Shown here in pieces: positions 1-64,000 of a DNA stretch of 64,000 nt. A program made the translations under genes and the position numbers. The notes beneath the pieces are model-generated. The model saw nothing but the letters and a program-made list of their open reading frames with translations. It was not told the DNA's origin and ran no database searches. Location of the stretch: assembly GCA_963668625.2 (NCBI GenBank), contig CAXXKA010000006.1, positions 544,001-608,000 on the forward strand, written 5' to 3'. Within the stretch, counting starts at the first letter, position 1. The number at the start of each line of letters is the position of its first letter. Origin of the DNA: an uncultured candidate division Zixibacteria bacterium (GTDB lineage Bacteria; Zixibacteria; MSB-5A5; UBA10806; 4484-95).

Positions 1-2020
1 CGATGGTTCGCAGTTGGTTTTCGTCTCAAAATCTCATGGGCAGGATGCTTTGTTTTTCGTCGAGGAAGAAACTAAAAATATATTCGATAAATACCGACCG
101 AATATGAGTTCTCTTCAAAGCCCGAGCTGGTCGCCGGTGGGGGATAAAGTCGTTGTCAAGGGCGTATTCGAGAACCAATCGGATCTCTATGTTTACGATA
201 TTAACAGCCGTGAATTTACCCAGCTCACCGATGACAAATACGATGATGCCGATCCCGATTTTTCACCCGATGGTACTTTGATAGCATTCAGCTCCGACAG
301 GCCTGTCGGTTATGCCGAGGATGACAGCGTTTTTACCTACGGTCAGTACAATTTATTCATGTACGATATGGAAACCGGCGAGATTACCGCTTTAACCGAT
401 GATGACACTAAAAGCTGGGATCCCGATTTTTCGCCCGATGGTACTATGCTGGCGTACTGCTCTTATCGTAACGGTATATCCAATATTTACGTGCATACTA
501 TCGAAACCGGCGAGGATTTCCCGGTTACTGATATCATCTCCGGTGCGTTTTCGCCCAGTTGGTCTCCTGAGGGCGATAAGATCGCAGTCAGTGTTTATAA
601 CTATTACGGCTACGATATCGCGACGATCAAGGATATCAAACCGATAGCCGAGGGCGAACTCGAGCCGACATTGTTCCGCGCCACCGGCCGTCTGTACCCC
701 GAAAAAGATGTTGTTGTTGATGCAGAGGATGAGGAGAAGCCGGAACCTGAACAGAAAGCAGATTACTCCCGTTTCATATTCGAGGCCGGTAAAGAGTTCA
801 CCGAGGCAAAAACCGATAGTATCAGCGAGAGAAAAGATATCGAGGGAGAAGAGCTTGCGGAGCTGGAGGCCGATACTCTTAAATATCTCGAACCTGACGG
901 CTCATACGTTCAGAAAAAATACAAACCCAAGTTTTCTCCGGAGCTGATAGCCGGTGGTTTCAGCTATGATAATTTTTATGGTTTGCAGGGGCAATCGTAT
1001 ATCTCGATTTCAGATATGATGGGCAACCATCACTTTTATATCTTTACCGATGTTATCAATTCGCTCGATCAATCGAACATTCAGGTTGTTTATAATTACC
1101 TGGCAGATCGATTCGACTACTCGGTAGGCTTGTTCCATTTCAAAAATACTTACTGGGATGATCATAACCGTTGGTATTTTTCCGACAGGCTTTACGGTGG
1201 TTCCGGAGCGATAAGCTACCCGTTTTCCAGGTTCCGCCGCCTGGATTTGAATGTGAACTGGATCGGTATCGACAGGGAGGTTCTCGATTTTTACAATGAG
1301 GAACCCGAGCACACCACCAGTCTGACTACCGCCTCGCTGTCATATATCAACGATGGCGTGATCTGGGGAGTTGTCGGGCCCGTTTACGGCCAGAGATATA
1401 AATTCACGATCGATAAATCATTCAAAGCGGTAGATTCCGGTTTGGACTACACCTCGGTGGAGATGGATTACCGCAGATATCTCCATTTCGGCAGGGAATA
1501 TAATTTCGCGATCCGCTTCGCCGGTGGCGCCTCATTCGGGGATGACGCCCGTCAATATTACCTGGGCGGCACATCTTATTGGATAGATCCCAAGCAGCAA
1601 ACTCGGGATATTTACAGCGAGAAGGATATTTATGTTAACAAGCTGGCTGTTCCTCTGAGGGGTTATAGATATTTCGAGTTCAGTGGTGAAAAATATGCCT
1701 TGATGAACATGGAACTGAGATTTCCGTTTATCGACTATTTGAAGATGCGCTGGCCGCTGGGAATGACACTGGCTCAGGTGCGCGGTTCAATATTCTGGGA
1801 TGTTGGAGCGGCTTTCGACTCATTCGATGATTTCGGGCTGTTTGATCATTACAAGGGATTCCCGAAATTGAATGATAAGTATGTTAAAAGCGGTGTCGGA
1901 TTTTCGGCGCAAGCCAATCTGGGTATATTTGTGCTCAGATACGATTTAGCCTGGAAGACTAATATCAGTAAATTTTTCGGCAAGCCGGAGTTTTATTTCT
2001 CGTTCGGCGCAAACTATTGA
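1..2020 (+). CDS. PD40/TolB-like beta-propeller fused to a C-terminal Omp85/BamA-type barrel (5'-partial)
   Basis: Repeated P(D/S)(F/W)SPDG motifs; C-terminal LRGY motif, 'ELRFP' strand and aromatic terminal strand FSFGANY; frame open from the window start. Confidence 0.8.
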   Translation, partial: DGSQLVFVSKSHGQDALFFVEEETKNIFDKYRPNMSSLQSPSWSPVGDKVVVKGVFENQSDLYVYDINSREFTQLTDDKYDDADPDFSPDGTLIAFSSDRPVGYAEDDSVFTYGQYNLFMYDMETGEITALTDDDTKSWDPDFSPDGTMLAYCSYRNGISNIYVHTIETGEDFPVTDIISGAFSPSWSPEGDKIAVSVYNYYGYDIATIKDIKPIAEGELEPTLFRATGRLYPEKDVVVDAEDEEKPEPEQKADYSRFIFEAGKEFTEAKTDSISERKDIEGEELAELEADTLKYLEPDGSYVQKKYKPKFSPELIAGGFSYDNFYGLQGQSYISISDMMGNHHFYIFTDVINSLDQSNIQVVYNYLADRFDYSVGLFHFKNTYWDDHNRWYFSDRLYGGSGAISYPFSRFRRLDLNVNWIGIDREVLDFYNEEPEHTTSLTTASLSYINDGVIWGVVGPVYGQRYKFTIDKSFKAVDSGLDYTSVEMDYRRYLHFGREYNFAIRFAGGASFGDDARQYYLGGTSYWIDPKQQTRDIYSEKDIYVNKLAVPLRGYRYFEFSGEKYALMNMELRFPFIDYLKMRWPLGMTLAQVRGSIFWDVGAAFDSFDDFGLFDHYKGFPKLNDKYVKSGVGFSAQANLGIFVLRYDLAWKTNISKFFGKPEFYFSFGANY

Positions 2021-2081
2021 TATTCCGAACGAAGATGAGCGAGAAATAGCATATTATCAATCATTGGCAAAATCATTCGAG

Positions 2082-2113
2082 CAGGGGCGTTCGCAAGAAC
2101 GCTCCTGATTTTT
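2082..2113 (+). terminator. Rho-independent terminator
   Basis: CAGGGGCGTTC-GCAA-GAACGCTCCTG followed by a T tract. Confidence 0.75.
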
Positions 2114-2114
2114 A

Positions 2115-2461
2115 TTGATCCTAAAAACCACCGGTTTAGCCGGTGTGTACGTTTAAAGCGAATCATTTGCAGAAAGTTTTATTATCAACAGCTACGATTG
2201 AGGTTCTAACTAGTGGCACTATCCTATATCTATCATTACCTCGGAAGGGATTGTTGAAAAAGTCATTTACATGAGTCGCTGGGCGGACGAAGTCCTTTGT
2301 TCATCCTTTCCCGGCGAAATACCGCATGATTTTCAGGTGGCAGGAAGGGATTCATGCCACCACCGTCATTCAACAAGGACTTTTTCAAGTTCAGGATGAT
2401 ATAGCCGGCTTAAGCCGGCAGGATAAAAGCCATCGGCCCTATGACAAGTGGCAGTTTACTT
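2115..2461 (-). mobile_element. Non-autonomous element B (IS200/IS605-end-like), copy 1, containing a nested MITE
   Basis: 2115-2246 aligns with 55829-55960; both ends align with 30630-30885; imperfect hairpins at each end (CACCGGTTTAGCCGGTG, GCCGGCTTAAGCCGGC); no ORF. Family assignment is inference. Confidence 0.55.
2247..2388 (+). mobile_element. MITE A copy 1 (right TIR truncated)
   Basis: GGGATTGTTGAAAAAGTC...GACTTTTTCAA; interior aligns with 36631-36731 and the reverse complement of 55961-56055. Confidence 0.75.
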
Positions 2462-2556
2462 ATTTAATTTGTATGGAAGGATATTATAACAGAATTTTTA
2501 GAATACAGTTGGCCACAAAATCGGAGTTTGGGAGCCAGAGATAAAAACCTCACTGA

Positions 2557-2582
2557 GCAGGGTGGAATCCTTTCCTGCCTGC
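2557..2582 (-). repeat. GGAA-AGGA-TTCC family hairpin
   Basis: GCAGGGTGGAA-TCCT-TTCCTGCCTGC on the + strand. Confidence 0.6.
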
Positions 2583-3120
2583 GGTTTTCGTGCAGTATGT
2601 CGCCGGTGGTAGTTTATTTGCATTGAGCCATAAACTCTATTTCATCAATAAAGTACAATTATCGTTTTTACGCTATATCTCTATCAATTTAACATGAAAT
2701 ATATTGATCCGAAAAAAGCATGGAATAATTATCTGACTCGGTTGTACCAATCAGTGCAGAAAATGCGGATACATTTTTGACCTGTTAGGTAGTTAACAGC
2801 ATGGGGAGTCTAGCTATAATAGTTTTCATTTGATCTTGAGGTGTGTTTGCCGAGGAAAGCTTCGCCTATGCTTAAAACGGATAGAAAAATAAACACTTTC
2901 TACGGAATAGTTTCCCATAAAGCCCCGGGGGCCTGGTCGGTATCGGCCGGTCTAACCCAAGCCGGCCCAATATCTTTTCGATATAACCATTATAACACTA
3001 TTGGCTTTAGCGCAGAGCCATGCTCCGGTCGTGCCCCCTTTTTTGCTTTGAAATATTCATCGATTATTTATGTTTCGGCAGCACCGAAATCGAAGCAAAA
3101 CCGCGATAATTTATAATTGA

Positions 3121-5445
3121 ATGGAGCTAGGTATGAAACATACTATAATGATTTTATTGATTATAATATCACCCGTATTGTCATTTTCACAGATAACTTT
3201 CACTCGACATATACTTGAGGATAATTTCCCCCAGACCATGTCCGTCGGCTCATACGATATCGATGGCGATGGTGATGAGGATGTATTAGGATGCAGCTAC
3301 GGGTTGAATTCGTGTTGCTGGTGGGAAAATCAGGGCAGTGGTAATTTCGCGAAACATACTATCGCGATGATCTCAACTCCGCGAGTTATTTGTGCGGATG
3401 ATTTCGACGGGGACGGCTATGGCGATATCGTTGCGACATCATACGGAAACAGCAGCATATATCTATGGCTGAATGATGGAGATAACAATTTTACCGAATA
3501 TATAGTATCGAACGATTTCGCACTCGCTCACACGGTTTGTATCGAGGACCTCGATCGTGACGGCGATAAGGATATATTGGCCTCATCGTATTGCTCGATA
3601 GGAATATCATGGTTTGAAAATAACGGCGAGTACCAATTCGAGGAACACATTGTTTCTCAAGGCGGCGATAATTACCCCTGCGTATATGCCGCCGATATCG
3701 ACGGCGATAATGATACCGATATTCTCGGAACATTATTCGGCAACGGCCGGATCAGCTGGTGGTGCAATGACGGCGACAATAATTATTCCGAACGAATCAT
3801 AACTGTCGATTTCCCCGGCGCGCATTGGACACATGCCAACGATCTCGACGGTGACGGTGATATGGATGTCCTAGGAGCATCGTACACGAACTCGAAAATA
3901 AGCTGGTGGGAAAACGATGGCGAAGAATATTTTACCGAGCATGTTCTTGGAGACATGTTCTACGGAGCTACCTCCGTGTGGTCGGATGATTTCGATGGTG
4001 ATGGCGATATGGACGTGTTCGGGGCGGCCGAGGAAGCCGATGAAGTAAGGTGGTGGACGAATCTCGGTAATGGAGGTTTCGAGGAGCATATCATTTGTGG
4101 TGATTTCGACGGCGCCAGTCATGTTCATGTGGCTGATATCGATAACGACGGCGATAAGGATGTCATGTGTGCCGGAAGATTCGAGGGGAGTATAGCCTGG
4201 TGGGCTAACGATACCTTCCAGTTCGCTATCGATGCCTCGCCTCTTACCGGAAATTTCCCCCTGGATGTGCAATTTTCGGAAATGTGCAATGCAGATTGGC
4301 CGATCACCCAATGGGCCTGGGATTTCCAAGGTGACGGCAGCGTGGACTCCTACGATCAACACCCCTCGTTTACCTATAATACTCATGGTGATTACTCGGT
4401 TTACCTCACTGTTGGCGACGGCTTTCATAACCGCGAGATTCTTTACCATGAGTATATACATGTATTCGATGGATTCAGCGCTTTGGAGTTCGATGGCATG
4501 GAAAGCTACGCCGGCTGCGATGGCTCCGGGGAAAACAACATGACCGGCGAATTGACTTTGGAGGCATGGATCAAACCATATGGCTGGGGTGAAAATAGTT
4601 CGAACGGGTTGGGTAAAATAATCGAAAAAGAAAAATTCTCTCTTTACCTGATAACGGAAAACCTTTCACTTAATGATAATAGCCTGGTTTTCCAGATCAA
4701 AGATTCTACCGGTCGAACCTCCGTAATAAATACCGAAGCTTACTCGATCAACTTAAACCGGTGGCAGCATATCGCGGCTATTTATTCGGCTAATGGCGAT
4801 GTCAGCATATTTATCGATGATAACGAGCAGGAACTGGATTATATGAACCATCCAACGGGAGGTATAGAGGATAACTCCGGGTTCGATTTACTAATTGGAA
4901 ACTCCTACAATCGAGCGAGATCATTCGAGGGGGTAATAGACGAGGTCAGGATATGGGATATCGCTCGAAGCCGGGAAGATATTCAAGCGGCGATGAATTG
5001 CCGTCTTTCGGGAAGTGAGACGGGACTTAGAGTATACTGGCCACTCGATGAGGGAAACGGTGAGCTTATCGCGGATGAGTCCGGTGGCGGAAATGACGGT
5101 GAAATTTACCTGGCCAATTGGCTGCAGGGAATAAACCTGAATCCAACCGGTGTTAGTGAGACGATAGAGAATGTTTTACCGGATGATATCAGCGCATTAT
5201 ATGCTTACCCCAATCCGTTCAACGCCGCCACTATTATTAAATTCAATCTTAAAAAATCAATGCCTGTTAACCTGGATATTTATGATATTCAGGGCAGAAA
5301 AATATATGATGTTTTTGTTGACGAAACACGGCCGGGTGAAAATCAAATTTCCTGGAACGCCGAAAAGTTAGCGTCAGGAATCTATCTGTATCGTTTAACC
5401 GCCGGTGAATTAAGTCAGTCGAAAAAGTTGGTGTTAATCAAGTAG
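3121..5445 (+). CDS. Secreted FG-GAP/VCBS repeat + PKD + LamG protein with T9SS-type C-terminal domain
   Basis: Signal peptide (probable start 3133); repeated DxDGDGDxD motifs; WAWDF PKD motif; LamG motifs TLEAWIK and IDEVRIW; YPNPFN...KKLVLIK tail. Confidence 0.85.
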   Translation: MELGMKHTIMILLIIISPVLSFSQITFTRHILEDNFPQTMSVGSYDIDGDGDEDVLGCSYGLNSCCWWENQGSGNFAKHTIAMISTPRVICADDFDGDGYGDIVATSYGNSSIYLWLNDGDNNFTEYIVSNDFALAHTVCIEDLDRDGDKDILASSYCSIGISWFENNGEYQFEEHIVSQGGDNYPCVYAADIDGDNDTDILGTLFGNGRISWWCNDGDNNYSERIITVDFPGAHWTHANDLDGDGDMDVLGASYTNSKISWWENDGEEYFTEHVLGDMFYGATSVWSDDFDGDGDMDVFGAAEEADEVRWWTNLGNGGFEEHIICGDFDGASHVHVADIDNDGDKDVMCAGRFEGSIAWWANDTFQFAIDASPLTGNFPLDVQFSEMCNADWPITQWAWDFQGDGSVDSYDQHPSFTYNTHGDYSVYLTVGDGFHNREILYHEYIHVFDGFSALEFDGMESYAGCDGSGENNMTGELTLEAWIKPYGWGENSSNGLGKIIEKEKFSLYLITENLSLNDNSLVFQIKDSTGRTSVINTEAYSINLNRWQHIAAIYSANGDVSIFIDDNEQELDYMNHPTGGIEDNSGFDLLIGNSYNRARSFEGVIDEVRIWDIARSREDIQAAMNCRLSGSETGLRVYWPLDEGNGELIADESGGGNDGEIYLANWLQGINLNPTGVSETIENVLPDDISALYAYPNPFNAATIIKFNLKKSMPVNLDIYDIQGRKIYDVFVDETRPGENQISWNAEKLASGIYLYRLTAGELSQSKKLVLIK

Positions 5446-5456
5446 AGAGGTGAAAC

Positions 5457-6545
5457 ATGAAAATTCTTAAGGCGATAATCTCACTGGCGATAATTATCGT
5501 TACGACCGCTGTTTGTACGGCTCAATATTCCGGGCCTGAAAGCGTAGTCTTCGACTATGCTAACGACCGTTATTTCGTTGCGAATTGCTCGAGTGGAAAA
5601 ATCCAGGTACTGGACATGAACTATAACCCGATAGATTCGATTACGGGGCAGGGCGCCTGCCTGGGCATGTGTATCGTTGATAATGTCCTGTATGTCTCAT
5701 GCAGTTCCAACGTGCGCGGTTTCGACCTCGATACTTTCGAGCGGGTGATGAATGTCTCCTGCATGTTGGCGGGTCATTTCGACGGCCAGACCTCGGCCGG
5801 GGATGGTTACCTTTACGTGATCGATACCGGAGGCTGGCTAATAAGGATCGATCTGGATGAGGGCGAGGCCGAACGCTATATGCCTCTGAATATGTCCGGA
5901 TATCCGCAGGATTGTGTTTATGATTTCATCAACAATAGAATCGTGGTCGTTACCTGGGGCCCCAGTTCCGAAATAAAAGCGGTCGATTTAGCCGACTCGT
6001 CCATAAGCACTATTTTACCGGTCAGTGTCGGCTACTGGGATGGTATCACTATTGATGATGAAGGCTCGTTCTATCTCGCATCGCATACTAATCTCGGATG
6101 CATATTCAAATATGATAACTTATTCGCCAATGAGCCTGAACTTATCTCGAGGGGGCATGACGAACCGGCGGGATTGGGGATTAATAACCGGGATGATATT
6201 TTAGCTGTTCCTAATTTCGGAGGTAACTCCGTGGATTTTATCCCGTTGGCCACCTCAATCGATGATAAGGATGTATTGCCGGATGATATATATTTAGCTT
6301 TCAACTACCCTAATCCGTTTAACGGTTCTACGACAATCAGGTATGGTCTTAAAACCGATAGCCACGTGACAATCGAGTTGTATGATATACTCGGCCGTAA
6401 GCTCCGGGAACTCTATGAGGGACGCCGTAGCGCGGGTGAATATTTACTAACCTGGAATGCCGATGGATATGCTACGGGTGTATATTATTGCAATATTCGT
6501 TTCGATGACACGAATCACTATTTGCGTATGACTTATATTAAGTAA
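5457..6545 (+). CDS. Secreted SMP-30/gluconolactonase-like beta-propeller protein with T9SS-type C-terminal domain
   Basis: Signal peptide, GPESV start motif, 'DGITID' blade, NYPNPFN tail. Confidence 0.75.
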   Translation: MKILKAIISLAIIIVTTAVCTAQYSGPESVVFDYANDRYFVANCSSGKIQVLDMNYNPIDSITGQGACLGMCIVDNVLYVSCSSNVRGFDLDTFERVMNVSCMLAGHFDGQTSAGDGYLYVIDTGGWLIRIDLDEGEAERYMPLNMSGYPQDCVYDFINNRIVVVTWGPSSEIKAVDLADSSISTILPVSVGYWDGITIDDEGSFYLASHTNLGCIFKYDNLFANEPELISRGHDEPAGLGINNRDDILAVPNFGGNSVDFIPLATSIDDKDVLPDDIYLAFNYPNPFNGSTTIRYGLKTDSHVTIELYDILGRKLRELYEGRRSAGEYLLTWNADGYATGVYYCNIRFDDTNHYLRMTYIK

Positions 6546-6634
6546 CCTCCCGGGTTATTATTTTCTCTATCAAAATCCCCGAAACCGCAGACTCCTGTCC
6601 TGAGTTATTTTAACGAAGGATAGGAGTCACTTCT

Positions 6635-6769
6635 ATGAACAAATTCATGTTTTACGCCATTGCTGTTTTATCGATATTATATTCCCTACCGGTATCGTCC
6701 CGGAACCTTACCTGTATTGAATCCATCGAGACCGGGGGAGAGGCGTGCAGTATCAATTTTATGATCTGA
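6635..6769 (+). pseudogene. 44-codon signal-peptide-bearing ORF, probable truncated secreted-protein gene
   Basis: AGGAG upstream; translates MNKFMFYAIAVLSILYSLPVSSRNLTCIESIETGGEACSINFMI*. Confidence 0.35.
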
Positions 6770-6854
6770 CATTAATCAAATAGAAAAGGGAGCTGGTCGC
6801 TCCCTCTTGAAATCTATACTCATCCAGTAAAAGAATATTTGAATTGAAATAAAA

Positions 6855-8210
6855 TCAACTCACCGGTTTGCTATGCATAACCGGTTTTTGAGCTTTGATC
6901 TTGATATATCCGCCCCTGCCGATTGTCAGGAAATTGTATTCAAGCTTGACCAGGTGTTTCAGGTTAAACATGTTCCTGGTATCGAACAGGTTCGGCTCGG
7001 CCATTAACTCTTTGAGGCGATTGAGATTGATATTGCGGAACTCGTTCCAGTCGGTGGCAACGATAGCCAGGTTAGCCTGGTTGCAAGCGCTGAAAGCATC
7101 CTCGCAGTAGGTAATATCATCGATAATTCGTTTTGCCGCCGGCATGGCTATCGGGTCGTAGGCGTGAATGTCAGCACCGGCTCTTTTGAGGTTGTTGATA
7201 ATCGATATCGCCGGCGATTCGCGCATATCATCCGTGTTTTGCTTGAAGGCCAGTCCTAACAGGGCGACTTTTTTGCCTTTCAAGCTGCCGAAAAATTGCT
7301 CCGCTTTAGCCACGATATTATCTTTCTGAAGCCTGTTGACGTTCAGTACCGCTCGAGCGAGCTGGAAATCGTAATTGTGATCCTCGGCTATTTTATTCAA
7401 TGCGGCGACATCCTTGGGTAAGCACGAACCACCGAATCCCGGTCCGGGATGCAAGAATTTCGGGCCGATACGTTTGTCCATGCCTACTGCTCGAGCGACA
7501 TCGTAAACATCCGCGCCGACCTTATCACAAAGGTTGGCAATCTCGTTGATAAACGATATACGAAGCGCCAGCATCATGTTGGATGAATACTTGATCATCT
7601 CGGCGGTTTCATTGTTGGTGATAATAAACGGAGTTTCCAGAAGGTATAGCGGCCGGTAAATATCTTTCAGGATTGCCAGCGCGCGCGCCGAGTCGGAGCC
7701 CAGGATAATTCGATCAGGGTGAGTGAAATCCTGTACGGCCGATCCCTCGCGCAAGAATTCAGGATTCGAAACGACATCGAACTCTATCGGTTCGGTTTGG
7801 CTTTTACGGATAATCTCCGTTAGATGTTTGGCCGAACCTACCGGCACGGTGCTTTTATTGACAATCACCTTGTAGTCGTTCATGGTTTTGCCGATTTGCT
7901 CACCGACTTTTTCGAAATACTCGAGGTTGACACTGCCATTATCCTGCTCGGGCGTGCCCACGGCGATATAGATAACCAGGCTCTTATCGATAGCATCAGC
8001 TAAATCCGTGGAGAAAGCTAGCCGTCTCTGGCGAACGTTTCTCTCGATCAGATCAGCCAGGCCTATTTCATAGATGGGAACCTTGCCATTATTCAAGGCA
8101 TCGATTTTTGCTGCATCCGTATCGACGCATATAACATTCATGCCGAAATCAGCTAACCCGGTACCAGCTACCAGACCAACATAACCTGTACCGACAACGC
8201 AGATATTCAT
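6855..8210 (-). CDS. ugd: UDP-glucose 6-dehydrogenase
   Basis: GTGYVG Rossmann motif, SNPEFLREG, GFGGSCLPKD catalytic motif, FKQNTDDMRES. Confidence 0.93.
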   Translation of the reverse strand: MNICVVGTGYVGLVAGTGLADFGMNVICVDTDAAKIDALNNGKVPIYEIGLADLIERNVRQRRLAFSTDLADAIDKSLVIYIAVGTPEQDNGSVNLEYFEKVGEQIGKTMNDYKVIVNKSTVPVGSAKHLTEIIRKSQTEPIEFDVVSNPEFLREGSAVQDFTHPDRIILGSDSARALAILKDIYRPLYLLETPFIITNNETAEMIKYSSNMMLALRISFINEIANLCDKVGADVYDVARAVGMDKRIGPKFLHPGPGFGGSCLPKDVAALNKIAEDHNYDFQLARAVLNVNRLQKDNIVAKAEQFFGSLKGKKVALLGLAFKQNTDDMRESPAISIINNLKRAGADIHAYDPIAMPAAKRIIDDITYCEDAFSACNQANLAIVATDWNEFRNINLNRLKELMAEPNLFDTRNMFNLKHLVKLEYNFLTIGRGGYIKIKAQKPVMHSKPVS

Positions 8211-8446
8211 TTATTTACCTTTCTTTCCATCTCTCCGCCTATTTTCGTATTCTACCTACGAATGTATATTGTACGTTTAAAAATAGCAAAAGATTAAACA
8301 AATATTAGTATTGCATTTTGAATATTTCTCTATCGATCATATGTCTCTTGCTTACATGGAAAGGATGTTTACCGATGGAGGCGGGGCGAGATCGGGAAAC
8401 ACTGACTGTATAAATATATCGAATCACTACTGTCCGGCTTTTCCAT

Positions 8447-8545
8447 CTCGTTGCGAAGCGCTGCTTGGCAACGTAGCTTGTTTGCCGGCAGGATGCGCAT
8501 TCTACATTACTCAAGAAGGTTTCCAGGCAGCGCTTGGAAACCAGG
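8447..8545. repeat. REP-like hairpin doublet
   Basis: CGTTGCGAAGC-GCT-GCTTGGCAACG (8449-8473) and GGTTTCCAGGC-AGC-GCTTGGAAACC (8518-8542) are related to each other in inverted orientation. Confidence 0.5.
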
Positions 8546-8742
8546 AAACTAAGCCTAACATCGGCAGGACATGTCAGGATGCATGACATGCTCAATTCCA
8601 TGGAGAAATTTTAAATTTACCGAAAAACACCGGACACTAGTAATATCGAGGAATATTTTTTGCCAATAGATAAAGGTGATATAAAATCAATTAACGGAAA
8701 CATCGGATAAAAAAATATGAATCGATTCGATAAATTTGCCGC

Positions 8743-11121
8743 TTATTTAGTGATCCCGTTAGAACCCGGCACGAGTTCCTCGCGCGTTAGCTGTTTTAGT
8801 ACTGCCTCCCAGCCGGACATCTTAACCGCTCTCTGGCGCGCTATCGTGCGAATCTGCTTGTATTCCTCGGGACGGTTCATGACCAGGTCGTTCATATCGA
8901 GTATCGCATTAACCCAGCTATCGAGTTTGAGAGCCGGTAACACCGAACCCGTTTTACCATCCTCGATTATCTCTTTCGGGCCACCCTGATCGGAGACTAT
9001 AGCGGGCAACTCGCAGCACTGTGCCTCGAGTACCGCCATGCCGTAAGTGTCGGTAATGCTGGGAAATACCAGTGTATGAGCCTGGGAATATATCATCGGC
9101 ATCGTTTCGTTAGGCAGGCGGCCGGTGAATACGACGCGTTTGTCGTTTAAAGCTGCTTTCATCTCCTCGAGATAAGGCCCGCTGCCGGCAACGATGAGGT
9201 TGATATCATCACACTGTTTCCTGACCTCGCGATAGACGTTGATCAAAAATTCGAGGTTCTTGTCTTTTGATACGCGCCCCACATAAATCAGGTTTAAGCC
9301 GTCGGGCAGGTGAAGATTAGAGCCGTTCCATTTCTCCGGCGGATGGTAGGCGAAAATATCGTTGTCAAGGTGGCGGGGGAATATACTCATCTTGCTACGG
9401 TCGAGCCCGCGCTCCTCGAGAATATCCATATACGATTCGGTAGGAACCTTGATCTCATCCATGATAGAGTAATACCAGCGCGAATAGCCCTCCATCGCCT
9501 CGACTATATTATCCTCCTCGACCAGTTCATCGAGTTCCATCGAAAAATCGGTGTGGTATATGCCGGTTAGCGGAATCGAAAATAGCTTAGCTGTTATTAC
9601 GCCCAGCATTCCGATCGGTCCGGGGGTCGATACGAAAATCTCATCCGGCTCGTATTCGTTTATCTCTCTTAACGCCTTGAGAATCGAGGGAACTTTGAAC
9701 TTGTATTGGTTGTAGTATGGTATTTCGAAATGATAACAGGTTTTTAAATTCATCACGTTCGGCGGGAGTTCATCGCTTAACTCATCCTCTAAAAGCGCGA
9801 CCGCGAAACGTACGTTGATATCATTGGCCCAGAATTTCCAACCGAGTTTCTTGAGAGTGACCGTGACCCCGTTTAACTCGCTGAAAGTGTCGGAGAACCA
9901 GAGTATCTTTTTGTCGGATTTTATAGGAATCGATTTTTCCACCTTGCTTATCAGGGGACGGTCGTCGTTTGAGTTTTTCAAACTGGAGAAAAACGGAACG
10001 AGCAAAAATAGCGCCGGCAGTATGGAGGAGATATCGGCAACGATCTTATCGAAATTTCCATTCGTCAGATTTTTCCTGAGCGCGTCGATATGCTTGGCGA
10101 TAACCTCATCGGATATTTCGCTTACCTTGGCGTAAAATAAATCGAGGTTCTTATCTATCGAGGATGCTTCCTGTTTCCTGATCTCCTCGATCAATTCCGC
10201 CAGGTGGCGCTTGACACTGTTCGAGCTGTCCGTTTTCAGCATGGCCAAACTGAAACGATCCATAAGCGAGGGTTTTCTCTCGCTGAAAATGAAATCGAGC
10301 AAATTGTACAGGGGGAGCGCCGTGTTTATCTGACGGCTTTTATTTTTGGAAAACTCTAAGGCAACTTTGTATACAGTGAACACCAGGCCCGTGAAATCTC
10401 CGGACCTGCCCTCGGCGAATGATTTACCTGTTCGGATTTGCGTCAGGAAATCATCGGCGGCAGTGGCGTTTGCCAGGGTATATGTTTTACCGATATGTAG
10501 CCCGGCATGATCATCCGAACCCCCGGTAAAGCTTTTGGCCCAGGAATCATCGGAGATGGGGATTATCCCGTGTTTTTGTTGAAGCTCGTGGAATTTATCC
10601 CGGTTGAGGTGTTTTAGATATTGATACCAGACATTGTTGCCCGCCCGCCCTCGGGCGCCGTTAATCGTTTCGAACACATCGAACAATAATGACAGTTTCT
10701 CCAGATGATTGATACTCAGCTTGCCATCCACGGAGGAAAGGCCGTGAGCGACTGAATATGTCAGGCCCTGGTCTACTACGTATTCGCGAAGAGTATAGAT
10801 ATTTCGGCGGATATTTTGTATCTCCTCGAATTGAGACGGAGTCAAGCCGTATATCAGCAGATGTATCTTACAATTGTCCTCCGGGAAATAGGTGGTTGTC
10901 TCGACCCCGGTGAAAGCATCACTGTATTTCTCCGCCAGTTTCAGCGAGCCCTCGATTTCGTTGTGGTCGGTAATGGTTACGAAATTCATACTTCGTTCTT
11001 TAGCCATCTGGTAGATGGTCTCGGGTTCGGTATATGATTCCGACGTGCCCATTTTTTTCAAAAACCACTCTGAGGGACGGTTGGAATATTTACTGTGGCA
11101 ATGTAAATCAGCTTTAGCCAT
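8743..11121 (-). CDS. PHP-domain phosphoesterase fused to a GT4 glycosyltransferase
   Basis: N-terminal DLHCHS, ITDHN, GGSDDH motifs; C-terminal YVGRVSKDK and DTYGMAVLEA motifs; start taken at MAKADLH (ORF extends to 11154). Confidence 0.85.
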   Translation of the reverse strand: MAKADLHCHSKYSNRPSEWFLKKMGTSESYTEPETIYQMAKERSMNFVTITDHNEIEGSLKLAEKYSDAFTGVETTTYFPEDNCKIHLLIYGLTPSQFEEIQNIRRNIYTLREYVVDQGLTYSVAHGLSSVDGKLSINHLEKLSLLFDVFETINGARGRAGNNVWYQYLKHLNRDKFHELQQKHGIIPISDDSWAKSFTGGSDDHAGLHIGKTYTLANATAADDFLTQIRTGKSFAEGRSGDFTGLVFTVYKVALEFSKNKSRQINTALPLYNLLDFIFSERKPSLMDRFSLAMLKTDSSNSVKRHLAELIEEIRKQEASSIDKNLDLFYAKVSEISDEVIAKHIDALRKNLTNGNFDKIVADISSILPALFLLVPFFSSLKNSNDDRPLISKVEKSIPIKSDKKILWFSDTFSELNGVTVTLKKLGWKFWANDINVRFAVALLEDELSDELPPNVMNLKTCYHFEIPYYNQYKFKVPSILKALREINEYEPDEIFVSTPGPIGMLGVITAKLFSIPLTGIYHTDFSMELDELVEEDNIVEAMEGYSRWYYSIMDEIKVPTESYMDILEERGLDRSKMSIFPRHLDNDIFAYHPPEKWNGSNLHLPDGLNLIYVGRVSKDKNLEFLINVYREVRKQCDDINLIVAGSGPYLEEMKAALNDKRVVFTGRLPNETMPMIYSQAHTLVFPSITDTYGMAVLEAQCCELPAIVSDQGGPKEIIEDGKTGSVLPALKLDSWVNAILDMNDLVMNRPEEYKQIRTIARQRAVKMSGWEAVLKQLTREELVPGSNGITK

Positions 11122-11687
11122 GTCCTGTTGCCTTTTCACTTGTAATGTTTTCACCGATGAACTTCTATTCCCGCTTAAGATACATGGGATAACTTAATGC
11201 AAGAACCGTTCACTATCAATATAATTTTTAACACCGAGTACATGGTACGGTTCCTTTTGTTAAACTAGAATTCAAGTTGAACTAATTAATCATTAAACCT
11301 TACATTAATAAGTATATGGGTATATGTTTAAATAGTTCAGGTCAAAAGATATGTAAATGAAATGTTTTGATTGAGTTAATAGCTCCATGTTAACCATAAT
11401 ACATTTATATTGACAATGCGACATATAAGTATAAATTTGTATGATTAGCTGAAAATGAATTGGCTGTTCGGACAATAATTACGGAGTTAAGAGTAATGTT
11501 TGATCATTTTCGCAATATCGAGGTATAACCAACAAGCCCATAATGTTCACGCTCGAATTTTAAAATGTTAAACCAAGCTAAATTCGGGTAAATTGTCCTG
11601 TGGATCATTATCGGAAAAACAGGCGGCTAAAGAGCAAGTGCAAGAAAGTATGAATCGAAAACAAGCAAAATTAAATAGGAGAGAAGT

Positions 11688-12257
11688 GTGAGAAAATTAG
11701 CAACATTATCATTGATTCTGGTTTTCATCATTAGTTCATTGACTATGGCTCAGTTCAAAGAGGGACAGAAAGCCCCTGATTTTACTTTACCTGATCTGGA
11801 TGGCAATTATGTCACTTTATCTGAAATAGTCGGCGATGGCCCCGTTTATATCAATTTCTGGGCAACCTGGTGCGGTCCGTGTAAAAAAGAGATTCCACAT
11901 CTGATTGAGCTATACCACGAATATCAGGATCGCGGCTTCAAGGTGCTGGCAATTTCCACGGATAACGCCAGAACCGCTGGTAAGGTAAGAGCTTTCGTAA
12001 AAGATCGCGGCATGGATTTCACTATTTTGCTCGATAGCAGTAAAGAGGTATTCGGTCGTAAATATAAAGGTCGGGGTATCCCATATGGATTCCTGATCGA
12101 TAACGACGGTAATATCGTTTATTCCGCCCGTGGTTTCATGCCTGGCCTGGATAAAATCATAGAAGAAAAAATGATGCCCTATTTGCAGAGTGATTCCGAG
12201 GAAAGTGGTTCGGAAGCTGAGGGAGAAGAGATCGAAGGGGAATCCGAGGAAAAATAG
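11688..12257 (+). CDS. TlpA/ResA-family exported thiol-disulfide oxidoreductase
   Basis: Signal peptide, APDFTL, NFWATWCGPC, GIP cis-Pro motif; acidic tail. Confidence 0.9.
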   Translation: MRKLATLSLILVFIISSLTMAQFKEGQKAPDFTLPDLDGNYVTLSEIVGDGPVYINFWATWCGPCKKEIPHLIELYHEYQDRGFKVLAISTDNARTAGKVRAFVKDRGMDFTILLDSSKEVFGRKYKGRGIPYGFLIDNDGNIVYSARGFMPGLDKIIEEKMMPYLQSDSEESGSEAEGEEIEGESEEK

Positions 12258-12287
12258 CAGTTATTAACTATAGCAGTAGAGTAGGGA

Positions 12288-13850
12288 ATGAAAAAAACAT
12301 ATCTGTGTCTTCTATTAACGGGGATTGCACTTATCTCTCTGGCATCGGAGGCGTTTGCCTGGGGAGATGACTGGTACGTGTCCGCGGCGAATTACGGCCG
12401 CTATTATCATTTCAAGGAAACAGCCACCGACTCGGCGGCAACGAGATTTCAGTACGATATTTACATGGGGGATTTCTATTCCGGAGGTTGGTACGAGGTC
12501 AAGCATGTCATGAACGAGACCGGCTTTACCTCCACCGAAAATGAGTTAACCAGGCGCTATTTCGGCTGGGAAAACAACGATTTGACAGTGCATGTCGGTC
12601 ATTTCTACGAGGTGTACGACCGGGGGCTGGTTCTGAATACGTTCCGGGATGATGAGGTAAGCGTCGACCTGGTGTTGGACGGTATTAAACTTAACTGGCG
12701 CAAGAAATATTTTGATCTCGACTTTTTATCCGCCGTCCAAAACAGTGACGCTACATTCCGGCCTATTATTCGTGGCGCGCACGGTAAGTTGAAACCTTTA
12801 AATATGTTCCATTTTGGCGGCGCTTATGTTTCCTATATAGGTATAGATAATAATCGCCAGAATATCAGCCAGGTAAATCAGCGATTCATGCTGGATTTCC
12901 TCGATATTTACGCTGAGTATGCCCGTCGCAAATACGATATTATAGATATATTCGATCCCACTATTAAAGAGTCAAAAACAGGGGATGCTCTCTACGTGAA
13001 TTCTACCGCCTATTATTCTTATTTCTCGGCCTTATTCGAGTATAAAAATTATTACGATATGCTCTATCCCTCGGGCGGCAATCTCAATACGCCGCCGGCT
13101 GTTAATCCGCAGGATAGATTGCTTTCTACGGAGGCCGCTAACGTGTTTAATCCCATAAAAGGTGAACGCGGTTATCGCCTCAATCTCGGATTCGCGTTGA
13201 ATGATTACTGGGGCGCCGAATTCGATTATTCGGCGGCTAAAAGCAGATCGCCTGAAACGGTGGAGAGTAGCGAGCTGTTCGCCGAAATCAGGGGTAGCCT
13301 TCTGGATGACAGGATGTCGTTCAAAGCCGGGATCGATTTTTTCGATTTCTCGTTTAAGGATTCTTACGATTCTGTTTATGTCGATACCTTTCCGCCGGTT
13401 TATATCGCCGGTGGGCCGGTCAAATTCGAACGAAACGAGATCAAACCGGAATTCGATATCGAATACCTGTTCGATGATTATCATTCTATCGAACTCGACG
13501 CTTATTTGATAAAATACGATTATAAAGTGCCCTCCATGCCGAATGAACTGCCTGACTCGCTTGAAACTCACAGTATGGCCGACTCATCAGATTTTACCGA
13601 GAAATTCCTGAACCTGACATTTTCACGTATACCGAGTTTCAGGTTAACGATCGGCGGCAGTCTCTCGGATAAAGATCCCTCGCCCGATCCTGATAATATG
13701 GCTTTCATCGAGGTCTCTTATATCTGGGGTAATCATGAGTTGATCGTGTTCCAGGGCGAGCAGCGAGGCGGACTCGTATGTTCTGGTGGTGTTTGTTCTT
13801 TCCACCCGACATTTAAAGGATTAAGAGTAACCTTGCTGAGTCGTCTATAA
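12288..13850 (+). CDS. Outer-membrane beta-barrel protein, DUF6029-like, with C-terminal GGLVCSGGVC motif
   Basis: Signal peptide, alternating aromatic beta strands, 'GHFYE..RGLVL' motif, C-terminal CxxxxC. Confidence 0.65.
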   Translation: MKKTYLCLLLTGIALISLASEAFAWGDDWYVSAANYGRYYHFKETATDSAATRFQYDIYMGDFYSGGWYEVKHVMNETGFTSTENELTRRYFGWENNDLTVHVGHFYEVYDRGLVLNTFRDDEVSVDLVLDGIKLNWRKKYFDLDFLSAVQNSDATFRPIIRGAHGKLKPLNMFHFGGAYVSYIGIDNNRQNISQVNQRFMLDFLDIYAEYARRKYDIIDIFDPTIKESKTGDALYVNSTAYYSYFSALFEYKNYYDMLYPSGGNLNTPPAVNPQDRLLSTEAANVFNPIKGERGYRLNLGFALNDYWGAEFDYSAAKSRSPETVESSELFAEIRGSLLDDRMSFKAGIDFFDFSFKDSYDSVYVDTFPPVYIAGGPVKFERNEIKPEFDIEYLFDDYHSIELDAYLIKYDYKVPSMPNELPDSLETHSMADSSDFTEKFLNLTFSRIPSFRLTIGGSLSDKDPSPDPDNMAFIEVSYIWGNHELIVFQGEQRGGLVCSGGVCSFHPTFKGLRVTLLSRL

Positions 13851-13995
13851 TATATGTGATGATTGCCTGACGAATCATCATGTCAGGAACCTTTATATAT
13901 TATAATACAGTTACAGTAAACGACTGTTAAGTGATGATCTTTTATAATCTTATAACTAGCTAGCAAGTAATTGTAGGTTCTATGCTAATTAGGAG

Positions 13996-14023
13996 TTGAC
14001 AAATTCGACAAACAGGTTATATT
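13996..14023 (+). promoter_or_regulatory. Sigma70-type promoter for the Omp28-like genes
   Basis: TTGACA-N16-TATATT. Confidence 0.45.
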
Positions 14024-14084
14024 AGACTATCTAAGATTAAGAGAGTTAGTAGGTTACAAAAATAGATGAATGGAAGGATTTAAA

Positions 14085-15152
14085 ATGAATAGAGTGAAAG
14101 GGTTAGCGGTAGCTGCCGGATTGTTTTGTCTAGTATTGACCAGTGGAGCAGTAGCCAGTGACAGAATGGTGTTGGTTGAGATGTACACTAACACATCATG
14201 CACGTATTGCCCGCCTGCTGAAACTGCTTTAGATGGTATAGCCGATAATTATCCCGACACTGTAGTTGCGATCAGGTATCATACCTGGTGGCCTGGTGCT
14301 AGTGATCCTTATTACACTTATAACACCTCGGAGAATAGAACCAGGACAAACTATTATGGAGTTGCCCAACAGGGTGTTCCGGCTGTCAGGGTTGATGGTT
14401 TCATAGATGCCAATTATTCGGCACTCTGGAATATCGTATCAAACCGTTATCACATGGAAGCACCGATAGAACTTAACCTTAGCGGTACTTATAATCAAAC
14501 ATCCAATACCGGAACTCTAAACGTAGAGATAGTGGCTACTGATTTAGCATATTTCGAGGAATTATATCTTCGCTGTGCCATAACCGAATCGGATCTGTAC
14601 TATTCAGCTCCTAATGGCGTTACTTGGCATCATCAGACTATGAGGGATATGGTTCCCAACGCAACGGGTACCTCGGTTGAGATCGAATATGGGGAGACAG
14701 TGAACGTATCGTTACCGTTTTCTGCGCCGGCGCCGCTTAATGTGGATAATCTCGAACTGGTTGTTTGGCTTCAGACAGATTTTTTCCAGACCCTTGAGGT
14801 ATATCAAGCCGCACGTATTAAGCCATCCGAACTTGTTAGAGTAAGCGTGGATGATGAACCGGTATCATTGCCTGAGTCATTCACTTTAAGTCAGAATTAT
14901 CCCAATCCGTTCAACGCAACAACCAATATCTCGTACTCTCTAGAAAACCAGACCTCTGTCGATCTGGCAGTCTATGATCTTTCCGGACGCAAGGTCGCTC
15001 AGTTAGTTAATAGCGTACAAGGCGCTGGTGAGCATAGAGTTGTTTGGAATGCTCTGGATAATGATGGCGATGCTGTTGCCACTGGTATCTATTTTTACAG
15101 ACTAAAAACTGATACTGAAAATACTACAAAGAGAATGGTATTATTGAAATAA
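14085..15152 (+). CDS. Omp28-like thioredoxin-fold secreted protein (CTYC) with T9SS-type C-terminal domain
   Basis: Signal peptide; VLVEMYTNTSCTYCP, AIRYH, GVP cis-Pro, ITES, HHQTMR motifs; QNYPNPFN tail; ORF extends upstream to 14070. Confidence 0.8.
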   Translation: MNRVKGLAVAAGLFCLVLTSGAVASDRMVLVEMYTNTSCTYCPPAETALDGIADNYPDTVVAIRYHTWWPGASDPYYTYNTSENRTRTNYYGVAQQGVPAVRVDGFIDANYSALWNIVSNRYHMEAPIELNLSGTYNQTSNTGTLNVEIVATDLAYFEELYLRCAITESDLYYSAPNGVTWHHQTMRDMVPNATGTSVEIEYGETVNVSLPFSAPAPLNVDNLELVVWLQTDFFQTLEVYQAARIKPSELVRVSVDDEPVSLPESFTLSQNYPNPFNATTNISYSLENQTSVDLAVYDLSGRKVAQLVNSVQGAGEHRVVWNALDNDGDAVATGIYFYRLKTDTENTTKRMVLLK

Positions 15153-15173
15153 GAGTTTTTTTAAAAAAGAATA

Positions 15174-15200
15174 TAAGCGGGTTTATCAGCCCGCTTTTTT
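15174..15200 (+). terminator. Rho-independent terminator
   Basis: AAGCGGGT-TTATCA-GCCCGCTT plus T tract. Confidence 0.65.
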
Positions 15201-15302
15201 TATATGAATATGTTCGTTGACAACATTGTAATAAATGGTATATTTAGGAAAATAAGGGACTGCCTTAAATTAGATATTGATATAGAGGAAAGGATGTTCA
15301 AG

Positions 15303-16355
15303 ATGAGGATAAAGGTTATTTTTATATTTCTAGCATTATTGTTTATTTCCGGGGCAGCCAATGCCACACAACGCCTGGTATTATGCGAAAAATATACTAA
15401 TACCTCATGTGGCCCATGTTATAACGCCAACCAGACCATGGATCAACTTATCGCCGCTTATCCCGATCATATGGCGGTGATTCGGTATCATGTTGATTGG
15501 CCCTCGGACTTGGATCCTTTCTATCTGTACAATCCGAGCGAAAATGGTATTCGAACGAATTATTACGGCATAGGCTCCGTGCCTCACCTGCAGGTGGGAG
15601 GTATTCATGATGCCGGTTCGCATACTCAGTACTGGAGCGTGATTTCGAATCGCTATACCGTGCCCTCGGCACTGGAGATAGTAATCGATGGTACTTTCAA
15701 TGAATCATCCCGAACCGGTAATCTCAGTGTCACGGCCACGGCTACGGATGCTATTTCACTCGAGGGCTTGTTCCTGAGGGTAGTCCTTACCGAATCTGGT
15801 ATCCCGTTCAATGCGCCTAATGGTATCAATTATCACCATCAGACAATGCGTTATATGTTCCCGTATTCGCTTGGAACGAGAGTGTATTTAACTAATCCCG
15901 GTGATGTTGCGGAAGTGGAGCTTGATATCTGGGCGCCTGAGCCGTTGAATTTGGAAAATTGTGAGCTGGTGGCTTTCGTGCAGTCGGAGTCGAATCGAGA
16001 GGTACTGCAGGCAGCGAAATTACCCCTGATGGGCCTGACTTTAGTAGATATCGAGGATGAGCAGGTCGAGTTGCCAACTGATTTCCGTTTAGAGCAGAAT
16101 TACCCAAACCCGTTTAATGCCGGTACGGTAATCAGCTATCGGTTGTCATCGGATAGCCCCGTTGAGCTTACCATTTATGATATTTTAGGCAAGAAAATCA
16201 TGACTTTAATCGATGAAAATCAGGCTGCAGGCCATTATAGTGTTAACTGGAATGGCTTAGATAGTGATGGTAAATCAGTGGCCAGCGGTGTATACTTATA
16301 CAGGTTGAAATCCGAGGGGAGAAGCCAGAGCAAACGGATGATGCTGGTGAAATAA
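15303..16355 (+). CDS. Omp28-like thioredoxin-fold secreted protein (CGPC) with T9SS-type C-terminal domain
   Basis: Paralog of 14085-15152: EKYTNTSCGPC, VIRYH, LTES, HHQTMR; signal peptide starts at MRIKV (ORF extends to 15204). Confidence 0.8.
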   Translation: MRIKVIFIFLALLFISGAANATQRLVLCEKYTNTSCGPCYNANQTMDQLIAAYPDHMAVIRYHVDWPSDLDPFYLYNPSENGIRTNYYGIGSVPHLQVGGIHDAGSHTQYWSVISNRYTVPSALEIVIDGTFNESSRTGNLSVTATATDAISLEGLFLRVVLTESGIPFNAPNGINYHHQTMRYMFPYSLGTRVYLTNPGDVAEVELDIWAPEPLNLENCELVAFVQSESNREVLQAAKLPLMGLTLVDIEDEQVELPTDFRLEQNYPNPFNAGTVISYRLSSDSPVELTIYDILGKKIMTLIDENQAAGHYSVNWNGLDSDGKSVASGVYLYRLKSEGRSQSKRMMLVK

Positions 16356-16380
16356 TAATAGCAAAAGCTTTGGAGGTTTT

Positions 16381-17445
16381 ATGAAACATGGCTTTCGAGT
16401 ATCAATAGTATCATTGGCAATGATACTTGCCTTAAGCTTCTCTGCCGATGCCGCACGGCGGCTGGTTATTTTTGAAAATCAAACATCCACAGGCTGAGGT
16501 GGTTGTCACGGCGCTGATCTGGTCTTAGATCAGCTTTATGATGCAAATTCCAATTTATTCGTGCCAATCACGTATCATAGTGGTGATATATTCTGGCAGT
16601 ACAATCAAGATGACAATACCAACAGAATATACTATTACCCACCTCATGGCGATGGCAGTTACTATACTCCTTATGCCTGGATTGATGGATGTGTACGTGG
16701 TGGTTACACTTACAGTAGCTGGTGGGCGCTAACCAACCCACGGGTGGAGTTGGGGGCGCCCCTGGATATAACGCTCGAGGGGACTTACGATATTGATGCG
16801 AAAACCGGTAATCTTCATATAAGCATTTACGCCGAGGAAGCTATCACGCTTCAGAGCTTGAAACTCAGGGTAGCCCTGACCGAGGATAGCATCTATTATT
16901 CAGCCCCTAATGGTACTATGTATCACAACTACACTTTAAGGGATATGATCCCGAACGCCGCCGGCGAGGCAATCTCGATCAGCCAGGGGCAGACTCTCGA
17001 GTTCGATAAAGCTTTTGCGCTCGGTAATACGCCGGTACCGCATTTCTGCAGACTCGTGGTTTGGGTTCAAACCGATTCCGAAAACCTGGAGATTTTACAG
17101 GGAGCGGCTATCGATATCGAGGAGTTGGATGACGGTACGGGTATCGATGACAAAGTCGAGCTTCCCCGGAAATTCAGTTTAGCTCAGAACTATCCCAATC
17201 CATTTAATGCCGGTACACTCATAGGCTACGATCTTAAAGTAGATAGCCATGTCGAACTGTGCATTTACGATATCCTGGGCAAGAAAATAGCCACCCTGGT
17301 TAATAACGAACAATTCGCCGGGGAGAAGCAGATAACCTGGAACGGATTCGATGATGAAGGTCGGTCTGTCGCCAGCGGTGTTTATTTCTACAAGCTCTCC
17401 GCTGACGGTATTTCGGAAACCAGGCAAATGATGCTGGTGAAATAA
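16381..17445 (+). CDS. Selenocysteine-containing Omp28-like protein (UGGC motif), 354 aa, with signal peptide and T9SS-type C-terminal domain
   Basis: GGAGG at 16372, ATG 16381; reads MKHGFRVSIVSLAMILALSFSADAARRLVIFENQTSTG-TGA(16495-16497)-GGCHGAD in frame with ORF 16561-17445; TGA aligns with the first Cys of the paralogs' CxxC. Confidence 0.88.
16513..16534 (+). promoter_or_regulatory. Bacterial SECIS hairpin
   Basis: GCTGATCT-GGTCTT-AGATCAGC, perfect 8-bp stem, GGUC-containing loop starting 24 nt after UGA. Confidence 0.8.
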
Positions 17446-17470
17446 CAATTTAATGATATGGATAATGCGA

Positions 17471-17497
17471 GCGAGTCGGAAACGGCTCGCTTTTTTT
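17471..17497 (+). terminator. Rho-independent terminator
   Basis: GCGAGTCG-GAAA-CGGCTCGC plus T tract. Confidence 0.75.
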
Positions 17498-17616
17498 GTA
17501 GGCGGCACATGTCCCCGTGTGTCCCTTAGCAGAAAATGTGAGGTGGTAAATGCACCAGACGAAGAAGTATGCCAGCCACGGAATAGAAAGCCATCGGGCC
17601 TGCGGTCGGTGAAAGT

Positions 17617-18783
17617 TTATTCTACGATAATACGGGGAAGGTAATGGGGCAAGCGAGCAAGTACTTCGTAGTTCTGGAATCTGGATAAATCGGAAAACGA
17701 ACCCACCGTTATTTCCGACTTGCATTGTTTGCCGATGATAACCACTTCATCGCCTTTTTGTATATGCTTAATGCGGGAGACATCAACCAAAACGATATGC
17801 ATGTTCACCATACCGACAACAGGCGCTCTTTTGCCGCGTATCAAGACATAACCGACATTCGAAAGACTCCGCGCGAAACCGTAGTGATAACCAACCGGTA
17901 TCGAGGCAATTCTTTGTTTCATCGAGGTGAGATATGAGGTACCGTAGCCGATGAACTCGCCGGGATTGATCTCCTTGATACTCAGGATTTTCGTTTTCCA
18001 GGACAACACACGCTTTAAAGGATCTATAAATCGTTTGGTACCGTTACTCTGATGTTTTATTATGTACTGCATACGTGTCTCGTGGCTGGGCCAGAATCCG
18101 AATTGCGCTATGCCGATCCTGACCATATCGAAACGTGTTTCTGGGTACGAGAGAGCTGCGGCCGAACAAGCGGCGTGTTTCATGCCCAGGTCGAGCCCTT
18201 GCTGCTCGAGCCATTTGCATTCGCGCTTGAACTCCTCTATCTGGTTGCTTATACGAAGGTAATTGCTGACACTTTCCGCCCCGGCGAAATGCGTGCAAAC
18301 ACCCTCTAGTTTAACGTAATGCTTATTTTGTTTGATTAATCGGGCAGTCTCAATCAATTCCTCACCCTGAAGACCGGTTCTATTCAAGCCGGTTTCAAGT
18401 TCCATGTGTACCCGGGCAGGGATATCTAATTTTTTAGCGGCATCGATAGCGGCAATTAACCTGTCGGTATCGAAGATGTAAAACGAGATATCGTTCTCTA
18501 TCGCCCAGCCCAGCTCATCGTTGTCGATTGATCCCATAATACAGATGTGGCTGTTCCCGGTTCTGCTGTTTAAGGCGGTGTAACCCTCGTAGGCGCTGAA
18601 AACGGAGAAGTGATCGATACCACATTCCTCCGCCATCGGTACGAACTGCTCGATACCGTGGCCGTAGGCGTTACCCTTAATTACCGAGGAGAATTTTATA
18701 TCCTCACCGATATGTTTCCTGATAAACTTGATGTTTTTATTGAACGCGGATTTGCTTAGTTCTATGTGAGAGGAGTGAAACAT
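17617..18783 (-). CDS. alr: Alanine racemase
   Basis: VIKGNAYGHG PLP-lysine motif, ETGLNRTG, THFA, MVRIG, IGYG catalytic Tyr; ATG at 18783 (ORF extends to 18789). Confidence 0.88.
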   Translation of the reverse strand: MFHSSHIELSKSAFNKNIKFIRKHIGEDIKFSSVIKGNAYGHGIEQFVPMAEECGIDHFSVFSAYEGYTALNSRTGNSHICIMGSIDNDELGWAIENDISFYIFDTDRLIAAIDAAKKLDIPARVHMELETGLNRTGLQGEELIETARLIKQNKHYVKLEGVCTHFAGAESVSNYLRISNQIEEFKRECKWLEQQGLDLGMKHAACSAAALSYPETRFDMVRIGIAQFGFWPSHETRMQYIIKHQSNGTKRFIDPLKRVLSWKTKILSIKEINPGEFIGYGTSYLTSMKQRIASIPVGYHYGFARSLSNVGYVLIRGKRAPVVGMVNMHIVLVDVSRIKHIQKGDEVVIIGKQCKSEITVGSFSDLSRFQNYEVLARLPHYLPRIIVE

Positions 18784-18870
18784 ATCCAATAGTCCTGACA
18801 GTTTTTAATCTGGTATTATCGTATTGCTAATATGATTGTCGGACATATGCTATTGTGTTTTACAAATTTA

Positions 18871-20718
18871 TTATATTTCATTAGATGAGACTAATTTCTT
18901 ATATAATAACAGGGTAAAAAACACTATACATGAGGCCAGTACGCCCACTACCGATGTGTCCATTTGATTCATGAATTCGTAAACGTTTTCGCTGAATATG
19001 GCGATACCGTATTTACTGTGTAGAAACAGGATGAAACGGTACGACATGCTTATCCCGATAGCAAAAAGCATAGTAATGAATATATTGGTGGTAAGCTCTT
19101 TAGCCCGGGTTTTGTATAGCGCTCCGACAATTACGGGAAGTATAACCGCCGGCGCCCAGAGGTGATACGTAAAAAGCAGTAAACCGATGATATCAGACCA
19201 GAGTATTGCTATGAGAATCGCCGCTATTCCCAGCAAAGCTGAGCATATTCGGGCGATCAGCAGTTTCTTTTGGTCTGGCATGTCGTGCAATCCAAGTTGA
19301 TGTTCGAACAGGTCTTTGACGAAAATAGCCGTAGAGGAGTTTAATGCCGAATCAGCAGAGGACATTACGGCCATCAGGAGCGCGCCGATAATCAGTCCGC
19401 CGATAATAGGATTGTTCAATTGATGAACAACCATCGGTAAAGCCTGTTGCGGATCGATATCCGGGAAGTGAATACGAGCATATAATGCTATAAAAAACAG
19501 GATCACCGGGAATGTTATCGCCAGGAAGAAACCTACTCCGGCGATACCTATTTTAGTATGACGGGCATCCTTGCCGATACAGTACCGGGTAGCATAGCCC
19601 GGCGCGAATGTTTCACCTAGAAGGAATGCCAAAAAGGTTGTGATCAAAAACAGCCAGCCTTTACCTCCCTCCAATCGGAAGAAATCTGCAGGAAGCGTTC
19701 TGTTTTTAGTGATATCGTTCCGATAGGTATCCTGAATTAAAGATAGGTTCAACCGCCTCAACTTCCACTCACCGTTTATATCATCACTTAGGTATTCTCT
19801 GGTTTGCGGGCTTAAAGTTACCTGCGAGAAGCGAGCGGTATTATACAGGTTCTTATCCTCGATTAGCGAGTTTAGTTTATCTTTCAGGAAAGCCTGTGTA
19901 TGCTTTATTGTCGTTGAATCGTGTTGAGTAGCCTTTAATGTTGCCATATCTTCATCAGTCATTCCGGCGCGTATGTAAGCAGACAACGAGTCATCGGAGG
20001 CTAATACCTTGTTCGCAAGATCGGGTGGATTGATAAAGTCAATGGAACCGAAACGGGTAGGTACGAATTCGTGCGTTTCGGAATTATAGGAATTCGAGAT
20101 ATCGGGAATGCAGAAACCGAGGGTGATAACAAATCCCAGAAGAAGCACGATGAATTGATACACATCGGTTTGGATTACAGCTAACAAGCCACCGGCCGTG
20201 CTATAGATTACGACCATAGCTCCACCGATTAAAATAGCCCATTTCAGGATTGATACCGAACTGGAGTACTGCGGCGCGATCGAGGCCAATACAGTGCCGA
20301 ATGCCGCCATCTGGGCGGCTACGATGAACACGGAAAACAGTAATGAAAGTATAAGCATCACGAACCGGGGCTTCTCGCCGAATCTGTATCCGAAAAAGCC
20401 GGCTACCGTGTAAAGCTCGGCCTCGCGGAATTGCGGAGCGACTACAAGTCCGGAGAAAATGAAATGGAAATAGCCGCCGGTGGATACAAGCAGCATCAGG
20501 ATGCCCCACTCATAAGTTTTGCCGATTGCCCCGATAGAATAGCCGCCGCCAATTACGGTAGCGCCCATCGTAGCAAACAGGAAAAACCATTTAACGTTAC
20601 GCCCGGCAACCAGGAAGTCATCAGAGGTACCGATTTTTTTAACTTTGAGCACACCCTTGATAAAAACAAAAGCCATATAGGCGATGACAATAGCCCAGAG
20701 CAATAATCGGTCTGACAT
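18871..20718 (-). CDS. Sodium:solute symporter (SSS/PutP family) with a large soluble insertion
   Basis: DFLVAGR, YSTAGGLLAVIQTDVYQ, AVMSSADS motifs; about 13 hydrophobic segments. Confidence 0.88.
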   Translation of the reverse strand: MSDRLLLWAIVIAYMAFVFIKGVLKVKKIGTSDDFLVAGRNVKWFFLFATMGATVIGGGYSIGAIGKTYEWGILMLLVSTGGYFHFIFSGLVVAPQFREAELYTVAGFFGYRFGEKPRFVMLILSLLFSVFIVAAQMAAFGTVLASIAPQYSSSVSILKWAILIGGAMVVIYSTAGGLLAVIQTDVYQFIVLLLGFVITLGFCIPDISNSYNSETHEFVPTRFGSIDFINPPDLANKVLASDDSLSAYIRAGMTDEDMATLKATQHDSTTIKHTQAFLKDKLNSLIEDKNLYNTARFSQVTLSPQTREYLSDDINGEWKLRRLNLSLIQDTYRNDITKNRTLPADFFRLEGGKGWLFLITTFLAFLLGETFAPGYATRYCIGKDARHTKIGIAGVGFFLAITFPVILFFIALYARIHFPDIDPQQALPMVVHQLNNPIIGGLIIGALLMAVMSSADSALNSSTAIFVKDLFEHQLGLHDMPDQKKLLIARICSALLGIAAILIAILWSDIIGLLLFTYHLWAPAVILPVIVGALYKTRAKELTTNIFITMLFAIGISMSYRFILFLHSKYGIAIFSENVYEFMNQMDTSVVGVLASCIVFFTLLLYKKLVSSNEI

Positions 20719-20809
20719 GTTTATACCTCCTCGGATTTGGTTGGCTGGGAAATAAAAACGCGAATAAATGATTTATCTGGTATCAAAAAAAAACATAAAG
20801 AACATTCTA

Positions 20810-21967
20810 TCAGTTAATATCCTCAAATTGATCCATAGCCGGTTGTACCTCGAATAACTCAGGATCGAGTTCATCTCGGAAAATATCAAGGGCTGGATAT
20901 ACCTGCTTATTGACATATCTGCCGTTCATCAGCCGTAGAAGCGCGGAGTAATTTACCTTGAATTGAATCGTATCACCAACACTAAGATCGCCTTTGTCCT
21001 CACCGATATTGATCACCGCAATATCACTCGAGGCTCCCGCTATTCTGTATTCGGGATTGACCGGCGTTAAGCCGTTGATATCGGTATCAAGTTGGCCGAT
21101 GCTTACAAGCGCCCTGTAACCTCGTTGGCCCGGCTGAGTTTCCTCATCGGAGTCGGAGTCGAACGGCGCTACACCGGAGCTTGTCTCTCCCAGCGGCACG
21201 AGCCCTTTCTCCTTGATCTCGGCAATCTCTGCCTCCAGGAGCATAACCTCGTTGCTGAGATAGGGGAGAGTACCGCCATTGATCAGATCGGTGCCTAAAA
21301 AAACAGCTTCGCCTATACGGAAATGGTTGATTGCGGGTGGAAGCTTATTATCAAGTACCAATGGTAGAACGACTGTCGAACCGGCGGAGGTCAACGGTAA
21401 TATCTGCTTGAATTTCAGCTCAAGCAACTCTTTGTATAGTACAAGCTGCATGAATTGATCGACACTGGGGACAGTACCTGCCAGACAACCGAGATTGGAG
21501 CCGATTCCCAACACCTCAATGTTAGGCAGCTCGAAAACCTTCTGGTAGAATTTCACCAGTGAGCCGGGAAGAATCCCCTCGCGCAAATCGCCAAGCTCTA
21601 TCATTATAATGATACGGTGAGTTTTATTTTGACGTTGTGCCTCTCGGCCAAGTTCCTTGATTATCTCGATCTCGCTATTTAAGCTGACATCGGAATAATT
21701 TATCACATCGGGGATGGAGGATATATCCGGTACGCGCATATACCAGGCCTCGAAATCGGGTATGATTCTGTCGATAGCTTTCAAATTTTCCAGACGGGAA
21801 TCGCCCATCGAACGTACTCCCAGGTATTGCAGAGCTTTGATTGTATCCACATGACCACACAGCACCTTCGTTACCAGTGTCCAGGTGGCATTGTGACGGT
21901 CCATCCATTTATTGATGACAGCTATGTTATATTTTAACGCCTCCAGGTTTATAATAAGCCTGTTCAT
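20810..21967 (-). CDS. PLP-dependent amino-acid racemase, ornithine racemase (Orr)-like
   Basis: VTKVLCG lysine motif, DSRLEN, ELGDLREG, GSNLGC, RIGEA, GASSD. Confidence 0.82.
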   Translation of the reverse strand: MNRLIINLEALKYNIAVINKWMDRHNATWTLVTKVLCGHVDTIKALQYLGVRSMGDSRLENLKAIDRIIPDFEAWYMRVPDISSIPDVINYSDVSLNSEIEIIKELGREAQRQNKTHRIIIMIELGDLREGILPGSLVKFYQKVFELPNIEVLGIGSNLGCLAGTVPSVDQFMQLVLYKELLELKFKQILPLTSAGSTVVLPLVLDNKLPPAINHFRIGEAVFLGTDLINGGTLPYLSNEVMLLEAEIAEIKEKGLVPLGETSSGVAPFDSDSDEETQPGQRGYRALVSIGQLDTDINGLTPVNPEYRIAGASSDIAVINIGEDKGDLSVGDTIQFKVNYSALLRLMNGRYVNKQVYPALDIFRDELDPELFEVQPAMDQFEDIN

Positions 21968-22416
21968 TTCAGATACCTCATCTCGGCATATTTCGTAGTA
22001 AAGCCGATTTTTTCGTAAATTTGCTTGGCCGGATTATCATATTCGACATGAAGTTTCACGTCGCCATCGGCCAACTCGATACCTTTTCTGATTAGCTTAC
22101 CGCCGACACCACTGCCGCGGGCATCAGGAGCAACACAGACCATTAGCAGGAGATTTTCCGGGATGTAGCCTTTCATTTGCGTTCGAAGCATGATAAGCGC
22201 GCCTAAGGGGTTTTGATCCTTTTCGGCTAAAAGCACGAAAGCGCCTTTGGCTTCATCGGGGGCAATCGCTTTCAAGACGGCTCTTTTCGTGTCCTCCAGG
22301 GTGTCCTCGTAGGGCTTGATATTCTCGTATATGAATACCGAAAGGCTATCAACGCTTACCCAGGAGGGGAAATCTTTAACATCTCTTAAAACATGTATTT
22401 TAATTTCAGATGACAT
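21964..22416 (-). CDS. GNAT-family N-acetyltransferase
   Basis: V.PDARGSGVG acetyl-CoA motif A, NPA..YEKIGF; overlaps the racemase start (ATGA). Confidence 0.88.
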   Translation of the reverse strand: MSSEIKIHVLRDVKDFPSWVSVDSLSVFIYENIKPYEDTLEDTKRAVLKAIAPDEAKGAFVLLAEKDQNPLGALIMLRTQMKGYIPENLLLMVCVAPDARGSGVGGKLIRKGIELADGDVKLHVEYDNPAKQIYEKIGFTTKYAEMRYLK

Positions 22417-22457
22417 TTTACTACCTTTTAGTTTGCTGATTCGTGTTGTACTTGTTT

Positions 22458-22964
22458 TTACTGACCGTTGTGGTCGATTTGACGACCATTTCCGGAAATT
22501 GGCCCACTATCTAGCAGGGGCGCTACATCCAGATGCTCGGCATCCATGATTTTGGCAACGGTTTCCAGCGCATTCATGATATTCTTCTGCTCCGTTAAGT
22601 TTAAGCTCTCAAAGGCTTTCACGAACTCCTCCTGAAGGGGAGAGGGAGCGTTTTTTAGAAGCTCCTTACCGGCTGAGGTGGATTTCACGAGCACCTGGCG
22701 ACGATCGTTCGAGCCTCTGATTCGCTCGGCCAATTGCTGTTTCTCCAGCCTATCCACTATGCCGGTAACCGTGGCGCTGCTTAAGCTTACACTTTTTGCC
22801 AGTGAACCGATTGGTATCTCGTCCCGGGCCGCTATCTCTTTCAACAGGATTAGCTGGGGAACCGTAAGTTTGTGTCGTTTATGTAGCTTCTTCGAGTTGA
22901 GGTCGACCGCCCTCATGATTTTTCTCAAAGCGATTAAAACATTCGAACTAATTTCACTATCCAT
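22458..22964 (-). CDS. MarR-family regulator, EctR/CosR-like
   Basis: ALRKIMRAVDL.SK.L...LTVPQL, SATVTGIVDRLE, DRR wing, C-terminal MDAEHLDVAPLL. Confidence 0.85.
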   Translation of the reverse strand: MDSEISSNVLIALRKIMRAVDLNSKKLHKRHKLTVPQLILLKEIAARDEIPIGSLAKSVSLSSATVTGIVDRLEKQQLAERIRGSNDRRQVLVKSTSAGKELLKNAPSPLQEEFVKAFESLNLTEQKNIMNALETVAKIMDAEHLDVAPLLDSGPISGNGRQIDHNGQ

Positions 22965-22980
22965 TATCTTTCACCCTGAT

Positions 22981-23024
22981 TAATTTGTGTACTAATATTT
23001 AGTGTACAAAATAAATTATGTCAA
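22981..23024 (-). promoter_or_regulatory. Tandem pseudo-palindromic MarR/EctR-type operators overlapping a promoter
   Basis: TAATTTGT-GT-ACTAATAT (22981-22998) and TATTTAGT-GT-ACAAAATA (22996-23013); TTGACA on the - strand at 23019-23024. Confidence 0.6.
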
Positions 23025-23098
23025 GGGATAAAATATTATATTTTTATTTAAATCAATGTGTTAGGTGTCCAGAAAAGGGGATGGGGGGAGGAGTGGTT

Positions 23099-23134
23099 GT
23101 GGTTGACGGGCGTCCCGGCCTGCCAACAGGTTGA
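23099..23134 (+). repeat. GTGG-headed REP-like element
   Basis: GTGG-TTGACGGGC..GCCTGCCAA-CAGGTTGA; related copies at 26262, 34389 and 59291. Confidence 0.5.
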
Positions 23135-23414
23135 TGCAGTTACAATCGAATTCCAAATAAACATTGACAATTAGATTTATTACAGTACTTTACAACTGAA
23201 TATCTGAATATTTATTTTTTGACATTATAATATTGGGGGAATGATATCGTGAAAGGGCATCTATTATTTAATCCGAATACAGAAACATTCTTATTCCTGA
23301 TAATAATGAATCGGGGGGGGGGGGCAGAAGTCCACCTTTCTTTCAAATAAACATCAGTTTGGTTTAATCGTTTTTAGTTGTTAATTAAGATGTTTAATTT
23401 GAAAGGAAAACGTA

Positions 23415-23846
23415 ATGAATCGTTTTTGCATATTAGCAGTATTATGCTGCCTGGTATTTATTTTGGGGGCTGGGTTTTGTAATGAAGCATCCGCGCAGTG
23501 TAAGCATCAAGAAAGTATTGATGTTTTTTGTACGTGGACAAGTACTTACACTTCATGTGATAAATATGTAAGAAACGCTCTGGAAACAACAATAGTAAAT
23601 GGCGGCTATCGTACTATAAAACCAACGCTTAGTGTAAACAACTATACCTATGAACACATACTTTATGGAGCAGACTTACCCTATGGGGATACAACTATAG
23701 TCTGGGATTTAGCGGCCCCTGTAGATACGACAGTCAATCATAAAATAATGATGGATATAATTTCAGGAAGCGGTAGCTTTTCCAGAGGTTTTTGCGATAC
23801 AAGTACTGTGTACACTGTTTATTACTTAGCAAATCAGGCGAATTAG
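23415..23846 (+). CDS. Hypothetical secreted protein
   Basis: AAGGA SD, signal peptide ending ASA, Cys-containing mature part, AT-rich. Confidence 0.6.
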   Translation: MNRFCILAVLCCLVFILGAGFCNEASAQCKHQESIDVFCTWTSTYTSCDKYVRNALETTIVNGGYRTIKPTLSVNNYTYEHILYGADLPYGDTTIVWDLAAPVDTTVNHKIMMDIISGSGSFSRGFCDTSTVYTVYYLANQAN

Positions 23847-23939
23847 TAACAGATTGAATGACGTTTAATGTGAAGCTGGTAATACAAGCAGTTTAATTAC
23901 TAGCTTCACATTTATAGATATAGTTTAAGGAGAAAAATC

Positions 23940-26213
23940 GTGTTTTTTAAGAAAATCTTGTTTATTGCATCTATTATAATTATTGTTTTAAAAGTTTCAA
24001 GTGCCGGTGAGAATTTTTGGTCAACAAGCGGACCATATAATTGCCGAGCTAAGGATATTGTGATTAATCCTGTTAATAGAAGTAATATATTCATAGGAAC
24101 AATTGAATATGGCATCTATCGAACCGAAAATTATGGATTCTATTGGGATCATATCGATAGCGATTCTCTTGCTAGCACTCAGAGGGAAATAATAATAAAT
24201 CCTCATAATCCGGATACAATGTTTGCTACAACTACAAGAGGTATGTTTAAGAGCATTAATGGTGGTGATGATTGGGAAAGAGTTGACTTTCCGGCGGGTA
24301 ATAGCTACGAGATTGTTGGCGCTTGTATTCATCCACAATGGACGAATATTATGTTTGTACCCGGTCCATTCTTTTCAGGAATTAATTATAGAAGCGTTGA
24401 TGGAGGCGATACCTGGGAGCAGTTAAGCTTGGTTGAAGTTGTAGCCAACGATTTTAAAATAGATCCGCTTAATGACAGCACTGTATATGCTATATCGCAT
24501 TGTGCAACTACTAGAAGATCATTATTAAAAAGTGAAGATTTAGGAAATACCTGGATAAACAGTCACGGCGATCTGGATACAACTATGTATGTCCATGGAT
24601 TTGATATAGATTATATAGACAACCAGGTTTTGTATGTCTGCGGGCATGATGCGACACAATCAGACCGTTGTGTTTTTAAATCCATAAACGGAGGTGAAAC
24701 TTGGCAGAATATTACTCCGCCTGGATTACCGAGCGATATAGTATGGGAAATTGATATTTCTCCTTTCGATCATAACACTGTATACATTTGTACCGACGCT
24801 AATGGTTTAATGAAAAGCACGGATGGAGGCCAGACATGGGAGGAGAAAAATGAAGGCATAAATGGCCGATATACTGTAAGTCTAGCTATTGATGAAGTAA
24901 ACAACATCATGTATATATGTTTGATGTTCGGTGGCGTATATCGTTCTTATGATGGCGGCGAAACTTGGGAAAAGATTACTAAGGAAATCTCTCACTCTGA
25001 GTGTTTCGATATTGTTTGTAACCCAGAATACCCTGATGAGATATATACATGTTCGATGAATGGCATATACAAAATCGAACCTGGTCAAGATGAATGGGAA
25101 GTCATTGATGTTTTATATCCTGATTATAACCGATATGTTAGTTGCATAGATATAGATAAAGAATATCCAGATCAGATATTTGCTGGATTAAGCTCATGGT
25201 GGTCTATCTCTCCTCAAACAAGCATCGCCCGGTCAATTGATGGGGGAGATACATGGGATTATTTTGGGGATGACTTTAATGAATCAACGGAATTTTCGCG
25301 CCTGAAAATCGGTTACTTTGGAGATGAAAGAAAGATATTCGCTTCTTCATCGGATGGATTATATATTTCTGATGATTATGGAGAAAATTGGGATTTGATT
25401 AATGAAATTCCACAGCAAGCGTATTTTGCTCTTGATATTTCACCATCTAACAATAATTACATTTATATTGGAATGAATCAGATGTATAAATCAACGGATG
25501 GTGGATATTTCTGGGAGCAGATCGAGTTGCCATCAGGTGGAAATTATATTAATGAAATAAAATGCCATCCTTATGATTCACTTAAAGTTTATATAGCTAT
25601 ATATGGATCAGGAATTTATAAAAGCGAAGATGGTGGTGATAGTTGGATAAATATTACCAATAATATACCCTATACTGATTTTTATATCTGGTTTTCAGGT
25701 ATAGCAATTAATCCGTTGAATACTGATAATATTTACGTGAATTCAAACCATTATAGTGTTTTTCAATCTCATAACGATGGAGATTCCTGGGAGCCATTCA
25801 GCGATAGCCTTATAGTATCATATAGTAATGGAATAACTTTAATTGACCCATCGGATACGAATAAAATATATGTCGCCACCGATCAACAATCAGTTTGGTC
25901 AATCACCCGCACCCCTGCCGGCATTGATGATAATGAAGTCACCACCCTCCCCACGCAGTACGATCTCTCCGCCTATCCCAATCCATTCAACGCTACCACC
26001 AGCATATCATTCACGCTAATCCAGCCCTCGCAGGTAACGCTGGATATCTACGATATCCTCGGCCGCCGGGCTGAGAGCCTGGTTGACTGGTACCTGCCCG
26101 CCGGTAACCACTCGGTGTTATGGCAGGCGGGGGAGATGCCCTCGGGGATATATTTCTATCGCCTGGCTGCCGGGGATTATCAGGATTCGCGAAAGATTAC
26201 GCTGTTGAAGTGA
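23940..26213 (+). CDS. Secreted BNR/Asp-box (VPS10-like) beta-propeller protein with T9SS-type C-terminal domain
   Basis: Many S.DGG.TW repeats; AYPNPFN...RKITLLK tail. Confidence 0.85.
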   Translation: MFFKKILFIASIIIIVLKVSSAGENFWSTSGPYNCRAKDIVINPVNRSNIFIGTIEYGIYRTENYGFYWDHIDSDSLASTQREIIINPHNPDTMFATTTRGMFKSINGGDDWERVDFPAGNSYEIVGACIHPQWTNIMFVPGPFFSGINYRSVDGGDTWEQLSLVEVVANDFKIDPLNDSTVYAISHCATTRRSLLKSEDLGNTWINSHGDLDTTMYVHGFDIDYIDNQVLYVCGHDATQSDRCVFKSINGGETWQNITPPGLPSDIVWEIDISPFDHNTVYICTDANGLMKSTDGGQTWEEKNEGINGRYTVSLAIDEVNNIMYICLMFGGVYRSYDGGETWEKITKEISHSECFDIVCNPEYPDEIYTCSMNGIYKIEPGQDEWEVIDVLYPDYNRYVSCIDIDKEYPDQIFAGLSSWWSISPQTSIARSIDGGDTWDYFGDDFNESTEFSRLKIGYFGDERKIFASSSDGLYISDDYGENWDLINEIPQQAYFALDISPSNNNYIYIGMNQMYKSTDGGYFWEQIELPSGGNYINEIKCHPYDSLKVYIAIYGSGIYKSEDGGDSWINITNNIPYTDFYIWFSGIAINPLNTDNIYVNSNHYSVFQSHNDGDSWEPFSDSLIVSYSNGITLIDPSDTNKIYVATDQQSVWSITRTPAGIDDNEVTTLPTQYDLSAYPNPFNATTSISFTLIQPSQVTLDIYDILGRRAESLVDWYLPAGNHSVLWQAGEMPSGIYFYRLAAGDYQDSRKITLLK

Positions 26214-26223
26214 TATACCACCC

Positions 26224-26296
26224 GGATTCCCTTTTTTAAGGGAATGACAGCCCTACCTATTGTGGCTGGTAAGTGTTCCTATCTGCCAACAGGTTA
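26224..26296 (+). repeat. Short palindromic repeats: GGATTCCC-N8-GGGAATGAC and a GTGG REP-like copy
   Basis: ATTCCC-TTTTTTAA-GGGAAT at 26226-26245; GTGGCTGG...CTGCCAACAGGTTAA at 26262-26296. Confidence 0.45.
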
Positions 26297-26400
26297 ATAA
26301 ATCTACCCCAAAACCTACAATAATCGAATCGTAACTTAGTCATTTATTGACTTTCTATCCGTTTAATTCTATACTATCCATCTATTTGAAAGGAGAGGTT

Positions 26401-28623
26401 ATGCGAGAGCCGGAAATTACACCGGAATTGATTAAAGATCATGGGCTATCGGAGGAGGAATGGACCTGGATATGGGAGTATCTGGGCAGAGAACCCAACT
26501 ATACCGAGTTGGGCATATTTTCCGTAATGTGGTCGGAGCATTGCTCTTACAAGAACTCGATCGCACAGCTTAAGACATTACCGCAAACCGGCAGCAAGCT
26601 TCTAACCGGAGCCGGCGAGGAGAACGCCGGGGCGGTGGATATCGGTGATGGCCTGGCCTGTGTTTTCAAGATAGAATCGCATAATCATCCCTCGGCTATC
26701 GAGCCGTACCAGGGTGCGGCTACGGGTATAGGTGGAATCCTTCGCGATATATTCACCATGGGGGCTCGCCCCGAGGCGACATTCAACTCGCTTCGTTTCG
26801 GCCCGTTAGATATCCCACATGTGCGTTATATTTTCGATGGCGTAGTGCGCGGCGCCGGCGATTACGGTAACTGTTTCGGCGTGCCCGATATCGGTGGCGA
26901 GGTCTGGTTCGAGCCCGCTTATCAGGGTAATCCTCTTATTAATGTGATGGCTTTAGGAATCGCGAAAACCGGGGAACTGCTTTCGGCAACGGCAAAAGGC
27001 GCGGGCAATCCCGTGCTTATCGTTGGCGCGAGCACCGGCCGGGACGGCATACACGGAGCGACATTCGCCTCCGAGGAGCTTTCGGAGAAATCGCAGGCAA
27101 AACGTCCCGCAGTGCAAATAGGCGACCCGTTCACAGAGAAACTGCTGCTGGAGGCTACGCTAGAGATAATCAAGAAAGAACTTGCGGTTGGTATCCAGGA
27201 TATGGGCGCAGCTGGTATAACCTGCTCGACCTCCGAAATGTCGGCGCGCGGGGCGTGTGGCATGGAGATCGATCTGGATAAGGTGCCCGTTCGTGAGGAG
27301 AACATGACCCCCTATGAGATCATGTTATCGGAGTCGCAGGAGAGAATGCTGGTGGTGGCAACACCGGAAACTCTCGATGAGATACAGGCGATATTCGAGA
27401 AATGGGGACTTCACGCCGCCGTTATCGGCAAGGTAATCGATGAGAATGTCATAAGGGTATATTTCGAGGGGTATCTATATGCCGAGATACCTCCTGATAT
27501 TTTGGTACTGGGCGGCAAAGCCCCGATATATATTCGTGAGCAAGCCAAACCGGATTACATAGATGAACTCAGGACATTCGATCCGCTAACCATGCCTGAG
27601 CCATCCGATTACAATGATATATTGAAGCAACTTCTCAGCTCGCCAAATATCGCCTCCAAGCGATGGGTATACAATCAGTACGATACCTCGGTGAGAACGG
27701 CCGTGGCCATAGGGCCCGGCAGTGATGCCGCTGTGATTCGCATCCGTAAATCTAAAAAAGGCCTGGCTATCGCTACCGATTGTAATGGCAGATGGTGCTA
27801 TCTGAATCCTCGATTGGGAGCTACTCATGCGGTTTGCGAGTCGGCGTTGAATGTCGCTTGCTCGGGAGCGGATCCGGCGGCGATTACCAATTGCCTCAAT
27901 TTCGGCAATCCATATCACCCGGATGTTTACTATACGTTTGCCGAGTGTGTTGCCGGGATGGGGGAGGCCTGCCGTAAGCTCGATACGCCGGTTACAGGCG
28001 GTAATGTCAGTTTTTATAATGAACATAAGGATGTAGCCGTTTATCCCTCGCCGGTTATCGGAATGGTGGGAGTGCTGGAAAACGTCAAACATCGCATGAC
28101 CTCGTTTTTTAAACATAACGGCAATAAGATAGCTCTTCTGGGAGTAAACCGGGGCGAACTTGGTGGAAGCGAATACCTTAAAATAGTACATAATAAAGTC
28201 GCGGGCGAATTACCGCAGGTTTCACTGGATGAGGTAAGCAATACGATTAAGGCGCTCAATAAACTTTGCTCGAAATCGCTTATCAAGTCGGCTCATGATA
28301 TCTCGGACGGAGGTTTGGCGGTTGCAGTGGCGGAATGCTGTTTCGAAAATAATATCGGGGCAAATCTGAGAATGTGGTCGGATCATCGCCCGGATGCCAT
28401 GCTGTTCGGAGAATCGAGGCCGCTGGTAGTCATCTCCCTGACCGAAGATAATATTCACGAGGTAGACAATATTTGTGATGAGTACGATATCGCCTTTGGA
28501 GTAATCGGTGAAACAGGTGGTAGTAATCTTATTATAGATAATTACATAGCATGCTCCGTGGAGGAACTCAAGCAATTATACGAATCGGCTATTCCCGGTA
28601 TGATGGATACTATCAGTCACTGA
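26401..28623 (+). CDS. purL: Phosphoribosylformylglycinamidine synthase subunit PurL (small type)
   Basis: [45 protein letters not shown]; GAGG SD before ATG 26401; TTGACT-N17-TATACT promoter just upstream. Confidence 0.95.
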
Positions 28624-28908
28624 TTTTTAGTTATCTTTACTTTTCATATTTCGGAAATGTGTATAAGCGGTGTAATTACATGTAATGCTAGCATTAAATT
28701 ATCTTATTGATAATTGGTGTATTTGACAATAATTTTGAAAAATATTCATAAAACCTATTGACATGATACTTCTAAAAAGCTATAAAAGTGCGGCTTTTAA
28801 GAAGAGAGGTTTTTTTTAGGAAGGAGGTTTTAGGGCGAATTGAATTTTAATGATTCTTAGAACATTGCGAAAGTTAGTTAAATATAAATTAATTTCAGGA
28901 GAAGACAA

Positions 28909-29496
28909 ATGAACAAGATCTTAGTTACAGTTTTAGCTCTCATGTTAGTATTCGCTATCAGCGCCTCGGCCCAGATGCCGACTGACAAAGGCAACATGTA
29001 TATCGGTGGCGGTCTCTCGTTCACTTCATTCAGCGGTGACCTTTATGAAGTTGGTGACGATTCCCCGTCCTCGTTCCAGATTTATCCCGAATTCTATTAT
29101 TTCCTTCAGAACAACCTTGCTGTTGGCGGTACCGTTGGTTATAGCAAATACTCCCTGGGTGATTACTCCGATTCCGAAATGGGTTTCGGTGTTGGCGGCA
29201 AATACTATTTCAACTTGAATTCCGAGCTTACCGAAGCTAAAGGCGCTATCCTGCCTTACGCCGCTGCCAATTTCATGTATGTTTCTATGAAAGAGGATGA
29301 TGGCACTAACGAGATAAAGCATACCGGTTACGATATCAATTTAGCCGGTGGCGCTGTTTACATGCTCTCCAACAGCGTTGGCGCTTATGGCCAGGTCGGT
29401 TACACCATGGAAAGCCGCAGCCCCGAGGAAGGCGATTCCGTTGATGGCGCTCATTTCGGTTTCATGATCGGTGTCACCTACTTCATCATCAAGTAA
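28909..29496 (+). CDS. Small outer-membrane beta-barrel protein (OmpA-like transmembrane domain)
   Basis: Signal peptide ASA-Q, alternating G/aromatic strands, terminal GVTYF; TTGACA-N17-TATAAA upstream. Confidence 0.75.
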   Translation: MNKILVTVLALMLVFAISASAQMPTDKGNMYIGGGLSFTSFSGDLYEVGDDSPSSFQIYPEFYYFLQNNLAVGGTVGYSKYSLGDYSDSEMGFGVGGKYYFNLNSELTEAKGAILPYAAANFMYVSMKEDDGTNEIKHTGYDINLAGGAVYMLSNSVGAYGQVGYTMESRSPEEGDSVDGAHFGFMIGVTYFIIK

Positions 29497-29547
29497 TACC
29501 TGCTTTATTGCATGTAAATAGATGCTCGTAAAAATCGAGCGATTTTT

Positions 29548-29574
29548 AGCCGGAGATCATTCTCCGGCTTTTTT
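29548..29574 (+). terminator. Rho-independent terminator
   Basis: AGCCGGAGA-TCAT-TCTCCGGCT plus T tract. Confidence 0.75.
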
Positions 29575-29733
29575 TATCAACATTTTAATCTATCTTATTA
29601 ATATTTTTGACAATTTCCGGTTGAACGGAAACAATATATTATCATAAATGTATTGATTAATAAGGTCGTATAATCCCGGAGATGTCTCAGCTTGTTTAAT
29701 TCAGGTTGAATCAGGGAGGAAAACTATAGTAAA

Positions 29734-29880
29734 GAGATTGTTGAAAAAATCATTTACACATGTCACTGGGAATCCTTTCCCGGCGGCATTCCGCATGATA
29801 TCAGGTGCCAGGAAAGGATGAACAAAGGGTTCTGTCCACCTGATATCTATCTGTTCAATAAGGGCTTTTTCAACGATCCC
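29734..29880 (+). mobile_element. MITE A copy 2 (147 bp)
   Basis: TIRs GAGATTGTTGAAAAA / TTTTTCAACGATCCC; internal CCTTTCCCGGCG..CGCATGA.ATCAGGTG.CAGGAA shared with other copies. Confidence 0.75.
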
Positions 29881-29975
29881 TAATAAGGAGGGAACCTAAA
29901 GATACTTAATATTGTATTCATTATTTCAGTAAACTGTCGATTTTAAATAGAAGAATAATTGTTCAAGGAGGAAAG

Positions 29976-30578
29976 ATGAAAAAGTTGTTAATGTTGAGTT
30001 TGGCCGCTATACTCGTGGCCTCGTTTGCCTCGGTTAGTTCCGCCCAGGTCGGTCCTATCGGTATCAAAGCAGGAATGAATATGGCTGATATAACCGGTGA
30101 TGCCGAGAACACGGACATGAAAGCAGGGCTTGTCGTGGGAGCTTTCGCCGAGTTAAATCTGGGCATGGTTAATATTCAACCCGAGCTGCTATACTCCATG
30201 AAAGGGGCTAAAAGTGATGATATCAGCAATGAATATAATTACTTCGAGATCCCTGTTCTGGTAAAGTATAAATTGCCGCTGCCGGGGAAATTAACTCCCA
30301 GTGTTTACGCCGGTCCCGTGTTTTCGCTTCTGTTGAGCGCTGAATCTGACGGAAATGATATCAAAGATCAGTTAAAAAATAATGATATTGGTATCATTAT
30401 CGGTGCCGGAATCAACATGGATATGAGTTCGTATGTGCTTACTTTCGATGCCCGCTACAATATGGGATTATCCGATATCAACAATTTGGATGATGCCTTG
30501 CCAGGCAGCGAAGATGAGTTTAAAAACTCTACGATCATGTTAATGGCCGGTATCGGATTTAACCTTCCCGGTAAGTAG
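29976..30578 (+). CDS. PorT-like outer-membrane beta-barrel protein
   Basis: Signal peptide; GIKAGMN, IQPELLYSMKG, YFEIPVL, RYNMGLSDI motifs. Confidence 0.8.
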   Translation: MKKLLMLSLAAILVASFASVSSAQVGPIGIKAGMNMADITGDAENTDMKAGLVVGAFAELNLGMVNIQPELLYSMKGAKSDDISNEYNYFEIPVLVKYKLPLPGKLTPSVYAGPVFSLLLSAESDGNDIKDQLKNNDIGIIIGAGINMDMSSYVLTFDARYNMGLSDINNLDDALPGSEDEFKNSTIMLMAGIGFNLPGK

Positions 30579-30600
30579 AATTCTATATCTTGAATTTATT

Positions 30601-30628
30601 AAAGCCCGGTTGATTCCGGGCTTTTTTT
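30601..30628 (+). terminator. Rho-independent terminator
   Basis: AAAGCCCGG-TTGATT-CCGGGCTTT plus T tract. Confidence 0.75.
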
Positions 30629-30629
30629 A

Positions 30630-30885
30630 TTGATCCTTAAAACAACCGGTTTATCCCGTGTACGTTTGAGGCGAAGCTTTGATAATCTTTTCTTGTTTCC
30701 CATTTCCGATTTAGAACCGGATGTATTCGAGAGACTTAGTTTCGATTTTGATTTGACTATCGATAGAATGTCAAGTCAAAGTTGTTGGGATGCGTTTGAC
30801 TCCATAATCGGAGTTTTGGAGCCAGTGATAGACAACTCAAGTCGGCAAGATAAAAGCCACTGGCCCTGTGGTCGATGGTAGTTGA
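30630..30885 (-). mobile_element. Non-autonomous element B copy 2
   Basis: TTGATCCTTAAAACAACCGGTTTA..GTGTACGTTTGAGGCGAAGC and GGCAAGATAAAAGCCACTGGCCCTGTG..TGGTAGTT match the two ends of 2115-2461; interior differs. Confidence 0.55.
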
Positions 30886-30995
30886 TAGCAGGTTTTTGTA
30901 TTGCATGCTATCTCATCAAGAAACGCCGATCTTTATCGTCGAAACCGACAAATATGGGTTAATCCAACAACCTGTTATTTTATCACTTTAATCCC

Positions 30996-31024
30996 TTGAC
31001 ATATTTTCCCGCCTGTCATAGAAT
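30996..31024 (+). promoter_or_regulatory. Sigma70 promoter positioned to give a leaderless mRNA
   Basis: TTGACA-N17-TAGAAT-N6-ATG; no SD before ATG 31031. Confidence 0.6.
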
Positions 31025-31030
31025 TGGCGC

Positions 31031-32170
31031 ATGGTTAGGAGATTTGAAAGCGTTATCCTGTTTCTGGCATTAATGCTATTCGTTCCATCAATTGCCACAG
31101 CCGCTATAAATTTCGAGGTCAGGGACTATCCAAACGATAATGGTTTCGCTCTCGAGATCGAGTGGAATATTCCGAATCTGGCCGCCGGTGTCTCCGGTTT
31201 CAATTACCTCTATGTTATACAGAGATCGGCAAACAGCAATGAGGTATTCCAGGATGTCACCGAGATACTGGAGGACTCCGGAACTGTAATCGATGGCCAG
31301 TTAAGCGATGATATCGATTACTATTACAGGATAAAGATAGAAACCGAAACGGGCGAGACTTACTCGGATACCAAAGGGCCATATAGCCCCGAGAAAAACT
31401 ATTTCCATTACGGCCGGGTAAATGTTCTGATAGCAGTTTTGATTACAGGGATACTTGTCGGCATATTCATCATATACGGTAAGCGCGGCGGCAAGCTATA
31501 TATGCGACCCCTGTCCGGCCTTGAGGCTGTGGATGAGGCGATAGGCAGGGCAACCGAGATGGGCAAGCCTATCCTGTATTCCTCCGGACGCGGCAAGATG
31601 GAGCGTCCTGCTACGATAGCCAGTATGAACATACTGGGGTCGGTGGCCGAGAAAGTCGCCGAATACAACACACCGCTTATTTTCCCGAACAACGACCCGG
31701 TGACTATGGCGGTTGCCCAGGAGGTAACCTACGAGGGTTACACCCGGGCGGGGCATCCGGACAATTTCAATCCCGATAATATCTTTTTCGTTACAGATTC
31801 GCAGTTCGGATATGCGGCCGCCGTAGATGGTATAATCATGCGGCAGGAACCTGCCACCAACCTGTTTTTCGGCACGTTCGAGGCCGAATCGCTGATCCTT
31901 GCGGAAACCGGCAACACTATCGGCGCGATACAGATAGCCGGAACCGACTCTACAATTCAGATGTCGTTTTTCGTAGTTGCCTGCGATTACGTACTTTTGG
32001 GCGAGGAATTATTCGCCGCCTCGGGATATTTATCAAACGATCCACAGGTGTTGGGCAGTTTGAAAGGCTCGGATTACACGAAATTGATTATAGTTTTTGT
32101 GATGATAATAGGAGTTATCATGCTGCTTTTAGGCAATAGCAGTATGTTAGATTGGTTGAGTATAGCATAA
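31031..32170 (+). CDS. Membrane protein: exported FN3-like domain plus DUF6754-like domain
   Basis: Signal peptide, 'YYYRI' FN3-like strand, TM helix, GL.A.DEAIGRATEMG.P and DY.LLGEELFAA..YL motifs. Confidence 0.7.
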   Translation: MVRRFESVILFLALMLFVPSIATAAINFEVRDYPNDNGFALEIEWNIPNLAAGVSGFNYLYVIQRSANSNEVFQDVTEILEDSGTVIDGQLSDDIDYYYRIKIETETGETYSDTKGPYSPEKNYFHYGRVNVLIAVLITGILVGIFIIYGKRGGKLYMRPLSGLEAVDEAIGRATEMGKPILYSSGRGKMERPATIASMNILGSVAEKVAEYNTPLIFPNNDPVTMAVAQEVTYEGYTRAGHPDNFNPDNIFFVTDSQFGYAAAVDGIIMRQEPATNLFFGTFEAESLILAETGNTIGAIQIAGTDSTIQMSFFVVACDYVLLGEELFAASGYLSNDPQVLGSLKGSDYTKLIIVFVMIIGVIMLLLGNSSMLDWLSIA

Positions 32171-32171
32171 T

Positions 32172-32786
32172 ATGAGACGTCAAATACCAATAGCATTGGC
32201 ATTCGGGTTCGGCATGTTCATGCTGATCCAGTTTTTTATCCCGGCCTGGGCGAGAGCTTACGAGACCGTAGTCGACTGGGTACAGACTATTTTTATTTTC
32301 ACCCTGCTTGTCGGCGTGGTTGGTATGATCAAATACCATCTCGATAAAGTTGGCCGCAAGGAGAAAGATTATCCCTACAATATCGTAACCCTGGTGGGCG
32401 TAGCGGGTATGGCTATCAGCGGCCTGGCCTGGGGACGAGGAGAGGGAACGGCTTTCACCTGGATATTCGATTACCTTCAGGCGCCGATGCAGGCAACCGT
32501 GTTTTCGCTTCTGGCGTTTTTCGTAGCCAGCGCGGCTTATCGCGGATTCAAGATCAGAAATTTCGAGGCATCATTGCTGCTGTTTGCCGCCGTACTAGTG
32601 ATGATTGGCAGGGTACCGCTGGGCGATTACATCTCACCGTACTTTCCCAAACTGGCTAATTGGATTCTGAACGTACCATCCATGACAGCCCGTCGCGGCA
32701 TCTTTATAGGTATTGGCCTGGGAACCATAGCCACCTCGCTGAGGGTGATACTTGGCGTAGAACGAACATACCTGGGGCGCAGCTAA
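32172..32786 (+). CDS. Hypothetical integral membrane protein
   Basis: About 6 TM helices; FSLLAFFVASAAYR and LRVILGVER motifs; 1-nt gap from the previous gene. Confidence 0.75.
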   Translation: MRRQIPIALAFGFGMFMLIQFFIPAWARAYETVVDWVQTIFIFTLLVGVVGMIKYHLDKVGRKEKDYPYNIVTLVGVAGMAISGLAWGRGEGTAFTWIFDYLQAPMQATVFSLLAFFVASAAYRGFKIRNFEASLLLFAAVLVMIGRVPLGDYISPYFPKLANWILNVPSMTARRGIFIGIGLGTIATSLRVILGVERTYLGRS

Positions 32787-32787
32787 T

Positions 32788-33615
32788 ATGACTTTCTGGG
32801 AAAAAATAACGACTATCGACAGGCGAATCATTTTCGTGCTGATTTTCATCAGCGTGGCCCTGCCGCTATTATTTAATTTCACCATACCTAACAAAGTTAC
32901 CAAAGAGGTGAGGGATACTTACGAGTATATCGATGCCTTACCCGAGGGCTCGGTGCTGCTGTTCTCGTTCGATCATGAGGCGGCGACATTACCCGAGATG
33001 CAACCGATGGCAACCGCTATGCTGATCCATGCTTTCTCGAAAGGCTTCAAGGTTATTGGTATGGCGTTTCGGCCCGAGGGAGCGGCGATAGGCAATAAAG
33101 CGCTTCAGGAGAATGCCGCTGTATTCGACCTGGTTGAGGGCGAGGATTACGTGTTCCTCGGTTACCGTCCCGAGATAACCTCCGGGATTTTAGGTCTGGG
33201 TGAAAGTATCGCTCGGGTGTATCCCAAAGATTATCGCGGGATATCTGTCGAGGATATACCACTGATGCAGAATGTACACAACTATGATGATATCGCACTG
33301 GTGGTTGATGTCTCCGATGATGACACGCCCGTGTACTGGATAAACTACGCCAACGCCCGCTACCAACAGGAAATCGCGCCGGCAATAACCGCCGTTATGG
33401 CGACCACCTTCTATCCATTCCTGCAGGAGCGCCAGATAGTTGGAATGGTGCCGGGTTTGAAAGCGGCTGCCGAGTACGAACAGCTTATCGGTAAACTCGG
33501 AGATGCCTCGCTGGGAATGAGCGCCCAGAGCATCTCGCATTTCCTGATCGTGCTGTTCGTGATTATTGGCAATATCGGGTATTTCATGATGAAGAAGCAG
33601 AGAGGGAAATTCTGA
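32788..33615 (+). CDS. Hypothetical membrane-anchored protein
   Basis: N- and C-terminal TM helices around an alpha/beta domain; GLKAAAEYE motif. Confidence 0.75.
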   Translation: MTFWEKITTIDRRIIFVLIFISVALPLLFNFTIPNKVTKEVRDTYEYIDALPEGSVLLFSFDHEAATLPEMQPMATAMLIHAFSKGFKVIGMAFRPEGAAIGNKALQENAAVFDLVEGEDYVFLGYRPEITSGILGLGESIARVYPKDYRGISVEDIPLMQNVHNYDDIALVVDVSDDDTPVYWINYANARYQQEIAPAITAVMATTFYPFLQERQIVGMVPGLKAAAEYEQLIGKLGDASLGMSAQSISHFLIVLFVIIGNIGYFMMKKQRGKF

Positions 33616-34235
33616 TGGAGACGCTGGGAATCTGGCTGGCGGCGCTTCTGACGCTGGCGGTTTACTCGTTTTTATATAAAGATAACCCGTTTTACAAGTT
33701 CGCCGAGCATCTACTGGTGGGCATCTCTGTCGGTTTCCTGATCGTAATTGCCTACATGGATACGGTCGTGCCCAAGGTGCTCGATCCGTTGTTTGTCAGG
33801 GGAGAGATGCTGGTTATAATACCGGTACTGCTGGGTATGCTGATGTTCACTCGTTTCTGGAAACAGTACGCCTGGTTATCCCGTCCCGCCCTGGCGTTGT
33901 ATCTGGGATTTGGCGCAGGCGCCTCGATACCGGCATTCATGCAATCGTATATCATCACCCAGATGAAAGCCACTATCTCGCCGTTCGCGCAAATCGATGG
34001 TTTCTGGAGCGCGGTTAACGCTGTGATCGTTTTGATTGGGCTTTGCACTACGTTATTTTATTTCTATTTCTCGAAAAAGCACGAGGGCGGATTCGGTGTG
34101 CTGGCCAAGACCGGCATATATTTCCTGATGGTGTTTTTCGGCGCTACGTTCGGTTTCACGGTAATGGCCCGTGTGTCGTTACTGATAGGCCGCGTGACGT
34201 TTTTGCTGCGTGACTGGCTTCATTTGATGAGTTGA
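33615..34235 (+). CDS. Hypothetical integral membrane protein
   Basis: About 6 TM helices; SFLYKDNPFYKFAEH and FGATFG.TVMAR motifs; TGATG coupling with the previous gene. Confidence 0.75.
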   Translation: METLGIWLAALLTLAVYSFLYKDNPFYKFAEHLLVGISVGFLIVIAYMDTVVPKVLDPLFVRGEMLVIIPVLLGMLMFTRFWKQYAWLSRPALALYLGFGAGASIPAFMQSYIITQMKATISPFAQIDGFWSAVNAVIVLIGLCTTLFYFYFSKKHEGGFGVLAKTGIYFLMVFFGATFGFTVMARVSLLIGRVTFLLRDWLHLMS

Positions 34236-34274
34236 GAAAATCAAATTTAAATGTTTATATTTTTTAGATGAAGA

Positions 34275-34301
34275 GTAGGTCAAAACCCCTGCGGTTTTGA
34301 C
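34275..34301 (+). repeat. GTAG-type REP hairpin
   Basis: GTAG followed by GTCAAAACC-CCTGC-GGTTTTGAC perfect stem. Confidence 0.55.
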
Positions 34302-34477
34302 GCGTGATTGTTTTCTGATACTACTGTCAAACATTCTCACCCTCACTAGGCAAGGGAGGTGGCACCGGAGAGGTAAAAATATTACCCTGTGGTTGGAGTA
34401 CGTCCTCGTGCCCCAACTGGCATTTTAGCGGATGGAAGCTGGCAGACACGGATGTCAGCCAGTCACGGGAAGTTTTT

Positions 34478-34891
34478 TTCTGCATTTATTGTTCTGCCTT
34501 CTTTGAAACTTATTATATGATTTTACATAGAGGTTATTAGTGTGCCTTAAATAAGGAGTTGTGGCTTTAATAGAAAGAAGCCGTCGGGAAAGGATTCCCA
34601 ACGGCTCATCGAAAAGGAGAAATCGATATAACAATACCAACCGAACAATATCACTTGACATGATACATAGCAGGATTCCCACCACCTCAAGTAAAAACGT
34701 TGGCATATTTCATTTTTCCGTGTTGTCAGGAATCCTTTCCTGACAAAATACTGCATCAATACAGATAGCGGGAAAGGATTCCCACCACCTCAAGTAAAAA
34801 TGTTGGCATATTTCATTTTTCTGCAATTTTTATTTTACCTTCTTTGAAACTTATTATATGATTTTACATAGAGTTTATTAGTGTGTCTTAA
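34478..34891. repeat. Compound intergenic repeat region: two direct-repeat pairs and three GGAA-AGGA-TTCC hairpins
   Basis: About 34497-34550 repeats at 34838-34891; 34672-34718 repeats at 34775-34821; hairpins at 34579-34606, 34723-34746, 34768-34785. Confidence 0.75.
34611..34673 (+). mobile_element. Isolated right end of the IS110/IS1111 element
   Basis: 62 of 63 nt identical to 38120-38182 and followed by target half-site GATTCCC. Confidence 0.85.
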
Positions 34892-34905
34892 TTGATAGGA
34901 ATACT

Positions 34906-35694
34906 ATGCCGGAAGCTAAAATACTGATAGGAACATCAGGCTACTCTTTCAAAGACTGGGTGGGGCCGTTCTATCCCGAGAAGATCGAGAAGGGGAAGAT
35001 GCTCGACTATTACAAGGATCATTTTAAGACAGTCGAGATAAACTCAACTTACTACCGCATTCCTCACGCGGCCGTGTTTTATCATATGGTCAATAAAGTG
35101 CAGGAGGGATTCGAGTTCATCGTGAAGACGCATCGCTCGTTTACCCACGATCGTAAAGACCTCGAAAAGCCCACCGCCGAGTTTCTCGAGTCTATCAAAC
35201 CGATGGCCGAGAGTGGGATGCTTAAAGGATTGCTGGCTCAATTCCCGTGGTCATTCAAGTTTTCTCCAATTAATTTGCAATATCTTCTTGACGGAAAGGA
35301 CTATTTTGGCGATACTCCGCTTTTCGTGGAATTCCGTCACGATAGCTGGGATAAGCCGGAGGTGTATGCCTCGCTTAAGGATAACGGTCTCGGATTTTGC
35401 AGCGTGGATGAGCCCCAGTTAAAGCAGATGTTCCCGCCGGTTGCGCTGGCGACCTCGGATACGGCGTATATCAGGTTCCATGGACGAAATGAACTTGATT
35501 GGTGGAAACCTCGGCCGGGCTCCGACCGTTACAATTACGCTTATAAAAAGGAAGAATTATCCGATTGGATTAAAAGAATAGAGAAATTACGCCGAGAGAC
35601 AAATAAGATTTACCTGTTTTTCAACAACTGCCATCACGGGCAGGCGGTGAAAAGCGCAAAACTGATGCAGGAGATGTTGCAACTGGAGTTATGA
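34906..35694 (+). CDS. DUF72 (YecE-like) TIM-barrel protein
   Basis: IGTSGYSF.DW...FYP, VEINSTYY, VEFRH.SW, YIRFHGRN, FFNN motifs. Confidence 0.9.
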   Translation: MPEAKILIGTSGYSFKDWVGPFYPEKIEKGKMLDYYKDHFKTVEINSTYYRIPHAAVFYHMVNKVQEGFEFIVKTHRSFTHDRKDLEKPTAEFLESIKPMAESGMLKGLLAQFPWSFKFSPINLQYLLDGKDYFGDTPLFVEFRHDSWDKPEVYASLKDNGLGFCSVDEPQLKQMFPPVALATSDTAYIRFHGRNELDWWKPRPGSDRYNYAYKKEELSDWIKRIEKLRRETNKIYLFFNNCHHGQAVKSAKLMQEMLQLEL

Positions 35695-36587
35695 GAAGAA
35701 GCTTGATAAAGACAATGGTAGTAGGAATCATCATCTGGGTGGTTTCCGCCTCGTACGGGCATTATGTCACTAAAGCCTCTGTTGGCGTCGATATATTCAA
35801 CGATTTTCAAACCGGTACGTTCGGTTCTATCATAGAGAAACTTTTTCCGGGCAGCCTTGGTATTAAAGCCAAAGCCGTGCTTGTCGTGGATGCCGAGACA
35901 GGGGAGGAGATATATTCGAAAAACGAGGATTACCAGATGCCAATCGCCAGCCTGACCAAGCTTGCCACTGCATTAGTGTTCATGGAATCGGGTACGCCGC
36001 TAACCAACACGATCACGATGAGTGAAGAGGATTTCCCGTCAGTGGGCGGCTCCAAGCTTTACGAGGGGGAACGGATCACGGTTGGCCAATGCCTTCATCT
36101 ATGCCTTATCTGTTCCGATAACGCCGCCGCTAACGCGCTATCTCGATCCGCCGGTATAGAAAAAGGCGAATTCGTGGGCAGGATGAATCAACTGGCAATT
36201 AGGTTGGAGCTATCCAATACCCGCTTTACCGAGCCGACCGGTTTGGATTCGCATAATATGTCAACGCCGGAGGACTATATCAAGCTCATGCAAACCGCTT
36301 TCGCCGAGCCGACAATTCAGAAGATATCCTCGAAGAAGACTTACCAGTTCAGCTCGTTAAACCGTGGGATTCGTCACTCGTTATATAATACCAATCGCTT
36401 GCTTTACACTAAATGGAATGTGATCGGCGGGAAGACAGGGTATATCAGCAAGTCCGGCTACTGCCTGGCCCTGGATGCTTACGATCAAACCGGCAGGCGG
36501 ATTAACGCGGTGATACTCGGCGCGCCTTCGAATCAGTACCGCTACCGGGATGCCAATCGGTTGCTGGCCTATTCCGGGCGGAATTAA
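35691..36587 (+). CDS. Peptidase S11 D-Ala-D-Ala carboxy/endopeptidase (PBP7-like)
   Basis: SLTK (SxxK), SDN (SxN) and KTG motifs; N-terminal hydrophobic segment. Confidence 0.88.
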   Translation: MRRSLIKTMVVGIIIWVVSASYGHYVTKASVGVDIFNDFQTGTFGSIIEKLFPGSLGIKAKAVLVVDAETGEEIYSKNEDYQMPIASLTKLATALVFMESGTPLTNTITMSEEDFPSVGGSKLYEGERITVGQCLHLCLICSDNAAANALSRSAGIEKGEFVGRMNQLAIRLELSNTRFTEPTGLDSHNMSTPEDYIKLMQTAFAEPTIQKISSKKTYQFSSLNRGIRHSLYNTNRLLYTKWNVIGGKTGYISKSGYCLALDAYDQTGRRINAVILGAPSNQYRYRDANRLLAYSGRN

Positions 36588-36827
36588 TAACTTCATAAAA
36601 CAATATCATATTATCTTTCCCCACGCCAGAGGGGTTGTTGAAAAAGCCGTTTGCATGGGTCGCTGGGCGGACGAAGTCCTTTGTTCATTCTTTCCCGGCG
36701 ACATGCCGCATGAAATCAGGTGTCAGGAAAGTAACTATGTTATCAAAAGCTTGAGCCTCAGTCATTCGGATTGTATTGTTATTTTGACAAACATTCAACA
36801 ATCAACACGAACAAACAGGAGGCTCAA

Positions 36828-37886
36828 ATGCCATGTTACAACAAAATCGAGCGTGAAGCCAACACTATTTACGTTGGTATTGACGTTCATAAGCGGAGTT
36901 GGCATGTAACAATGCGAACAACTGAGCAAGAGTTATGGAAAGGCAGTATTGCAGCTGATTGGGAAGTATTGAAAAAAGTATTGGGGCGTTATTCCGATTG
37001 TGACATTTCGGTAGTTTACGAAGCCGGTTTTAGTGGTTTCTGGTTATATGACAAACTGGTAGCCTGGGGAGCGTCATGTATAGTGACTCCGCCGAGTTTG
37101 ATTCCTTCTGAATACGGCAATCGGGTCAAAACTGATCGCCTCGACAGTGCCAAGCTTGCTTTACTACTTTCCCGTAGTATGCTCAAGGCAGTATGGGTAC
37201 CTGATGTCGAAGCGCGTGGTCATCGCCAGGTATTGCGTCGCCGTCGCCAGTTGGTCAGCGACCGGGTCCGTATTCAATGCCGTATCAAGAGTGAGTTAGC
37301 CTGTTTCGGTCTATCTCTGCCGACAATTAGCGGCAAGTGGACGGAGACATTCGAACAGCATTTATGGCAGTTGCGTTTTAGTGATCGCTGGCAGACAGAG
37401 AGTTTTCAGAGGTTACTGACACAGTATCGGCTGGTGAGTGAATTGATTACTCAACAGACACGGTTATTGAAAGAATTGTCAAAACTGGATCGTTATCGGG
37501 AAGCGGTTGAGCGTCTACGTAGTGTTCCGGGCATCGGCTTGTTAACGGCGATGGAACTATTATTGGAGTTAGGGGACTTCAGCCGATTTAGTCGAGGAAG
37601 CCAATTGGCCGCCTACGTGGGCTTGACTCCAAGCCAATATTCCTCCGGTGACAAGGTTCGACTAGGACGAATCACCAGGATCGGCAAACCGCAGTTACGG
37701 TCGAATCTGATCGAAGCCTCCTGGATTTTGATCAGGAAGGATCCGGCCCAGGCTCAGCGTTATCAACAGCTCAAGTGGCGGTGTGGTTCCAAACGAGCCA
37801 TTGTGGCCAGTGCCCGCCGTCTACTGTTAATCGTACGGCGTCTGATGCTTGACCATCAGAGCTATCGAATCCAAACCGCAGCATAA
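36828..37886 (+). CDS. IS110-family DEDD recombinase/transposase
   Basis: YVGIDVHK, YEAG, KTDRLDS (DEDD), SVPGIG, YVGLTP..YSSG catalytic Ser; GGAGG SD before ATG 36828. Confidence 0.95.
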   Translation: MPCYNKIEREANTIYVGIDVHKRSWHVTMRTTEQELWKGSIAADWEVLKKVLGRYSDCDISVVYEAGFSGFWLYDKLVAWGASCIVTPPSLIPSEYGNRVKTDRLDSAKLALLLSRSMLKAVWVPDVEARGHRQVLRRRRQLVSDRVRIQCRIKSELACFGLSLPTISGKWTETFEQHLWQLRFSDRWQTESFQRLLTQYRLVSELITQQTRLLKELSKLDRYREAVERLRSVPGIGLLTAMELLLELGDFSRFSRGSQLAAYVGLTPSQYSSGDKVRLGRITRIGKPQLRSNLIEASWILIRKDPAQAQRYQQLKWRCGSKRAIVASARRLLLIVRRLMLDHQSYRIQTAA

Positions 37887-37919
37887 AAAAGAGATAATTA
37901 GTTTACAATATCTGAGTTT

Positions 37920-38060
37920 GGAGAATGGCGAAGGAATCCTTGTGGCTTAACAACAGACCGCGCAGGAAAGGGTGTCATCTCCCCTGGTAATAATCTCGGA
38001 TTGATTAATTGTGGCTGTGTTTGAGGGCCAGACCACGAATAGCAGGGTGACTATTATCGG
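37920..38060 (+). ncRNA. Predicted bridge/seek RNA (target-binding and donor-binding loops); transcript ends unknown
   Basis: Two similar internal-loop modules; guides AGGAATCCT and CAGGAAAG match the target, ATAGCAG matches the circle junction. Confidence 0.8.
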
Positions 38061-38286
38061 CAATGTCTAACAGTGGCAGCATGTTGTAGTTTAAACATGG
38101 GTATTCTGCGTTTTATTAAGAAAAGGAGAAATCGATATAACAATACTAACCGAACAATATCACTTGACATGATACATAGCAGGATTCCTGACACCGCGAC
38201 TACCTAATCAGGGCTTTTTCAACAAGCCCCAGAGTTCAGGTTTTTAACCCCTGCTCAAATTAAATAATAACAAAAATAGTAGATAA

Positions 38287-38310
38287 AAAAACGGGCGCTA
38301 AGCCCGTTTT
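38287..38310. terminator. Bidirectional terminator
   Basis: AAAACGGGC-GCTAA-GCCCGTTTT. Confidence 0.7.
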
Positions 38311-38329
38311 AGTTCAAAGATTTTAGCGA

Positions 38330-39934
38330 TTAGTATAAATATTCGACATTTACGCCTCGCGCCTCGAGCTGCGGGATATAGGTGTCTTCTGAGATGGTAT
38401 CCAGTGGATTACCTGATAGGCCGACCCAATCGCCACTGCCGAGACCTGAGTTGTTTACCAGTGGCAGAATGTTCGTTATTTGATTCCCAAGTAAGGTAAC
38501 ATTAATCACGCCGGTCATAGTTTCTATAGCGCTTATGTCGACTATGTTGTTGTACTGAAGGCTTAGTTCTGTTACGTTTGTCAAATTAGCTATTGCCGAG
38601 ATATCAGTCAGGGAATCGTCAAATGCATACAAATACTGAAGGTCATACAATGAATCCAGACCGTCGAGACTGGTTATCGGATTGCCGTCAACATGCAGCC
38701 TGCTTAGATTCGACATATTGGCCAGAGGTGTTAAATCAGTTATCAGGTTGTCGCTCATAACTAATTCTGTAATATTAGTCAAGCCACCGATAGGGGATAA
38801 GCTGTTTACCTGATTGTTTTCAATATCCAGTCTTGTTACCCAGGTGCAGGTTGAAAGCCCGGAAATATTGGTGATGGCATTATTTGAAAAATCCCAACTG
38901 GTGACCAGAGTCAGATTATCGAGCGCGGGGATTGAGGCAATCTGATTATCTTTTACACTGATAAATTCTATACTACTGAGGTCCTGAATCGGCGAAATGT
39001 CGGCAATCTGGTTTTCGTACATATAGAAAGTACGTAGCTGAGTCAAGCCGCTAATAGCATCAATGTTACTGATCTGATTATCTTGTATCATTAAAACGGT
39101 CAGGTTGGTCATCTCCTCAACAGCCGCAATACTTGTTATCGTGTTGTGGCCTATATCGAGATAGTCCAGGTTTGCCAGATCGTTAAGAGAAGAGATATCG
39201 CTTATTTGATTTTCTTCTAGCTTGAGCTCGGTCAAAGCGGTCAGCCCGGAAAGCGGGGAGACGCTTGAAATTGAGTTGGTGCTCAGATTAAGGGATTCGA
39301 GATTGAACAAACTATCAAGCGGTGACAGGCTCGTGATATGATTATCATAGATGCTCAATTCTTGCAACGATTCGAAATGTTCCAATCCACCAAGGTCGTA
39401 TATATCGTAGAAATTATCAACGGTAAGTTCGGTGATCGTGTCGACATCCGTGACATAGATAGAATCGTAATAACTCCGACCGTCAATTTGATTGGCCACC
39501 ACTTTCTTGAGATTGGTATCGGCGAACGCCACGTAAGTGCTGTCGAAACTGCGGGTGGAGAATCTCCACATCGTGCCTTCGGTACTATTGCCGTGAATGT
39601 CATGAGGGTCTACCAACCAGTAGTACGTAGTACCGTATTCCAACTGAGTCTGGTAATTAAAGAAAGTGTCTGACATGCTAAAGCGAATATAATGATTCTC
39701 GATTGAGGCCGAATCGGTAGAAAGCGCGAAGTCGTATAGAATATTATCACCATCGGGATCCGAACAGCTCCAATTGAATTGGATCGATAAAAGTTGATTT
39801 GCCGCGCCATCAGCGGGCACAGGGGAGGAGGCCGCGGTCGGCGGATCATTCTCCTCGGATGTATCCGTGCTACTGCTATCACAGTTAATCATCGTTAAGC
39901 ATAAACATAGCAAAAGAGCAATGAAATATTTCAT
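38330..39934 (-). CDS. Internalin-like leucine-rich-repeat lipoprotein
   Basis: Lipoprotein-like signal (TMIN-C), FN3-like segment, about 15 LRRs of 22 aa (L..L.L..N.I.DI..L); ATG 39934 (ORF extends to 39940). Confidence 0.85.
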   Translation of the reverse strand: MKYFIALLLCLCLTMINCDSSSTDTSEENDPPTAASSPVPADGAANQLLSIQFNWSCSDPDGDNILYDFALSTDSASIENHYIRFSMSDTFFNYQTQLEYGTTYYWLVDPHDIHGNSTEGTMWRFSTRSFDSTYVAFADTNLKKVVANQIDGRSYYDSIYVTDVDTITELTVDNFYDIYDLGGLEHFESLQELSIYDNHITSLSPLDSLFNLESLNLSTNSISSVSPLSGLTALTELKLEENQISDISSLNDLANLDYLDIGHNTITSIAAVEEMTNLTVLMIQDNQISNIDAISGLTQLRTFYMYENQIADISPIQDLSSIEFISVKDNQIASIPALDNLTLVTSWDFSNNAITNISGLSTCTWVTRLDIENNQVNSLSPIGGLTNITELVMSDNLITDLTPLANMSNLSRLHVDGNPITSLDGLDSLYDLQYLYAFDDSLTDISAIANLTNVTELSLQYNNIVDISAIETMTGVINVTLLGNQITNILPLVNNSGLGSGDWVGLSGNPLDTISEDTYIPQLEARGVNVEYLY

Positions 39935-40140
39935 TTTCAAAAGTCCTCCTTTTATTGGTGTTACTTAATATTTCGGACAATTGTATAAAAAGTATACCCT
40001 GATTTTCGTAGAATAATGATAAGTATTCTTGATCTGAGGGGATTCAATCGAGGTTTAGTATTCTTAGTCTAGCTAAAACACTAAATCTGACTGCTAGTAT
40101 AGCTGCCTGCTGACATATGAAGGTTTTATATTTTAGTGTA

Positions 40141-40218
40141 TTCAGGCTGCCAGATTTCCCAAACTTTGCCTACCAGATCTGGGCCCTGGTTTTCCGGGCT
40201 CGCCGCCGCGAGGCAGGA
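40141..40218 (-). pseudogene. Frameshifted 3' fragment of a peroxiredoxin paralog
   Basis: Encodes C...EPGKP then GPDLVGKVWEIWQPE, versus [29 protein letters not shown] of the intact gene; downstream non-coding 40094-40116 matches 42170-42192. Confidence 0.75.
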
Positions 40219-40272
40219 TGAAACCGGAGGGACATCTTGATACTGTGAAACAACCTGTGACTATCACAAGTA

Positions 40273-41931
40273 TTACAAAAACATCAGCACAATAATCTGA
40301 GCTAAAAATACTCGAAGGAACATCACCAGCGGGTACACAGTGGCGTATGCGGTCGATTGTGCCTGTACCGGGGCGATGGAATTGGAATACTCCAGAGCCG
40401 GGGGATCGGTCATGGAACCGGCTAAAAGCCCGCATATCGATAGATAGTTTAGATTAATCATTCTCGCTATTATCCCTATAATGATAAGTGGTAAAAACGT
40501 TATGATTGCTCCGTAAAACATCCAGATATAGCCGCCCGTAGCGATAGTATGAACGAAATCTTTTCCCGAGGATAAGCCAACACATGCCAAAAACAGGGTG
40601 ATCCCGAGTTCCCTGATAAACAGATTTGCGCCGGGAGTCATGTAAAAATCTATCTTGCCAATTCGTCCTTTATACCCCAGGAACAAGGCGACTAAAAGCG
40701 GTCCACCGGCCAGCCCAAGCCTGGCGGGAGCCGGAAACCACGGAATTTCGATAGGGATATTGCCTATTATCACGCCTGCCATTATACCGATCAAGATAGG
40801 CAGTATATTGGGATGCGACAGTTCGGCCATAGAGTTACCCAGAAGTTTAGCAACTGCAGTTAATGATTTTCTTTCTCCTACTATACGCACGGTATCGCCG
40901 AATTCGATACTGTCGCTATCATGAGGCATAATTTCCAACCCGGCGCGGAATATCCGGGTGATATTAGCCGGGAATCGCCGCGATATACCGATCTCTTTAA
41001 TCGATTTCCCAGCCAACTCCTTATTCGTTATAATTACGTGTCTCATTCCCAGTCTGCCGGTAATTTCCAGATCACCGGTTTTACTCACCGGTCCGACTTT
41101 TATCTCCAGTTCCGATAAATGTGCCTCCGATGATACTCCGTAAAGTATATCTCCCTGTTTAATCGGTGATTGTTCATCAGGTATACAAAATTCACCGTCC
41201 CGGAATATTCGCGCCAGTACGAATTCACCATCCAGAGCCGTTTTTATAAATGATACCGGTTTACCGAAAAGCGCCGGATTGGCCACTTTCGCGTTAACAG
41301 CATTTAACTTGCCGGTAATTCCTGAGAGTTCATTGATAAACTTTTCGGTTTCTTTATTGATGGATATACGGTAAATCCATCGCAAGATCAGCATTGCCAG
41401 AATTATCCCCAGAATACCGAACGGATATGCTACGGCATAACCCATACCGGTAAGCTGTGTCGCTTGTGCCGGGTTGGCTATTTGTTCGGTGAGTATTTGC
41501 TGTGTCGCGCCGAGGCTGGGAGTATTGGTTACCGCACCGCACATGATACCGGCGATAGCGGCAACCGGCACATTCTGAACTATTTTTATGACAATGGCGA
41601 TTATAAATCCAAGCAGCACGATACCTGAAGCCAGCAAGTTTATCTTAAGGCCGTTTTTCCTCAACGAGGATAAAAATCTGGGGCCTATTTCCAGGCCGAT
41701 CGAATACACGAACAGTATTAGTCCGAACTCCCTGATAAAGAATAGTAATTCATAGTTGGCGCTTAAGCCGAAATGACCTGCTATCAAGCCGGTAAAAAGT
41801 ACTCCTGCTATACCGAGCTTTATTTTGAATATCTTTATTTGCCCTATTATTACACCGGTGATACCGATTAATCCCAGAAACATGAGAGTGGAGGCGGTTG
41901 AGGTTTGAGTGAATAACTTTAATACTTCCAT
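40273..41931 (-). CDS. YidE/AspT (AAE) family transporter with TrkA-C domains
   Basis: Duplicated GAVTNTPSLG / GSMTDPPAL and YAVAYP / YATVYP motifs around a soluble region. Confidence 0.9.
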   Translation of the reverse strand: MEVLKLFTQTSTASTLMFLGLIGITGVIIGQIKIFKIKLGIAGVLFTGLIAGHFGLSANYELLFFIREFGLILFVYSIGLEIGPRFLSSLRKNGLKINLLASGIVLLGFIIAIVIKIVQNVPVAAIAGIMCGAVTNTPSLGATQQILTEQIANPAQATQLTGMGYAVAYPFGILGIILAMLILRWIYRISINKETEKFINELSGITGKLNAVNAKVANPALFGKPVSFIKTALDGEFVLARIFRDGEFCIPDEQSPIKQGDILYGVSSEAHLSELEIKVGPVSKTGDLEITGRLGMRHVIITNKELAGKSIKEIGISRRFPANITRIFRAGLEIMPHDSDSIEFGDTVRIVGERKSLTAVAKLLGNSMAELSHPNILPILIGIMAGVIIGNIPIEIPWFPAPARLGLAGGPLLVALFLGYKGRIGKIDFYMTPGANLFIRELGITLFLACVGLSSGKDFVHTIATGGYIWMFYGAIITFLPLIIIGIIARMINLNYLSICGLLAGSMTDPPALEYSNSIAPVQAQSTAYATVYPLVMFLRVFLAQIIVLMFL

Positions 41932-42213
41932 TGCTACCTTTTTATTCTCGAAACGGTTAATTTAACCATTTTATTGATTATCTTTTCTATTTTCGGGCGG
42001 TAGATAATATTATGTTATTCTAAAAGCAAGCTTATTGTCGGATTTTATATATATATCGATACAATACAGTCGAATGGTAAATATATTGGTAATGGATTGG
42101 ATACTTATAAAAAAAAGTGTAGTGTTCGCCAGACTGATGACCAATAGAGTTAAAAGTCTGAGCCGACAACTAGTATAGCTGCCGGCTGATATTTAATGGT
42201 TTAATACTTATAT

Positions 42214-42924
42214 TTATTCCGGCTTCCAGACCTCCCATACTTTTCCTACCAGGTGCGGTCCGGGTTTTAGGGTAGGTTTACCCGGTTCCCATTCGGCGGG
42301 GCAAGCCTCGGCGCCTTTGGTTTTACGAACATGCTGGAATGCCTGTATTTGTCTTATTGTTTCGCTTATCTTTCTGCCAACCGGGGGAGTCATGATCTCC
42401 GCCGCCTGAATTACGCCATCGGGATCGATTATAAACCGTCCCCTTATATTTACGCCGTTTATTTCATCATAAACACCATACACTTTGCCAAGATTACCGG
42501 CGCCATCGGCAATCATAGGCCAGGGAATGCCGTCTTTTGTCATTTTCTTCAGCTCTTCCTCTTCCCAGACTTTATGGCTGAAGATACTGTCAGTTGATAC
42601 GGAAAGAACCTCTACACCCAGTTTTTGAAGTTGATCGAATTTACCGGCGACCGCCGATAATTCTGTCGGTCAGACGAAAGTGAAATCACCTGGGTAGAAA
42701 CAGAGTAAAACCCATTTACCCAGATGCTCTGAGAGTTTGACACTGGTAAATTGGCCTTTGTGATAGGCCGGCGCCTCGAAATCGGGCGCCTGTCCGCCGA
42801 CTCTTGCTTTTTCCATGGATACCTCGCTTGTTTGATTTTCATCTTTTTGCGAATTCCCTTTATCGGGCGATCCGCCAAGTACTTTTCCCGTAGGTTTAGC
42901 GCATCCTACTGGCTCATCCGCCAT
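42214..42924 (-). CDS. prxU: Selenocysteine peroxiredoxin (AhpC/Prx1 type), 236 aa, Sec85
   Basis: ORFs 42670-42924 and 42214-42543 are one frame: [40 protein letters not shown]; TGA (42670-42672) is at the peroxidatic Cys position; resolving ACPAEW present; GGAGG SD. Confidence 0.93.
42637..42663 (-). promoter_or_regulatory. Bacterial SECIS hairpin
   Basis: mRNA-sense TTATCGGC-GGTC-GCCGGTAA, extendable by GAAT/ATTC; loop starts 18 nt after UGA. Confidence 0.82.
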
Positions 42925-43189
42925 GTTTACCTCCTTATTCGGCAGATTTACGTTATGTCAGGGATTTCCGAAGAAATCCTTTATAACGGTATGAGTATAA
43001 TTTAAATGTCCGCTTATTTCAATATTGAGAATATTTAAGTTATTCTTTGGTCAATGAGCATTGAGCGGAAAAGCGAATTACTCGATGTTCACCGTTCTCA
43101 CGATCGAATGGGGGAGACTCGATTAAGGCAACCGCACTGGTCATTTAGGGAATTTATCGATATAATATAAAATATCTTAATTATTCAAC

Positions 43190-43226
43190 TTGACGGGGCT
43201 TGTGTCGAATATTATATTAGCCGCCG
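43190..43226 (+). promoter_or_regulatory. Stable-RNA-type promoter
   Basis: TTGACG-N17-TATATT followed by GC-rich discriminator GCCGCCG. Confidence 0.55.
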
Positions 43227-43300
43227 TTGTAATATTTGATCTTTAATAAGAAAATACGTTGGTTTGGTGTTTGATACATTCCAAATCCGGAACGATTTTG

Positions 43301-43373
43301 GCCGGAGTAGCTCAGATGGTAGAGCAGCTGATTTGTAATCAGCCGGTCGGGGGTTCGAGTCCCTTCTCCGGCT
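43301..43373 (+). tRNA. tRNA-Thr(TGT)
   Basis: Cloverleaf GCCGGAG..CTCCGGC, anticodon arm GCTGA-TTTGTAA-TCAGC, GTTCGA T-loop; CCA not encoded. Confidence 0.95.
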
Positions 43374-43445
43374 TTGGATTGTATTTTAGGGTGACCGGAA
43401 GATTTACCGCCTATTCAACTCTAACATCAACAACCCCAAGATAAT

Positions 43446-43527
43446 GGAGGGGTTCCCGAGTGGCCAAAGGGAACAGACTGTAAATCTGTCGGCTCAGCCT
43501 TCGGAGGTTCGAATCCTCCCCCCTCCA
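43446..43527 (+). tRNA. tRNA-Tyr(GTA)
   Basis: GGAGGGG..CCCCTCC acceptor stem, ACAGA-CTGTAAA-TCTGT anticodon arm, long variable arm, GTTCGAATC. Confidence 0.95.
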
Positions 43528-43759
43528 TGTTTTTTATGTCTTAAATCCAGATAGAATCAGAATATTTCGATATCAATATAGAGTGGATGTAATAGCGCTT
43601 ATTTTATCTACTTAAGCTATCCATTGATTCTTACTGCATATAGGAGGAAAAAATCGCTTGTTATTTTCAGGAAAAATCATATATTTATAACGAATGGTGC
43701 AGTACACTTTTACCTCTAGGAGTGTTTGAGAATAAAATAAAGAGTTATTTGGAGGAGTT

Positions 43760-44596
43760 ATGCCGCGGCTATTTATCATATTGACAGTTATAGTTGTATT
43801 TGCTTTATCCTCGTTTGCTCAGGATCCCGGAGTACCCGACAGTGTTATCATCGGTACGGTTGCTATCGAGCCCGGTGTGCCCTCCGTGATGTTGCCGATC
43901 TATGTTGTCAATGATGAGCCTGTAGAGCAATTCGTACTACCGTTCGAGTGGGAGTCCTCCGATGGTAATATACATCCCGCCAGAGCTTTTTATTTTAACA
44001 CACTTCTTCAATGGGATGAGACATTCGATACTTTAAACACGAACACGAATCATATTATCCTGACCGGCACCAACGATACCGGTGAGGATACTAACCCGAC
44101 TTTAAACACGGGGCTTGAACGCGAACTGGTCGCGCTAATCAGGATCGTGATTGACGAGGAGGCTATCGAGCAGGTAATGGAAATGCGTATGACTTTCGAT
44201 GGCGATTACGGCCAGCCCTCATTTTATTATAATGGCATGGATAACCTGATGCCGGTGGTTAGCTCCGGAGCAGTCATATATCAGCATGTCGGGATCGAGA
44301 GTCAGGTTGAATTGCCCAACGATTACAATCTTTCTCAGAATTACCCCAACCCGTTCAATATGCACACCGAGATCGCATTCACCGTTCCCCAGGCGGGGGA
44401 TATAAGCCTGGAGATTTACGATATACTTGGCAGGAAAATCAGAACGCTGGTTTCGGCCAACTACGCGGCGGGATTTTATTCGGCCACCTGGGATGGTTGT
44501 GAGGATTCGGGGGAGACTGTCTCCTCGGGTATGTATTTCTACAAGCTGAAATCAGCCGACAGCGAGATTGTCAAGAAGATGACGTTGGTGAAGTAA
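43760..44596 (+). CDS. Secreted protein with cohesin-like domain and T9SS-type C-terminal domain
   Basis: Signal peptide, QDPGVPDSV start, beta-sandwich pattern, QNYPNPFN tail. Confidence 0.7.
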   Translation: MPRLFIILTVIVVFALSSFAQDPGVPDSVIIGTVAIEPGVPSVMLPIYVVNDEPVEQFVLPFEWESSDGNIHPARAFYFNTLLQWDETFDTLNTNTNHIILTGTNDTGEDTNPTLNTGLERELVALIRIVIDEEAIEQVMEMRMTFDGDYGQPSFYYNGMDNLMPVVSSGAVIYQHVGIESQVELPNDYNLSQNYPNPFNMHTEIAFTVPQAGDISLEIYDILGRKIRTLVSANYAAGFYSATWDGCEDSGETVSSGMYFYKLKSADSEIVKKMTLVK

Positions 44597-44652
44597 GTAA
44601 TTAAATTCACTTAAAGAAGATTATTAACCGGTGCTCTCAGCATCGGTTTTTT

Positions 44653-45399
44653 TTACGTCGCAAAAGCCGCCATTACATCCTGCAAAATATGCGCTACTAT
44701 GCAGGGGATAAGCGAGCCGCGAGCATAAAATAGAAGCGAGAACATTCCGCCATAAATTGCTATTAGAATCACTCCGGACCATCCCTGGTAAAGATGACCT
44801 ATACCGAAACATAGCGAGCCTAATATCACACCCGGCCAGATCGAGCCGGTCAGTATCTCCATCCGGGTTAGTACGAATCCGCGGAATGCCAGTTCCTCGG
44901 CCACGCCGGCGCTGATCGATAGGATTATCCAGAACACTTTCTCGGGGCCTGTTCGGGGTAGAAGATAGCTGATATCCTCGGTGCTGAAAATATCGTAGCT
45001 GCCGAGTATGTTGGATAGAAAATTCAAAACGATTATCGCCGAAAATAAAAATATCACCCCGATAGCGAAATTCTTCCAGTGCAAATCAGCTTTTCTTATA
45101 CCTATGCCGGCCAGGTTTTCTCGTCTGTTCCATTGTATACCATCCTGTTTTAACGGCGCATAAAATAAAGCTAGCAGGATGGATAGTAATATTACCATCT
45201 GAAATGCCAGGCCGGGCAGATAGATTTGGACGATTCGAGACACTATCTCGACCTCGCCGGGCGGATTGATATAGTTCATTATCAGAGTCAGCAATGGGTA
45301 GCCGATCATGATTAGAAGCAGTAATATTTTCTGTGGTTTTGGAATGTATATTTTTCCGGGCGCTAATTCACCGGAGATATCATTTTCGTTTTCTCTCAT
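44653..45399 (-). CDS. CPBP/Abi-family intramembrane glutamic protease
   Basis: EELAFRG, FGIGHLYQG and AHILQD motifs; multiple TM helices. Confidence 0.9.
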   Translation of the reverse strand: MRENENDISGELAPGKIYIPKPQKILLLLIMIGYPLLTLIMNYINPPGEVEIVSRIVQIYLPGLAFQMVILLSILLALFYAPLKQDGIQWNRRENLAGIGIRKADLHWKNFAIGVIFLFSAIIVLNFLSNILGSYDIFSTEDISYLLPRTGPEKVFWIILSISAGVAEELAFRGFVLTRMEILTGSIWPGVILGSLCFGIGHLYQGWSGVILIAIYGGMFSLLFYARGSLIPCIVAHILQDVMAAFAT

Positions 45400-45473
45400 G
45401 ATTAAATTTACTTTATCAAAGGAGTAATAACAACGAGGAAATAATAAAACCTATTGCACAAAACTATGCTTAT

Positions 45474-47798
45474 TTACTCGAACATCATTTTGATTTGTTG
45501 CCATTCAGGATCGTTACGAAGTTCGTTTTGAGTCGTGATATCGGCGCTTTTCTTGAATTTATCGTAATATTTCTTGGTATTCTTTTTATCATCCAGCTTG
45601 TTATAAGATTTAGCGATAAAGGCATACGGTTTAGCATCGGCGAAATTCAGTTCCTGTAACTGCTGATAAGCATCAATAGCGCTGGAGTAGTTACCGGCTT
45701 TATAGTAGGCCTCGCCCAGCTTATAGTATCCGTTCAGATGGCGGCGGTCGACCTCGACGACTTTATTGAAATCCTGGGCGGCCCGAAAATACTGCCCCTG
45801 GCTCAAGAAGATGATCCCGCGTTTGTAGCGCGCGGTTAAGTAGTTGGGATTGATCCCCAGTACGCCATCAAGAGCCTCGAGCAAAGTTTCGGTGTCGTTC
45901 CTGTCGTTGGCTATTTTTATGCCATCCAGAAATCCGGCCAGGGCATTGTCATTTTGCCCGATAGCTTTAAGACATCTGGCACGACCCAGAACCGCCTCGA
46001 TGTTGTTTTTATTCGAGGAAACTAGTTTCTTGTAAATTTTAAGAGCCTCGGAGTATTTACCCTGTTCTTCGAGATCAGCAGCGGTTTCATCCTCTGTTTT
46101 CTCCTCGACTTTCTGTTTTTTCCCTCTTTTGGCTAACTCTATTTTATAAGGTTTTATTTGATCCTCGGGGATCCTGACGGTAATCGATTTATTACTGTAG
46201 CCATCATGCTTTACCGTAACGCGATGCCTTCCCGCCGACACTCTGAATGTCTGGGTTCCCTGTCCGAGGTATTTACCATCGAGATAAACTTTCGATTTAG
46301 AGGGGGAGAGGTTCAGTTTCATGAATCCTGGTTTTAGCTCACGGGGAGTTTCCGCGACGGAAATATCACGGGTCGTACGATTGTTGCTGGAGATCACGGG
46401 CGTCTCGTTTTCTGGAAGAGATAATGTCAGTGTACTGGTTTTACCCTCGAGCACCGTCATTCTCTCGGCAACCACTCCTATACCGTCCTCCAGGTATTCG
46501 ATAGTATAGTTTCCGGGAGCGATATTTTCGAAGACGAAAAAGCCGGCGTAACTGGTCTCGACGGTTTTATCCAACTCTTTTATGGATACGATAGCCTTAG
46601 GTACCGCCGAACCGGTATTCGGATCAACAAGTATTCCGGCAATCTGGCCGTCATCCACGGGTATGAAACTGGCTGCTATTAAGATAACAAGAATAGCTAT
46701 TACGCCGATGGCGCTGAAAATCGCTACCCTGGGGATTTTAGAAAATGTCGATTTAATCAACGATTCGGGTTTCTCGCGTATCTCGAATGCTTTATCCTCG
46801 ATTATGATTTGCTGACCTGTTTTGGGCTTGAAACCACCGGTGAAACTGACATTATTACCATTTAAATAGGCGATTCCCGCGGTAAAAGTTGGCGAGGGGG
46901 ATTGCTTAACTCTTTCGAGCAATTCTTTATCGAGCTCTGGTTGTTTTTTTTCAGTTTGAATTTCATCCATAAGCCCGTTCTGGTTTGTCGTGAAATCCTC
47001 AGGCTCTTTGTCGATGTCCTCGATACTCATAGGGGCGCCGCTCATTCCGGTTCTGTGGGTGGCTTTCTGGCTAATAGTTTCCTCCGGTTGATCGTTTTCA
47101 GGCCGGCTCGTTTCGGGCATCGGAGGGTGCGCCAATTGAGGATTAATTATAATCTTCTTGGTCAGAGGAGAATCCTCGTTGAATTCATCCTGTTCCTCGA
47201 TCGGTTTCACGGCGTTTTCCTGGGGAAGAATTTCCGGCATGGTGGAGAAATCGGAATCATCGGCAATATTAATCTCAGGTCCGTTCTCCGTTTGCTCCAT
47301 AGTTATGCGGATTTCCTCATCCTGACCGAGCAGGGGATCGGTATCTATGCTATCATCGCCGAAATCAACCTCATCGTCCTGATTATCCTTGAAATATTTT
47401 TCCTCGCTGAAAGTACCTTTCGGTTGCTCATCGGGAGTTACCAGGCCAGGAACGGAGTCGCTATCGAAATTCACCTCTTTGATTTCAAAATCAGGGTCAC
47501 TGTCACGCGTTTCCTGTTCTAAAATATCATCGTTTAATGCCTGAATATTTTCAGTCGGAAATGATTCCTCAGTTGCAGCCGGCTTTTTCCTGGTTTCAAG
47601 CATGATATTGCTATCATGTCGCCTGGCAGTACGAGGTTGACTTCGTGTGGATGCCTGATCACTGTTGCTATTTTGCCCCTGTGAGCTTTTCTGATTATCG
47701 CTCACTTGTGGCTCTTCATCTAAAGGAGCCAGACAGAATTTACAGTATCCGGTATCATTGTTCTCATTACCGGCACCGCATTTATTACAAATCGCCAA
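45474..47798 (-). CDS. Bitopic protein: zinc ribbon, acidic linker, TM, carboxypeptidase-regulatory-like, PEGA and TPR domains
   Basis: CNKC..CKFC, long D/E-rich region, one TM, GILVD..TG..VP, VYLDGKYLG, C-terminal TPRs; TTG start. Confidence 0.75.
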   Translation of the reverse strand: MAICNKCGAGNENNDTGYCKFCLAPLDEEPQVSDNQKSSQGQNSNSDQASTRSQPRTARRHDSNIMLETRKKPAATEESFPTENIQALNDDILEQETRDSDPDFEIKEVNFDSDSVPGLVTPDEQPKGTFSEEKYFKDNQDDEVDFGDDSIDTDPLLGQDEEIRITMEQTENGPEINIADDSDFSTMPEILPQENAVKPIEEQDEFNEDSPLTKKIIINPQLAHPPMPETSRPENDQPEETISQKATHRTGMSGAPMSIEDIDKEPEDFTTNQNGLMDEIQTEKKQPELDKELLERVKQSPSPTFTAGIAYLNGNNVSFTGGFKPKTGQQIIIEDKAFEIREKPESLIKSTFSKIPRVAIFSAIGVIAILVILIAASFIPVDDGQIAGILVDPNTGSAVPKAIVSIKELDKTVETSYAGFFVFENIAPGNYTIEYLEDGIGVVAERMTVLEGKTSTLTLSLPENETPVISSNNRTTRDISVAETPRELKPGFMKLNLSPSKSKVYLDGKYLGQGTQTFRVSAGRHRVTVKHDGYSNKSITVRIPEDQIKPYKIELAKRGKKQKVEEKTEDETAADLEEQGKYSEALKIYKKLVSSNKNNIEAVLGRARCLKAIGQNDNALAGFLDGIKIANDRNDTETLLEALDGVLGINPNYLTARYKRGIIFLSQGQYFRAAQDFNKVVEVDRRHLNGYYKLGEAYYKAGNYSSAIDAYQQLQELNFADAKPYAFIAKSYNKLDDKKNTKKYYDKFKKSADITTQNELRNDPEWQQIKMMFE

Positions 47799-48017
47799 AA
47801 TTTCCCCCTAAGTTTATTTAACTTTAAAGCAAGGGTTACGATACGATTATCGTCAATATTAATAACCTCTTTATTTATTAACACAGTTTAAGGCGTTGCG
47901 AATGGGAATGATTACGGATTTTCGATACAATTACTCAGGCGACATTATCATCAGTATGTAAAGTAAACCTTGACAGAAGGTGGAAAATTAGTATCATTAT
48001 AATGGGAGTAGAAACAA

Positions 48018-49619
48018 ATGCGCTATATCCTTATCTACTTGTTTTTATTGAACATTTTTATAGCTCATGATAACGGTCAATTGTTAAGAATCGAAACGAT
48101 CCTGGATTTGTCCGCGCCCGGCGGCGTAGATAATGAATGCACTATTATGATAATAAGCGGCCGGGCTACTGATGATGGCCGGCCTATTCTTTGGAAAAAC
48201 CGCGATGTCACCGAGCCGGATCAGCGTTACCTGTATATCGAACCTATGGATTATCACGGGCAGTCTACGTATGGATTCACCGGTAATTTCTATACCTCCG
48301 ATTCGACCCGTTGTTTCATGGGAGTTAATGAAACGGGATTTGCAATAATCAACGCCAATTGCTATAACCTCCCGGACTCGCGTATCGATGGAATCGATGA
48401 TGGCGATTTGATGACCCTTGCCTTGAAATGGTGTTCTGCCATCGAGGATTGGGAGCATATCCTCGAGACCAGCGGAATTTATGGCAGGCGCGATTGCTGG
48501 TTATTCGGTGTAATCGACAGTTCGGGCGCGGCCAGGCTTTATGAGTGCGGCAATACGAGCTATACGGTATATGATGCCAACAATTTCATTCATGCTCCGG
48601 ATGGCTACCTGTTACGATCGGTGTTCGCTTTATCGGGATCCGAACCATCCAGGGGTGTTCCCCGCTACGAGCGAGCGAAACATCTGCTGGAATACTATAC
48701 CGAAAATAATTACCTTAACGTAAAATATATACTCCAGAAATTAGCCCGAGATTTTTCGTTAGGTTCCGACAACGAATACTCGCACAACGATCCCTATCCG
48801 CTGCCATATTATGGACATCAGGACACACTACCTGCAGGATGTGTGATTACCGAGGAAACCATTAATCGTTATAAGACCCGTTCGTGTTCGGTTATACGAG
48901 GAGTTCTTCAGGATGAGAATCCTCGTCTGGCAACGATGTATGCTATTCTGGGACAACCTGTTTTATCGATGGCGGTGCCACTCTGGGTAGGCTCTGAATA
49001 TGTGCCGTTTTGTTTACGAGGCAATGAACAGGCTCCCTGGTATTCGCTTATCTCGCAAAGGATGAACGATATATATCCATTTGATAGCGACAATGGGGAT
49101 GTGATAATGAATTCTCATTACCTTCTCGATTCATTAGGGCAAGGCGTATATTCCTGGTCGCTCGAACTGGAAGAATGGGGGCTATCCGAGGCCGAAACTA
49201 AACTGAATGCCTGGCGTGAGTCTGAATTCAGCGCACTTGATATTCGGCAGGGAGAGATAGAGATAGTGAATGAGCTATGGAATGGATTTGTTGCTCAGGG
49301 AGATATTTTATTTTCGGGATTGGATGATAACAATGAATTGCCCGAATTAATTGAAGCAAATAATTATCCTAATCCGTTTAACCTGAAAACCGTAATATCA
49401 TTCACATTAGCCGGAAACTCCGATGTCAATCTCGAGGTGTATGATATTCTTGGACGCAAAGTCAGGGATCTGATAAACACCCGCCTGGAGTCTGGTAGTC
49501 ATAAGGTTATATGGGATGGCATGAACGAAAAAGGCGAGGTTGTTTCTACCGGTGTTTATTTCTATCGTCTAACATACGGCGATAAACAAGAAATAAAGCC
49601 TATGACGCTTTTGAAGTAA
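48018..49619 (+). CDS. Secreted Ntn-hydrolase (C45-like) with T9SS-type C-terminal domain
   Basis: CT nucleophile followed by T.DGRPILWKNRD and MGVNETG; NYPNPFN tail. Confidence 0.78.
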   Translation: MRYILIYLFLLNIFIAHDNGQLLRIETILDLSAPGGVDNECTIMIISGRATDDGRPILWKNRDVTEPDQRYLYIEPMDYHGQSTYGFTGNFYTSDSTRCFMGVNETGFAIINANCYNLPDSRIDGIDDGDLMTLALKWCSAIEDWEHILETSGIYGRRDCWLFGVIDSSGAARLYECGNTSYTVYDANNFIHAPDGYLLRSVFALSGSEPSRGVPRYERAKHLLEYYTENNYLNVKYILQKLARDFSLGSDNEYSHNDPYPLPYYGHQDTLPAGCVITEETINRYKTRSCSVIRGVLQDENPRLATMYAILGQPVLSMAVPLWVGSEYVPFCLRGNEQAPWYSLISQRMNDIYPFDSDNGDVIMNSHYLLDSLGQGVYSWSLELEEWGLSEAETKLNAWRESEFSALDIRQGEIEIVNELWNGFVAQGDILFSGLDDNNELPELIEANNYPNPFNLKTVISFTLAGNSDVNLEVYDILGRKVRDLINTRLESGSHKVIWDGMNEKGEVVSTGVYFYRLTYGDKQEIKPMTLLK

Positions 49620-49645
49620 TAGTTTTTCTATATATAGTATTGTTG

Positions 49646-49670
49646 AAGCCTCGCCGACGCGGGGCTTTTT
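49646..49670 (+). terminator. Rho-independent terminator
   Basis: AAGCCTCGC-CGAC-GCGGGGCTT plus T tract. Confidence 0.7.
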
Positions 49671-49892
49671 GTGTATGATATACATGGTCTGGATATTTTT
49701 CGCAGACTATAGGATATTCCCCATACATTCTTTATTTAGTCCAATAATTACAATACAAATCTCCTTAACATTAAAAACAATGCCCCGTTGATGGCTTTAT
49801 AACTCGTTAATATATTGTCGCTTACAGTTTGTATTAATAGGCCTCGGGATGGCATTACTATTGCTAAATACAGGGGTATGATGAAAGGATTA

Positions 49893-50390
49893 ATGAAAAA
49901 TAAAGGACATGTGATAGTGAAACTTCTGGTTTCGCTGATTTCTGTTTCGGCGATTTGTACGGCCTTTTTGAATGTGCAACTTAACGCTCGCCAGCAGGTC
50001 TATTACGAGGATTTATCCAGTTTGATGTCGATGCAGGCGCGATCCGCATTTGACCGTCTGAGTTACCACGTGAAGCTAGCCGGATACGCTAATACCGATT
50101 ACAAAAAGCCATTGGAGATTATCGAGGGTTCGGAATCGGATACTTTGAGAGTCTGGCATAATGATGTTGAAATAATCTTTTATGTGGACCGTAATTTAGA
50201 TGCTGGCACATTATGCGAACAGATTGATGGTGCAGATCGGGAAATCGTAAATGGTGTGAAATCGCTAAGAATCGAGCGTCCCAAGTATGACCTGATAACC
50301 GTAGAGATGGAGTTATCGCAAAGCGATAAAAACGAATCGAATAAGATCGTATCCCGAAGCTATTCTACGTCAATCAGGCTTGATAATTAA
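49893..50390 (+). CDS. PilW/GspJ-like minor pilin with atypical N-terminus
   Basis: MKNKG-HVIVKLLVSLIS hydrophobic helix, 'VKLAGY' motif, adjacent to a pilin gene; start uncertain (49878-49893). Confidence 0.55.
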   Translation: MKNKGHVIVKLLVSLISVSAICTAFLNVQLNARQQVYYEDLSSLMSMQARSAFDRLSYHVKLAGYANTDYKKPLEIIEGSESDTLRVWHNDVEIIFYVDRNLDAGTLCEQIDGADREIVNGVKSLRIERPKYDLITVEMELSQSDKNESNKIVSRSYSTSIRLDN

Positions 50391-50435
50391 ATAATAAAGA
50401 AAGCATAAAATCGAAAGATAAGACAGAGGTGAGAT

Positions 50436-50924
50436 ATGAAAAATAAACTAAATAACAATGCGGGTTTTACATTAATCGAGGCGATGATTGTAGTCGTGAT
50501 TATTGGCATATTCGCATCAATGGCAGGCCCTTCATTTACCAACTACATCCCCAAGATGAAACTTCGCGCGGATGCCAGGGAGAAGACCAATTACCTCCGT
50601 CAAGCAAGGAGTCGGGCGATATCTGAAAATAGCCAGTACGGGGTATATTTTGATGACGGCTCGCATGAAATAGTGTTTTTTAAAGACCTGGTTAATCCGG
50701 AAATGGCAACTTACGATGAAGGTGGCGATTCTTTAGTAATCGATCCAGTTGCCTGCGAAACGAATGTGATATTTAACAATAATACATTTACTAATGGTGC
50801 GGTGGTGTTTTTCTCAAACGGCTCGGCCTCATCCTCGGGGCAAATCGATCTGGAAGATTCCGAAACAGGTGATAGTTTCACTATAGATGTGTTAGCCTCG
50901 ACCGGCCGAATAAAACTTCGATAG
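50436..50924 (+). CDS. FimT/GspH-like minor pilin
   Basis: Class III signal G-FTLIE, ARSRAI motif, terminal TGRIK. Confidence 0.85.
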   Translation: MKNKLNNNAGFTLIEAMIVVVIIGIFASMAGPSFTNYIPKMKLRADAREKTNYLRQARSRAISENSQYGVYFDDGSHEIVFFKDLVNPEMATYDEGGDSLVIDPVACETNVIFNNNTFTNGAVVFFSNGSASSSGQIDLEDSETGDSFTIDVLASTGRIKLR

Positions 50925-50946
50925 CCTTTTAAAAATCCAAACATCG

Positions 50947-50977
50947 AGCGGAGCTTAATGATTAAGCTCCGCTTTTT
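50947..50977 (+). terminator. Rho-independent terminator
   Basis: AGCGGAGCTTAAT-G-ATTAAGCTCCGCT plus T tract. Confidence 0.75.
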
Positions 50978-51113
50978 GGTTGATATATTCAGCATTATAT
51001 GCAATCTTTTTACATCTTTTAATATTTGCGTTTTTTTTCAGTTAAATTGTTAACTTTCTAAAATGATAGACGATAATAACTTTGACGATGATAACTCACG
51101 GTATTAATTTTTC

Positions 51114-51142
51114 TTGACACTAAATATGGGTTATCATAGAAT
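51114..51142 (+). promoter_or_regulatory. Sigma70 promoter of the pilM operon
   Basis: TTGACA-N17-TAGAAT. Confidence 0.6.
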
Positions 51143-51185
51143 TGCACAGATTTATACTAAATAACGGGAAACAAAAGAGGCATTT

Positions 51186-52235
51186 ATGGCCTTTGGCAAA
51201 AAAACGAAGCTGGTGGTTGGCCTTGATATAGGAGCTAACTCTATTAAGCTTGTGAAGCTAAAACGAAAAACAGATAGCTTCCTGCTTAAAGCTCTTGCTA
51301 TAAAAGAGCTGCCGCTAGGTGTAATTACCGATGAAGAATTCAAGGATAGGGATGCAATCATTTTCGACATCCAGAGTTTGATTGATCAGACCGATCCGAA
51401 GATCAAAGAAGTAGCTGTCTCGATTTCGGGGCATGGTGTTATTACCGATAAGATCGTAATGGATAGGAAATCGGGCGCCGAGGCAGAGCAGGCTATTTTG
51501 TTCGAGACCGAGCAGAGAGCTCCTTTCGATGTCGAGGACGTCACTCTCGACTACCATATCATACGCGAGGATGAGGAGACTAACAAGATGGAGGTTCTGA
51601 TCGTGGCGGCACGAAACGAATTCCTGAAAAGTTTTCTTGATATTCTCATGGATGCCGGTTTGAAACCGGTGCTGGTTGATACTGACGCATTCGCTATATT
51701 GAATGCTTATACGATCAATTATGATATCGATCCCACGAGGGTAACAGCTCTGATTGATCTTGGTTTCGATGTAACGAATATTACATTCTTAAAAGATGGT
51801 TTATACCATTCTACTCGTGATGTTTCAAACGGTACTCGTTTGATTTTCGATGCCATATCCAAGGAGTTCCGCCTCAATCAGGAGATGACCGGCAAGGCTC
51901 TTCGGGGGGAGATGGACAGCTCGATTGACCAGGATATGTTCAAAGCCACGATCGTGACGGCCTCCGAGGAATTGATAGCCGGGCTTGAGGTGGCTATCTC
52001 CTATTTCAAGAACTCCTCGGGCGTTGATAAAATCGATTGGATCGTACTTTCCGGCGGCGGCGCTCTGGTGCCGTTCTTACCGGAACTGTTACAAACAAAA
52101 TTGAGCATCCCGATCGAGATTTGCAATCCGCTGAGGAATATCGAGTACGATCCTGATATGTTCGTGGAATTCCAACCGGAGAAAGTCGCTCCGCTGTTGG
52201 CTGTACCCGTAGGTTTGGCGGCCAGAGGATTATAA
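51186..52235 (+). CDS. pilM: Type IV pilus assembly protein PilM
   Basis: VGLDIG..SIK, IDLG, LSGGGA, GLAAR actin-like motifs; first gene of the operon. Confidence 0.92.
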   Translation: MAFGKKTKLVVGLDIGANSIKLVKLKRKTDSFLLKALAIKELPLGVITDEEFKDRDAIIFDIQSLIDQTDPKIKEVAVSISGHGVITDKIVMDRKSGAEAEQAILFETEQRAPFDVEDVTLDYHIIREDEETNKMEVLIVAARNEFLKSFLDILMDAGLKPVLVDTDAFAILNAYTINYDIDPTRVTALIDLGFDVTNITFLKDGLYHSTRDVSNGTRLIFDAISKEFRLNQEMTGKALRGEMDSSIDQDMFKATIVTASEELIAGLEVAISYFKNSSGVDKIDWIVLSGGGALVPFLPELLQTKLSIPIEICNPLRNIEYDPDMFVEFQPEKVAPLLAVPVGLAARGL

Positions 52236-52237
52236 TC

Positions 52238-52912
52238 ATGATAAAAATTAATCTATTACCGAAAGAATACCAGAAGAAAAGATTCAGTATCGCCCTGGAA
52301 AAAAATTCACTTTACGTGATTGGCGGTGGTATTTCACTACTGATTCTTTTATTCGCTTATTCGATGTTTTTCCAGATTATTCCGGCCGGCTCGTTGGATA
52401 AGAAAATCGCGGATGCGCGTAAAGAGGCGGCCAACTACGATTCCGAGATAAAGTTGGTGAATCAGCTCAATGCTCAGAAAGATTTGATCCTTACGCGTAT
52501 GGAAACAATCAGGCGTCTCGATCGTAATCGTGAAGCCTGGGTTAAAACCATCAGCGACCTGGGATCACGACTTACCGATTATCTCTGGTTAACGCGGTTT
52601 GGCGTTTCCGGCGGCAGTGATAAAGGTGGCGCCGGTCAGGCTTCGGCAGGAGTGACCGTAATAGAGGGACAATCGTTTTCGATCAATAGCCTGGCAACAT
52701 TTATTATCAGGCTGAAAAGATCGCCGCATCTTAATAATGTGAATTTAGTTTCGGTTCTGCTCGAAGAAGATCAAGCGGAAGGCGAAGGAGCCGAGCCTTA
52801 CGAGGCTTACCATTTCGTGATAAATTGTGAGTTGGTACTGGAGGGCATGGATGCTGTCCAGAAAGATAGTAAAGCATCAGCCGATAAGCTGGCTGCCGGG
52901 TCTGAATTTTAA
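52238..52912 (+). CDS. pilN: Type IV pilus assembly protein PilN
   Basis: MIKINLLP motif, TM helix, coiled coil, LWLT. Confidence 0.9.
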   Translation: MIKINLLPKEYQKKRFSIALEKNSLYVIGGGISLLILLFAYSMFFQIIPAGSLDKKIADARKEAANYDSEIKLVNQLNAQKDLILTRMETIRRLDRNREAWVKTISDLGSRLTDYLWLTRFGVSGGSDKGGAGQASAGVTVIEGQSFSINSLATFIIRLKRSPHLNNVNLVSVLLEEDQAEGEGAEPYEAYHFVINCELVLEGMDAVQKDSKASADKLAAGSEF

Positions 52913-52953
52913 TATAATCTCACCTGGTCCAAGAATCCTGTGGGAGGGGATGT

Positions 52954-53571
52954 ATGGATTTTAGAGACCCTAAAAATCAAGTTTTAGTTTTGATTGTTTT
53001 CGTCTTCTTAGCGTTGATATATGTATGGTATTCTCAACTCTATACTCCATACTCTGAACAACTGGTTCAGAAGAAAACTCAATACCAGAAATTATCCTCC
53101 GACCTCTTCGCAGTCCGTCAAAAAGCCGAAAGCTTAGAGGGTTTGCAGAGAGATGTTGAATTGCAGCGGGCTAGATACGAAAAGGTAAAGCTCTGGCTGC
53201 CCGAGGTAAAAGAGGACGAAGCATTTCTTCATCAAATACACATGGCCGAGCAGAGCACTAATTCAGCGATAATCAACATTGCTCCGCAAACGCCGACACC
53301 GCACGAATTTTATACCGCGAACACTTATGTTATCGAACTCGAGTCGACTTATAATGGCTTGGGCAAGTTCTTCGAGAAAGTCGTGAATTTCCCGTTTATC
53401 GTGAACATATCGGATGTCACATTGCTTTCTCGTGCCGAAAGGATGAATAAGGGTGGTAATCTGGGCGAGAGAAAGCGCAGTGACCTGGTAGTGGTCGCGA
53501 CATTCAAATTGACTACATATAATACTCAACCCGCCGATTTGGTACAAAATACAGGAGGTCAAACGAAATGA
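52954..53571 (+). CDS. pilO: Type IV pilus assembly protein PilO
   Basis: TM, coiled coil, LP, 'Y..LG.FF..V' motif; gene order. Confidence 0.85.
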   Translation: MDFRDPKNQVLVLIVFVFLALIYVWYSQLYTPYSEQLVQKKTQYQKLSSDLFAVRQKAESLEGLQRDVELQRARYEKVKLWLPEVKEDEAFLHQIHMAEQSTNSAIINIAPQTPTPHEFYTANTYVIELESTYNGLGKFFEKVVNFPFIVNISDVTLLSRAERMNKGGNLGERKRSDLVVVATFKLTTYNTQPADLVQNTGGQTK

Positions 53572-54413
53572 GGTTTTTAATTGGTTTGGCCGTCGTCCTT
53601 ATGAGCTTCAATGTAAGCCTGGCGGATATATTTCTAGATGATATCTCTGTCAGTAAACAGGGCGATTCGGTATCGATCGATATCAAAACAACCAAACCCT
53701 GTTTATACGAGCATTTCATGATAAAGGATGCTCCGGAGAAAATTGTTATAGACTTGCAGGGAACGACCAACAATTGGTCGAGGAAACGTTTCGAGGGATT
53801 ACCGTTTAAATCCATCGAGAAAATCAGGACGAGTCAGTTTCAGGTTAAACCCGCTTTAGTAACGAGGGTCGTGCTCGATATCAATCGCGCTATCGGTTAC
53901 AGGGTGGAGGAATTACCGATGGGAGTCAGGATAAAGATACCTGCCTCGAAAGATGAAACCGGATTTGCCCAATGGAATACTAACCAGAAAGTGCAACCGG
54001 TGAAGGTGGTCAATAAACCTAAACCCAAATCATCTCCGAAAAAACAATCAGCCGCCGGGCCAAAAAAGAGTTTGACCAAGGTTGATGATTTTCCGAAACG
54101 TAAGACTGTTAAATACAAACCGCTAACCTCCCGCGATCCGTTTAAAACCCTCGTCGGGAAGGGCGCGACGATAATGACCGGGCAGGTGCCATCGGTGGAA
54201 AACCTCGCTCTCGTGGGCGTATTCGATGATGATACCGGCTCCAAGGCTTTATTCGAGGACGCTGAAGGTAACGGTTTTATTCTAAAACCTAACGATCGTG
54301 TGCAGAACGGCTTTTTAGTGTCGATATATAAAGATAAAGCGATTTTCCAGATTACGGAATACGGCTGGACTAGAACTGTCGCTTTAAATTTGCAAATGCC
54401 AGAGTTAAAATAA
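53568..54413 (+). CDS. pilP: AMIN domain fused to a PilP-like domain
   Basis: P.KIVIDL and TRVVLD (AMIN); Lys/Pro linker; RDPF and LVGVF..ALFED.EG.GFILK (PilP-like); located between pilO and pilQ. Confidence 0.65.
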   Translation: MRFLIGLAVVLMSFNVSLADIFLDDISVSKQGDSVSIDIKTTKPCLYEHFMIKDAPEKIVIDLQGTTNNWSRKRFEGLPFKSIEKIRTSQFQVKPALVTRVVLDINRAIGYRVEELPMGVRIKIPASKDETGFAQWNTNQKVQPVKVVNKPKPKSSPKKQSAAGPKKSLTKVDDFPKRKTVKYKPLTSRDPFKTLVGKGATIMTGQVPSVENLALVGVFDDDTGSKALFEDAEGNGFILKPNDRVQNGFLVSIYKDKAIFQITEYGWTRTVALNLQMPELK

Positions 54414-54426
54414 GGAGATTAAGCGC

Positions 54427-55776
54427 ATGAAAAATATTAGGGTGATAACAGCATTTATCTCAGCCGTAGCAATGGCGGCGTTGATCCTCTCCGGCGGCGG
54501 GATCCTATTCAGCCAGGAGATGGAGATGGGAGATGAGCAGAAAGTTGAAGAGCAGCGCCTGATCAAAACTCTATCTTTGACAAGCGCCGATATCCGTTCG
54601 GTCATGATGTATCTTTCGGCTTACAGCGATATCAATATCGTGGTTTCGCCAAAAGTTGATGCCGAAATAACCATGAATCTCGCTAACGTGACCTGGCGTC
54701 AAGCGCTCAATATTATCAACGATACATATGGTTTGGTAAGTGTAGAGGAAAACAACTATATCAGGGTAGTAAACGCCGGCGACTATTACGCGGAGAAACG
54801 GGCTTTAGAGCAATATAACTCCGAACAGGCGGCATTGAAAAATCTTCGCACGAGAATCGTCGGAGTAAAATATAACGTAGCCGCTGAAATATCAGAGGCC
54901 GTGGCAGGATTGATTTCACCCAGAGGTTCGGTGACCGTGGATGAGCGTACTAACGCTCTTATATTACGAGATCTGCCCGATAATCTCGACCGTGTTGAGG
55001 AACTGATTCAGGTGCTCGATAAAGAGACCAGGCAGATAAAAATCTCAGCCCAGCTTCTCGAGATCGAAAGCAGAACGCTGCGTGAGATCGGCGTTGACTG
55101 GCGCGTGCTAAACGGTACCGGTACTACATTATATGATCCTTTAGCTACCGGTGACGAGCCCACACCTTCCGAGTATTGGCCTTTCGGTGACTATACACAG
55201 AATTCGTCCTCGCAGATGGCCTCCGATGCTATCGGCGATTTCTATTTTCACAGAAAAGAAGGCGACTATCTTTTGAGTGCCGCTCTAAAGATGGCCGAGT
55301 CGACCAATAAGGTAAAAGTTATCGCTCACCCGGAGGTTACCACCGTTGATAACGTGGAAGCTTTCATTCAGATGGGGCAGAAGATTCCGATCAAGCAATT
55401 CGATCCCTCGGGCAATACGATTATTACATTCTATGATGTCGGCGTACAGCTTCGTGTCACACCGCATGTTACCTCGGAAAACAGGATTCTGTTGAATCTT
55501 AAACCCGAGCGCAGTTCGTACCAGTACGATCCTAACGGTGTTATTATTAACACTCAGAATGCCGAAACGAATGTCGTGGTCGATAACGGCCAGACTACGG
55601 TAATCGCCGGCTTGACCAAACAGGAAGAGCTGACGTTACGCGTCGGTATCCCGCTACTCAAGGACGTACCGGTACTCGGTTACCTTTTCAGCTATGATAA
55701 GAAAGAAGTTCAGAGTAACGATCTGGTGATATTCGTTACGCCTACGATTGTCGATGAGCAAATGGCTGGATTTTAA
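54427..55776 (+). CDS. pilQ: Type IV pilus secretin PilQ (short, no AMIN domain)
   Basis: L.NV.W.QAL N0 domain, VDERTNALI, QIKISAQ, G..L.VTP, IP.L.DVP.LG.LF, LVIFVTP. Confidence 0.9.
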   Translation: MKNIRVITAFISAVAMAALILSGGGILFSQEMEMGDEQKVEEQRLIKTLSLTSADIRSVMMYLSAYSDINIVVSPKVDAEITMNLANVTWRQALNIINDTYGLVSVEENNYIRVVNAGDYYAEKRALEQYNSEQAALKNLRTRIVGVKYNVAAEISEAVAGLISPRGSVTVDERTNALILRDLPDNLDRVEELIQVLDKETRQIKISAQLLEIESRTLREIGVDWRVLNGTGTTLYDPLATGDEPTPSEYWPFGDYTQNSSSQMASDAIGDFYFHRKEGDYLLSAALKMAESTNKVKVIAHPEVTTVDNVEAFIQMGQKIPIKQFDPSGNTIITFYDVGVQLRVTPHVTSENRILLNLKPERSSYQYDPNGVIINTQNAETNVVVDNGQTTVIAGLTKQEELTLRVGIPLLKDVPVLGYLFSYDKKEVQSNDLVIFVTPTIVDEQMAGF

Positions 55777-55800
55777 GAGCAGTCTATAGAAGAATTTAGA

Positions 55801-55827
55801 AACCCCGGTTTTGCGCCGGGGTTTTTT
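55801..55827 (+). terminator. Rho-independent terminator
   Basis: AAACCCCGG-TTTGCG-CCGGGGTTT plus T tract. Confidence 0.75.
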
Positions 55828-55828
55828 A

Positions 55829-55960
55829 TTGGTACTAAAAGACACCGTTTTAACCGGTGTGTCCGTTTGAGGCGAAGCATTTGTAGAAAGTTTTATTATT
55901 AACAGCAACGATTGAGGCTCTAACTAGTGGCACTATTTTATATCTGTCCTTACCTTGTAG
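55829..55960 (-). mobile_element. Non-autonomous element B copy 3 (partial)
   Basis: Colinear with 2115-2246 (e.g. AGAAAGTTTTATTAT.AACAGC.ACGATTGAGG.TCTAACTAGTGGCACTAT). Confidence 0.6.
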
Positions 55961-56055
55961 GGGGTTGTTGATAAAGTCCTTGTTGGATGACGGTGGTGTC
56001 AGGAATCCATTCCTGACACCTGATTTCATGCAGCATGTCGCCGGGAAAGGATGAA
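55961..56055 (-). mobile_element. MITE A copy 4 (partial, inverted)
   Basis: Reverse complement matches 36684-36729 and 2357-2388; intact hairpin at 55995-56020. Confidence 0.75.
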
Positions 56056-56114
56056 TAAAAGCCTGAGGATACCTTCACGCTCCCTATGGTTTTCTGGATG
56101 ATTTCGACTGGATA

Positions 56115-57071
56115 CTAAATAAGAAAGTTGCCGTCTTTCATTAGCTGTTTGTCATCGAGCCAGAATGACGGATGTTTTATTATGCCATCCAGATGTGATT
56201 TAACCGATACGCTGCCGCCCATCGATTCATTATTGCCTATAGCCAGATGAATCGTGCCTTTTACTTTCTCATCCTCGAGTATAGAGCCGCAAAGTATGGC
56301 CTCGTGGTTAGTACCGATGCCGAATTCGGCTAAATTGTTAGCATCTTTGCCATGAGGTTCCAGCAATTTCATGAGTTGATCGGCTTTGTAACCCTCGTAT
56401 TTTATGGCATAACCATTCTTGAATGTAATGGTAAGCGGTTCCTCGGTGATACCGATACCGGCCATGGAACCATCCACGACCAATACACCGTTACCGCTAC
56501 CCTCGACCGGCGCTAAAAACACCTCACCGGCCGGCAGGTTGCCAAAATCGCCGGGATTGATAATCAGACCGTTATCATTGATCAGCTTTCTGCCGGTAAT
56601 TTCGAACGATATATCGGTTCCGGCGGTGGAGGTTATTTTCACCTGTTTGGCTTTGTCCAGGTGGCTTATCAGTTTTTTCCCAAGTTCATCTATCGTCTCA
56701 TAATCGGCGTTCATCGAACGCGTGAATGTTTCCTCGAGAATGCCGGGCAGCATGGTGGCAGCTCTTACTCCGGCCTCGCAGGCCTCGCGCCGGGCGGTGG
56801 TATGAGAGATAGACATAGTCATCGGGGCGATTATGGCATCGAATTTTTTCATGTACTCCGGCAGCGGATCCGGCGGCTCGGTACCGTGGGTTCCGGCTAT
56901 CGGAATTCGCACGAGCTGAACATTTGCGCCTGTCTCCTCGGCGGCATCGAATAAAGCCCAGGCTATAGATAGCTTATTGATATCGGTTATAATCAGGAAT
57001 TTTTCGCCTTTTCGGATATTCAGGCAGGCCAGGGTATTTCTCGCCGGCTCGATATATTTATGAGAGGGCAT
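56115..57071 (-). CDS. M29-family (thermophilic metalloprotease-like) aminopeptidase
   Basis: NLPAGEVF, AEFGIGTN, DEK..GTIHLAIG, SHLD. Confidence 0.88.
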   Translation of the reverse strand: MPSHKYIEPARNTLACLNIRKGEKFLIITDINKLSIAWALFDAAEETGANVQLVRIPIAGTHGTEPPDPLPEYMKKFDAIIAPMTMSISHTTARREACEAGVRAATMLPGILEETFTRSMNADYETIDELGKKLISHLDKAKQVKITSTAGTDISFEITGRKLINDNGLIINPGDFGNLPAGEVFLAPVEGSGNGVLVVDGSMAGIGITEEPLTITFKNGYAIKYEGYKADQLMKLLEPHGKDANNLAEFGIGTNHEAILCGSILEDEKVKGTIHLAIGNNESMGGSVSVKSHLDGIIKHPSFWLDDKQLMKDGNFLI

Positions 57072-57149
57072 AGGTATCTCCTTCGGATTTATTATTTATC
57101 GACTGTTTTGAATATAGAAAATATAGGCAAACGATTTTTGTTCCGTGTA

Positions 57150-59153
57150 TTAATTCTTTGCTGTCTTGAACAGATGCCAGCAGAGAACGATGAACACCGC
57201 GGTTGCTATTACCATACTGATGATTTCACCTGTTGAATTAGCCCAGAACCGGCCAATGAGATGCCGCATCGAATCGAGCAGGAATATCTTCTCACCGGCA
57301 GAATCCGCACCTACCGGGATTACAGCAGTAGCCGCCAACAATACGCCTACCAGCCCGAAACCAGCCACCAATCCGGAGGAATACAAAACGCCGTTATCGG
57401 AATCGGATGTTTTGCCACCAGCCAATTTATCACGGTAATGACGGATCAGTCCACCGACGAATATCGGAGTAGTTGTCTCGAGAGGCAGGTACAGACCGAC
57501 CGCGGCCGGCAGTGACGGTATCTTGAAAATCTCGAATATCGCGGCAATACCTGCGCCGATTGCCACCAATATCCAGGGGATATTTTGATCGATAACGCCG
57601 CGGACTACGAAACTCATGAGTGTGGCCTGTGGCGCGGCGAGTTCGGCTTTGCCGTTTATCGGCGAGGGCGCCTCGGCGAAACCATAGGCATGATACAGAG
57701 CAATTAAAGTGAAACCCAGCACGGCGGCGGAGGTTAGCGTGCCGATGAACTCGCCTATTTGCTGTTTGCTGGGAGTGGCGCCGATAAGGAAACCGGTTTT
57801 CAAATCCTGTGAGGTATCGCCGGATGTACAGGCGGCCATACAGACAACCGCGCCTATTGTCAGGGCGGCGATTTTCGCCCAGTCGCCGGTCATACCGAAC
57901 ATCACGAATATTATAGCGGTACCAAGCAGGGTGGCAATTGTCATGCCCGATACGGGGGAGGAGGTAGAGCCGACCAGCCCGACTATTCGGGAGGCAACGG
58001 TCACGAAGAAGAACGAGAATATCACGACCAATATCGAGGCTAACGCCGCCGAACCGACAGTCATATTTTCCAGGCCGAAGAACATTGCTATTGCCAGTAT
58101 GATAATCACTATGATTGAAATCCAGAGAACCAGCTTGATTGGCAGATCTCTATCGGTACGTTTGGTTGAGGAGGTATCCACACCTTTCATCATTTGTCTC
58201 GCGCCTAATTTGAACGATTCGATGATGGTCGGTATGGATTTGATAAGTGTAATAATGCCACCGAAAGCTACGGCCCCGGCGCCGATGAACCTGATGAAAT
58301 AATGCCAGATATCATCCGCGCTCAAGGCGGCAATGCTGTCGATATCGTTGGCCTGTTTAACCGAATCGAGAAAGCCGAGGCTGTCACCGAAATAGGCTAG
58401 AAGCGGAATCAGTAAAAACCAGGATATGGCTCCGCCGATTACCATGATGGTGGAGATATAGCGTTTCAAGATATAGCCGACTCCAAGCAGGGCCGGATTT
58501 ACCTCGAGTGAAACCACCATGCTTTTTATGAATACTACGGGAAATCTTATGGTCCCAGCGAACATACTGAAACCGGCCCTGGCCAATTCCATCAGCGCGC
58601 CGATACCCAATCCGACGAATACGTGACGGGCGGAGGCGCCACCGATATCGGCTGACTTTATCACCTCGGCACAGGCTGTGCCCTCTGGGAACGGCAGGTT
58701 GCCGTGTTCGCGTTTTATCAGGTACTGGCGAAGAGGTATCATGAACGTAACGCCGAGTATACCGCCGATAGCGGCCACGATAGTAATGGTTATAACTTGC
58801 ATTCCGTAGGTGGCATCCCAGCCGAGCATGAACATGGCGGGAATGGTGAAAATCACGCCGGCCGCCAGAGATTCCCCGGCCGAACCGATAGTCTGCGCCA
58901 TGTTGGTTTCGAGCGGGCTGCCTTTTTTTGCTTTAAAAAACTTGTGCAGCGTCGTGAATACAGCTACGGACATCACCGAAACAGGAATGGAAGCCGAGAT
59001 AGTCAAACCGGATATCAAACCTACATAAGCGTTTGCCCAGGCGAATAAAATGCCCAGGGATGTTCCAATGATTATTGCTTTAACCGTAATTTCGGCTCGA
59101 TTCTCATTATGTTTGATATAAGGTTGGTAATTATCGCCGTTTGATGATGCCAT
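57150..59153 (-). CDS. OPT-family oligopeptide transporter
   Basis: YVGL.SGLTISASIP, FPEGTACAEV, SPVSGM, QDLKTG.LIGATP, APQATLM. Confidence 0.92.
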   Translation of the reverse strand: MASSNGDNYQPYIKHNENRAEITVKAIIIGTSLGILFAWANAYVGLISGLTISASIPVSVMSVAVFTTLHKFFKAKKGSPLETNMAQTIGSAGESLAAGVIFTIPAMFMLGWDATYGMQVITITIVAAIGGILGVTFMIPLRQYLIKREHGNLPFPEGTACAEVIKSADIGGASARHVFVGLGIGALMELARAGFSMFAGTIRFPVVFIKSMVVSLEVNPALLGVGYILKRYISTIMVIGGAISWFLLIPLLAYFGDSLGFLDSVKQANDIDSIAALSADDIWHYFIRFIGAGAVAFGGIITLIKSIPTIIESFKLGARQMMKGVDTSSTKRTDRDLPIKLVLWISIIVIIILAIAMFFGLENMTVGSAALASILVVIFSFFFVTVASRIVGLVGSTSSPVSGMTIATLLGTAIIFVMFGMTGDWAKIAALTIGAVVCMAACTSGDTSQDLKTGFLIGATPSKQQIGEFIGTLTSAAVLGFTLIALYHAYGFAEAPSPINGKAELAAPQATLMSFVVRGVIDQNIPWILVAIGAGIAAIFEIFKIPSLPAAVGLYLPLETTTPIFVGGLIRHYRDKLAGGKTSDSDNGVLYSSGLVAGFGLVGVLLAATAVIPVGADSAGEKIFLLDSMRHLIGRFWANSTGEIISMVIATAVFIVLCWHLFKTAKN

Positions 59154-59608
59154 GTAACCTCCTAAAGCGACAGGCTATTAGAATTAAGCTGCTCGGCAGT
59201 AAGTTTATTTCTTTTAGGTATGACAGTCAAGCGAAAAGCCGGGGGGAATGCTGGGGGCAATGAAGGTGATAGTGCTTTGCTATAAATATCGTGGATAGAG
59301 TACGCCATCGCGCTTCAACAGGTTGAGCCGTAAATTATGGTTTAAGGCGAGGATGCCTGCTTGCCGCGAAAGTAGAAGGGGGCTCATACGCAGCTATAAG
59401 TATTTATCAATTAAACAATTATTTTTAAGTACACCTTTATTGTTCTCAATATAAATTAATTAGGTTATAGGTATTATATGCATTGAAAAGATATAAATAT
59501 TATTTGCGCCGGGATGAAATATATACTAACTTTAGTTGTATATATTAAGAGAACATTAATGATGGATGCCGACAGTATGCCGGTGTAGGATAAATAGAAG
59601 CAGGAAGC

Positions 59609-62548
59609 TTGCCTATGAAGCGATTGCTAACTGTTTGTATTACAGTAGCGCTCCTTTTACCCAACGCCTATAGTCAGGATGAGGATTATCCCCTGATAAG
59701 CGATTATGTTCATTTTCAATCACTCGAGCATAATTCAGGGGAGATCAGTATGTCCGTGACTAGCTATGGTGTGCTGGGTTCATATGCGAAAGACAGGTTC
59801 GATTCGGAAACGGGCCAGCCTGCCGTCTCACTCGAATATCCATCCGGGTTGGAATTGAACATTCTATATATGGGAGCTCTTTGGATCGGTGGCGTAGTAG
59901 AGGATACTCTTCAGCCGGGGCATCTCGATACACTCGTTTCCATAGGTGATGATGGCTGGTGGTACGATGTCAACGAGTTCTCGGCCGGAGATGGCTCGGA
60001 TGAGATTATCCATCGCGAGCAGCGAGACGCCGATCAGGAGATAGTGACAGCTTATTATGATACGCTTATCGAGAGAGTCCATCCCGATCCCATCGATGAG
60101 CGAGATCATTTGCCGTTGGGATTGAAAGTCACCCAACATAGCAGCTCATGGAGCTCGAGAGGTTACGATGAATTCATTATCGTAAATTATAGCATAGAAA
60201 ATATATATGACAGGGATGTCTCGAATGCTTATATCGGGATTCTTTTAGATAGCGAAATCGGCCGCCTGACAAATTATCCCGGCGGTTGGTGGATTGGCTC
60301 TGATGATCTTGGCGGGTACTTGCATTATCACGATAAGCCCGTAGTTTGGCTGGCCGATAATGACGGTGATCCGAGGAGTGACGGATATCGTGAGAATTCG
60401 CCGGATAATGTAGTTGGAATGATGTTGCTTGGCTTCTCCGGAGATGAGACTCGGTTAAGCTATAATTGGTGGATATCGAATTCAGAATCGGAGTACGACT
60501 GGGGACCACAACTGCAGGCCAACTATGATATCTGGGGTGATTTTGGCGGCGGCGGCAAGGGGACTCCCGGCGGCGATATCTCGAGATATCAGCTTATGTC
60601 TAACGGCGAGATCGATTACGACCAGGTTTACTGCGGCTTAGACTGGACCGAGGCGGGCTGGATCGAAAACAGCAGTTCACCGAATGATATTGAAGCTGAA
60701 GGGCATGATAATCTGTGCATATTGTCGGTAGGGCCATTCGATCTCGAGGCCGGTAGCGTGGAGAGTTTGACGGTAGCTTTCGTGGCGGGGCGCTCACTGC
60801 ATCGCAATACGGATAATTTCGAGACCTATCTCGAGGGACATACCGAAGATTCGCTTTCTATCGCCGCATATTATAACAATTTGGATTTCACCGCTTTATA
60901 CGCCAACCTCGATACGGTGCTGGCTTATTACGAATCAGGTTGGGAGAACATTCCAATCGGCGCTCCGGAGGAATTCAGGATATCTGCCTGGAACACTAAT
61001 AGTATCAAACTCAGTTGGCAAGCTCACGGCCATCGGATGTTAAACGGGTATAATATATATAGAGGAACGGAACCCGGCAGCTATGAGCCGGTACCTATTA
61101 CACCTGAAAGCTATAACGATACGATGTTCGTTGATTATGACGTATCCGATAATACAACGTACTACTATATTATTCGTTCGGAAAATATATCCGGTATAGA
61201 GGGCGGCTTATCCGGTGAGATTTCAATCAATACCGGCCAACCGCAAACACCATCGGGATTGAATATAATCGCCGGTAATAGAAGGGTGGATTTGGAATGG
61301 CTGCCTAACAGTGATGATGATCTGGCGGGCTATATAATTATGAGTAGTAGCAGCCATCAGGATACATTCGCGGTTCTGGATACGGTTTTAACTAATTCTT
61401 ACTCGGAGAGTAATCTTCTGAATGGCGTAAAATACTATTATAAGGTGCTGGCTATAGATGAGTATAGTAACGTTTCGTTTGCCTCGGATTCCATCCACGC
61501 CATACCGATGGCGTTCGATTCGGGGATTATGTTTATCAATGCCAATCGCAGTGAATGGAGTTATAATCCGGATTATGATTCTATGCTCGTGTTTTACGAA
61601 CAAATACTCGAGGGCTACCCGCACATGATAGCCTACGAGTGCCCGGAGGATTTAAGCCAGCTTTCACCGTATTCGACTATAATATGGTGTAAGGAACTTA
61701 TCGCGGGGCGATTTTATTTCGAGGCTCCCCTTCAAGATTACAGGGATTTATTCGCCGATTATCTCGATGCGGGTGGGCAATTGATATTGGCCGGTACGCG
61801 AATCTCGAGCCGTTTGAACAGCAACTACCCCCGTGAATTTTATGAAGAGGAATTTCAGCGCAAGTACTTAAACCTTCTCTCCATATCATACCCGGAATAT
61901 ATTAATAACGAGTTTCTTGGCGGATTCGGTATAAGCGAGGATTATCCTGACTTTTTCGTGGATACCGAAAAAGCCAATCGTATGACCTGGCCCGAACCGA
62001 ATGAGACCGGCAGATTGTTCGGAGTCGGGGCATTCGAACCGGCGGATACCTCGGAAGTGATTTACTATTTCAATGCCGTATCGCCGGATACCTCCGATTT
62101 GCATATCAGGCCGATAGGTTTAATACATGCCACCGATACGTTTAAAGTCGCCCTGCTGGAATTCCCTCTATACTATATGGATAATCTGGCGGCGAATGAG
62201 TTTATCGATAATCTATTGAATCAATTCGAGACCCGTGTAGAAATAGTCGATTTTAACGCGCCTATCCCGGAGATCGTGGATTTGATGCAGAATTACCCCA
62301 ATCCGTTCAATTATCGTACCGAGATTCGTTACTTCCTGCCTGCCGATATGAGGGTTAGGCTGGAGGTGTTCGATATTCTAGGCAGAAGTATTATCACATT
62401 AGTTGATGAGCAACAATCGGGTGGTTTGCATTCGGTCAGTTGGGATGGCAAAAACTCCGAGGGTGTTCCGGCAACCTCGGGAATCTATTTCTACCGTCTT
62501 ACCACCGGCGAGAGTATTACCGCCAGACGCATGGTATACCTTAAATAG
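59609..62548 (+). CDS. Large secreted protein with FN3 domains and T9SS-type C-terminal domain
   Basis: Signal peptide (probable ATG 59615), GYNIYR / YYY FN3 motifs twice, QNYPNPFN tail. Confidence 0.78.
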   Translation: MPMKRLLTVCITVALLLPNAYSQDEDYPLISDYVHFQSLEHNSGEISMSVTSYGVLGSYAKDRFDSETGQPAVSLEYPSGLELNILYMGALWIGGVVEDTLQPGHLDTLVSIGDDGWWYDVNEFSAGDGSDEIIHREQRDADQEIVTAYYDTLIERVHPDPIDERDHLPLGLKVTQHSSSWSSRGYDEFIIVNYSIENIYDRDVSNAYIGILLDSEIGRLTNYPGGWWIGSDDLGGYLHYHDKPVVWLADNDGDPRSDGYRENSPDNVVGMMLLGFSGDETRLSYNWWISNSESEYDWGPQLQANYDIWGDFGGGGKGTPGGDISRYQLMSNGEIDYDQVYCGLDWTEAGWIENSSSPNDIEAEGHDNLCILSVGPFDLEAGSVESLTVAFVAGRSLHRNTDNFETYLEGHTEDSLSIAAYYNNLDFTALYANLDTVLAYYESGWENIPIGAPEEFRISAWNTNSIKLSWQAHGHRMLNGYNIYRGTEPGSYEPVPITPESYNDTMFVDYDVSDNTTYYYIIRSENISGIEGGLSGEISINTGQPQTPSGLNIIAGNRRVDLEWLPNSDDDLAGYIIMSSSSHQDTFAVLDTVLTNSYSESNLLNGVKYYYKVLAIDEYSNVSFASDSIHAIPMAFDSGIMFINANRSEWSYNPDYDSMLVFYEQILEGYPHMIAYECPEDLSQLSPYSTIIWCKELIAGRFYFEAPLQDYRDLFADYLDAGGQLILAGTRISSRLNSNYPREFYEEEFQRKYLNLLSISYPEYINNEFLGGFGISEDYPDFFVDTEKANRMTWPEPNETGRLFGVGAFEPADTSEVIYYFNAVSPDTSDLHIRPIGLIHATDTFKVALLEFPLYYMDNLAANEFIDNLLNQFETRVEIVDFNAPIPEIVDLMQNYPNPFNYRTEIRYFLPADMRVRLEVFDILGRSIITLVDEQQSGGLHSVSWDGKNSEGVPATSGIYFYRLTTGESITARRMVYLK

Positions 62549-62656
62549 GCCTATTCCTATAATTTTTAACGATTTAAGCCACTATAGCATGTCTTTTATT
62601 AAATGACTTTTGCTATGAGCCGATATACTTAACAGGATTGGAGTTAATGTAAAGTT

Positions 62657-63418
62657 ATGGATATCGCAACTCTAGGCGGATTAGTAATAGGTGTAGGCGC
62701 GATTATTGTCGCGTTTTTAATGGAGGACGGCCAGCTAACGGCGTTGTTCCATCTGCCGGCAATGATTATAGTGGTAATGGGCGCACTGGGCGCAGCCACT
62801 GTGACCACCTCGCTGAGCACACTGAAAAATATTCCGCGTCTGCTGAAAATCGCCTTCAGGCCGCAAAGTTTCGACCTGGTTGGTTTGATAGATAAAATAG
62901 TCGAGTTGGCCGAAAAAGCCCGTCGTGAGGGCATATTGGGTTTGGAGAAGAATTTCGAGCGAGCGGAAAATCCGTTTTTTAAAAAAGCCATACAGCATGT
63001 CATCGATGGTACCGAGGTGACGCAGCTTCGTAATATACTGGAAACGGATATGGTTTATACCAGCGACAGGCATAAGACCGGTATATTGTTCTTCCAGAAA
63101 TTAGGCGGTTTTTCGCCAACTATGGGCATTATAGGTACAGTGCTGGGATTGATACACGCGCTCTCACAGGTCGATGAACCCTCGCGTATTGCCGGGGCCA
63201 TTGCCGGAGCTTTCATAGCCACCCTGTGGGGAATCGCGCTGGCAAACCTGTGCTACCTGCCTATAAGCGATAAACTCAGATTCAGACATCAGCAAGAGGC
63301 CAAGAGTTACGAGCTGATATTGGAAGGCATGGTTGCCATTCAGTCGGGAGAAAGCCCGCGCTATATAAGGAACAAGCTCTTATCATTCATAACTCCTGAA
63401 CATCGAAACAATAATTAA
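62657..63418 (+). CDS. motA: Stator protein MotA
   Basis: ARREGILGLE, PTMGIIGTVLGLI, AFIATLWG, EG..IQ.GE.P. Confidence 0.9.
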   Translation: MDIATLGGLVIGVGAIIVAFLMEDGQLTALFHLPAMIIVVMGALGAATVTTSLSTLKNIPRLLKIAFRPQSFDLVGLIDKIVELAEKARREGILGLEKNFERAENPFFKKAIQHVIDGTEVTQLRNILETDMVYTSDRHKTGILFFQKLGGFSPTMGIIGTVLGLIHALSQVDEPSRIAGAIAGAFIATLWGIALANLCYLPISDKLRFRHQQEAKSYELILEGMVAIQSGESPRYIRNKLLSFITPEHRNNN

Positions 63419-63429
63419 GCGGGGCGCTC

Positions 63430-64000
63430 ATGTCACCACGGAGACAGACTGGTTTCGATGACGAGGAGAATCTCGATAGATGGCTTCTCACCTACGCCGA
63501 TTTGATAACTCTTCTACTGGCCTTTTTTATCGTCATGTATTCCATATCGCGTATAGATTCCGGGAAGTTCAGTGAGGTAACCAGCGCATTGACCTCGGTA
63601 TTTGCCGGGTCAAAACTCGGTATACAATCGCCGGAGGATTTGAGCTCGGAACTGGCGATCAATAAGCTACTGAACAAAGGAAATCTCGGTGTGCTGGAAA
63701 CCCAGATACAGAAAATAGCGGTTCAGCTTGATGTCGGCAAGCAGTTGAGCACCGATATGCAAGCTCGCGGGCTTATCATACATATCAGCGAATCAGCCTT
63801 TTTCGATCCGGGACAATCGGAGCTTAAAACCGGGGCAAAAATGCTTTTAGACCTGCTATCGGTTCAGCTTCTGAAACTGCCAAACCATCTGAGAGTCGAG
63901 GGACATACTGATAATATCCCTATAAATACGCCTGAATACCCCTCGAATTGGGAGCTTTCTACTGCCAGGGCTATGTCCTGTCTGCGCTACCTGGTGGATA
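63430..64000 (+). CDS. motB: Stator protein MotB (3'-partial; missing from the ORF track)
   Basis: MSPRRQ...RWLLTYADLITLLLAFFIVMY with the conserved Asp; VEGHTDN and NWELSTARA OmpA-like motifs. Confidence 0.9.
   Translation, partial: MSPRRQTGFDDEENLDRWLLTYADLITLLLAFFIVMYSISRIDSGKFSEVTSALTSVFAGSKLGIQSPEDLSSELAINKLLNKGNLGVLETQIQKIAVQLDVGKQLSTDMQARGLIIHISESAFFDPGQSELKTGAKMLLDLLSVQLLKLPNHLRVEGHTDNIPINTPEYPSNWELSTARAMSCLRYLVD

Follow-up and report, generated by a model that had tools for sequence, protein, structure and literature searches.

An intact IS1111-group insertion sequence with a predicted two-module bridge RNA in REP-like target hairpins

Layout of the element and its genomic copies

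Within the window, i.e. the whole stretch of 64,000 nucleotides that was analysed, positions 36732-38182 (+ strand) hold an insertion sequence of the IS110 family, IS1111 group, which measures 1451 bp including one copy of its AG core (38181-82) and is present in five copies in this genome (G000). It comprises a transposase gene for a DEDD/Ser protein of 352 aa (36828..37886, +), short subterminal inverted repeats and a 3' non-coding region of 296 nt. All motifs on which an earlier reading of the DNA letters (hereafter the sequence-only reading) had based the element were found at the positions given for them. Assignment to the IS1111 group, proposed there as well, agrees with the short left end of 96 nt (36732-36827), the long right end of 296 nt (37887-38182) and the subterminal position of the inverted repeats.

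The left junction reads CAGGAAAG|TAACTATG (36724-31 | 36732-) and the right junction CATAGCAG|GATTCCT (-38182 | 38183-89), these boundaries being fixed by the five genomic copies together with empty paralogous sites, which read CAGGAAAGGATTCCT. Four of the copies are identical, and the fifth carries a single base change, 37976 C>T, which turns the stem pair G37927-C37976 into G-U; the transposase reading frame is intact in 5/5 copies. A solo right-end remnant of 64 bp (34611..34674, +; L006, 99% identity) is followed by the half-target GATTCCC. In total, five repeats and one remnant in the genome are accounted for by the element. In contigs from three DNA runs, all stemming from one sample and one study from which the assembly may derive, the element is collapsed into one piece with a depth of 21-25 (X1, X2) or 3.9 (X3), compared with 4.4-8.7 (X1, X2) and about 2 (X3) in the flanks of the same contigs; this excess fits several copies and has no bearing on excision. 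Five near-identical copies at different sites agree with the earlier judgement that the element is likely active and indicate that it has been mobile recently. The host could be placed at class level only, and its designation as a poorly studied lineage, which derives from that placement, is plausible.

Transposase

The gene starts with ATG and is preceded by AGGAGG. Its product matches the N-terminal RuvC-like DEDD domain (PF01548, 3.8e-16) and the C-terminal Tnp domain (PF02371, 2.5e-27) of Pfam as well as the NCBIfam model NF033542 'IS110 family RNA-guided transposase' with 238.1 bits, the cut-off being 140. In an alignment of 12 sequences, E65, D103, D106 and G274 show no variation and D19 hardly any; D19/E65/D103/D106 were mapped to D11/E60/D102/D105 of IS621 by motif and spacing, not by structure alignment. 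The Ser motif GLTPSQYSSG (S273-G274) agrees with the motif GL-P----S(t)G quoted in the published account of the IS1111 group (PMC11187229), and S273-G274 align with the SG of ISCro4. An IS110-family transposase with DEDD and Ser motifs, as recognized by the sequence-only reading, is hence borne out by Pfam, NCBIfam and the conserved residues. The length of 352 aa compares with 330-350 aa published for IS1111 transposases, and the GL-P----SG motif is as given for the group. A search of solved structures matched the C-terminal domain alone, namely to ISCro4 and IS621 (E 4.9e-9). In a plasmid collection, 3890 records match the transposase, all with less than 60% identity, and none of the best 25 of these 3890 exceeds 38% identity over most of the protein.

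Target site

In all five copies, the point of insertion is an AG within a REP-like hairpin of the consensus CAGGAA-AG-GATTCCT. At the window copy, the left target half plus core (CAGGAA-AG, 36724..36731, +) belongs to the hairpin GTGTCAGGAA..TTCCTGACAC, and the right target half GATTCCT occupies 38183..38189 (+), as read from the sequence and by comparison of the copies. AG is found at both junctions in 5/5 copies, with no duplication beyond this shared dinucleotide. The flanks CAGGAAAG|GATTCCT occur in two of the five copies, the remaining three displaying 2-3 mismatches; natural insertions tolerate such 2-3 mismatches at positions distant from the core. In the genome, the target 16-mer is found uninterrupted seven times, 30 sites lie within two mismatches or fewer, and 12 empty target 15-mers are present. 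The length of 15 bp previously ascribed to the target is about right, with complementarity to the predicted guides extending over 15-16 bp in the window copy. As a side result, the REP-like repeat family was identified as the landing site of the element.

Structure of the predicted bridge RNA

The 3' region contains two modules built on one scaffold, the second repeating TGTGGC...AGACCNCG-guide-GGTG exactly. Module 1, the predicted target-binding loop (37920..37982, +), is closed by a stem between 37920-30 (GGAGAATGGCG) and 37973-82 (TGTCATCTCC) and carries a distal hairpin (37941-45 / 37958-62); TGTGGC lies at 37941-46, the hairpin segment AGACCGCG at 37955-62 and GGTG at 37971-74. In module 2, the predicted donor-binding loop (37984..38060, +), the closing stem is formed by 37984-92 (CTGGTAATA) and 38052-60 (TATTATCGG) and the distal hairpin by 38010-17 / 38029-37, with TGTGGC at 38010-15, the hairpin segment AGACCACG at 38030-37 and GGTG at 38046-49. 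All these segments were read from the + strand sequence.

Comparison with homologous elements argues for this structure. For 23 named pairs in 23 homologous elements, 93.7% of the cells are paired, compared with 79.4% in shuffled controls and 30-53% with slid partners; both-sided changes occur at 15 of the 23 pairs, and the observed score was reached by 0/500 shuffles. The closing stem of module 1 shows compensatory changes at 8/9 pairs, and RNAalifold recovered this stem together with the module-2 hairpin. The closing stem of module 2 was scored by duplex energies since its register differs between the rows of the MAFFT alignment, giving a mean of -8.33 kcal/mol for cognate versus -5.70 kcal/mol for non-cognate duplexes (0/20,000 permutations). 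Three G-U pairs are retained in 23/23, 22/22 and 21/23 sequences, respectively, which fits a predicted RNA read from the + strand. Folding energy, in contrast, does not set the region apart: that of the whole non-coding region is not below shuffles (z = +0.35), and for 37917-38067 (z = -0.98) 33/200 shuffles are equally good. The support for the structure is hence covariation, not stability. Of the fold-and-covariation check suggested earlier for the 3' region, the covariation part turned out positive for both stems and guides, while the folding energy resembled that of shuffles.

A scan of 36500-38400 against Rfam 15 (E up to 10) returned no family within 37887-38182. A covariance model of the scaffold detected the RNA in the host genome inside the five full copies only. 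It gave no hit in 17 loci of Solirubrobacterales-type relatives (about 30% protein identity), so that the modelled scaffold is limited to the closer clade, and none in the ISEc45 locus, where the long non-coding region lies upstream. IS621-type handshake guides were also sought in the 2-3 nt that follow the 3' target guide; this idea was dropped, with L035 and L037 alone fitting.

Target guides and their covariation with the target

Module 1 holds two strands that match the target. The 5' target guide AGGAAUCCU(U) (37932..37941, +; 9-mer AGGAATCCT at 37932-40 as read from the sequence) is the complement of (A)AG+GATTCCT of the top strand and the counterpart of IS621's right target guide, whereas the 3' target guide CAGGAAAG (37963..37970, +) equals the top strand, is thus complementary to the bottom strand and is equivalent to IS621's left target guide. 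The guide for the top strand accordingly lies 5' of the one for the bottom strand, and the same guide order is given in the published account of IS1111 seekRNAs (PMC11187229). Among 20,000 dinucleotide-preserving shuffles of 256 nt of non-coding sequence, the 9-mer appeared in 18, the 8-mer in 143 and both in 2. The two target guides are partly redundant because the target itself is palindromic.

More telling is the behaviour of homologous elements at other targets. In a free search, the whole non-coding region of each element was compared with the reverse complement of a segment made up of that element's core and the first 8 nt of its right flank, yielding at least 9/10 matches in 17/26 insertions versus 2/470 non-cognate pairs; the best match directly adjoins the distal hairpin at its (T)GTG in 23/26 insertions. 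When 20 elements were compared at fixed positions, scores were 6.60/8 for the 5' guide (versus 3.37) and 4.05/6 for the 3' guide (versus 1.69), values reached in 0/100,000 permutations for each guide, with the same outcome for 10 target-distinct representatives; these permutation figures overstate independence because the homologs are related to one another. The fixed-position test omits the four other copies of the window element, L112, L124 and L126 as duplicates of L111, L123 and L125, L117, L121, L127 and L034 for their cut flanks, and L110, L119 and L128, which are without a 3' region. For L115 and L116, the 3' guide match is understated since an alignment gap put the comparison one position out of register.

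A second set, consisting of covariance-model hits in other genomes and found afterwards, gave at least 8/10 matches in 7/11 elements versus 8/98 non-cognate pairs, none of the latter exceeding 8. Here, the best match lies exactly at the predicted place in 6/11 elements and 1-2 nt off in two. Genome G098 provides an example with four identical copies, all inserted at CCCACCCGCAAG|CGGGTGGGCC and carrying the guides ACCCACCCGCT and TCCGCAAG. Misses are found in both sets: for L031 and L114, a different part of the non-coding region matches best, L118 shows a shift of 1 nt, the guide of L108 differs from its own site at two positions, and for L155 and L158 there is an offset of 1-3 nt. No guide match was obtained for three of the 11 elements of the second set (L165, L172 and L173), which are weak model hits seemingly without module 1.

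The module-1 match claimed at the outset consequently extends to homologs, in which the guides covary with the respective flanks at the same place in the structure. Likewise, the outcome named beforehand as fatal, homologs inserted at sites unrelated to their loop sequences, is not what was found: insertion sites track the elements' own loops in the free search (17/26) and in the later set (7/11). The covariation points to RNA-guided targeting by the loop strands of module 1. As for the proposed reprogrammability, it is natural guide/target covariation, and this only, that speaks for it.

Alternatively, the agreement of the 3' region with the flanks could be a leftover at the DNA level, e.g. 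a captured target site, rather than RNA guides. The target is indeed a common genomic repeat (30 sites), and the right-end remnant sits beside another copy of the repeat, so rearrangements between element and repeat do occur. A captured site, however, would not follow new targets in each lineage, the two matching strands lie on either side of a conserved hairpin, with opposite sense and in one and the same structural position in 23/26 insertions with differing targets, and the invariant G-U pairs work solely in an RNA of the + strand. We therefore regard a DNA-level leftover as highly improbable.

Element ends and donor guides

Three nucleotides inside the left end, the subterminal inverted repeat CTATGTTATCA (36735..36745, +) is the reverse complement of TGATACATAG at the right end (38170..38179, +, read from the sequence) over 10 bp, with one extra T in the left copy; the published range for the IS1111 group is 7-17 bp. 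This pair is absent from the 25 longest inverted repeats listed for the element. An outward-facing -35 hexamer TTGACA, read from the sequence at the right end (38164..38169, +), and a -10-like hexamer TATGTT at the left end (36736..36741, +) would form a complete promoter only in the circular form, in which the joint of right and left end reads TTGACA, 17 nt, TATGTT. TTGACA is present in 28/28 elements with located ends, a count to be read with the fact that the search pattern itself demanded TTGACA. A promoter scan found none upstream of the RNA on the + strand, and one site on the minus strand compared with 3.0 expected from shuffles.

Further inside, a 5' UTR hairpin (36751..36827, +) with arms TTGAGCCTC (36751-59) and GAGGCTCAA (36819-27), 9 nt long and 100% complementary, covers the ribosome-binding site, and the same arms occur in most homologs. 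A second, interior inverted repeat connects both ends of the element, its left arm (36765..36787, +; 23 nt, 83% complementary) pairing with the right arm (38132..38154, +), and covaries among 20 homologs. No mention of such a repeat was found in the parts of the IS621, IS1111 seekRNA and ISPpu9 literature available to us (PMC11208160, PMC11208158, PMC11187229, PMC12288879). It could be an additional element for end recognition or RNA processing.

In module 2, the 3' donor guide AUAGCAG (ATAGCAG; 38039..38045, +) equals the last 7 nt of the element, i.e. right end plus core, as had been noticed from the letters. The 5' donor guide UUAAU (TTAAT; 38005..38009, +) matches the expected UUACU (TTACT), the complement of AG+TAA at the left end, at 4/5 positions. 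The deviation is an A at 38008, where the core G needs C, and C is present in the other 13 homologs whose left end is TAAC. By chance, the donor 7-mer appeared in 429 of 20,000 dinucleotide-preserving shuffles (256 nt). Pairing of the donor loop is barely testable by comparison because guide and ends are nearly invariant. In L121, the otherwise nearly invariant 3' donor guide shows the same C>T in guide (AATAGTAG) and right end (CATAGTAG), and the 5' donor strand follows the left end in 4/5 left-end types; for the TCAC left end, no covariation with the 5' donor strand was seen in three elements.

With both the 3' strand and the right end nearly invariant, one might hold that only module 1 guides, acting as a short seekRNA, while the ends are recognized by the protein via the subterminal inverted repeats; in this case, a structural or processing role would fall to module 2, its right-end match being incidental or conserved for other reasons. 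The incomplete 5' strand agrees with this, as does the published description of a short main protein-bound IS1111 RNA of 82-96 nt and of end recognition that may differ between groups (PMC11187229); moreover, the covarying interior repeat could serve end recognition by protein or at the DNA level. Yet module 2 repeats the scaffold of module 1 exactly and its stems covary, the paired change in L121 and the concerted changes of the 5' strand in 4/5 left-end types would fit guides for the ends, and donor loops have been predicted for IS1111 elements (Durrant et al., PMC11208160, as far as that account was available). Guidance by module 1 only is hence considered unlikely, and a donor-binding role of module 2 is preferred.

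The core mismatch also raises the question of whether the element, though structurally intact, has stopped moving, the five copies being older than the change in the guide or reflecting former activity. A38008 is unique among the 14 homologs sharing the TAAC left end, and neither a circle joint nor an empty-site contig at the locus was found in the three DNA runs, which, as a search of contigs, is weak evidence. All five copies, however, carry A38008 and are at most one base apart over 1451 bp at five sites, so the element must have spread while carrying this guide; in addition, their reading frames are intact, and the donor guide of IS621 also pairs discontinuously according to its published description (PMC11208160). 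Loss of mobility through such a defect therefore appears improbable as well.

Interpretation and significance

An intact, recently mobile IS1111-group element of the IS110 family with a guide-carrying bridge RNA is the overall best explanation, to which we assign a probability of about 0.88. From these features and by analogy with related elements, we infer the following course for circle formation, promoter use, RNA production and processing, and chemistry. The element would leave as a circle in which right and left ends meet at the AG core (CATAGC-AG-TAACTATG), and the joint would thereby assemble the promoter described above. Transcription of the transposase gene would run on into the 3' non-coding region, from which a bridge RNA (seekRNA) of ~140 nt (37920-38060) may be obtained and fold into the two internal-loop modules of one scaffold. 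While the target guides would engage the genomic site, UUAAU would pair imperfectly with the left-end AG-TAA on its top strand. A recombinase tetramer would then exchange strands at the AG core, presumably using D19/E65/D103/D106 and S273 as nucleophile, and the circle would be inserted into a REP-like hairpin at its loop, without target duplication other than the shared AG.

The element represents an IS1111-type bridge recombinase outside the Proteobacteria, where the system was worked out, and its ends, target, core and all four predicted guide strands can be defined to the base; in about 30 relatives, the target guides change with the target. Orthologues with other cores or guide lengths are sought for genome engineering, for which it is a candidate. 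Beyond the single element, its clade, taken here as the window element plus same-class relatives in 12/150 sampled genomes, might document guide reprogramming in nature and supply bridge recombinases whose specified target exceeds that of IS621 in length, although we put this forward tentatively and with considerable doubt. In its favour, close relatives display differing loop sequences matched to differing REP-like hairpins, and the two guides described here span 15-16 bp around the AG core. The current understanding of the mechanism is unchanged by the element.

Comparison with known systems

The following comparisons with characterized elements rely on the published descriptions as far as these were available. 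ISPpu9 and ISPpu10 of Pseudomonas putida (Pares-Guillen et al. 2025, PMC12288879) are likewise IS110-family elements in REP sequences that occur several times per genome, with a gene for a small RNA downstream of that for the transposase and with partial remnants elsewhere. In contrast to the present element, for which the covariance model finds the RNA inside the five full copies alone, ISPpu9 is mobilized in modules, with an Ssr9 RNA described as not needed for transposition.

With IS621 (Durrant et al. 2024, PMC11208160; Hiraizumi et al. 2024, PMC11208158; PDB 8wt6), the element shares a two-loop bispecific RNA with left and right guides that each include the core, a DEDD plus Ser active site, a REP target and a promoter at the circle junction, the RNA and the promoter being predicted in the present case. 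IS621, however, belongs to the IS110 group, carries its RNA in the left end and has a reversed guide order, a CT core and a shorter target; moreover, only the C-terminal domains of the two proteins align by sequence, and the handshake guides have no consistent counterpart here.

Agreement is also found with the IS1111 seekRNA elements ISEc11, ISPa11, ISKpn4 and ISPst6 (Siddiquee et al. 2024, PMC11187229), which were compared by their published description. Shared features are the DEDD transposase with GL-P----SG, subterminal inverted repeats, a long 3' non-coding region, the same guide order, the lack of an obvious internal promoter for the RNA and a folded repeat as target, which is REP in the case of ISPa11. 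The differences lie in the host, which belongs to another phylum, in the transposase, whose best plasmid-borne relatives share less than 40% identity with it, and in the RNA, which is predicted from sequence here. Bridge RNAs have been predicted in 93.0% of IS1111 elements (PMC11208160), and the element described here is a new example of the bridge RNA or seekRNA recombinase type described in 2024 rather than a new system.

Copies, boundaries and insertion sites

Searching the host genome (4.3 Mb, 10 contigs) gave five full copies of the element. Across the 1432 bp compared, four are identical and one carries a single change, 37976 C>T, by which the G-C pair that this base forms with G37927 in the closing stem of module 1 becomes G-U. 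Every copy is preceded by AG, starts with TAACTATG and ends with CATAGCAG. The window copy and copy C5 lie between CAGGAAAG and GATTCCT, copy C8 between CAGGAAAG and GATTTTT, C1 between AAGAAAG and GATTCCT, and C4 between CCGAAAG and GATTCCT. Uninterrupted, the 15-mer CAGGAAAGGATTCCT occurs 12 times in the host genome, and the 16-mer target is found at 30 sites with at most two mismatches (seven exact). Based on these copies, flanks and uninterrupted sites, the element (36732-38182) measures 1451 bp with one AG counted, is inserted at the AG core without further duplication and has moved recently. Its non-coding ends of 96 nt (left) and 296 nt (right) and its subterminal inverted repeat (36735-45 and 38170-79; 10 bp plus one extra base) both agree with published descriptions of the IS1111 group (PMC11208160, PMC11187229).

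The target sites form the loops in a family of REP-like hairpins with stem arms that vary in a compensatory manner (ggtgt/acacc, gcagg/cctgc, ggtgg/ccacc). Members of this family, present at 36640-36731 and 38183-38250 as well as genome-wide, share an upstream arm ttcatcctttcccggcgacat..gcatgaaa, in which the target motif recurs inverted, and frequently a downstream hairpin ggctttttcaacaa(g/t)ccc; the latter motif also adjoins the insertions of two relatives, L107 and L109, in other organisms. Additionally, the stretch 34583-34674 contains an isolated 64-bp remnant of the right end (99% identity to 38120-38182), with an intact target-like hairpin GCCGTCGGGAAAGGATTCCCAACGGC before it and a GATTCCC half-target after it. 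The element sequence breaks there between GAAAAG and GAG, resembling left target plus core, and the remnant may be an off-target recombination product or a deletion. Around it, together with two more target-like sites, a local duplication of approximately 340 bp is found (34500-34900), comprising the near-identical pairs ~34500-34560/34842-34900 and ~34674-34720/34775-34822.

A minus-strand terminator-like hairpin (38288-38310) follows the leucine-rich-repeat gene encoded convergently at 38330-39940 (minus strand), placing the element between two genes that face each other with their 3′ ends. Some 30-50 nt inside each end, a further inverted repeat (36765-36787/38132-38154; 23 nt, 83% complementary) covaries among 20 homologs, with a cognate alignment score of 10.8 versus 7.2 (0 of 20,000 permutations). 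In some relatives, the module-2 closing stem shares part of its 3′ strand with the right arm of this repeat. The right ends of five relatives (L035, L117, L159, L162, L165) read CATAGCGG instead of CATAGCAG, with the donor guide still being AGCAG; these may have a right-junction core GG or be altered copies.

Transposase and possible transcription

Reading of 36400-38500, which bore out every motif and coordinate of the sequence-only reading, revealed a sole long open frame at 36771-37886. The transposase most likely starts at ATG 36828, with AGGAGG a few bases upstream, giving 352 amino acids. It matches the Pfam families DEDD_Tnp_IS110 (3.8e-16) and Transposase_20 (2.5e-27) and scores 238 bits against the NCBIfam model 'IS110 family RNA-guided transposase' (cut-off 140). 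When aligned with 11 relatives (31-76% identity), it shows no variation at E65, D103, D106 and G274 and hardly any at D19. In position and spacing, the DEDD and Ser residues correspond to D11, E60, D102, D105 and S241 of IS621 (PMC11208158), and GLTPSQYSSG agrees with the GL-P----S(t)G motif reported for IS1111-type transposases (PMC11187229). Direct sequence matches to solved structures are confined to the C-terminal domain. Through a perfect 9-bp inverted repeat (36751-36759/36819-36827; TTGAGCCTC/GAGGCTCAA), the beginning of the transposase 5′ UTR would base-pair with the ribosome-binding site; the repeat arms are the same in most homologs, and the pair in homolog L127 is altered yet complementary.

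The circle joint would bring together TTGACA, 17 nt and TATGTT, similar to junction promoters known in the IS110 family (PMC11208158, PMC12288879), and the element may be transcribed from such a junction promoter. A promoter scan found no promoter-like site 5′ of the predicted bridge RNA on its own strand, a result in keeping with joint transcription of RNA and transposase gene followed by processing, the route put forward for ISEc11 (PMC11187229).

Predicted RNA structure of the 3′ region

Relatives were collected from genomes (7 loci, 52-77% protein identity) and metagenomes (22 loci, 37-63%), and their 3′ regions share the layout of two modules, located here at 37920-37982 and 37984-38060. 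From an alignment of 23 distinct sequences, RNAalifold retrieved the closing stem of module 1 and the hairpin of module 2. A more complete structure with 23 pairs was then scored: pairing holds in 93.7% of cells, whereas shuffled controls give 79.4% and displacing the partners by 1-3 columns gives 30-53%. Changes on both sides occur in 15 of the 23 scored pairs, and the observed covariation score was reached by none of 500 shuffles. Within the module-1 closing stem, eight of nine pairs show compensatory changes and a one-base bulge is kept. Three G-U pairs are retained (23/23, 22/22 and 21/23 sequences), arguing for an RNA read from the plus strand of the element. The module-2 closing stem, not scorable on this alignment, was assessed by duplex energy, yielding -8.33 kcal/mol for own strands versus -5.70 kcal/mol with strands of other elements (0 of 20,000 permutations). 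The single-sequence folding energy is unremarkable.

Predicted target and donor guides

The reverse complement of each element's core and the adjoining 8 nt of its right flank was sought freely over the whole non-coding region. At least 9 of these 10 positions match for 17 of 26 insertions, versus 2 of 470 non-cognate pairs. For 23 of the 26 insertions, the best-matching segment directly adjoins the distal hairpin of module 1 at its (T)GTG; the other three are L118 (one base off) and L031 and L114 (best match elsewhere). Using fixed columns in 20 distinct elements, the 5′ target guide scores 6.60 of 8 positions against the right flank of its own element (3.37 for flanks of other elements) and the 3′ target guide 4.05 of 6 against the left flank (1.69). 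Neither sum was reached in 100,000 permutations, likewise with 10 target-distinct representatives; hence, the target guides track their own flanks across homologs. For the window element, the predicted guides are AGGAAUCCU(U) (37932-37941) and CAGGAAAG (37963-37970), which would specify 15-16 bp. Their order is that described for IS1111 seekRNAs, where the guide that pairs with the top strand comes first (5′) (PMC11187229). The relatives L107 and L108 are nearly identical elements inserted at sites of one kind; two bases of the L108 5′ target guide are changed (TCAGG to TTGGG) and its own flank is no longer matched, representing either decay or a step to a new target.

Module 2 is likely the donor loop. 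As previously noted, the 3′ strand AUAGCAG (38039-38045) is identical to the final 7 nt of the element; both are nearly invariant across homologs, leaving little to test, and relative L121 shows an identical C>T in donor guide and right end. The 5′ strand UUAAU (38005-38009), for which a partial match had been claimed, agrees at four of five positions with UUACU, the sequence that AG+TAA would call for. In the 13 further relatives sharing this left end, the mismatch position is C. Where relatives have other left ends, this strand changes in step with them in four of five types, but not in the TCAC type. Pairing of the corresponding IS621 donor guide is likewise discontinuous in published data (PMC11208160).

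Occurrence in other genomes and comparison with known systems

A covariance model built from the 23-sequence alignment matched only the five element copies in the host genome. Matches were obtained in 12 of 150 sampled other genomes of the phylum, all from the same class and other families, and none in four same-family and six same-order genomes. Eleven later elements with usable right flank had played no part in forming the guide hypothesis. Seven of them reach at least 8 of 10 matches; for non-cognate combinations, 8 of 98 pairs reach 8 and none exceeds it. Best matches lie exactly at the predicted place in six and 1-2 nt off in two, and the three without match are weak model hits, seemingly without module 1. 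One genome carries four identical copies, all between CCCACCCGCAAG and CGGGTGGGCC; their loop strands read ACCCACCCGCT and TCCGCAAG. The closest relatives occur in uncultured Ignavibacteria, Ignavibacteriales and Zixibacteria genomes; the class holding Ignavibacteriales has few cultured members.

The interpretation as an IS1111-type bridge recombinase with RNA guides was right in essentials. By sequence, the system corresponds to the bridge RNA/seekRNA mechanism published in 2024, of which the element would be a new example, within a group in which a bridge RNA has been predicted for 93.0% of elements (PMC11208160).
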